This document shows, one piece after another, positions 1 to 64,000 of a DNA stretch of 64,000 nucleotides; position 1 is the stretch's first letter; the number at the start of each line of letters is the position of its first letter. The notes below the pieces were generated by a model. That model did not search any database. It worked only from the letters and a program-made list of their open reading frames with translations, and was not told the origin of the DNA. The stretch spans positions 40,442-104,441 of the forward strand of contig JAADVB010000036.1 in assembly GCA_023334545.1 (NCBI GenBank), read 5' to 3'. Made by a program: the position numbers and the translations under genes. Origin of the DNA: Salisapilia sapeloensis CBS 127946 (taxonomy: Eukaryota; Protista; Oomycota).

Positions 1-1
1 T

Positions 2-2377
2 GATGAAGACGACACAGCTCGTATTGTCCACCACTTAAGGCTCCGTGACGATGAAGAAGTACAGCATGTGATTCAGACGACCAAAAAAGTAACGCAACAA
101 AAAGATCATGCGCCAGAGGAAGGCGAAGAAGAAGTTGTGTATCTAGTGCAGACCAAACATAACGTCTACGAGTGTCGTCCACAATGGTCTCGTCTGGCTC
201 TATTCAAAGCCCTGTGCAACCAGACGCTATCTCTTGACAACGCGCTTTCTATCGGTTATGCCCTCGGTACCGACATGGCATCTCTATGTCAAGTAGTAGC
301 AGAAACATTATGTTCCCGTCTTTTGTCTTCTCCGTCGACTAACTCCGAGTCGATGCTCAAGTGGATTCGAGATCTCTTTCAATCCTCTCGTGCCTTTCCT
401 TCAGCCGCGATCGAACAACTAACAGCTATTGACGGTTCTCGCTTTGCGATTGAATACGCTCGTTCTGTAGTTGAAAGCCCAAGTCTGTCGTTTGACTTTG
501 GCTCTCTCGAGCGCCAACGTGTTTCGTTTTTGTTGATTGAACTCGTTTTAAATGAACAGCTACGACGTGATTCTGTCCGAGCAGCTCCTTTCGTTCCACC
601 TAGTAAACAACTAGGTGAAGATGACGTTGGATTCTTGGAACAACCGGATGTATGGCTCGATCGTTTCCTTCAGGAGAATGATGACTATGCGACGGAAGGT
701 GTCGTGGATCTACTTCTATCGCATCATCAACTTGCTCGAGCCATCTCGGTGTCCAGTCGTCGTGATCAAGTCCATAACGTCCTGCAAAAGATCATCGATC
801 GTGGCCTTGCAGCCTTTGCAAGTGAAGACGCGATTGATATCCTTCTGCAGGACGGAAAGAGCGAGCTATTGACACTGCCAGAGTCTCGCACTCTCCTACG
901 TTCCTTGTCGATTGACACACAGATTCGAATCATGCTTGCTTACACTCCGTCTATCCTGCAACAACGAGATTGGATCCTACGACACTTGGATGCTATCTCT
1001 GATGATCATTGCCGTGCTTTGCTACCGACGCTACATCCTACTGATGCATCAGCAGAGAAGCCAAAGCTTCCAACTTATGACGCTAGACACAAGTATCCTG
1101 ATACCTCCACGTCCGTCTACATGGAACCTCGACCGGAAGAAGTGTGTGAGCTCTATCTCTCTGTCTTACTACGTCTTGTCTATCTACAAGCATCAGACAA
1201 AAGCGAGGCACAAAAGGAAGTGGAAGACGCGTTGAAGCAGTTTACGGGCAAGTATCGTCCACCAGTTATGATCGCTCGATGCGTTGACTATAAGAACTGG
1301 ACGGCAGCTGCATATATCTACCAAGTCCATCAAGAGCCTGTGCATGCGATTGAAAGCAGACTACATGGCCTTGATCCATCTGCGGGTAGTCAGAACGCTG
1401 AAGAAATTCTAGCACTCGTCCAACAGCATGTGCTTGGACTCGATGAAAATAGTGAAAAGACAGAGCTAGTAGGCAGAGCGATCCTTTCACGTATTCTCGT
1501 CAAGTGGTTTGAGCTCGAGCTACCAGCAAGTGACCTGGAAACGTTCGTGACCGAGTCGAACGAACGATATGAGCAGCTAGCTCCTCTCTTTGGTAGTATC
1601 TTTTTCGCCACAAGCGTCGACGCTGCTGTTTCTACTAGATCCTTTGGTCACAAGAAACCGAACGCCTCCGAGGAGCATGCAGCATCTGATCAGGACCAGG
1701 AATGGATACGAAAGTGCCACAAACTCCCATTCAGTGGCTCCTTCCTCTTCAAAATCCTTTCGTCTTTCCTCCAATCAAAACAAACGCATGCGATAGACAC
1801 GAGTATGATGCATTATGAGGAAGATGGAGAGCTGTTGGAACTCGTAAAGGAGAATATTGAAAAGAACGAAGCTATGGCCAAGGTCATTCATGTTGCGCCA
1901 CACTCTGCGACGGCGCTAGGTAAGAGTGATCCGTTGGAGACACACGCCAAAGTCTTCACGTGCGGGCATGTCTTTCCTAAACGTGTGTTTGAAGAAGAAG
2001 TCTTGCCGGAGTTTGATCGTCGAATGAACTCCCTGCCAGTAGCTCTGTTCACGACGAAGCAGTTACTCTTAAACGAGTTCAAACGCAGCATAGTACAAGC
2101 TCCATGTGCAATCTGCTGCTTTAATCATATTAGTCGGACGATCGAAGATGAGTTTGAGCTGAATGGCTTAGAAGAAGCTGATTTGAACGAGTCTCGATCC
2201 CAATCCCGACGATCGTCACTTCGCTTGAAGAAAGACGCTTCGGATTCTTTCTACTTTCTCCATCGCCAATCCCTCCATCACGCTTACTCGCTTTCAGATA
2301 TCAAAGCGTCTTCCGGTCAAGAGGTCGATCGTGCTGGGGAGAACTTATGGCAATGGAAGGCACCGTCATTGAGCTAG
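2..2377 (+). CDS. Large hypothetical protein, 5'-partial; helical region with C-terminal Cys/His zinc-binding-like motif
   Basis: The frame of ORF 68..2377 is open back to base 2 (DEDDTARIVHH...), so the gene starts before the window. The C-terminus has FTCGHVF...APCAICC, a degenerate RING-like tail. Confidence 0.75.
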   Translation, partial: DEDDTARIVHHLRLRDDEEVQHVIQTTKKVTQQKDHAPEEGEEEVVYLVQTKHNVYECRPQWSRLALFKALCNQTLSLDNALSIGYALGTDMASLCQVVAETLCSRLLSSPSTNSESMLKWIRDLFQSSRAFPSAAIEQLTAIDGSRFAIEYARSVVESPSLSFDFGSLERQRVSFLLIELVLNEQLRRDSVRAAPFVPPSKQLGEDDVGFLEQPDVWLDRFLQENDDYATEGVVDLLLSHHQLARAISVSSRRDQVHNVLQKIIDRGLAAFASEDAIDILLQDGKSELLTLPESRTLLRSLSIDTQIRIMLAYTPSILQQRDWILRHLDAISDDHCRALLPTLHPTDASAEKPKLPTYDARHKYPDTSTSVYMEPRPEEVCELYLSVLLRLVYLQASDKSEAQKEVEDALKQFTGKYRPPVMIARCVDYKNWTAAAYIYQVHQEPVHAIESRLHGLDPSAGSQNAEEILALVQQHVLGLDENSEKTELVGRAILSRILVKWFELELPASDLETFVTESNERYEQLAPLFGSIFFATSVDAAVSTRSFGHKKPNASEEHAASDQDQEWIRKCHKLPFSGSFLFKILSSFLQSKQTHAIDTSMMHYEEDGELLELVKENIEKNEAMAKVIHVAPHSATALGKSDPLETHAKVFTCGHVFPKRVFEEEVLPEFDRRMNSLPVALFTTKQLLLNEFKRSIVQAPCAICCFNHISRTIEDEFELNGLEEADLNESRSQSRRSSLRLKKDASDSFYFLHRQSLHHAYSLSDIKASSGQEVDRAGENLWQWKAPSLS

Positions 2378-2571
2378 GTAGAGTGCTTCACACGACAAAG
2401 TTTATACGTTTCCAGTCTTTCAATTCCGTATATTCCGAGTTTAGCGTTGTGACTACGCACGAGGGTATATACTCTAGAGCTAGCTTCAATGTACTTCGCA
2501 TTTCTTAATCATCGCAAGTTAAACATAATATCGCTACGGTGTCTCGAGAGCATAGACAAGTTGCCAAGGGA

Positions 2572-3234
2572 TCATAGCTTTGGTAGAACCATCTTGTAGA
2601 CAAAGCTCGAATCCAACGCTCGATTACTCCCGCTATAGTGCCAACGGAGTTTCGTAACGTCCGGGCGAGTCTCCTTTCCGATCGAATAGAGACACCGGAA
2701 GAGGAGTGCAGCGTGAGTACGCATGGCCTGCAGAACTTCGGATGAAACGGGCTTGAGTCTGTCGTGGGACTCGAAGATACTATGGATACTGGCTGCGATG
2801 TGCTCTGGGTGTCCACCATCATATTCCGAGTTGCACACTCGGAGCATGTACGGAGCGTCTGGCCCTCCCATTTGCAAGATACCGACAAACTTGTCTGGAT
2901 CCATCAAGATGAGATTCAGCACAACGTATCCTTGCAAGAGACTGTCGTAGATACCAGTGCTTCCACCCATGGAAACTTCATAGTCAATATTCCACACCGT
3001 TGGATCCAGTGAATTTCCCTCCTCATCCACAGGATCACGCGTGTCCGTCTCGCCAAACTCTTTTACCGCATCCGCGAGACAATTCGCAAAGTGCTTCACC
3101 TTTTTCTCATCCGCTTCGCTCATACTCCAATTCCGCGTGTAATCAACGTGACCATTGTGCCCATACGCAACAAACTTTGCGTACACTTTCCCAAGTGATT
3201 CCCACGGCAATCGATGTGCTAGATGCGTGCTCAT
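2572..3234 (-). CDS. Hypothetical protein (220 aa)
   Basis: Single ATG-started ORF with globular-protein composition, arranged head-to-head with DnaJ. No family recognised. Confidence 0.7.
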   Translation of the reverse strand: MSTHLAHRLPWESLGKVYAKFVAYGHNGHVDYTRNWSMSEADEKKVKHFANCLADAVKEFGETDTRDPVDEEGNSLDPTVWNIDYEVSMGGSTGIYDSLLQGYVVLNLILMDPDKFVGILQMGGPDAPYMLRVCNSEYDGGHPEHIAASIHSIFESHDRLKPVSSEVLQAMRTHAALLFRCLYSIGKETRPDVTKLRWHYSGSNRALDSSFVYKMVLPKL

Positions 3235-3393
3235 CGTCTTACTGACGTCTCTGACGTACTTGCTCCCTCCATCCCGAGTGATCGGTTACTATAGCTTCTC
3301 CTAGCTATACTATAGGTTATAATGGTGAGAATATTCTCGATAGTCCCGAAAAGAAATGATTGGCGTCACCGGCACTTCCTGAAAATCGAGACC

Positions 3394-4779
3394 ATGACCA
3401 TCGTTCGTCCGATCTTGGCAGCGACGGCAGTCGGGGCACGTACTGCCGGTCGTAAGCACGTTATCCATAATGCAATTTTCTCTGGATCGAAATTGCAATC
3501 GAATAAACGTCTTCCAGCCATTGCAGCCACTTGGCAGCAAAAGTCAGACTTCCATAGCACACCCGTTTCGCAGCAGTCGAAACGTGACTTTTATGAAGTC
3601 TTAGGCATTAATCGAGATGCTAGTAAGAACGAGATTAAGAAAAAGTACTATCAATTAGCGAAAAAGTATCATCCAGACGCGAATAAAGATGATCCGGATG
3701 CAGCGAAGAAATTCGCCGAAGCGACGGAAGCGTGGGAAGTGCTCGGAGATGAGGACAAACGCAAAGCCTACGACTCCTTCGGACATGCTGGAGTCGATGG
3801 ACAAGGTGGTGCAGGTGGATTCGGCGGTGGTGGAGGTTTCCAGGACTTTGAAGACATCTTTGGCGACTTTGCCAACATGTTTGGCGGTCAGCAAGGCTTT
3901 GGCGGCCGTGCTCGTCGGGCTGCCAACCAGCCACAGAGAGGTGCTGACTTGCAAGTGAACGTGACAGTGAGCTTCATGGAAGCTGTGAACGGCACAACGC
4001 GTGACCTTCAGCTACAGTCGAATGAGGACTGTGATACGTGCAAGGGCTCTGGTGCCAAGCCCGGTACGAGCCGCAAGACGTGTCAGAACTGTAACGGCTC
4101 CGGTGTGGAAGTGATGCAGCAAGGTTTCTTTGCTGTCGAGACGCCGTGTCGACGATGCGGAGGAGAAGGATCGACACTCGAGTCGCCTTGTACGACGTGC
4201 CGTGGCGAAGGCACGGTCAAGAAGCCGCGACAGGTCGAGGTGAAGATCCCAGAGGGAGTCGATCAGGGCATGAACCTCCGATTGGCCCATCAGGGCGAGT
4301 CTGGACGTCGCGGGGGACCTTCGGGACACCTCTACGTCGGCATCAACGTCCAACCGGATCCGTTCTTCAAGCGCCGTAAGACCGACGTTCTCGTGGATGT
4401 CCCCATCAGCATCGCGACGGCGGTCATGGGCGGTACTGTCGTGGTACCGACCTTGACGGGTGAAGTCGAGATGAAGGTGCCCAAGGGGACGCAGCCGGAT
4501 ACGGTGTTGCAGATGCGTGGCAAGGGCATTAAGGAGCTCAACTCGAATCTGCGTGGCTCGCAGTTGGTGACGCTGCAGATTCACGTTCCGAAGAACTTGA
4601 CGCCTCGACAGGAAGAGCTGATGGAAGAGTTTAGGAAGGAAGAGGATGATAAGGCAGCACAGGGAGACCGGACGTCCAAGCCACATACGTTTAGCGAGAC
4701 GGTGAAGGAGACGGTGGATCGGATCAAGTCGTTCCTGCAGGGCAATGATAAAGACAAGGACAAGGACAAGTCGTCGTAA
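3394..4779 (+). CDS. dnaJ: Mitochondrial type I DnaJ/Hsp40 chaperone (Mdj1/DNAJA3-like)
   Basis: J domain with HPD, G/F-rich linker, four CxxCxGxG repeats, C-terminal domain, and an Arg/Ala-rich presequence from ATG 3394. The upstream ATG at 3322 is less likely. Confidence 0.95.
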
Positions 4780-4996
4780 GTCACTGGGACGTTGTAGACG
4801 TTTATAAATATCCCTCGCAAGGCTACAAATACAGTTTTTGTTTCCCAAGTAGATTCGAGAGGACGAGTGCACCTCTTTAAGATACCTCATGCTTGTCAAT
4901 CAGTTTGACTTGATCTTTGTATGGAAAGTAGACGAGTACTACTTTTTTTCCTTAGGAAGCTTTTGAACGCTGCGACGATAGACGTTTGCATACGAG

Positions 4997-6349
4997 ATGG
5001 AGTCTAGGCATACGTCGTCGACTGCTGAATTAGAGAAGCAGATTGCTGTGCTGAAAGATGAAAATGCTCGGCTGCAGCGTCTCGCCACGAGCTCACAGCA
5101 GGCTGCTGCTCATAGCACTACGCGTCCATCCGACAGAGATGACGAACGATATGAACGTCAGATGCTCCTAGATGACTTTGGAATAGATGGGCAAACGAAG
5201 CTACGTGATTCGAACGTGCTTGTGGTCGGAGCTGGGGGACTGGGCTCTCCTGTCCTCATGTATTTGACGTCCATGGGCGTCGAGTCGATCGGAGTAGTCG
5301 ATCATGACTTCGTCGAGAGATCCAATCTCCATCGGCAAATCATTTACGACGACACGAGTATCGGTCGGCTTAAAGTCGACGTTGCCAGACACCGCTTGAA
5401 GGCTCAGAGCCCACATCTGCAGTTAAAATCCTATCCAACTCGTCTTACAAGAGAGAATGCACTCGATATCATTAGCGATGGATATGATCTTGTGATAGAC
5501 GCAACCGATAACCCACCCAGTCGTTATCTGATCAACGATGCTTGTGTGGCAACAGACACACCTCTTGTCTCGGGTAGTGCCATCGGCATAGAAGGACAAG
5601 TTACAGTCTTTACATACAACAGGTCCAAATGCCCTGATAGCATCCCATCAAGCGGTTGCTATCGATGCTTATATCCTGTCTCGACAGCTACGGCCGCTAG
5701 ACCCAAGACCTGCACTGAAAGCGGCGTCATGGGTGTCGTACCTGGCATCATCGGATCACTTCAGGCCATGGAAGCCGTAAAAGTACTCTCAGGTATGGGA
5801 AAACCGCTTGTAGGCGTTCAGTGCTTTTACGACGGCTACGACGGAAGTTTTCGACGGCTAAAACTTCCTCCACGACGTAAGTCTTGCATCGCTTGTGGCG
5901 ATAACAAACTCTCATTCTCAGCTTTACAAGAATCTGCCTCCATGTCTTTCTGTCAAGGCGAGTCATCAACGTCAGCAGACGCTCTCGCGCCTGAGAATCG
6001 GATCTCAGCGCTAGGTTTCCATCGTTATGTACTAGAAAACTCTCCTAACAACGACTATGAACTCATTGATGTCCGTCCGGAAGCACAGTACCGATCCAAG
6101 CACTTTGCAAGTGCCAAGAACATACCTCTTCCTCACCTCTTACGTGCTTCCTCCGTCGACAGCCTAGGAATACACAACGAAAACGATAGTGAGGATCAAA
6201 AACGACCTGTTTTCGTCCTCTGCCAACGAGGTGTAGCATCCGTCAGAGCAACCAAGTGGCTACTAGAGCACGGAATGACAAACGTAAAGAACGTAGAGGG
6301 AGGATACGCTGCATGCGCTGCATGGAGTTCGGGATTCTTATCGGAATAG
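4997..6349 (+). CDS. MOCS3: Adenylyltransferase/sulfurtransferase MOCS3/UBA4 (ThiF + rhodanese)
   Basis: VLVVGAGGLGS, DFVERSNLHRQ, CYRCLYP and CIACG motifs, plus a C-terminal rhodanese domain (IDVR...LCQRG). Confidence 0.95.
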   Translation: MESRHTSSTAELEKQIAVLKDENARLQRLATSSQQAAAHSTTRPSDRDDERYERQMLLDDFGIDGQTKLRDSNVLVVGAGGLGSPVLMYLTSMGVESIGVVDHDFVERSNLHRQIIYDDTSIGRLKVDVARHRLKAQSPHLQLKSYPTRLTRENALDIISDGYDLVIDATDNPPSRYLINDACVATDTPLVSGSAIGIEGQVTVFTYNRSKCPDSIPSSGCYRCLYPVSTATAARPKTCTESGVMGVVPGIIGSLQAMEAVKVLSGMGKPLVGVQCFYDGYDGSFRRLKLPPRRKSCIACGDNKLSFSALQESASMSFCQGESSTSADALAPENRISALGFHRYVLENSPNNDYELIDVRPEAQYRSKHFASAKNIPLPHLLRASSVDSLGIHNENDSEDQKRPVFVLCQRGVASVRATKWLLEHGMTNVKNVEGGYAACAAWSSGFLSE

Positions 6350-6412
6350 CAAAGCTACCTAGTCGATTCAAAAAAAGGAAAAATGCAAAGCCACATTGTC
6401 AGGACAAGTCTC

Positions 6413-8507
6413 CTACTCGCTTTTCAATCCGTCGTTCATCGCACGATAGTCTACCGGCTTTCGATTCCGATACAAACGCGCATCCAGATTCACATCAGCC
6501 GGCACATTCGGTCTCTCCGCCACACCACTCTCTTCTTTGCTTCCTTCGCTATCCGATCCTTGCTTCACTCCAGATGACACACTGCTCTTTCGAGTGTACA
6601 TCTCTCCATCATCGTCGCTATCGACTTGACTGGCAAACAGCAAGTAGTTGAGCTTTCGATAATCCACTGGCGTCCGCTTACGCTTGCCAAATCGAGGCGA
6701 CAGGTCGTCATTCGGAGAGTCAGTAGCTGTCTCTTCTAGACTACGCTTCGCCACCTTCTTTTCCAACCCGACACTAGCCTTGCTACTCTTCTCCTTGACA
6801 CTACCTCCACTACTCTTCTTCACGCCAGCGCTAGATTCAACACCATTCGTCCCTTCTTCACCACCGACAGCCATCTTCTCCGCCAACAACATCCCTCGCT
6901 TCATCCGTCGATGACTGATAATCTCTCGCGTCCCGTCGTCAAATAGAATGCACCACTCTCGCTTATTCGTAATGATCTTTCGACTATCCGGCGCAGGTGG
7001 CGTCGCTTCTTCCACGACGCGACCCATGCGCGTGACTGGATCCGACTTGGCTTTAATCCCCACCCGCTCGCCGATGAAATTTACATGCCGATACGGTCTC
7101 GCTGCACCATCAAGCTGCAGACCAGAGTGTTGCAATTCTCTACAGCACAAGCCTCGGATGTCAGCTATAGGAATAGATAGAGGCATGGAAGGACGTACGT
7201 GGCAGTCTTCATGACACGCTTCTTAGCCTCTGGAGGCGTCAAAACCTTGGGCGCGATCTTCACAGGTTCCTGCGCATCCTCTTCCTCTTCACGCGTGTCG
7301 TCGTCACGATCACTCTCGACTTCCTCCTGCTCCTCGCCACTGTCCGAAGTCGGAGGTGACTCGGACATGACAAAGTCCTCGTCATCTTCATCTTCCTCCG
7401 CCAGAGGCACTTGAGACTGCTTTAAAAATGAGTTCGAAGGACGACCACCAGCCTTCTTCTCCCCCTCTGGCTCCTGAACACTTGCCATCGCTCCTGCTAA
7501 TTCAGGAAATACCTACTAGTAACTCAGTACGCGTCAAACAATACGACTTCCGATGTGAACTACCTCATCTGGCGTCTCGTACATGGTGCCTAACGCATAA
7601 TTTATCTTCTTAAGAGACTCGAACATGGCAGCACAGCCATGGCAGAACCAATCTTCTGTTCCAAACGGAATCTCGCGCGTGGACACTGGCGGATCGAGAC
7701 ATTGCTGATGGTAAGCTCGGAAACACGTCGGCTGGTCACAGATTAGAATGTCATTGTCCGATGTCGTGTTCGTGCTGCCACAAATGGAGCAAATGATCTC
7801 CTCTGGCGCGACGTGCGTCTTGCCTTGTTTCAATGGCTCAAGCTGCTTGTCCTTCGCATGAAGCTCTTCGATCTCGCGCAAGTACTTGACCACGAGCTGC
7901 TTGATACTAGTCATTTTCTCATGCGTCTTAGCAAGTTCCTTCTCCGGTTTTAGCTTTTCCAAATTCGCACTGCGCCAGCCTTCCCCTTCGTATGCTTCCA
8001 CGTACGCCAACAAGTACTTGAGACGCTTGACCTGTGTGTGTACCATGTCTAGCTTATTTATGTCGCTAGTAGCTATAAGAATGAACGTACCTGAGTGTTC
8101 ACCTTGGCTTCGAGTGCCTTATACATGGAAATGTCTTCCTGTGGCTTTGGCACCTGAATAAGAGACGCTTTCACGGTGACCTTGAGACCAGTCACGACGG
8201 CCTCCTCGACCTTGTAGTGCTTCTCAGACTCCTTTTTGCCCCTGCCTTTGCCCTTTGGGCGTGGGAGTCGGACAGGAGCCTTGTCCTGCGGCCGACTCCC
8301 GCGTGGCACCACGGCTGGTGGCGTGGTCATTTCTTCGCTCCGATTGGTCTCGCAGCTGCTATACCTTCTGGATGGAAGCCGCGTTATAGTTTTATGTAGG
8401 TGTACGCTATCATCCGAAGCCTACCTCGAAGGAATAGACCTGGTCACTCGGCTACCATTGGCGTCGTTCGCGTCGGATGTCTTCGTAGCCATCTCGTGGT
8501 TCTCCAT
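6413..8507 (-). CDS. PHD-finger chromatin protein (PRH/HAT3.1-like), multi-exon
   Basis: PHD finger CSICG...CDQPTCFRAYHQQCLDPP...WFCHGC in ORF 7534..8046, with acidic and basic low-complexity exons. ATG at 8330, or at 8507 through an in-frame spliced first exon (my inference). Confidence 0.8.
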
Positions 8508-8831
8508 TGTCAAGAATGATTTTAAGCAAGTTTCTCGATGATTTGTTTGTCGTCCGTAGCGTTTCCACGAAATGAACGCGATAGACTAGCTACAGACACT
8601 TAAAAGCGATCAAGGAGTGCAGAGACGACAAGGGATGGACGGAAGTCGATGCCGCCACAAAATGTCGAAATTAAATTCGATCTCGAGACGACGTAATTGG
8701 AAACCTTGGACACGTATCTCGATGAACGAATGCTTGCAGGAACTTACGAGTAGGATGTATCGTAGTAGAAACAGATAAAATCTAAAGCTAGGTGTATTCT
8801 TACTTGCTTCCAAGTGTGGTTATTATACTTG

Positions 8832-9862
8832 CTACGCTGCACCATGCACGACTTCTTGCAACTCGATCGTGTTCTTTGCCTTATGGTCTTTGGCCATGGC
8901 TGCCAAACGAATCCGGCTGCGCTCCACAGCGTGGATATGACGCACCTTTTCGAACGCTCGTAGCCACATCGATTGCTGTCGAGTATCACCTTCCGCAGTT
9001 TTCATCAACGCGAGATTCTCAATCGACATCCGTACTAAGTTTGACAAATGCTCTGCTTGTTCCCTTGCTTCCTTGAGTCTTGCAGTCGCATGGTTCATCT
9101 CCTTCTGAGCAATCTTGACGTCCTCAACAGAATGGCGTCGCCGAGAGTTGAGCTTCAATGCTAGCGACTTGTTGTTCGGGAAACTCATGAATCGAGAACA
9201 TTGCGAATACTCGTCGTACAGAAGACTCGCAGGGTCCACTTCATTCGCGTGAAGCTTTTGCAAGTGAAGGGATATAGTTCCATCAGCGCTCCGATCAGCA
9301 ATCAGTCTCGCCAACAAGTACTTAACCTCCACTTCTATTGCCTGCTCCTGATTCTGCAGCATCTTGGATTCATGCAGTCCCAAGGCACCTTTCAGCTTTC
9401 GCAAATCCAACTGCACAGGAGGAATCGTCTACAATCGTAGGAAAGTATCAGACATAAGAGCCGTGAGAATAAAGACGCATCCGACCAACATACCAAATTC
9501 GTTTCTGGCATTGTACGCATCACAGTTGCTTGCTCCGTCTTCTCCGCTTCATCTTCATGGAAAGCGGAGATCGTGACGCAGTTGGCACCAATGTTTTCAT
9601 CGATGCAAACTTCCAGCGTCTCGTTGATCCGCCAGAAGAGCTTGTTACCATCGTAGATTACCGATCGCTGTCCTGCCCCGGTTGCAGATGATGGACGATT
9701 ATACCCGTTCGTAGGATCTCCACCCAAGGCTGCTTTATGCAGAGGAGAGAAGTTGACATGATCAATCAGTTTCTGCGCCGATCGCACGGAGATGTGGCAG
9801 ACTTCGCTATGCGCATTCCAAAGTAAGTTACTAGTGGAAAGCCAACGATGGCAGTACGGCAA
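8832..9862 (-). CDS. Hypothetical coiled-coil protein, spliced; ends uncertain
   Basis: ORFs 9392..9862 and 8832..9416 are separated by an intron-like stretch. Helical, heptad-rich C-terminal half. Confidence 0.6.
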
Positions 9863-10030
9863 ACCATGTAAAGCTAGGCTTTGGTGCTGCTGCTAGAGTC
9901 GTCTTCATAGAACGTTGGTCCATTCCGGATGAGAAACAGCAGTAACAAGTAGACTCAAAGGGTCAAATGTGGTCTTATGAGCAGCTTCGTCTATATTCAG
10001 CAGATGCTGTCCGTTTCAACGGAACTATTC

Positions 10031-12391
10031 CTACTCCTGCTTCTCTCCATCACGCGCAGCCCTCGCCGCATCCTTCTCTTCCTTGTTCTTCATAATGGCG
10101 TTATGCGTATCTTCACTATAAAGCTGCAGCTCCTTCATCGCAGACAATAGGACGGTGATGTCAGCCTTGTTCGTCATCACATTCACCGAGTTGCGTCCAC
10201 GCCAGATGACGACATTCATTAACCGCTTCCTACAGTACCTCCATCAGTGACACGCATCAACATGATAAAGCTAAACAACGTACTCAATCTCCGTTTGCCC
10301 TTCCTGACGAAGACAGCAGGCGATGCTACCGACAGAAGACTCCTGTAGCAACTTCTCCGTGTCAGGGGCAAAGTCATCAAAGTCGAGCAACTGCCCTTGA
10401 CGCTCCAGCATCATCTGGAACTCGTCACGACTCACCGTCGTGAATCGACTGCGCATGAACGGCAGCAAGTGCGGCAGTCCTGCTTGGCACAAACGGAAGT
10501 TGCGATCACCGTCGCTTGTCATCGTACGCTCAAACATCTTGATGCCAGTGTACACGACGATGGCTCCACCAGCCTTCATGCGTTCGAGCATCGGCAGCGT
10601 GATACTCTCCGACACGAACGTAATGCTCTTCGAGTCGCCTTCTCGAACCAGCAATTGGCTCGTAGAGAAGTCGTCACTGACGTCATAGAACGGTTGGAGC
10701 TGACTCCAGTGCTCCGATGGGAAAGACACGTAGTCGTACTCGGTGTTCTTCTGGCGTCTGCTTCCAGAACGCTTATTAGACGCCTCTTTCGACTCCTGTT
10801 CAACAGCAGCACTCTCCTCCGTCGGCTCTTCCTTGGTATCTTCTACAGCTGGAGTCTCGGCAGGCTTCTCCTCTTCCTTTGACTCCACTTCCGATGCCGT
10901 CTGCGCTTCCTTTGCATCCTCTGAAGGCTTGTTCTTCTTCGCCTTCGTCTCCACCTTTAGCTCCGGCGTCGGTGCCGTCTTCTTGATCAAACAGATAAAA
11001 AATCCACCCGTGTCCTATCCAAACACATGAGCTACTAGTAACCACTATACATCCGAAGCATCAAGTACCTGGTCATGAGGAAGACAACGCATGCATCTAT
11101 CCAAATGGAAGCTTTGTGCCTCTTCTTCCGTCGGTGGGAACATGGACGGAGTGAGTTTATTCTTCTGACGCTTGGACATTTCTTCCTTCGTCTGGACTTG
11201 ATCCACAGACGTAAAGGTAGTCATATTCGAGTTCATGACCGTCCAGTTCGAGATACCAGGTCGACGTTTAAGCAAGGGAATCGTTTGCGAAACATCCACA
11301 AGCTCCAAAGCACCATTACCCCATCTCAATAACTCCGCTACGATCGCTTCGTTCTCAAGCGGATTGAACGTACAAGTCGAGTAGCACATGTACCCTCCAA
11401 CCTTGAGTAACGACGCACCACGCTTGACAATATCTTTTTGCAACGGATGGAGGGACATGCCGTTCTTGGCATCCCAATTTCGCCAAATGATCGGGTTCTT
11501 ACGCAACGTACCGTCACCACTGCAAGGCGCATCACAGAGCACACGGTCGTAATAACCTAGGCTCTCATCCTGCGCATCTCCTGGGAATGGAAGTCGCTGA
11601 GCTTCTTGGCACGTCACGACGAGAGCAGGGGATCCGATACGTTTCGATTGGTGCACGAGCATGTAGCTACGCTTGAGGTCGACATCATTCGCAACGACCA
11701 TACCCGTCGGTGTACGTCCAGTCGCTAGTTCCTCTGCATGTAGCGCCTCCAGTAGCTGAGACGTCTTGGATCCTGGCGCGGCACACATGTCCAGCACACG
11801 ATGGTGTGGCTGAACATCTAGGACAAGAGGTGGGATCATACTGACAGCCTCCTGACGCGTGATGCTGCCACTGTCCGAGATTTCCACAAGCCATTTCTGG
11901 AACTGCGAGAGGATCGGGAGTTTCCGGATCTTGCGCCTCTCGACCGACCATTGGAAACCCTTACGATCGGGGTACCATGGCATCTCACTAATTGGAGCCA
12001 CTTGCTCTCCATCAACCTCTAGACCTTGGAACTTGAATTCGTTCTCAATACGCTCTCGGATTCTAACTACACCGTCAGATCATGCTTTTAGAGTCAATGT
12101 GAAGAACCTACTTTTCAGCAAATGCGCAAGTGTTGTTGATACGGAACGTCGTTGGCAGAGGTTTGGCTAATGCCGCCATAAAGTCCTCCCACTCGTCCTC
12201 TGGAACGATATTCTGACTCTACTCAATATGAGCTTCTAGCCTCCCATACAGCACATATAGGCACGAACCTTGTAGTACTCGACGAACTTGTCATTCGTAT
12301 ACACCCAATCACTAAATCCTCGACTCTCTCCATCCGGTTTACTCTTCTTCGCCCCCTTCCGGCCATGCTGTCTCCTCGGTCGCTTCCCCAT
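10031..12391 (-). CDS. NSUN2: tRNA (cytosine-5) methyltransferase NSUN2/TRM4
   Basis: RQEAVSMIPP, VLDMCAAPGSKT, DRVLCDAPCSGDGT, YSTCTFNP and HDQ|DTGGFF motifs, with C-terminal VIWRG. Exons joined via GT-AG introns (e.g. 11015..11068). ATG at 12391 (MGKRPRR). Confidence 0.95.
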
Positions 12392-12496
12392 GTCTGCGGA
12401 TGATGGCCAACAGTTTTATCTTTGAATTTGTATGTAAAAACAAATCTTGAAGGGTTGTATGAAGTAAAAGTACTGGATTGTAAATAGAATGAAACA

Positions 12497-35302: not shown

Positions 35303-37882
35303 TCAGTTCACCGTCGACTCAGAATCGATGGACGGAAGTCCCAGCGACCGTTGAAGCATGTTCAGATCGAGAGACGTTCCGCTTTGAAGAATACACCTCA
35401 ATGCATATTGAACGCATACTCCTGTTGGTCGTTTCGACGGGTCCAGATCGAGACACGCGACTCCGAGTAAACGGATAGACGCTGGACATGAGCTCGAGAA
35501 GGATGGTCTGACCGTACCATTGGCAATATTGGACGACAATGACATCATATTGGATTGCTTTCCGTCGGAAGGAACGACATCTGCGTATGGAAGCATGTGT
35601 GTATCTAACTCGATAAGGATTGCGCCAAAAGAATAGATGTCACTGCTTTCATCGTACTCATGCTCTTCACGCAGGATTTCAGGCGCTAGCCAGCGGATGG
35701 TACCCACACCTTTGGTCGTTAGAGTGCGATCCATGTTCAACGTCCTCGCAGTTCCAAAGTCGCCGATCTTGGCGACCATATCCTCCGATAGCAACACATT
35801 GCGCGACTTGAGGTCTCGGTGTATGTAAGCTGGTGAAAACGAGTGCAAATAGACCAACGCGTCAGCTACATCGATCGCAATTTGCATCTTCTCTTCGTCC
35901 CAATGACGATCAACCCTTCCATCCTTCAAGTATGAGCGTAAATCTCCTCTTTCCATGTATTCGTACACAGCCTGAAAGTCTGTTTTCTTGGTAAAAGCTA
36001 CTCCGACAAACATCAGAATATGCGGATGCTCAAGTGCCGCCGAGAGTTTGGTTTCATTGATAAAGTTTTCGATGGCTTCGATGTCAGCTTTGCTTTTAAT
36101 TAGTCGCTTCGATGCGAGCTGTTCTCCAAAGTACTGGACGAGCCAGACTTCACCAAAGGCACCGACACCCAGTCTTCGTATTGGATGAATTTTGTCCGGG
36201 CGCAGCTCATTAGCTCGCAATGTGCTGTCCTTCCAGATAGAACTCATCATTTCATAGTGCTGGCCGTAAGGAGTGGTTGGTTCATCTCCTTTTCTTCTTC
36301 TCGAAGGTGTCTGTGAGTGGCTATAAGTACCAAGACTTCCGCTCGGTGGGATGTCTTTCTGATTTCGACATCTTCGATGTAGCATGTACCCTGCAACTGC
36401 GAGAATGACGACGACGGGGATAACGACATATAAAGGTACTAAGGAAGAGGAGTCGAAGCTCTTTCCGCCAGAACTCGACGAAGTGTCATTCCCAGCAACG
36501 CAGACATTAAAACTTGTGTGAGGAACGAACTCAATACTGCCATTTTGGCATTTGCCATCACCAAGTGAAAAATCAGTTGCGGGGATTAGTGAGCCGTTGA
36601 GAACGTCAAATAATGCTTTCGAGACATTCCTGTCGCTAATTGGGTTTTCGTTAACATCCCTAAATGCAAATTATTCATGTTAAATATTAGTACAGTTTAA
36701 CATGATTGTGTGAAAAGATATAAAAAATACAAAGTTTGTAGATCGTAGAGATGCTCCAAGTTTGACGGTATCAATTCGAGGTGATTATGACTTAGATTCC
36801 TACAAACCAATATGAGTCGTAATATTCACGCTCAATCACTATTATAAAGTGTAGAATACTTACAACAATTTCAGTGGTGGCAAGCTTCCTTCAAAGCTGG
36901 TCAGATTATTGCTGGATAAATCCCTAACACGTTTGGGTGAACCCTCTGAGTTAACATTGTGATAGTCGAGCAAATAAGATACGTACAATTCCACGATGCT
37001 TGGTGGTATAACGTTAGTAGGAATCATTTGAATAGAATTATGGTCCAGAGAGCTGAGTCAATGACATTAAAGTTAGCAACATATCCATCTATGAAATTGA
37101 ATCCAATCTAGTGTATAAGCTACGTACAGCGTTTCCAGCGCAGAAAGTCTTGAGAGTTTTTCTGGTATTGAATTAATTTTGGAAGCCGACGCCGTGAGAG
37201 ACAGCATCTCTTCGGGAAGGTTTTCGAGTACATCCTCAAAATTAAAGTCGATACCATGGACACTTAGCCGCCGAAGGTTTTTGGCGCTTTCGAACATGTG
37301 GGCCGTAAAGTTTCTTTCCGAGAGGTTCATGCTGTAGACTCCGTCATGAGAACTTTCTATAATTTTCCTGTGATCAACTCGGTGTCAGGTTCTTATTGAT
37401 GATCCGTACAAAGGTTTTGTAATGAGTAAAGCTTTGGTTCGAGCGAGTACTTACCAGTTCGTCACGTTGTCAGGAAATGTAAGATTTATAATATTTACAG
37501 ACGACGGAATATTTGAGTAAATCATATCACTAGTTGAACTGGAGACGAATCGGAACACCTTGTACTCTTCGTCATCTGCACCGATTTCAGTCTCAGAGAA
37601 CGGGTCGTAGCATTCGTATAGGCATTCAGAGATACTGTCTGTCTTATCGCATTCGCTTTTGATGATCGTAGTTCCAGATCCAGTCGTCCAATTAGTTTGA
37701 TCGTAGATCCGCATTTCACACAGATCATAATCATCGAACGAGTAGATAACGCAGGCGACATCACATTCACCGTCGCAGTCTGACATGAGAACATTTTCAA
37801 GCTTGTTACACTCTGCTTTGGCGAATGTGACCATGATATGCATCATCCAGAAGGACGCAACCAGTAACTTTAGTATTGTCAT
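35303..37882 (-). CDS. LRR receptor-like kinase (TKL family), intron-rich
   Basis: Signal peptide (ATG 37882), Cys-rich N-terminus, several short LRR exons, TM LYVVIPVVVILAVAG, and kinase LGVGAFGEV, HRDLKSRNVLL, DFG, GTIRWLAPE. Confidence 0.9.
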
Positions 37883-39282
37883 TGATGTGCTGTAGGTCTC
37901 AGTCTTGGAGCGGAAATGGCGAAATGATCCTCTCGTTTGAGGCCGGGGTCGAGACACCCAGTAATGAGTGGGACATCGAGTACCTCGCGTCAGTCTCAGT
38001 GACTTGACATCTAGTAGGTACACGTGATTGCTGCTCAGTTCCGACGACTTGTTTCTGTGCCAAAGAGACTTTACGACATACGCACGCACAGGTATAGAGC
38101 AATTGCATAGCTAGTTTTGACAACGGAAGTGCTTAAAGAGGTCTTCGAAATCGACCATGCCGGGCAACTCGTCGAGTGCACACAGTCTCATTTGCTGTAA
38201 AGCTCAAGGCGACACTTCCATGTGGTATGCAGAATCGCGGAAACTTTGTCTGTATTCAGCGAAATATGCACTAGGATTGTTATCTATCCAAGTTTCAGGT
38301 GATTTTCGAAGCCCTTGTTCGCCGAAAGCTGCTCGTGCTTCATCACCTTGCCATAAATCGACATGTAATTGAATGCAACTCGTTCCAGAGCTCTAGCGAT
38401 CATCCACAGCAGCAGGCCGATAAGATCTCGGCTGACTGTAAGCCAATTATGCTTCGTTCAGTTTCAGCTAGGTAATCTAGGTCGGGCATGAACGATCGTG
38501 GATCCTCCCGTGAAAACGTCCCCCTTCTGAAAAAGTAGAAATATTCGGTAACCTGGTGCAATCAGTTGGTGGATTGTCTGCGCTAGTTGATACTTTCCGT
38601 GACAGAAGGGATCCACACGACGGTGCAGTCATCCAGGCCACTTGTATATGCTCATGCTGAATAATGGATACGTATATAGCCTGATCTTTAGTTTCCGATT
38701 AAAATATCCCACCCAAGCTTCAAGTACAATGCCTTCACGCTTAGTTAAAGAGACGACTATAGTCCACGTATTTAACCGGCGCTGATGTACACATTCCGTG
38801 GTTCGCGTTAGTCATCAACGGAAACACCGGATCTTAGTAGCACTTGACAAGAAGTAGTAACATCGAGAACTACAACTCGAACTAAGATACGTGCGAACTC
38901 TTCTAGATATTATCTTGGCCTTTCTTCATCTCCGGCAATTAAATAGATCCAATCTTGCCTCTTGCATTCCATTTTTCGCTATCAATCCTTGCTCGCGACA
39001 CCGCACCATCCAAATTAAAAGATAAAAATAGTACAGAAAGACAAACATGGAAACCTGGAAACCACCACTGCTGATCGGCAAGTTTCCAAAGCGCAAACGG
39101 TGGTAACACAGTTGGTATCAGTAGGATATCTCAGTCTCCGAAGCGAATATGCACATGACAAAAAACAAGAAAGCATGGTATCAGACCATTTCCATTCGAA
39201 TTTGAAAACTCCCATTCTCCTTCATCTTCTCGTGGTTTCCGATGCGCCGATAGAAGCCACATCCCAGGCACTTACCAAGAGC

Positions 39283-40943
39283 TCACGCGTACGATGCATG
39301 ACGCTTGGTCACGTTCATCAATAGCTGTCCTTTCACGGGAAGCGTGATGGACGAATCGTACGTGACCTCTTGACCAGCCACGAGCGATAGATCGAAACTA
39401 CTCAACAAGCTCGCTGCAGCAATCTTGAGCTCCATCAACGCGAGGTTCATCCCAATACACCGACGAGGCCCAGCATGGAACGAGTTAAACTTGAACTCGG
39501 AGTATGCGATCAGTTTGCCCTCTTCATCGATGAATCGTTCCGGTTTAAATTCCTTCGCGTCCTCTCCCCATACGCTTCTATTGCGAGCAAGCGCGTAGGC
39601 TGGAATATAGACGTCTGTGCCTTTCTTGATGAAGGTGTTGTCGCACAGAAGCACATCACGGTTTGCTTGTCGGATGTTTCTCGGAACTGGTGGGTGCAGT
39701 CGTAGAGACTCTCGAATCGTTGCCTCCAAGTACGTTAGTCGCTCGCACTGCTCTTTCGTCGGCGAGTCAATTTCGCCACGCATGAGTTCAGGAATATGGG
39801 TTTCCATCTCTTGGCGGATCTTAGCTACAACATCCGGATGGACGTGTAGATTATAGAAGAGCCACGCGAGTGATTGAGCTGTCGTGTCTCTCCCAGCGAT
39901 CATGAAGTTCACCACGATATCGCGTAGGAAGTTGGGGTCAACTGACGAAGCACCGTTCTCATGTTCCTCATCCATTCCATCGAGGAAGAGTGCCACGAGA
40001 TTCTTCGTTTTACCATTCTTAGACTTGTATCCCTTACGCTTGTCCTCCAGAGCTTGCGAGATAATGTCCAGCACCGTCTTGTTCATAGTCTCCACATTGC
40101 GCATAATCTCTCCCTCTGTACCAACACGGAAGAAACGCATAGGTTTCCAGATCCAAGACGGATAGACAAAACGCAAGGTCGAAAGACGTTGACTCGAGTC
40201 AAAAGCATACTCAAATGGATGAGGTTCCTCCATCTCCAGACTATTTAGCTCAGCACCAAAGCCAATCTCGGCAAACGCTTCCATTGTAAACTTGCCAAAG
40301 ATTCGAGACAAGTCAATGGGTTTCCGTTCGTCGGCATGCTTCTGGAGAATCTTTTTCAGCACTACGATATGCTTCTGGATCGAAATCGCCATCGAGTCTC
40401 GTAGAGATCGCGCAGTAAACAGTCGACTAGCGACCTTACGCTGGTGCTTCCACATGTCACCATCCACAGCAAAGATTCCATTTTGCAGTACATCCCAGAG
40501 TCGGTCATGAAGGTCTTCACCCTAGAGATAGCAACCCGTCAGACGATTTCTTTAGCTATATGCATCATAAAGCTCTGGTATTAAAAAGGAGAATATACCT
40601 TGTCGAACGCTTCGAACTGCGTCGACAGCACGTCTTCGACTATCTCTGGTGTCGTGGCCACGACTTCGTGTTTCATCCCCATAAACTGGTAGTAGAATGG
40701 CTTGAAACCATTCGCTTCAAAGATCTTAATATCTCGATCATGTCGGACGCTAAAGTTGCGCAGCATGGTGAAAGCATGATGGAAGAACGGAAGGTCGTAC
40801 GGAGCACTCAGAGGAGGCGTGCCTCTCTTTTCCAATTCCGATCGTGTAGCATACTTGTAGCTAGTAGACAGACCGTACAAGACGATAGCTCCACTGATAG
40901 CTGCCGTCCAATTCGATTTGCACAATTGATCAATGTCGAGCAT
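39283..40943 (-). CDS. Cytochrome P450, CYP86-clan-like, paralog 2
   Basis: Same motifs as paralog 1. Intron 40522..40598 at the same position (FDK|GED). ATG at 40943. Confidence 0.95.
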
Positions 40944-40957
40944 CTCGGCGGTGCGTA

Positions 40958-40973
40958 GCAAATAGTCAACTGA
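40958..40973 (-). promoter_or_regulatory. Inr+FPR-like core promoter of P450 paralog 2
   Basis: Minus strand reads TCAGTTGACTATTTGC, at the same distance from the ATG as the element in paralog 1. Confidence 0.65.
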
Positions 40974-41364
40974 CCAAGGAACTGATCTCGTCAGGAGATT
41001 CGGTTGCCCATCCACTCCACCTCAACAAGATGTCCTTCTACAATACCCATAAAAAGTCCATTCACACAAAATACATCAAGTAGAAACCTTCCAGGAGGGA
41101 AGTGGAGGTACTTGTCTGAATGTATCCATCACTTCAAGTTGTCACATTGTAACCCAGCTTCATCCTCTCACTTCAAGTATACTATACTCACTTCAAATAT
41201 AACTCGACATCTTTTCAAGATCTCACGTCAAACGCACGTCAGGCCCGATCTCGGGCATCTCTTCTCCGAGACGCAAGTAGTATAGAGGACATGACGGCCT
41301 CTTCCCCCTCATCATATCCATCTTCGACACCAGAATCCGATCCTACTCGGCAGCCACAGTTCCC

Positions 41365-43641
41365 ATGCTCCGAACAGCCTTCCGCCGACCCGTCACGTCC
41401 TACTTGCGTCATCGTATGCCATTTCTTCCTACTTGTTATGATACATCTAATCCTCGAGTAGACACAAGTCGTACGCTCTCGACCAAGTTCCAAGGCGAGA
41501 TCTTATCCGTGAACACGAATGACGATGGCGTCGCGATCGTACGCATGGATGACAAGTCGTCGAAAGTGAATACACTATCAGCCAAGCTCCAGACCGAGTT
41601 CGCTTCGCTCCTCGAGACAGTCGAGAACGACGCCAAGATCAAGTCCGTCGTACTCTTGTCATCCAAGCCTGGATGCTTCATCGCTGGAGCTGATATCACG
41701 CAGCTTCAAGCCTGTAGCACTGCTGAAGAGCTCTCGAAGCTCTCATCCGATGGACAAAAGCTCCTAGGTCGAGTAGCTGACTCCAAGAAACCCTTCGTAG
41801 CTGCCATTGACGGCTCTTGTCTCGGAGGAGGGCTCGAAGTAGCGCTCGCATGCCACTACCGTATCGCGACGCCAGGCAAGAAGACGCAGATGGGGTTACC
41901 AGAAGTCCAGCTAGGCCTCTTACCTGGTGCTGGAGGTACTCAGCGTCTGCCGCAGCTCGTTGGTCTCCAGAAGAGTCTCGAGCTCATGCTCACGGGGAAG
42001 AACGTGACGGCGGATCGTGCCAAGAAGATGGGACTCGTCCACCAAGTCGCTGATAAGTACGCTCTGGAAGACGCTGCCATCTCCACCGCACAGCAGCTAG
42101 GTGCAGGCACGATGTCTGCTTCGAAGAAGAAGAAGAGTCTCATGAACCGAGCGCTAGAGGATACTCCGATGCGTCAGATCGTCTTCAAAAAGGCTGGTGA
42201 GACCGTGGACAAGCAGACGGGAGGACACTACCCTGCTCCCCCCAAGATCCTCGAAGTCGTACGAATTGGCGCAGAGGAAGGCATGGCCAAAGGTCTGGAA
42301 GCTGAGTCGAAACACTTTGGAGAGCTAGGCATGACGAGTGTCTCGAAGGCTTGCATGAGTATCTTCTTTGGCCAGACGGACCTCAAGAAAAACCGCTTTG
42401 GGAAGCCCACGGAGCCTGTCAAGACCATGGCAGTCCTCGGTGCTGGTCTCATGGGCGCTGGCATCGGACAAGTGTCTGCTGCCAAGGACCTTCGAGTCCT
42501 TCTGAAGGATCGTGACGCAGCTGCTGCGGCTAGAGGGGAGGACTATGTTCGTCAGAACCTCGAGAAGAAGGTCAAACGCAAGCGCATGACGACGTTCGAG
42601 CGTGATCAGGTCATGTCTCGTGTCTTGCCGCTGTCGGATGAAGACGAGGTGTGGAAGACGCACATGAAGGACGCAGACCTGGTCATCGAAGCCGTCTTTG
42701 AAGACATGTCGCTCAAGCACAAGGTCATCAAGGACTTGGAGCAATACACGTCCAAGGACTGCATCATCGCGACAAACACGTCTGCCTTGTCGGTCGCAGA
42801 GATCGCCAAGGCGTCTTCCCGTCCAGAGAACGTCTTGGGCATGCACTACTTCTCCCCCGTCCCGAGCATGCCGCTGCTCGAGATCATCCGACATGAAGGC
42901 ACGTCTGATGCTGCCATGGCCAAAGCCGTGGACGTCGGCTTGCGGCAGGGGAAGACGCCCATCGTCGTCAAGGACGTCGCTGGCTTCTACGTCAACCGCT
43001 GTCTTGGTCCATACCTGGCTGAAACCTTGTCTCTCATCGAAAGCGGCGTGTCTCCTGAACACTTGGATAAGCTCATGAAGAAGTGGGGCCTCCCCGTTGG
43101 TCCCATCACGCTCGCAGATGAAGTCGGCGTAGATGTGGCGGCGCATGTAAACCATACTTTAGCAGAAGCTCTCGGTGTTCGTATGAAGGGAGGTGATCCG
43201 AAGATCTTTGACGACATGATCAGCAAGGGATTCCTCGGGAAGAAGTCTGGCAAGGGGTTCTTCACGCAGCCCAAGGGTAAGAAGGATAAGAAGAGTATCA
43301 ACCAAGAAGCCATGGATATTGTCAAGGGATATCAGAAGACGGATCTGCAACTATCGGACGAAGAAGTCGTCAACCGTCTCGTCTCGCGCTTTGTGAATGA
43401 AGCCGTCTTGTGCGTCCAAGACGAGATCATCGCATCGCCGACGGAAGCCGATATCGGTGCTGTCTTTGGCATCGGCTTCCCGCCGTTCATTGGAGGTCCA
43501 TGCCGCTACGTGGATAACATGGGCAGCAAGAAGCTTAACGACATGATGCTCACGTTTGCTGACAAATACGGTGAACAATTCACGCCGGCACCGTTGCTCC
43601 AGGATATGGCCAAGACGAACAAGAAGTTCCATGAAAAGTAG
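41365..43641 (+). CDS. HADHA: Mitochondrial trifunctional enzyme alpha subunit (enoyl-CoA hydratase/3-hydroxyacyl-CoA dehydrogenase)
   Basis: FIAGADI, CLGGGLEVALACHYR, PEVQLGLLPGAGGTQRL, VLGAGLMGAGI, EAVFED, TNTS and GMHYFSP motifs. Probable 48-nt in-frame intron 41414..41461. Confidence 0.96.
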   Translation: MLRTAFRRPVTSYLRHRMPFLPTCYDTSNPRVDTSRTLSTKFQGEILSVNTNDDGVAIVRMDDKSSKVNTLSAKLQTEFASLLETVENDAKIKSVVLLSSKPGCFIAGADITQLQACSTAEELSKLSSDGQKLLGRVADSKKPFVAAIDGSCLGGGLEVALACHYRIATPGKKTQMGLPEVQLGLLPGAGGTQRLPQLVGLQKSLELMLTGKNVTADRAKKMGLVHQVADKYALEDAAISTAQQLGAGTMSASKKKKSLMNRALEDTPMRQIVFKKAGETVDKQTGGHYPAPPKILEVVRIGAEEGMAKGLEAESKHFGELGMTSVSKACMSIFFGQTDLKKNRFGKPTEPVKTMAVLGAGLMGAGIGQVSAAKDLRVLLKDRDAAAAARGEDYVRQNLEKKVKRKRMTTFERDQVMSRVLPLSDEDEVWKTHMKDADLVIEAVFEDMSLKHKVIKDLEQYTSKDCIIATNTSALSVAEIAKASSRPENVLGMHYFSPVPSMPLLEIIRHEGTSDAAMAKAVDVGLRQGKTPIVVKDVAGFYVNRCLGPYLAETLSLIESGVSPEHLDKLMKKWGLPVGPITLADEVGVDVAAHVNHTLAEALGVRMKGGDPKIFDDMISKGFLGKKSGKGFFTQPKGKKDKKSINQEAMDIVKGYQKTDLQLSDEEVVNRLVSRFVNEAVLCVQDEIIASPTEADIGAVFGIGFPPFIGGPCRYVDNMGSKKLNDMMLTFADKYGEQFTPAPLLQDMAKTNKKFHEK

Positions 43642-43698
43642 AACGAGATGAAGCACTAGTAACGATCTGAATGCAACCTTTCCTTTATTACGTTCTAC

Positions 43699-44927
43699 TT
43701 AGCCTTCCATACGGCGCTTGATCGCTCGTTCCTTGGCTGCGGCCTGCTGACGTATCTCGTCTGAACGACTGAACGCATCCTGAAGCTCTGGGGTCTGTCT
43801 TTATGTTAGCAGAGAAGAGAGGAAGAGCAAGGTGGAGGATACCATCGTGTCACGACTAGTAGGTCGAAGTAGGTCGCGCTTCATGCGCTGGGCGAGAGCG
43901 ATGCCGAGTGCAGCGCGACGAGAGTCGTCTTCGGACTTGCCATCCGCCTTCTCCGTGTCTTCCAGCTTGCGTACTAGTTGCTCTGGCTGTAGGTGGAGAG
44001 AGTTAGCTGCATGATAGGATGATGGAAGAGGTACGTACTGGCTCCGTCGGTGACTCCTTTTGCTCTTGCTGGTACGTCTTGAGTTCCTTTTCACGCTCTT
44101 GACGACGCTTTTGGATCAAGAGCTCTCGTTGACGACGAAGGTACTGCTCACGCTCTTTCATCTCTTCTTCCGACACTTCCATCTAATGGACGTAGTACTC
44201 ATCAACCATGGCGCTAGGCATGACTAGAAGCGTATAAACTACCTGTACGGAGCTCTGTTTCTCAGCGTTCTCCTTGAGCAAGTCTCTACTCTTGTTGAAA
44301 GCATCTACCGACGCGATCTCACCTTTCGCTTCGCCACGCTTCCCGTCCCTATCATCACCGTTCTGCAAAGCTAATGCTAACGCAATGTCAGCCTCTACCT
44401 TGGCTAATTCCGCTGACTCTTGCTTGTACACGAGCATGAGGTCTAGCATATTATCGTCCGTCATGAACTGATGGAAATCGTCGCCAGATTCCCGTAGTGC
44501 CTCCAGGGTTTCCACTTCCAGCTCGACGTTCCGCTTCACCATGAGTTTCTTGAAAGCGATAAAGTCACTGATCGCAATCAGTTCATGCAGTGCCGACTCG
44601 TACGCATCGGAAGTATGGCGATGGTACGTTGCGATCGTGACAAAGTCCTCGCCAGTGATACCAAGCTCTGCCAAGTTGGTCATCAACAAGTCTTCCGCTA
44701 CACCATCACATGAGCAGACAGTAAACAGTAGGAAGAGCCTCTACTCTACCTAACTCTCGATACTGCTGATGCAAGTCTGAATAGATCAATTTATTCTCTT
44801 CCTCCGTGCCAAAGACAGCACAGTACTCGTCAATAAACGATGCCATCGGAGCTTCCCACTCTGGTGACGTCAGGAACTCGACGATAAAGTCGAGTACCCA
44901 TTCACTTTCTTCTCCCGTCAGATCCAT
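43699..44927 (-). CDS. CFAP36: Cilia/flagella-associated protein 36 (BART/ARL2BP domain), multi-exon
   Basis: EWVLDFIVEFLTSPEWEAPMASFIDEYC...EENKLIYSDLHQQY and DFIAFKKLMVKRNVELE are typical of CFAP36. Last exon ends ...RRMEG*. Confidence 0.85.
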
Positions 44928-45003
44928 TCCTACTGATTGCCTAGTCGGTTGTAAAGCCTTCAAGATGACAAGAAAGTGAAACGAATGCAAGATCGAAACG
45001 CCC

Positions 45004-45479
45004 ATGGCGCATCCATCTCCATCACCAGTTCCTCTAACTTCAAAAATCGGACCAAACGCCATCACTAGAAGCAGATACATGCAGGAGAGCTCTACCGTCA
45101 AGACGTTCATCCAGCACTTGGACCACGTACCCACACACCTTCGCTCTTGGGTCCAGGTACGACCATCTCTCCACATCCACCCAATCTTCCTCATAAACAC
45201 CACAAACAGGGTATCGTGACATCCGTCCACACGAGCGGCGAAGAGTGCGTCCTGGACGATGGCACGGGAGAGCTCACGGTCAACCTAAAGATTGTGCACT
45301 CTAACCTACCACCAGGGTCTGCCGTCGCACCTCGTGTCGGCACGTACGTCATGGCTGTGGGCGTCGTGCAGTCCTACTTTCTCGCGGCCCACCAACTCAT
45401 TCGTCTCGACGGCAACGACCGAGAAGCATGTTGGATGCTCGAAGTACTCGAGTATCATCAACTCCAATCCTCTTCCTAA
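45004..45479 (+). CDS. RMI2: RecQ-mediated genome instability protein 2 (OB fold)
   Basis: WVQ|GIV...LDDGTG...GTYVMAVGVV...EACWMLEV. Intron 45157..45210. ATG at 45004 or 45079. Confidence 0.75.
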
Positions 45480-45536
45480 CTAGTAACAAAAGACACGGTT
45501 TGGGCATGCCAAAGGATGTATTCAAGCAGATCAAGT

Positions 45537-46880
45537 CTAGTCCTGCTTCTTCTGCGCCTCCTGGTACGCAGCAACGTTGTCGTCGCCAAGGCAATAGTCC
45601 AGCAACGCCACCAAGAGCGCCACGAACACGGCTACCAAGAGAATACCCGCCAACACCGCCATAATCGTGTGCTCTGCCGCCCATTCCTACATACCACCAA
45701 CGCTTTAGCACCTTGTATCCCATACACGTAATAAGAGAACGATCTACCAGTCCGACGTCGACAATCTTGGAGAGGAACGAAGCGTCTGGGATCGATCCCT
45801 TGGACTCGACTTGCTTAAAGCCTCCTGTTGCAAAGTCTTCCAGAGCCTTGAGACCACGGCTGCCTTCGTACTTGTACATCTCTCCCTTGTGCACGAGGAA
45901 GAGCGTCGGGTACGACGACACGCCGAAGCGAGAGCAAATGGACCTGTTGCTCGTGCAGTCCACCTTGCCTACCTTGACGTCGCTCTTTTTCAACGCTGCA
46001 CTCAGCTTATCCCACGTCGGAGCCTGTAGGAACACTAGTCAGTACAAGTAAGAAATGGTAGACACAAGAGGACGTACGAGGCGCTTGCAGTGGCCGCACC
46101 AAGGCGCGTAGAACTTGAGGAACCACGTCTGGTCGCTGTCCTTGACTAGATCGTCAAAGGTCGATGACCCGATGTGCACCACTTGACTGTTGCGCTCTGC
46201 TTCGGCACGTTCCTCCTGCGCAGCCTTCTTCCTCGCAGCTACATGTACCTCGTTAGTATGGTTTATAGCATTCCTGTCGCTCGATCGTACCAAGTTCCTT
46301 GGCCGAAATCACTTCGTTCGATGGCGCAGTCTAATAGCATTCTCATTAGCTTTTTCGTATCGACAGTAGCACGCAGGAGGATGTACCTTGTATCCTTGAA
46401 CAGCAAAGTCCACGAGATCTTCCGCCTGACGCTTGCCACTGAAGGCATAGTGTCTGTCACCTTCGATCAGCTTAATTGTCGGGTATGACTGCACACCGAA
46501 GCGTTCGCAGACGTTCTGCTCTGCCGTGCAGTCGACACGTGCGACGTTCACGCCAGCTTCCTACACACCACACCTTTAGCTTGTGCATTTACAAATAGGC
46601 AAAGAGTAGCACGCACTTGGATCTTGCTGTCTTTCGGTAATTCGCTAAAGACAGGAGCAAGCTTCTTGCAGTGACCACACCAAGGCGCGTAGAATTTTAC
46701 AAGCCACGCACCATCCTGTGTTTTTGCATCGAAATTAGCATTCGTGAGCTCTTTGAGCACCTCGTCTGCTGCCACGAAAGATGTCTAGGATATGTATAAG
46801 CTACAGAACTAGTCTATTCGTATAAAGAGAGCATCTACAGCCGTGAAGACGGTCGCGATGAAGAGGAATAAAGAGCGCAT
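45537..46880 (-). CDS. ER membrane protein-disulfide isomerase with two thioredoxin domains
   Basis: Signal peptide, two FYAPWCGHC active sites, C-terminal TM helix, and KKQD* dilysine ER-retrieval signal. About five introns. Confidence 0.9.
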
Positions 46881-46947
46881 CTTCGGATTTATTTCTCTCC
46901 TTCGATTGTCACGAAGAAGGTTGATCGAAGGGTTGAAGGATTTCATA

Positions 46948-46984
46948 AACCCTATACCCTTCAATCCATAGGGTTTAAACCCTA
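46948..46984. repeat. Three telomere-repeat-like AAACCCTA units including a perfect 16-bp palindrome
   Basis: AAACCCTA at 46948, and TAGGGTTTAAACCCTA at 46969..46984. Confidence 0.7.
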
Positions 46985-47166
46985 GAACTGGACGATTTTT
47001 ATTAGTGTCGTACAAGTTGTTGATGAAGTCATTGTACAGTCTACATGAATCTATGTGAAATGTTGTACTTATGTAGCTTATATTGGATCGATAGATCGGA
47101 GTGGTAGTGATATTCGCGGTGATCTCTACTTGGAGGTTCACACAGAAAATGTATGTAGGTTATAAA

Positions 47167-48105
47167 ATGCCATGGATTTCCGACACAAAAACGATGAATA
47201 GCATTTTGAGGGGACTTGCGGCGGCTTTGGGCGCCGAAGACGTCAATATGACAGCGACAGACGAGAGTAAACCTGCTCCAAAAGATGCAAATGTCGTGCC
47301 GATGGATGATAACGTCGAGCAAGCAGCAGAAACGGCTGCAAATGGTCACAAACGGGAGTTGGACGATGGCAGACAGGAGCTGCAGACGAATAAGATTCCT
47401 CGGACGGATCCTCCGGCCTCAGAAAGTCTAGATCCACCCGTTCCGGATCCAGAACCACTTCCAAGTAGCTCTGCTATTGACGAAATGGCAAATGAAGTCA
47501 AAATGGACCAAGCAAGCACTCCCACTGCCGTGGAAATGGACCGTGGAGAGCTCACGACAGAGATGCGAGCGAGACTGGAGGCCAATGTTGCCAAGTTTCT
47601 CGATGACGAGACGGCTGGACCGACTGCATTGGGTCTAGACACTCCATTTATCCGCCCAGCACCAGTGTTTAGTGCTCCATACGGTGGTCGCCGACTGCAA
47701 GGTCTGTCCAGCATCATCGTGGCGCAGAACAAGCGCAGCATCAAATGCTTTGTCCAGACCAACCCAAACGCTCCGTGCTCCCACGCTCGAAACCCTCGCG
47801 TCTCACCTCCCGTTCCTCGCACTGCTGCAGATCAGCTTCCATCAGCAGAGATCCCCGTCGACCTCTTGGTCGTGACCTCCTTCCAAGCTCTTCGACGGAT
47901 CCTAGCACCGCAAGTAGCTCGTCTACTAGAACTAGATACTAGAGTAGAAGATCGGGGACCAGAGTACGTTCCTCGTATTATGAAAATGTACTATTGTGGC
48001 TACGATGGGATACGACGAGATCTCCCGACAGACGACGGAGAGATGGATTGGCTCGGCTTTTGCGCTTCCGTGACGCACCTCACGGCCGTGGCTGTGCCAA
48101 AGTAG
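47167..48105 (+). CDS. Hypothetical protein
   Basis: Long ORF with a disordered acidic/Pro-rich N-half and a globular-looking C-terminus. Start at ATG 47167 or 47194. Confidence 0.75.
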   Translation: MPWISDTKTMNSILRGLAAALGAEDVNMTATDESKPAPKDANVVPMDDNVEQAAETAANGHKRELDDGRQELQTNKIPRTDPPASESLDPPVPDPEPLPSSSAIDEMANEVKMDQASTPTAVEMDRGELTTEMRARLEANVAKFLDDETAGPTALGLDTPFIRPAPVFSAPYGGRRLQGLSSIIVAQNKRSIKCFVQTNPNAPCSHARNPRVSPPVPRTAADQLPSAEIPVDLLVVTSFQALRRILAPQVARLLELDTRVEDRGPEYVPRIMKMYYCGYDGIRRDLPTDDGEMDWLGFCASVTHLTAVAVPK

Positions 48106-48470
48106 TGAGAGTAGCTCGTGTAGTGTGAATGGCGTATGTATAAGTCGTAATGAGATTCAAAGTTTCACTTTCGAGTGGCAGAGCAAGTCTCGTCTGCTTC
48201 TTATAACCTATCAACAGACGTTTCTTCCATTAGGAAGGAAGAAATAGCAGTCCACAGTGGTTACTGCATCCGTCGCATCTATGGATGAAGAAAAGCGATG
48301 TAAGTGGAAGATATCAAGCATCGCGTAAGGACTCTGATAGAAGTACCGGATGAATCATCCTCATCCATGACTTTCATATCAGCAATGAGAGAGAAGACTG
48401 GGTAGGAGTACATCTAACAAAGTCTACCTACCAGTAAAAGATCATTTATTCTTGCCATTTAAAAGGTAGT

Positions 48471-49541
48471 CTACGCATCGACCTGTAGACTCCAAGACTC
48501 TCTGTCGATATGGAACTTGTCGATCTGACCTTGAAATACACCGGCTAAGAACGTATTACTACTGGCGTTGCAGACACCAATATAGGAGGCACTGGGACCG
48601 GAGTGTGGATTCTGGAAGACACATGGTGCGTTCGACTGCTGCATATCCCAGACCTTGACCGTTCCATCTTTCGATACCGAAGCAATCAGTTGATTTGACT
48701 GCTTATCGCCGTCTAAGAAGCAGCAGCCAGTGGCATCCTGTCGATGACCCTCGAACTCGATGACCTGTGCATTCTTTCGACGATCCCAAACGCGGACTTC
48801 ACCTCCGACTCCGTTGAACCCTTTGCTCGAAGTCACAACGTACATCCCATCGGTGGAGACATCGAGGCTTAGAGGAAAGTAGACGTAACCTCGAAAGACT
48901 TGAGATGGCGGGCAATGGCTTTGTCTATCATCCCAGATCTTGACTGTCAAATCTTCACTCCCTTGTACTACGAGAGATGGCTCATGAGTAACCCACTTTG
49001 CACACGTGACGACGTTCTGGGAAATTGTCTGACTAGCTTTCACTTGTGCCGTCGCCAAGTTCCACCATACTACCTTTGTATCTCGACCTCCAGACCACAG
49101 CGTTTGCTCATTCGCATCTACTGCGATGGCAGATACATTGAGTGAATGCTGACGTAGGAAGACACTCGAGTGGGTTTCGCTATCAATGTCCTTTGTAATG
49201 GCAATCGTAGTGTCTCGAGAACAAGAGTACACTCGTGTGCTAGTAGGACTGATAATTATATCATTTACAGATTTTGCATGTATCTTGTATGCTTGTTTAT
49301 TGTCTCTACTTTCCCAACGGAAGCGTTGAATACTACCATCTTCCCATCCAGCGAAGCAGTCTCGATTCTTCGGCTCAAAGCCAATACAACCGAGTACAGT
49401 ATCTTCATCAAAAGACCGTAACTGAACACTATCCTCTCGAATTTCTCCACCATCTTTACTCTGATCATCAGCTTTCCATCTGTCTAGACTAGCACCAGCA
49501 GCATGTCGCGAAGCAGAAGCCTTGGAGCTGCAGGTTCCCAT
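48471..49541 (-). CDS. WDR31: WD40-repeat protein WDR31-like, predicted N-myristoylated
   Basis: MGTCSSK N-terminus. Repeats WSGGRD..., NVVT...W, GSEDLTVKIWD, TSSKGFNGVGGEVRVWDRR and EFEGH match the WDR31 pattern. Confidence 0.8.
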   Translation of the reverse strand: MGTCSSKASASRHAAGASLDRWKADDQSKDGGEIREDSVQLRSFDEDTVLGCIGFEPKNRDCFAGWEDGSIQRFRWESRDNKQAYKIHAKSVNDIIISPTSTRVYSCSRDTTIAITKDIDSETHSSVFLRQHSLNVSAIAVDANEQTLWSGGRDTKVVWWNLATAQVKASQTISQNVVTCAKWVTHEPSLVVQGSEDLTVKIWDDRQSHCPPSQVFRGYVYFPLSLDVSTDGMYVVTSSKGFNGVGGEVRVWDRRKNAQVIEFEGHRQDATGCCFLDGDKQSNQLIASVSKDGTVKVWDMQQSNAPCVFQNPHSGPSASYIGVCNASSNTFLAGVFQGQIDKFHIDRESWSLQVDA

Positions 49542-49614
49542 GAGCACTTCTAGCGTTTCAAGATCTCCAGTACCGTTCGCGTATATCATGTAAAAGACAA
49601 CAACAAGCTATCAC

Positions 49615-51672
49615 ATGGATCGGCAGGAGCTCCCAGCAGGCTGGTTGATCCGAGTATCTCGGTCCAAGAGCAAAGTCTACTACTACAATACCACTTCAGG
49701 AGAGACACAATGGACGAGACCAACTTCTCCAGCAGAAAGAAGTAGTAAAAAACAAAAGACAGTCGTAGAGAGTGAATCAAAGGACGAAGACCAAAGCAAA
49801 GCCTTTGCATCCATGCGTGTAGGTGGATCAGTCAAGTCTGCTTCCAGTCTATTCACGCCATGGGAGCATCAGGTCAATGCAGTCTCGAATATTATTAAAA
49901 ATGTCCGGCAAGTTTCCACTACACAGCATCAGAAATACCTTCTCCAGCATAGCACTGGATCCGGCAAAAGTATCGTCATGGCAGCTTTAGCACACCAACT
50001 CTTGTACGTGGTAGACGATAGCAACCATCGTTTTCACACTGTCATCCTCCTCTTCGACCGTATCAAGCTAGACGATCAAGTCGGGTCCACCGTCGAGCGC
50101 TTCCTCCAGCGTAATGGCGTGAACGAAGTCTTTCGAGCCGACTCTGCTCGCCACTTTGCCTCGTTAATCGAAGCAGATACCTCTTCTACTACTCCAAAGC
50201 AGCGTGTTATCATCACTACCATCCAAAAGCTAGCTACTCTCGTCCAGGACGCAGTGGCGCTCACTCGTCTCTTCCACCATACCACGAACTCCGATGACGC
50301 CTCTAGCTTCGACCGCACGGCCATCCTGACAGATGAAGCCCATCGGTCTCACTCCAAGACCACGAGAGAAGCGATAGAAACGGTGATGCAAGCAGGATCC
50401 AACGCGAAATTGACGTTCGTAGGGTTCACAGCGACTCCGAATGCTGCGTCGTTAGAGCTCTTCGGGACAGAAGAAGACGGATGGCTGCATCCGTTCGACT
50501 GCTATTCCATGTCCCAAGCAGTCCAGGATAAACGTATACTCAACGTCCTACAGAACTACTCTTGTGTCCACTGCCATGTCGAAACGAACCTCCCATCAAA
50601 CGTTCGAGCTAGTCTACAGCAAAAGCATCTACTACGAAAGGTGATGGACGTAGCTAGCGAACTAGACACTTGTCTTAAGGCCAAGACGCTGTACATGATG
50701 GAGGACTATGCCCAGACAAAGGCTCTACACAGTCGACTTAAAGTAGTTCTCTCCCTCCTCTTCTCCATTTATATACTCATGTAGATACTGATAGTGCATG
50801 GTCGTCGCACGCAGCCGTCGAGACGTCCTTCGCTACTATAACTTCATCTGTCGCTTCCTACAGAACAAGTACACTAGCATCCTACCTAGCTCTACGTCCA
50901 TCTAACGTCTCGAATCGATAGAGGACACGACTACAAGGTCTATGCGTCCTTTAGTGGCTCGCAGCCATACGACACGTCTGATCTGAATGGCAAGAGTGTC
51001 ACGGAGCAGAGTTTGAATACATGTAGTCTCGCGTCGGCAGACGTTGTCGTTGTTTGTGATAAGCTCGATACAGGATATAATGACCCTATGCTTGCCTCGA
51101 TGTACATTGATCGAGTGCTCAAGTCATCTACGCAGACAGTGCAGTTGCTAAGTCGACTTAATCGACCTGCAAAGGGGAAGACAGGTACCAAAGTGGTGGA
51201 CTTTGCCAACCATGTGGCTTCCATCCGCATGCACTTTGCCAAGTACTGGGGGCACACGCGTATGCCATCCAGCGCTAGTGGACATTCGGATGAAACACGT
51301 AGACTAGAGGTGATTACAGGCTCGACTGTCGTGAATGACCAACTGCCTGCGCTTGCTGATGCAGCAACGCAAGAAGAGGTAGATGACCTCGTGCAAGACA
51401 CGATCGAACCATTGGAACGTGACCGCTTCCAACAAATCAAAGATGCATTGGACTTATGTCTAAATGCATGGGAGTTCGTACAAGATGCAGAGGACGTCAG
51501 CAACGTCCCGCGCGACCAGCTACGGATGCTAAGGAAGAGCATCAGCCGCGTGACAAGTGTCGACGACGACGATTTCCTCCAAGACATACTACCAAAACTA
51601 TCTAGTCGAGTACAGCATCGAGAGACTACATTCCATGGCAACATTGACCTCCACTCCCTTCTACACGACTAA
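49615..51672 (+). CDS. WW domain fused to type I restriction enzyme R-subunit (HsdR)-like SF2 ATPase/translocase, 3 exons
   Basis: WW: LPAGW...YYYN..SGETQW.RP. Motor motifs: QHSTGSGKS, TTIQKL, DEAH, FTATP, K|CMVVARSR, DKLDTGYN and VQLLSRLNR. Introns 50743..50794 and 50869..50921 restore one frame. Confidence 0.85.
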
Positions 51673-51847
51673 TCCACATCATCTACATCGCCATCGAGGC
51701 ATGCTCGTACCACTTCAACTCCATTTTCGCCGTAGATTTAGCTCCTTTCTTATTTTGGAAACGCTACAAGTCGATAGTTGTGAAATGTAAATTTAGCCTA
51801 TACCGAAATACTCGTTTACTCGACGGAACGAGAGAGCGAAGCGAAGG

Positions 51848-52873
51848 ATGGCGAGCTCCAACAGCGCCGTGAACGCCCCACGCGCTACGGATAGCACTGC
51901 TGCTACTGGGACATCTCCTCCAAAGCCATGGGAGCAACGGAGTGCAGCACAACGATCTAACAGCGCTTTGAACACTGGAAATACGTCTGTCGGTGGTCTC
52001 ACGCAGTCCACGGCCACGTCCGCTGGCGTCAATGCCAATGCATACAATACGCAGCAGACGCAATATATGCAGCAAACGGCAGATAACACGATGACTAGTC
52101 CATACAATACAAACACGTACGGCGGATATAATAGCGGGTACGGTGGATACAATAGCAGTATCGGAACACCAGGGTACACGAGTCCCATGACGTCGTACGG
52201 AGGCTATGGTGGAGGCTACGGAGGGAGCTATGGAGGCTACGGCGGCTACGGTGGCATGAGCTCCTTTGGCGGTGGATACGGCGGATTCGGTGGCATGGGT
52301 TACGGCGGCATGAACCGCTTCGGAATGGGCTCTGGCATGATGGGCGGCATGAACGGAGGCAATATGATGGACCCGAACGCTCCTTTCAGCTGGCTCAATA
52401 GCTTTAACCGTGTCATCGGCTCCATCGGACAGATCACAGAGGTACGACCTACTTGCCTTATATGTATATATATATATAGAACGCATCTAATGAGGAAGTA
52501 GATGCTAGGCATGAACGCCGAGGCACTCAACTATTGCGTCGGCAGCTTTATCAACTTTATGGAACGTCTCGGAGGCATGTTTGCGAACTTTGCAGCCATG
52601 CTATCTCCTCGTCCGGAGTTCCCGCCTGGGCATCCGAGGCATGGGGAACCACCTATGACAGAAGAAGAGGAGCAGAGTCGACGACGAAGAGTCCGGATCG
52701 TCCAGTTTTTACTTTCTATGGTCGCGCTTTCGGCAATGTACAAATTCGGTCGATGGATCGCGAGTTTACGAAAGGTCTCGAGACCGAGGATCATGGCGTC
52801 TCAATCGACAAACGTCCGGAATGACCTCGAACGCATCTTTCAGCACTCGACTGCACCGTCGAGTAGTAAATAA
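51848..52873 (+). CDS. PEX13: Peroxisomal membrane protein PEX13 (no SH3 domain)
   Basis: SPPKPWE motif, YG/GM-rich region, intron 52442..52501, and a C-terminal hydrophobic segment. Confidence 0.8.
52465..52478. repeat. (TA)7 microsatellite in PEX13 intron
   Basis: Direct reading of the sequence. Confidence 0.9.
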
Positions 52874-52965
52874 ATACATAGCTTTGGAACATCAAGGAGG
52901 CGTGTATGTCATGTCAGACGTGAGGAAAGAGGATTTGTTGTGATTTAATGGTAGCATCAGTGTCT

Positions 52966-53220
52966 CTATCCACCACTAATCGGTGGAATGAGTGCGACTT
53001 CATCTCCATCTGATAGCTGTCCTGCGTCTGTCGTGTACTCTTGGTTCTTGGCAAATGTAATTGAGCTTAGGAGATCACTTGCAGCTGGGTGTTTACTACA
53101 AAGGTGCTTTCGTAGGTCTCCTAGGCTTTGCAGTGTATCTACCAGCTCGACTTGTTCTTCACGTACACCCACCTCCTCTCTAGCAGAGGCAAAGTAGAGC
53201 ACCTTGATGCTTGACGACAT
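52966..53220 (-). CDS. MOCS2A: Molybdopterin synthase sulfur-carrier subunit (MoaD)
   Basis: IKVLYFASARE...ALIPPISGG* with a C-terminal di-glycine. Confidence 0.95.
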   Translation of the reverse strand: MSSSIKVLYFASAREEVGVREEQVELVDTLQSLGDLRKHLCSKHPAASDLLSSITFAKNQEYTTDAGQLSDGDEVALIPPISGG

Positions 53221-53335
53221 ACTCGATTTCCAAATGGGCTTTTGATGCGCTTGTCAGAATAGTTCGGACACCTGGTCTGGAAAATGCGAATAAAGTGTCT
53301 ATTACTTTACATGGAACAAGAAGATGTCCAAGTGT

Positions 53336-55324
53336 CTACTCTACTTGGGTCCAGGACTCTCTGTCAACGAGACACGAATCCCCAGCACTCTTCGGTCGGT
53401 CAAGTGTCTCTAGATCGGGATAGATGAGTGGCATTTGCACTAGAGGAATGCTACCACGACGTTTTGTATCGTCATCGAGCGGATCACGAGGTCGTTCGAC
53501 AGTCCCTGTGACCGTCTTCAACAGTTTATCGCCTCCATACACTTCTGGTGCGTGACCCAGTATGTCCTGTAGTTGAGTATCCGCACCGGATTCCCCAAGG
53601 GTTACCATACAGCTGCCATTCGCATGCACTGCGCTGCAGTGGTACGCCGTCCATCCACTCCGATCGACTTGATTCATGTCTGCACCGAGTTCGATAAGCA
53701 CTCGGATGGTTGACGGTTTCCCACGAGTTGCTGCCCAATGCAGAGCTGTCCGTCCTTGTATATCAGTCAAATGGACGTCAGCACCCATACCCACGAGTTT
53801 CTTCACGGCAGTGTTATGTCCATTGGCAGCAGCACACATGAGCGCCGTCCAGCCGTCTGCATCTCTCCTGTTCACCTGTAACGTAGGGCGTTGGAAAGCA
53901 GTTGATGCATCTGTATTCAAGAGAATAGCCGCAAGGGTGTCCAGTACATGTATCTGGCCGTACTCGGCAGCATAATGAAGTGCTGTCCAGCCAGAGCCGT
54001 CCGCGACGTTCGCATCACACCCGCGTTCAATCCACTCTGTGACTTCCTCAATCCTCCCGCGTCCACATGCCAGTCGCAAGTGCTGCCCACACTTGTGTGC
54101 AGGAGCATATAGAATAGCAAACAAATTAAGTGCTTCTTTCCAACTGATCGAATCGACAATCTCTGGCGCGACTATCGTCGTCTCCTCTTCTATCGACGTA
54201 TCTACCTCTTTCAACGGAAGCTTCTCTACAACTAGCCTTGTATAATTCTCTTCCGACAATTTGATGCCAGTGCGCTCGAGGATAGTTGGTAGCTGAGATA
54301 CAGAAATACGATTCAAATCACTTCCTTCGACAGCTAAACTCTTCTCCATCAAGGCTAAATCGCTCGCTTTTAATTCACTTATCGGTGTCATCTCGAGTTT
54401 GCTCGGTCCATCGATGACCCCTCCATTTGCATCCACCGTCGTCAGCCTTGCGTTCGTAACATCGTCCTTGCCTGTCCACGTCTCGGTCGTAGGATTCTTC
54501 ACGCGGAAGATGGTCAAATGCAAGCTACTACCAGCGGCGACTATACTCGTAAATGTTATTTCGAAGCTCTGGTGCTCTGAATCCCATGATGCAGTTATGG
54601 AAAGTTGGCTTTTGGACTTTATGGAAACCTCGGGATGGATGTCCATGTCCCAATCTTGAGACGATGGCAAATCGATCAGAAGTTTGCCGCCGATAGGGAT
54701 GCTGCCATGCACATCTACCCGAAGGGTGACGTCGGAGACGACGGAAGGGAGACACGTGAAAGGAGTCCAACGCTTTTCTCCGGTCAATTCACCAGGGATG
54801 ATCGTGGGGAGGGTAAAAGTGCACGGACCATCGAGACACTGGCCTCCTCGTGTCGATGGCGGCACAGTCTTGCGAACGATTAGCTTTTCATAGCACGAGA
54901 TGACCAAGTCGGCCTGAGACGTGGCACTCGACGGCGTGTGTACACCTGAAATGATCATGTGAAGAGGTGCATTGGATAAGAGCTGTCCTTCAATCAACGT
55001 GCACTCGAGCAGATGTTTGGCACTTGACCACGTCGCATCCAGTCGAGGCGCTTCCCCACTCGTAGGTGTCTGCAGGATGACACGAGGTGTCTTCGACGAG
55101 AGTTTCCATCCATATGACGGAAATTGCAGCGTAAAGCGACTGTAGATCGGAATCGCGTGATGGGTCACGAACGCAATGGTCAGCGTACCGAGCATACCTG
55201 GATAAGGTGACTCGGGTCGAACGACCCAGTCTCCCTGAAATTGCCCCGTCTCAACCTTCCAATGTCGCTTCGCGAGCTTCACGTGCACTCCATCTGTATT
55301 GTCGTCGTCCGAGTCACTGGCCAT
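53336..55324 (-). CDS. Protein with two tandem beta-sandwich-like repeats, EF-hand-like segment and ankyrin repeats
   Basis: Ankyrin motifs GWTALHYAAEYG, GWTALMCAAANG, GRTALHWAATRG and GWTAYHCS. The N-terminal half is internally duplicated. ATG at 55324. Confidence 0.85.
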   Translation of the reverse strand: MASDSDDDNTDGVHVKLAKRHWKVETGQFQGDWVVRPESPYPGMLGTLTIAFVTHHAIPIYSRFTLQFPSYGWKLSSKTPRVILQTPTSGEAPRLDATWSSAKHLLECTLIEGQLLSNAPLHMIISGVHTPSSATSQADLVISCYEKLIVRKTVPPSTRGGQCLDGPCTFTLPTIIPGELTGEKRWTPFTCLPSVVSDVTLRVDVHGSIPIGGKLLIDLPSSQDWDMDIHPEVSIKSKSQLSITASWDSEHQSFEITFTSIVAAGSSLHLTIFRVKNPTTETWTGKDDVTNARLTTVDANGGVIDGPSKLEMTPISELKASDLALMEKSLAVEGSDLNRISVSQLPTILERTGIKLSEENYTRLVVEKLPLKEVDTSIEEETTIVAPEIVDSISWKEALNLFAILYAPAHKCGQHLRLACGRGRIEEVTEWIERGCDANVADGSGWTALHYAAEYGQIHVLDTLAAILLNTDASTAFQRPTLQVNRRDADGWTALMCAAANGHNTAVKKLVGMGADVHLTDIQGRTALHWAATRGKPSTIRVLIELGADMNQVDRSGWTAYHCSAVHANGSCMVTLGESGADTQLQDILGHAPEVYGGDKLLKTVTGTVERPRDPLDDDTKRRGSIPLVQMPLIYPDLETLDRPKSAGDSCLVDRESWTQVE

Positions 55325-55426
55325 TGACACTCTGCATGCAAGTCGTTTCAGCGCGATATCAGGAGCATGTCGACTGAGACGGTACCAATGATGATGCATG
55401 CGCTATCTTCCTCCGATTGGTTATAA

Positions 55427-56704
55427 ATGCCTTGTCGTCCCCTCGTCCCACTTTCGAGGACGCAGCACAGACATTCGCAGTATACGATCGTAGCGACAGG
55501 AAGAAGATGGGTTTCTGGGACCATATTAAACACCGGTATCGCTTCCGTTCCAAAGAGAACATTATCGAGTACGTCAAGATCGAATGGGCTCTATTTAAGC
55601 AAGAGTGGAAAGTCATCATCCCATGCATCATCATGCAGTGTACGTCCGCTGGTTTCAATTCTTTTAATTCTTTCTAAATTCTTAGCTTTTTCTTTCCAGA
55701 CGTCCATGGTGTCTTCCATAACGTCGCGTACTGGATCCAGGCGCATGAAGTCGCGACTCGCCAACGCTTCATCCTATGGGACCTCGGCTACGAAATCTTC
55801 CCTGAACTCCCGTACGTTCTCTTTCTCCCATCTTCCATCGACATCCTACTCATGATCCAATAGAGACAAGTACTCGTTCTTATCCGAACTCTTCGTCTTT
55901 GGTGGTATCTTTGCCCCAGGCATTCTACTCATATGCACCATCCCCGTGTTCGTGCAGAACCCAAAGCACCCGCGCTACCTCGTCATTGTCCTGAAACGCA
56001 CGCTGATGCACATCAGCATCTGTCTCTTCTTCCGTATCGTATCGTTCCTTGTAACGGCGCTACCGTCTCCTGCACGTCATTGCAGGCTCGACTTTGATGA
56101 GGAATGTCTCCAGAAGAACGGGAACAATTACCTCGACTGCGTCAAGCCGAACAAAGAGTTCAATCCACCAAACGTAGGCGAGATTTTCTACAATATGGAC
56201 GCACTCGAAGGTATGTAGCACCTAAAGCAATTGGAAGGAACGTATCTAATCCACTCTATCCTAGGCTGCGGAGACCTTATGTTCAGCTCCCACACCATCT
56301 ACAGTCTCTCTATCATCCTCGTCGTCTACAAGTACTGGCCGAGCAAGAAACTCCTCGGCATCATGCTCGCCGTCTTGACGGCCATCGCCATCCTCATCGT
56401 CGCCGCGAGAAAACACTATACGCTCGACGTATACTCGGCGCTATACATCGTGCCGCTCATCTGGCTCGTTCAGGAGGCTTACTACAAGGACATTAACAAC
56501 AAGGATGTCCAGATAAACGCTAAGACCATCCACGAGTTCTACGGTGTCGACGTCACGCCGGACCTTAATAACGGTGCCCAAGCGCATGCATCCTCCACAC
56601 CACTTGAAGCCGTGCAGGTGGAGATGACGAATGACGACACGGCGGATGTCTACACCCCTCAAGGTAACGAAAGCAGCGCCACGTTTAGCCGCGAGAACAA
56701 GTGA
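55427..56704 (+). CDS. Sphingolipid phosphoryl transferase (IPC synthase/sphingomyelin synthase, PAP2-like), 4 exons
   Basis: LWDLGYE, FFRIVSFLVTALPSP..HC, GCGDLMFSSHT and ARKHYTLDV motifs, with multiple TM helices. Confidence 0.9.
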
Positions 56705-56959
56705 GGAGCCAACGTCTTCCAGTTACCACTGGACTGTCCATTGCTATTTCACTTGATAGACGCAGCTCTTGCTATTCAATACGCTTTCCTTTTCTTTTAT
56801 ATCCAATCCATCGTTGCTTATGGTTTCTGTCATTGGATACTTGTAGCTCGAAGCTACGGATCGTTCGAGTGAGACGTCTACATGTCCAAGTTACCACGCC
56901 GCTTCCTTATAAAGCAAATCGGAACTTTGATAAGAAAAATGAATTGAAAAACATGAGAA

Positions 56960-57781
56960 TTAGTCGTAAAATGCACTGAGTTGAGACAGTAGGTCCTTGT
57001 CCCCTAGCTCCTCCAGACTACTTGACGTCTGACTCGTACGCAAGCTCCATGCGTACGAAGCTGCTTCTTTCACGGCCTCTGTCCATGTTGACAGTCGCTT
57101 GTCACTACTTTCTACGTCTGCTTGTTGCTGCTTGTTGGATGCGCGTGATTGCTCCTGCAGAGTGTCGCACGAAGTCGATATGATCAGGACGCAACGGTCA
57201 TTCGTGTTTGAGAACTGGATCCACACTTCCAGTGGCGCTAGTTTCCGTGAATGCATGAGCGTAGGATATGTAGGTAGTGCGGTCTTTAATAATGGCGTAG
57301 TTGCCTTCAAACGAGGCTGATAGAGTGGCACTGGCGTGTCTCGAGTGAAGCTCTTGTGCGTCAAGAGCAGTCGTTTCGAATCGACTTGCAGCTCGCAATG
57401 GAAATGCAGGCGAATGAGCTGCGTTAAAAAGTCGGTCAAGTCCAAGCCGACGAGGGCTGGAAGCTGATTGCGCTCCGTGACGTCGACGGCGATCGTGCGG
57501 CCGTCGTTCATCCAACTAAGGCAGCTTGATTCCGATCGCGTGGCGAGAGCAGACCGGAGTAGTCGTAGCACACGAACGTGCTCGTCAGCCACGACCTGTG
57601 AATCTGTCGACACACCCGAAAGAACGGTATTATATATTCAAAAGCTTCTATCTGGAGGGATAAAGGGCTGCTCGGACCGTTCGCCATATCTTGCCGTCGG
57701 TCTGCTGGTACTTGCAGCCTTCTTTTCGTCCTTTGCAAGGTCTTTTATTGACCGCAGAACAGTCAGTGCATCCAAGTGCAT
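56960..57781 (-). CDS. Protein with degenerate HSF-type DNA-binding domain; 5' structure uncertain
   Basis: LSWMNDGRTIAV...FLTQL...F...LTHKSFTRDTP resembles the HSF DBD. The upstream ATG at 57781 is separated by an in-frame TGA (57638-40), possibly removed by intron 57604..57711. Confidence 0.55.
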
Positions 57782-58099
57782 ACGCCCAACGATTTTACGA
57801 TCATTATCTACACATCTACCGACCTAGTTCCTGCTTCTACCGCTCGAATGTCGCTTCCCGGCAGTAGGCGGGTCTTCAGATGGCACCAGTCTTCTTCAAT
57901 CAAACTTCAACTATCTCACCTATTCTTGATTGGCTGAAATCCAATTTTTACGGAATATGAGTGGATAAAATTTGAGTGGACACGAATTTGGACATCTAAT
58001 GTCATTTTTTATCTTTCTAGGAACAAGGTAGGATACTGGAGCCGCGAAGTAGACATAGCATGTAGATCGCACCTGAAAAGAGGTTTATAAGCGTTGGGG

Positions 58100-58345
58100 G
58101 AGTGTAGCACTGTGGTACGGCGCTGAAAAGCGCCGTTTGCCTCTGGTACCATGACACTCTTCACAAGTTGCTATGGCCTCGTGGTGCAAGAGCAAATCTG
58201 ACTTATCGTGTGTAGAATAGGTCGATGGCCCCATTCGACACTATTCAAGATAAGGGTCGGACATTCCATTTACTTAGATCGGTATAGAAAATAATCTAGA
58301 ACGGAATACAAGTCGCACTCTTGCTCCATGTTTTCGCAACGTTTT
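58100..58345 (+). ncRNA. Unidentified structured RNA-like element
   Basis: Several nested helices with G-U pairs favouring the + strand, a GAAA tetraloop hairpin, upstream TTTATAA and downstream T4 tracts. No match to RNA families I could check by eye. Confidence 0.5.
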
Positions 58346-58383
58346 AGCTTCTATCGTAGACTAGCTGGTGGCTTTATTCGCTC

Positions 58384-60012
58384 TCAGTCGTCACGATCAC
58401 TCAGCATCGTCTCATCTTCCTCGTTGATCGTAAACTCATCCTTCCCTTCCTCGTTCTCCGTGTCTCGGTACTGCCGAAGCAGTCTTGTATTATACGACTT
58501 GCAATCAGGATATTGGCACTGAAACTCGATCAGTTAGATGATAAACTACATGCAATCAACACACACAAGCCTAGTGTACCTTGTGATAGACAAAGTGGAA
58601 GGATGTGATCGACTTTCGTTCGCAGTCGTTGCAAAAGATGAGCGACTGAACGTCCTTGTACTCGTCCGGCATCTCTTCATGACGCAAGTGCTCATCAATA
58701 CTTGCGAAGTAGAGCTCCATGTCGCCCAACGACTTGGAACACAGAGGGCATATATAGTTTGTCTATCCACTCTTCAGTGGCTATGATCGAAATACGTATG
58801 ACTACTACTGGACGCACCATTGTGTACTCTTCGTAGCACAAAACGTGCATGCAATGTCCGCAAGGTAGAAACATGACTGGTGTCGTTGACGTGAACATGA
58901 ATGCGTGGCAAATGGGGCAGTCCGACTCGAGTGAGCGTTCGATACACTTATGATCTCGAAGACTGATGCTCATGCAAGCGTTACATCGATCGCAGTGGAA
59001 GTAGTCAACATCCAGGCCCTTTCCAAGTAAGCAAATCAGGACGACGTGACGAATCAACAAAACAAGATATAGAATATACCTTGCCAATCCGACATATCCG
59101 GCACTTTTCGCAATGGTAAATCTCTTTCTCAGGATCGTCGTCATAGAAATTGCACACGGAGCAAAAGTAATGTGCAAACTCTACTCGGCACGCATCGTTG
59201 ATACATTCTCTCGCTACTGACTACAGTGCAAGCCAGTCAGATTGATGCAGCGCGTACGTATTAGAAACTCATACTTGCTCAGTGTGGCAAGACATACAGG
59301 AGATCCTTTCTATGGTATATCTATCGATGGCATGGTCCTCGTTGTCATCTAAATTAGCCTCAGTCTACATAGCAACACAGCTACGACGGTAGTCGTACCG
59401 TGACAAAAGCGGCAGGTATACCACCGCTCGCAACATGCTGCTTGGATCTTGCATCCACGTCTAAAGTCCAAGAGGTAGAGCAAGCTCATGTTTTATCGAA
59501 AGAATAATGTAGAACAAGAAGGATGTACCTGTAGTGAGGACAGCCAAGTACTTTGTTTTCTTCGTCCTACGAGTAGAATTTCGTGAATACGTCTAGTCAA
59601 GGATCATACAGCAACGTAGTAACTGCACAATACATGATAGGTGACAAGGGTGCGTGGTTTGACTTGCATCGTAGACTTCATCGATGTGTCCGTGTCTTTC
59701 TGACTTTTCATCCATTGCTGCATCATCAGATTTTGCATGCACTTAGCTTTCTCCCCCGGCGTAAGTGTCTTGCTGGACTGTATTATGCGGATCTGCTCCT
59801 TCAATGCCTGTTGTCGCATCTACTTGAAATATGCGTTCAGCTTGAGACCATAAAGCGAGATAAGAAACATATTCAGGTGCCTTTTCAGATGAATCCGAAG
59901 ATGGGCCGGAAGCTCGAGGATGTTCACTGACATGTGCCACAGCCAAATCCTCTGCGCTCGCTTCGACATCAGTAGCACTAGGAATGTCAAGGGGTAAGAA
60001 TGCATCGGTCAT
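58384..60012 (-). CDS. RCHY1: CHY zinc-finger/RING E3 ligase (RCHY1/Pirh2-like), multi-exon
   Basis: CCERWYTCRFCH, YFHCDRCNACM, CPICH...FLPCGHCMH..C RING, and a C-terminal IFCNDC...YHK|C...CKSYNT zinc ribbon. Confidence 0.9.
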
Positions 60013-60499
60013 CGGCAGATGGGGATGATCGCATCAAAGAAAGTTATCTACCTCGCATCCATGTTTGTTATCTTGTGGTGCTTTGCGATAATAGCAGTAG
60101 AAGAGCGTGTCGTTAATTTTGCCTTCGTGATGTAATCTCCACAAATATAAAATGAAACGTTAAGGCGCCCGATTTGGATGTTCGAGTAGTATGCTCTTGC
60201 CGTCACGATAAGTAAAATGTAGACATGAAGTGGGCTTTCTACCGGTCAGGATATTTAAAAACTATGACCATGTTCGTCCAGCAGATATCCGGGTATTGTG
60301 CAAGGTATTGAAGGCATTATGAAAATAGAGACGCAAAAAGTGTAGTAGCAATCAATGTCTAATTCTTTGGCGGGTCACCCTACTCGTGCATCTCTGTTCA
60401 CGTACATCGTCCGTTCCTCTGCCATGCTGTCAGTCGGACAATAGTGTTGAGCGTACCGTGGTGTATCGCCGAAGTCCTTCAGGTTGAAGTTGCATTCTA

Positions 60500-60649
60500 T
60501 TTACTTGCAACATTGAGCTCTTCGCCATTTCAGTTGGACAGAGTACAGTATGACTCACAATGTCTCCTAATTATTCCATCCACCACTGTACTATCCCTGT
60601 TCCGAAATAATAGTGAAGAGCTCAATAACTCAAGTAAACCGAAGAGCTC
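60500..60649 (+). other. Long imperfect intergenic hairpin (pre-miRNA-like or MITE relic)
   Basis: Helices of 8, 14, 5, 6 and 8 bp between 60500..60549 and 60585..60638. Confidence 0.65.
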
Positions 60650-60981
60650 CCGGAGTCTTACGCGCGCTTTTCAAATGTGCACATTTCGATCACCAGTCGT
60701 AGCTTGAACTCTTCTCGAAGATCATCTCCTCCTGATCCCATCCAAGACAAACGATCACTTGATTGCATACTCCTAGTTTGACAGGAAAGTTATATAGAAG
60801 TGCTACGCTAGGTTTCCAATGCCAAGTAGCATACCGAAATCGGCTATTATCTGCGAACGCGGGATTGCCCGATTCGATTGTCATGAAAATAATTACAAAA
60901 TGTAAATCCCCAATGTTGCCGTATCGGTATTCTGCGTGAACATGGCCTCTCTTCTGTTCTTAGTGAAGCAGTTGTAATTTC

Positions 60982-63058
60982 CTAGAAAGTGTCATACCAC
61001 TGACATCTCTCCAGGATGTCTCCAGCCAATAATCCCATCTTGGTCGGGCGAAAGGCTAGCTCCTGCAACTTTTTCGCCAAGCTCGTCTGGATGCGCATAT
61101 CCAATCCCGACATTATCTCGGCTCGTTCAGCAAAGCTCGATAGCCAGTGTAAGGCTACTTGTTCATCTGGCATATCATCATCTCCATCATCTGCAATGAG
61201 AGTCACGAAAGCAGCACACAGTGCGTTGATCGATGCTGTCGACAGCTCTGGCGTGGTCAAAGAACTAGATAATGAAGACAGTGTACGGGCCAATAGCTGC
61301 ATGTCGTCCGCAAGCAATGTAAGTCGAATGGCAAGGTCCATTTCACCGCACAATATTGCCTCTGTGATGGCATCCTCCCGGGTCCAATTGAACGCTTCAT
61401 CTTGATCAATTTGTGATATGCCGCCGGCCTTCGAAGCTAGTTGTATTGATGCGTCGCCGTCCTTTTGTAGAGGCTGGTGAAGGACAGTGTTGTTCCAAGG
61501 CTTATTGTGTTTCATTCCTTGCGAACGAATAAGTTTCTTTAATGGCACCCGCTCCACCGTGTCGGTCCTTGGACCGCTTTTACTTAATCGCAATGAGACC
61601 GGCTGATGCTCTCCTACTGTCCCAGTGGAGATTGTTGCCGGTAACGCCATATCGCCCTCACCATCATCCTCTGGAAAGTTATCTTCGATGGGTGGACGAA
61701 CAGACGTAGACCGCGTCGGTGATGGTGCCCGCGACCAACTCTGGGAAAGCGCGTGGAAGTCGTTGTATTCCTCATCTGACGCTGGATGTGTCCCTCGCGT
61801 CCATCTCTTGTTAAGTTTCTCAAAAACCGCAGTAGCACTCTTGGCGACAGTCCGAACGACTGAAATCGAATCATGGCGTGCAGTTAGAAGTAGCTTTCTC
61901 AATCGATCCTACACATGCATTTAGTTCTATCCAAGGAGCTGAACAAGACAACAGGTCTACGGCATTAATTTGAAAGAAATGACTAGTCTTGTCTTCATCT
62001 CGTTCATTCGACACTGCAAAGACTCGAAGGAGAATCTCTAGGAGCTCGATCGCTCGTCGTCGTTGCACCCACTCACTTCGACCGGCTTTTAGAAAAGCAA
62101 CTTCAAGGCATTCGTATATTGCCGGCACATGCTTCGAGACAATATCATAGATATCATTTTGGTCGCACATTGTAGAAGCATAGCTCGTCAATTCACACGC
62201 CGCTTGGAAGATCAAGAGTGCTTGGGTAAATAAAGTTCCGTGCACACTTCCATCCACTTTGAAAGCATACCTCGCCAGCATACTTTGTAGGAACGGCCGG
62301 ACATAACGCGTATGACTTGTCATCGTATCCACTGGTAACGTCGATTTTTGGCCTTCCAAATCCAGTGGGTATATAAGCGCACAGAGGCACTTCATCGCAC
62401 TCTCTCCTTCGATGGATGTAGCATCCTGGAGCAGTCTGACTGCAACTCGATCAAACGCTTGTTCGCTCCGTTTATCAACACTTTCGTCTATAGCATTCGC
62501 GTCGTGCCCGTCACATGCGAGCGGTAGTACGTAGAGCGCAATGGAGGATGCAATAATCTCACATGCTGATGCGACTTTGCTACTTGAATCTTTCAAACGC
62601 TTCGACATGTAGGACAATGAGCGAGGAAGCTGTTTAAGTGCGACTTTCGGATGACTCTTGCATAATGCTGCAAGGAGAAGCACTAGCAGTCTTTTGGTAG
62701 ACGACCTCGGTGGATGCTATAGTTTGAGGGATCAGGAAGTGATGTGTTGTGGATCTAGATGTGATGTACCTCATTCCGTATGATGAGTGCGTGAAGGTCG
62801 AGGACGAGTACTTCATCAAGACGTTGAAGTCGTGACCTAGTGAAATGCCAAGTTACCAATAGACGATTAACAAGCTACAGTTGGATCGTACAAGAGCCTT
62901 TGGAAGGCTTGCTGCTGAGTGTCCAGATCGTTTAATTTGACGATTAGATCCCGCAGTTCATCTAGATTGGCACGATACTCTTCCCGCGCGCGTTCTAACC
63001 GCCGTCGAGCTTTCATCGACGTACCACGTGGTCTCCTCATACCCTCTACTTGATGCAT
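60982..63058 (-). CDS. TORTIFOLIA1/SPIRAL2-like HEAT-repeat microtubule-associated protein, multi-exon
   Basis: N-terminal LIVKLNDLDTQQQAF, HEAT repeats (KRLKDSSSKV, WVQRRRAIELL, ARHDSISVVR), and a C-terminal WTR...GEMDLA...DDMQLLAR...ALHWL domain. Confidence 0.7.
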
Positions 63059-63812
63059 GATATCAAAATTCAATCAGGCTTTTTCTTGTTCATCTATTTA
63101 TAGGATGTATAGATATAACTACGTAGAAGCATGTAGGATACTGGTGATTTGCCATAGCGAAGATCGAGGAGCATGATGTGAAGGTCTATAGATGGCAAAC
63201 GCTACTGCTTTCATTCCACTTGAATAAAATGCTCCAATAATGGGTTCGGTCATTGTTGTGGCAAACTTCCGTCAGAAAAGAATTTTTTTTGACAAATAAA
63301 TGTATCTAACTTTTAATTGTTCGTCCGCAAGTAAAATCTTCGACACACTGTATGCGCCTATCTATTGAACTATGTAGCGTGTCAACTGGCATGCCAAAGT
63401 CGCAAGAAATGCGGCTCGAACAGTACGTTCGCTTATGTCGAGCTTTGAGCAGAAACTCGCCACTGCTTGGATACTTTTCAATCTACATCCCAAGGTCGCT
63501 TACAACTTTTTCATGCATAAGCAGCGACTTTTTAAATGATAATTTGCATATTATTGTAAAGCGAAATGTGACTATGGGTAGCCGAGTCAACTCATTTCAT
63601 AGCTTTGACCGGACTGTCATTTAGCGAACAATTTGCTCGGTTGTAGAGCAGTCGCCTGTGCAATATCGAATATTGCTTGTCTGTCTCCGACTACCTATTA
63701 ACCCATACTATTCTCTCACAATTCATTAGCGACAGCGTAGCTATCGCCAGCATCTACCACTACACTATGCGCTGCAATTTTGCATCTCTCAGATGATAAG
63801 GATGGCTTTGAA

Positions 63813-63998
63813 CTAATCATAAATGGCAAAGACACATCGTCCGGCGAGCGACATGGGCATCAGGCCGACGGTCGCGTCTTCCGTGTCATTCGCGTTGGTG
63901 GATTTGCGGCAGCAGAGACGCGTGAGGAGGGAGTCCTCGCCCGCGTGGATGGTCGCGACGATGCCGACCGCGATGGTGCCGACGAGCGTGATGACGAG
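63813..63998 (-). CDS. 3' end of a membrane-protein gene running off the window
   Basis: Open minus frame LVITLVGTIAVGIVATIHAGEDSLLTRLCCRK...FAIYD* with strong C/G-ending codon bias. Not in the supplied ORF track. Confidence 0.7.
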   Translation of the reverse strand, partial: LVITLVGTIAVGIVATIHAGEDSLLTRLCCRKSTNANDTEDATVGLMPMSLAGRCVFAIYD

Positions 63999-64000
63999 GA

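What the first reader, a model, noticed from the sequence alone, without database searches (positions are those of the whole stretch)
49615..51672. Eukaryotic WW-domain fusion to a nuclease-less type I restriction (HsdR) motor
Seen: N-terminal WW domain, a short charged linker, then SF2 motifs in HsdR-specific wording: YLLQHSTGSGKS (I), FDRIKLDDQV (Ia), TTIQKL, DEAHRS (II), FTATP...LELFG...YSMSQAVQDKRILNVLQNY (III), K|CMVVARSR (IV), DKLDTGYN..L..MYID (V), VQLLSRLNR...K....VVDF (VI). Two ~52-nt spliceosomal introns and housekeeping neighbours argue against bacterial contamination. There is no room for the HsdR N-terminal PD-(D/E)xK nuclease, and no hsdM/hsdS nearby. Known: HsdR is the ATP-dependent dsDNA translocase of bacterial type I R-M systems; WW domains bind Pro-rich or pSer/pThr-Pro ligands such as the Pol II CTD. 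Inference: a horizontally acquired defence motor repurposed as a partner-recruited nuclear translocase. I know of no characterisation of such a protein.
Basis: partly seen in the sequence, partly recalled or inferred. Interest (0 to 1): 0.85.

Follow-up and report, generated by a model that had tools for sequence, protein, structure and literature searches.

The report
Oomycete WW-domain protein with restriction-enzyme motor
This oomycete gene is expressed, spliced and conserved; it joins a Pin1-like phosphoprotein-binding WW domain to the DNA-pumping motor of a bacterial type I restriction enzyme that has lost its nuclease, and relatives in other eukaryotes carry RNA polymerase II-binding modules, which suggests an unstudied transcription-linked DNA motor.

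Summary
A three-exon gene (49615-50742, 50795-50868, 50922-51672, + strand) encodes 650 aa. RNA-run contigs lack both introns (52 and 53 nt, GT..AG). The protein has three parts:
- a WW domain that aligns without gaps to the Pin1 WW domain, including its long phosphate-binding loop;
- a basic, NLS-like linker;
- an SF2 motor whose best Pfam, NCBIfam, PDB-sequence and fold matches are all type I restriction HsdR.

There is no nuclease, and no hsdM or hsdS gene nearby.

Orthologs occur in both major oomycete branches, and the gene tree looks consistent with oomycete relationships as I know them. All helicase motifs are intact.

The motor belongs to a wider clade of nuclease-less eukaryotic HsdR-like proteins. 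This clade is sister to bacterial HsdRs that sit in real hsdM-hsdS-hsdR operons. It includes Amoebozoa, a green alga and marine metagenome sequences. The nearest relatives of the oomycete group carry TFIIS N-terminal and central domains in place of the WW domain.

My best reading is a domesticated dsDNA translocase tethered to elongating RNA polymerase II. The function is inferred, not shown.

Databases hold only automatic names, and I found no paper on it. The scan had not noted it on other DNA.

The parts
49615..50742 (+). Exon 1 (aa 1-376): WW domain, linker and the N-terminal RecA lobe of the motor
   Evidence: Continuous ORF. RNA contigs cover 49611/49614-50742. Pfam WW, PF18766 and ResIII.
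49630..49722 (+). WW domain (aa 6-36), Pin1 type with the long loop 1 'SRSKSK'
   Evidence: Pfam WW 7.9e-10. Ungapped alignment to the Pin1 WW domain over query aa 2-37. NEDD4L WW domains need a one-residue gap in loop 1. Pin1 and Ess1 are the best full-length WW matches in the PDB.
49747..49758 (+). Basic patch KKQK (aa 45-48) in the acidic, Ser-rich linker; resembles a monopartite nuclear localisation signal
   Evidence: A K-[KR]-x-[KR]-like patch sits at the same alignment position in the orthologs, with one invariant Lys. Nuclear targeting is an inference.
49813..49872 (+). Conserved pre-motor helix (MRVGGS) and Q-motif-like FTPWEHQ
   Evidence: Conserved among oomycete orthologs. Aligns with 'PYQ' of EcoR124I HsdR.
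49945..49971 (+). Motif I / Walker A, QHSTGSGKS
   Evidence: Invariant in orthologs. Aligns with HTTGSGKT of EcoR124I HsdR.
50053..50082 (+). Motif Ia, FDRIKLDDQV
   Evidence: Aligns with VDRKDLDYQ of EcoR124I HsdR.
50215..50232 (+). Motif Ic, TTIQKL
   Evidence: Identical to TTIQKL of EcoR124I HsdR.
50332..50352 (+). Motif II / Walker B, DEAHRSH
   Evidence: Aligns with DECHRS of EcoR124I HsdR. D, E, H and R are invariant in orthologs.
50422..50466 (+). Motif III GFTATP and the conserved LELFG
   Evidence: Aligns with GFTGTP of EcoR124I HsdR.
50743..50794 (+). Intron 1 (52 nt, GT..TAG)
   Evidence: Skipped in RNA contigs of runs X1 and X3.
50795..50868 (+). Exon 2 (74 nt): start of the second RecA lobe, motif IV region CMVVARSR
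   Evidence: RNA contigs. Conserved KCM[VI]V.RSR in orthologs.
50869..50921 (+). Intron 2 (53 nt, GT..TAG)
   Evidence: Skipped in RNA contigs of X1 and X3 and in a contig of a related species, X5.
50922..51672 (+). Exon 3 (aa 401-650 and stop): rest of the second RecA lobe and a C-terminal helical region
   Evidence: Pfam T1R_D3-like 1.7e-7. TIGR00348 positions 598-668. RNA contigs.
51055..51165 (+). Motif V (CDKLDTGYNDP..MYIDR) and motif VI (QLLSRLNR)
   Evidence: Aligns with tGFDAPTL..VDK and QAFSRTNR of EcoR124I HsdR. Invariant in orthologs.
51193..51669 (+). C-terminal region of about 160 aa of unknown fold family (VVDFANH...PLERDRFQQ...)
   Evidence: No Pfam match. Helical with good confidence in the model of the Pythium ortholog. 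The profile match to the start of the bacterial HsdR C-terminal region (hhalign probability 92%) rests largely on the motor tail. It did not align to the EcoR124I helical domain.

Best explanation
The gene encodes a 650-aa nuclear protein. Its engine is the ATP-driven double-stranded-DNA translocase of a bacterial type I restriction enzyme (HsdR). The engine has lost the N-terminal nuclease and has no hsdM or hsdS gene beside it in this window.

In bacteria this motor works only while anchored to a DNA-bound partner, and it reels DNA past that anchor. Here the anchor is supplied by a Pin1-type WW domain, which recognises phospho-Ser/Thr-Pro motifs. The most likely ligand is the phosphorylated C-terminal repeat domain (CTD) of elongating RNA polymerase II. 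If so, the protein would pump DNA relative to the polymerase. It could push the polymerase, pull template through barriers, or clear obstacles, much as CSB/Rad26 or Mfd do.

Shown: the gene structure and expression, the domain identities, the HsdR ancestry, the loss of the nuclease, and conservation across oomycetes.

Inferred: nuclear location, phospho-CTD binding, dsDNA translocation and the link to transcription.
For: Identity and reality of the gene:
- Both introns are spliced in RNA contigs.
- Pfam, NCBIfam, the PDB profile search, Foldseek and VIA-align all rank HsdR first.
- The motor aligns motif by motif with EcoR124I HsdR.

Ancestry:
- In a careful ML tree, 33 nuclease-less eukaryote-type sequences form one clade (support 93/82).
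- That clade is sister to a bacterial HsdR group (100/97), and both are separated at 100/100 from more typical HsdRs.
- Members of the sister group sit in an hsdM-hsdS-hsdR operon or in a defence island next to an S subunit, and they keep the HSDR_N nuclease.

Selection:
- All motifs are invariant from Saprolegnia to Phytophthora.
- The gene tree looks consistent with oomycete relationships as I know them; I did not compare it with a species tree.
- Of the 21 variants that fall in this gene among those one search listed for a sister species, 12 are synonymous and 9 are not. That gives pN/pS of about 0.23, and the replacements lie in loops and the linker.

Recruitment:
- The WW domain aligns without gaps to Pin1, including loop 1. 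The window has Arg13, Ser15, Arg16, Tyr22 and Trp33 at the positions of Pin1 Arg14, Ser16, Arg17, Tyr23 and Trp34.
- From my knowledge of the Pin1-CTD peptide structure 1F8A, Ser16, Arg17 and Tyr23 contact the phosphate, and Tyr23 and Trp34 clamp the proline.

Link to transcription:
- The nearest non-oomycete relatives carry TFIIS N-terminal and TFIIS central domains: P0180, P0318 (Pleodorina) and P0315, and about ten marine metagenome clusters.
- The sister of the oomycete clade, P0031, is followed 19 nt downstream on the same strand by a TFIIS_N + TFIIS_M ORF.
- Another member carries a SURP module.
- A conserved basic patch in the linker resembles a nuclear localisation signal.
Against: - No experiment or interaction data exist.
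- Pin1-type WW domains bind many pSer/pThr-Pro proteins, not only the CTD.
- The position matching Pin1 Arg17 is Ala in Aphanomyces invadans and Lys in Saprolegnia and in the unnamed early-branching sequence P0135.
- Amoebozoan members have no recognisable polymerase II module; they show only low-complexity, ARM or unassigned regions.
- The conserved C-terminal region of about 160 aa is unassigned and could define a different partner.
- From my knowledge of type I enzymes, isolated HsdR is nearly inactive without its methyltransferase core, so activity here depends on an unknown loading mechanism.
- Structural similarity beyond HsdR is generic SF2: RadD, RIG-I and Brr2 score Z of about 16 against 18.7 for HsdR.
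Confidence: 0.5

Rival explanations
1. The molecule is the same, but the WW domain docks it on a phosphoprotein other than polymerase II, such as a CDK- or MAPK-phosphorylated repair, replication or chromatin factor. It would then be a phospho-regulated DNA repair or fork-remodelling translocase.
For: Pin1-type WW domains bind pSer/pThr-Pro in general (my knowledge; similarity). Structural neighbours include the repair translocases RadD, FANCM and CSB. Amoebozoan relatives lack polymerase II modules.
Against: The closest relatives of the oomycete clade carry TFIIS N-terminal and central domains, which points specifically to polymerase II elongation complexes.
Confidence: 0.25
2. It still acts in genome defence. 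The nuclease-less motor works with an unlinked nuclease or silencing factor against viruses, transposons or foreign DNA. The WW domain serves only for assembly.
For: The ancestors are defence enzymes. Eukaryotes have repeatedly taken R-M components (PMC3417536).
Against: No nuclease, methyltransferase or specificity gene lies nearby. The family looks vertically inherited and strongly conserved, without the patchy, fast turnover usual for defence genes. The fusion partners are housekeeping transcription modules.
Confidence: 0.1
3. The motor has switched substrate and acts on RNA or RNA:DNA hybrids, as a co-transcriptional RNA or R-loop helicase, rather than translocating on dsDNA.
For: RIG-I, Brr2 and DEAD-box helicases are close structural neighbours. 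One relative carries a SURP splicing module.
Against: The motifs match HsdR nearly residue for residue, including TTIQKL and QxxSRxNR. That similarity is greater than to any RNA helicase: no RNA helicase reached E<=0.001 in the PDB profile search.
Confidence: 0.1
4. It is an artefact: bacterial contamination, a decaying relic of gene transfer, or an ordinary eukaryotic SF2 helicase misread as HsdR.
For: None was found. The only hint is that the NCBIfam hsdR score is far below its cut-off, which the missing nuclease and C-terminal domains explain.
Against: The gene has spliced introns and is expressed. Its neighbours are eukaryotic. It carries a WW domain. Orthologs with intact motifs occur in both major oomycete branches. 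HsdR is the top hit by every method.
Confidence: 0.01

Closest known systems
HsdR, the R subunit of bacterial type I restriction-modification enzymes (EcoR124I HsdR, PDB 2W00/7BST; bacterial relatives P0310 and P0313)
   Same: Two-lobe SF2 motor with the HsdR versions of motifs Q, I, Ia, Ic, II, III, V and VI. Pfam PF18766 and PF22679. Best fold match. Sister-group relationship in the tree.
   Different: No PD-(D/E)xK nuclease. No recognisable C-terminal domain that contacts the methyltransferase. No hsdM or hsdS genes. It has introns, an N-terminal WW domain and an NLS-like linker. It scores far below the NCBIfam hsdR cut-off.
Pin1/Ess1 WW domain (group IV, binds pSer/pThr-Pro; Ess1 and Pin1 act on the polymerase II CTD)
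   Same: Ungapped alignment that includes the extra-long loop 1 and the residues at the Pin1 phosphate- and proline-contact positions. Best PDB matches.
   Different: No prolyl isomerase domain follows. Loop 1 is more basic (SRSKSK). The position matching Arg17 varies in Saprolegniales. Ligand not tested.
Uncharacterised eukaryotic HsdR-like proteins fused to TFIIS N-terminal and central domains (Pleodorina starrii P0318, EukProt P0180, marine metagenome clusters P0315 and P0399-P0405)
   Same: Same nuclease-less motor. Same clade (99/96) as the oomycete proteins.
   Different: The recruiting module is C-terminal TFIIS_N + TFIIS_M instead of an N-terminal WW domain.
Amoebozoan HsdR-like 'helicase domain-containing proteins' (dictyostelids, Entamoeba marina, Pelomyxa, Thecamoeba, Balamuthia)
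   Same: Nuclease-less HsdR-type motor with the same diagnostic motifs. Same eukaryote-type clade.
   Different: A separate sub-clade (100/99). They have low-complexity N-termini, long unassigned C-termini, or ARM repeats in Balamuthia. No WW domain.
CSB/Rad26 and bacterial Mfd (translocases that bind RNA polymerase and push it)
   Same: The proposed way of working: an SF2 dsDNA translocase docked on a transcribing polymerase. CSB, RapA and Mfd appear among the fold matches.
   Different: Different SF2 families (Snf2 proper and RecG-like). There is no sequence-level relationship closer than the shared SF2 core. The analogy is functional only and is untested.
Strawberry Notch and HARP/SMARCAL1, eukaryotic ATPases traced to prokaryotic restriction-type systems
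   Same: The same evolutionary theme: SF2 ATPases of selfish or defence systems transferred to eukaryotes and reused on chromatin (PMC3417536).
   Different: That review lists three transfers (classical SWI2/SNF2, Strawberry Notch, HARP-like). In the passages I searched it does not mention an HsdR-type transfer.

Membership tests
Type I restriction enzyme R subunit (HsdR) | SF2 motor of the HsdR type (PF18766 N-lobe and PF22679 C-lobe, HsdR motif wording) | tested here: met
   Pfam 3.5e-30 and 1.7e-7. Motif-by-motif alignment to EcoR124I. EcoR124I HsdR was the only helicase in the PDB profile hits at E<=0.001; the other hits matched the WW domain.
Type I restriction enzyme R subunit (HsdR) | N-terminal PD-(D/E)xK nuclease domain (PF04313 HSDR_N) | tested here: not met
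   No Pfam hit. The motor core starts at about aa 77, after the WW domain and linker. The bacterial sister group keeps PF04313.
Type I restriction enzyme R subunit (HsdR) | C-terminal helical domain that docks on the HsdM/HsdS core (for example PF11867) | tested here: inconclusive
   No Pfam hit. hhalign probability 92% over about 100 columns, driven largely by the motor tail. VIA alignment to EcoR124I stops at chain residue 726.
Type I restriction enzyme R subunit (HsdR) | Genetic linkage with hsdM and hsdS | tested here: not met
   Of the 10 large ORFs between 39.3 and 61.9 kb, the five with Pfam hits are eukaryotic genes, five matched nothing, and none hit N6_Mtase or Methylase_S. The rest of the genome could not be searched.
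Type I restriction enzyme R subunit (HsdR) | Score above the curated NCBIfam TIGR00348 cut-off | tested here: not met
   76.4 and 36.4 bits for the two pieces, against a cut-off of 284.55.
Type I restriction enzyme R subunit (HsdR) | Phylogenetic placement inside the HsdR radiation | tested here: met
   The eukaryote-type clade is sister to operon-encoded bacterial HsdRs. The two together are separated from more typical HsdRs at 100/100.
Group IV (Pin1-type) WW domain | WW fold signature (two Trp, C-terminal Pro) | tested here: met
   Pfam WW 7.9e-10 over all 31 profile positions. W10, W33 and P36 are present, and their counterparts are invariant in the ortholog alignment.
Group IV (Pin1-type) WW domain | Long loop 1 with Ser and Arg at the Pin1 phosphate-binding positions, and the aromatic pair at the Pin1 proline-clamp positions | tested here: met
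   Ungapped alignment to Pin1. Window R13, S15, R16, Y22 and W33 match Pin1 R14, S16, R17, Y23 and W34. NEDD4L WW domains need a gap in loop 1. The Arg17 position is not invariant across oomycetes.
Group IV (Pin1-type) WW domain | Binding of pSer/pThr-Pro peptides | not testable with these tools
   Needs peptide binding assays.
Snf2 family proper (SWI2/SNF2 chromatin remodellers, PF00176) | Match to SNF2-rel_dom with Snf2-specific insertions | tested here: not met
   PF00176 is absent from the Pfam hits at E<=1. 'SWI2_SNF2' is only the Pfam name of PF18766, which covers the HsdR motor.
Polymerase-coupled translocases (a functional class: CSB/Rad26, Mfd) | A module that binds RNA polymerase, joined to a dsDNA translocase | tested here: inconclusive
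   Pin1-like WW domain here. TFIIS N-terminal and central domains in the nearest relatives. No binding data.

The most novel reading that the evidence does not exclude
A further, previously undescribed domestication of a restriction-enzyme motor. Nuclease-less HsdR translocases entered eukaryotes once or a few times and became RNA polymerase II-tethered DNA pumps. They are docked through a Pin1-type WW domain in oomycetes and through TFIIS domains in green algae and marine picoeukaryotes. This would make them a lineage-restricted counterpart of CSB/Mfd-type transcription-coupled translocases.
Probability: 0.35. Interest if true: 0.8.

Novelty: new variant of a known kind. Interest (0 to 1): 0.62.

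Why it matters
Type I restriction motors are among the strongest and best-understood dsDNA translocases, but they are known only as parts of bacterial defence complexes. A conserved eukaryotic version that has lost the nuclease and gained modules that bind polymerase II or phosphoproteins would add an independent case to the short list of restriction-derived ATPases reused on eukaryotic chromatin.

It would also point to a transcription-linked DNA-pumping activity in oomycetes, Amoebozoa and green algae. I saw no animal, fungal or land-plant member among the hits listed, although I did not search for one specifically.

Oomycetes include major crop and fish pathogens. A conserved nuclear enzyme that may be missing from their hosts is of practical interest as a research target. 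The domain architectures give a sharp, cheap hypothesis to test: phospho-CTD binding and dsDNA-stimulated ATPase.

Tried and rejected
- **Literature.** The terms paired HsdR with oomycete, with eukaryotes and WW domain, and with TFIIS; 'type I restriction' with Entamoeba and with Phytophthora; HsdR, chromatin and Aravind; and the locus tag PITG_06656. Most hits were E. coli strain genotypes. The review PMC3417536 covers restriction-derived SWI2/SNF2 ATPases, but the passages I searched do not mention an HsdR type.
- **Single-sequence PDB search.** phmmer of exon 1 found only WW domains. A profile of orthologs was needed to reach EcoR124I.
- **C-terminal region.** I tried to assign it with Pfam at E<=1, with hhalign against bacterial, amoebozoan and TFIIS-type C-termini, and with structural alignment. 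All were inconclusive.
- **Giant-virus origin of the marine TFIIS-type contigs.** I considered it. The gene content (a Ras GTPase, few Pfam hits) does not decide it, so I left it open.
- **Contamination, pseudogene or ordinary helicase.** All rejected; see the rival explanations.
- **Earlier notes of this scan.** A search for HsdR or HsdM in this genome found none. I could not search the genome itself for hsdM or hsdS.
- **Spliced protein.** The 650-aa spliced protein could not be handed to the search or structure tools as one reference. I searched the exons separately and modelled the Pythium oligandrum ortholog P0122 instead.
Full report
**1. What is in the sequence**

The + strand between 49615 and 51672 carries a three-exon gene: 49615-50742, 50795-50868 and 50922-51672. 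The coding sequence is 1953 nt and encodes 650 aa. The introns are 52 and 53 nt. Both start with GT and end with TAG.

Contigs from two small runs that the tool marks 'RNA?' (X1 and X3, the window's own organism, no differing letters) lack exactly these two stretches. They run unbroken from 49611/49614 to beyond the stop codon. A related species in other runs (contigs about 92-99% identical) shows the second junction as well. The WW domain and the first motor lobe lie in the same exon, so they cannot be on separate transcripts.

The large neighbouring ORFs that matched a Pfam family are eukaryotic: a multifunctional beta-oxidation enzyme, a thioredoxin-domain protein, a WD40 protein, an ankyrin protein and a P450. 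Five others matched nothing. None resembles a methyltransferase or specificity subunit.

**2. Domains**

Pfam finds the following:
- WW, aa 6-36, 7.9e-10
- PF18766, aa 85-324, 3.5e-30. Pfam names this family 'SWI2_SNF2', but it is the HsdR-type N-lobe.
- ResIII
- T1R_D3-like in exon 3, 1.7e-7. This is the second lobe of type I R subunits.

NCBIfam's hsdR model matches both halves (model positions 245-485 and 598-668). The scores of 76 and 36 bits are far below its 284.55-bit cut-off, as expected for a protein that lacks the nuclease and the C-terminal parts. PF00176, the Snf2 family proper, is not hit.

A profile of nine oomycete orthologs finds EcoR124I HsdR as the only helicase in the PDB at E<=0.001 (2.7e-16). 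The printed alignment pairs the motifs as follows, window first and EcoR124I second:
- HQ / PYQ
- QHSTGSGKS / HTTGSGKT
- DRIKLDDQ / DRKDLDYQ
- TTIQKL / TTIQKL
- DEAHRS / DECHRS
- GFTATP / GFTGTP
- DTGYNDP..MYIDR / TGFDAPTL..VDK
- QLLSRLNR / QAFSRTNR

An AlphaFold model of the Pythium oligandrum ortholog (pLDDT 75.9, pTM 0.71) has EcoR124I HsdR as its top 15 Foldseek matches (about 1e-14). EcoR124I is also its top VIA-align match (Z 18.7, model 72-683 against chain 210-726). Generic SF2 helicases follow closely at Z of about 16.

About 76 residues precede the motor core. The WW domain and an acidic, Ser-rich linker fill them, so no nuclease can be present.

The last 160 or so residues are conserved among oomycetes and are helical in the model. 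They match no Pfam family. Their relation to the HsdR helical domain is unresolved.

**3. The WW domain is of the Pin1 type**

The best full-length WW matches in the PDB are Pin1 and Ess1. The alignment to Pin1 has no gap across query residues 2-37. NEDD4L WW domains need a one-residue gap in loop 1.

The window has Arg13, Ser15, Arg16, Tyr22 and Trp33 at the positions of Pin1 Arg14, Ser16, Arg17, Tyr23 and Trp34. From my knowledge of the Pin1-CTD peptide complex (PDB 1F8A), Ser16, Arg17 and Tyr23 contact the phosphate of pSer-Pro, and Tyr23 and Trp34 clamp the proline.

Across oomycetes the pattern S-x-S-K-x-K in loop 1, both Trp residues and the Pro are invariant. The position matching Arg17 is Arg in the Peronosporalean sequences aligned, Ala in Aphanomyces invadans, and Lys in Saprolegnia and in the early-branching metagenome sequence P0135.

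The linker contains a basic K-[KR]-x-[KR]-like patch at a conserved alignment position (KKQK here). It resembles a monopartite nuclear localisation signal. This is an inference.

**4. Distribution and ancestry**

Orthologs with the same WW + motor architecture occur in Phytophthora (many species), Peronospora, Bremia, Plasmopara, Hyaloperonospora, Peronosclerospora, Nothophytophthora, Pythium, Globisporangium, Lagenidium, Aphanomyces, Saprolegnia, Achlya and Thraustotheca. All carry automatic names: 'hypothetical', 'WW domain-containing', 'SWI2/SNF2 ATPase' or 'putative type I restriction enzyme'. The window's protein is at most about 54-56% identical to any of them.

The next-best hits are unexpected because they are also eukaryotic. 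They come from dictyostelids, Entamoeba marina, Pelomyxa, Thecamoeba, Pyxidicula and Balamuthia. There are also Pleodorina starrii, a EukProt entry and many marine metagenome proteins.

I built a careful ML tree of the motor core (62 sequences, 427 columns, LG+C20 PMSF). Its main results are:
- The 33 nuclease-less eukaryote-type sequences form one clade (UFBoot 93, SH-aLRT 82; recovered in 92% of bootstrap trees).
- That clade is sister to a bacterial group (100/97).
- The two together are separated at 100/100 from more typical HsdRs.

The bacterial sister group keeps the HSDR_N nuclease. It includes a gene inside an hsdM-hsdS-hsdR operon and one in a defence island next to an S subunit and GmrSD.

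Inside the eukaryotic clade there is an amoebozoan sub-clade (100/99). A second sub-clade (99/96) unites the oomycete WW proteins (100/99) with proteins that carry TFIIS N-terminal and central domains.

Within oomycetes the branching order is an unnamed early-branching sequence, then Saprolegniales, then Lagenidium, then the window, then Pythium and Phytophthora. That looks like vertical descent, judged against oomycete relationships as I know them. I did not compare it with a species tree.

Not every metagenome member is proven to be eukaryotic.

**5. Selection**

All helicase motifs are invariant in nine orthologs that span the oomycetes. Of the 21 variants that fall in this gene among those one search listed for a sister species, 12 are synonymous and 9 are not. 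This gives pN/pS of about 0.23, and the replacements fall in the linker and in variable loops. The list is partial, because 17 further differences were not shown. The gene is expressed and correctly spliced.

**6. What it probably does**

From my knowledge of type I enzymes, HsdR translocates dsDNA only while docked on a DNA-bound methyltransferase core, and it reels DNA into loops. This protein has lost that docking context and has gained a module that binds phosphoproteins.

The strongest clue to the partner comes from its relatives:
- P0180, Pleodorina P0318 and P0315 carry TFIIS_N (Med26-type) and TFIIS_M domains after the same motor. About ten marine clusters carry the same domains by precomputed Pfam annotation.
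- The sister of the oomycete clade, P0031, is followed 19 nt downstream by an ORF with TFIIS_N + TFIIS_M. This is probably one gene that was split when genes were called.
- Another member ends in a SURP module.

TFIIS domains and Pin1/Ess1-type WW domains both bind the RNA polymerase II elongation machinery. I therefore read the protein as a dsDNA translocase tethered to elongating polymerase II through the phosphorylated CTD, working in a way analogous to CSB/Rad26 or Mfd.

The step from architecture to function is an inference. Amoebozoan members show no such module, and Pin1-type WW domains have many ligands.

**7. Comparison with what is known**

The motor is HsdR-derived, but the protein is not a type I R subunit. 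It lacks the nuclease, the gene linkage and a full-length family score. It is also not a Snf2-family remodeller.

The evolutionary theme is established: restriction-system SF2 ATPases have been reused in eukaryotes. The review PMC3417536 counts three transfers (classical SWI2/SNF2, Strawberry Notch, HARP-like). The passages I searched do not mention an HsdR-type one. I found no paper on this family in seven full-text searches.

I therefore rate it as a new variant of a known kind. The proteins are on record under automatic names, but the family, its architectures and its probable link to polymerase II appear to be undescribed.

**8. Verdict**

Two corrections apply: the acquisition is ancient and shared well beyond this genome, and the function is still a hypothesis.

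- Confidence in the identity and ancestry: about 0.95.
- Confidence in the polymerase II-coupled translocase mechanism: about 0.5.
- Interest: 0.62.

Noticed in passing
window 49540-49614: The WD40 gene on the minus strand and the WW-HsdR gene lie head to head. RNA contigs of the WD40 gene stop at 49540/49544, so its real start is probably the second Met (MGTCSSK..., at about 49541) and not the ORF's first ATG at 49589. MGxxxS resembles an N-myristoylation signal. About 70 bp then separate the two start codons, and no RNA contig covers them.
   Followed up: partly
window 49611-49615 and 49813: The RNA contigs of the WW-HsdR gene begin only 1-4 nt before its ATG. Either the 5' leader is extremely short or the assembly is truncated. 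The next in-frame Met is codon 67 (MRVGGS), just after the WW domain and linker, so leaky scanning could give a WW-less isoform. Aphanomyces invadans has an annotated variant named without the WW domain (P0264, 600 aa).
   Followed up: no
window 51673-52400: The same RNA contigs continue without a break from the WW-HsdR stop codon into the next + strand gene, which starts at 51848 and encodes a Gly/Tyr-rich protein with no Pfam hit. The intergenic gap is only about 175 bp. A contig across two genes does not prove one transcript.
   Followed up: no
proteins P0121, P0125, P0127 and about 40 others: The WW part of the query hits very long proteins (1,000-3,700 aa) with up to 27 tandem WW-like stretches of the same subtype. 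Their organisms were not looked up.
   Followed up: no
P0315, residues about 1020-1069 (alignment A3): The marine TFIIS-type HsdR-like proteins end in a Cys-rich CxxC...CxxC segment with only a faint Zn_ribbon_TFIIS hit (E 0.032). By eye it lacks the acidic hairpin that full TFIIS uses for transcript cleavage. This may be a TFIIS-like anchor without that activity.
   Followed up: partly
P0306 (Thraustotheca clavata) and P0307 (Achlya hypogyna): In these Saprolegnian annotations the WW-HsdR protein is joined to uDENN/DENN domains in models of about 1,650 aa, with the motor core starting near residue 1,064-1,099. These are probably merged gene models rather than real fusions.
   Followed up: no
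L004 and L005 (marine metagenome contigs): The contigs carrying the TFIIS-type HsdR-like gene are gene-dense, have few Pfam hits and include a Ras-family GTPase. Whether they come from a picoeukaryote or a giant virus was not decided.
   Followed up: partly
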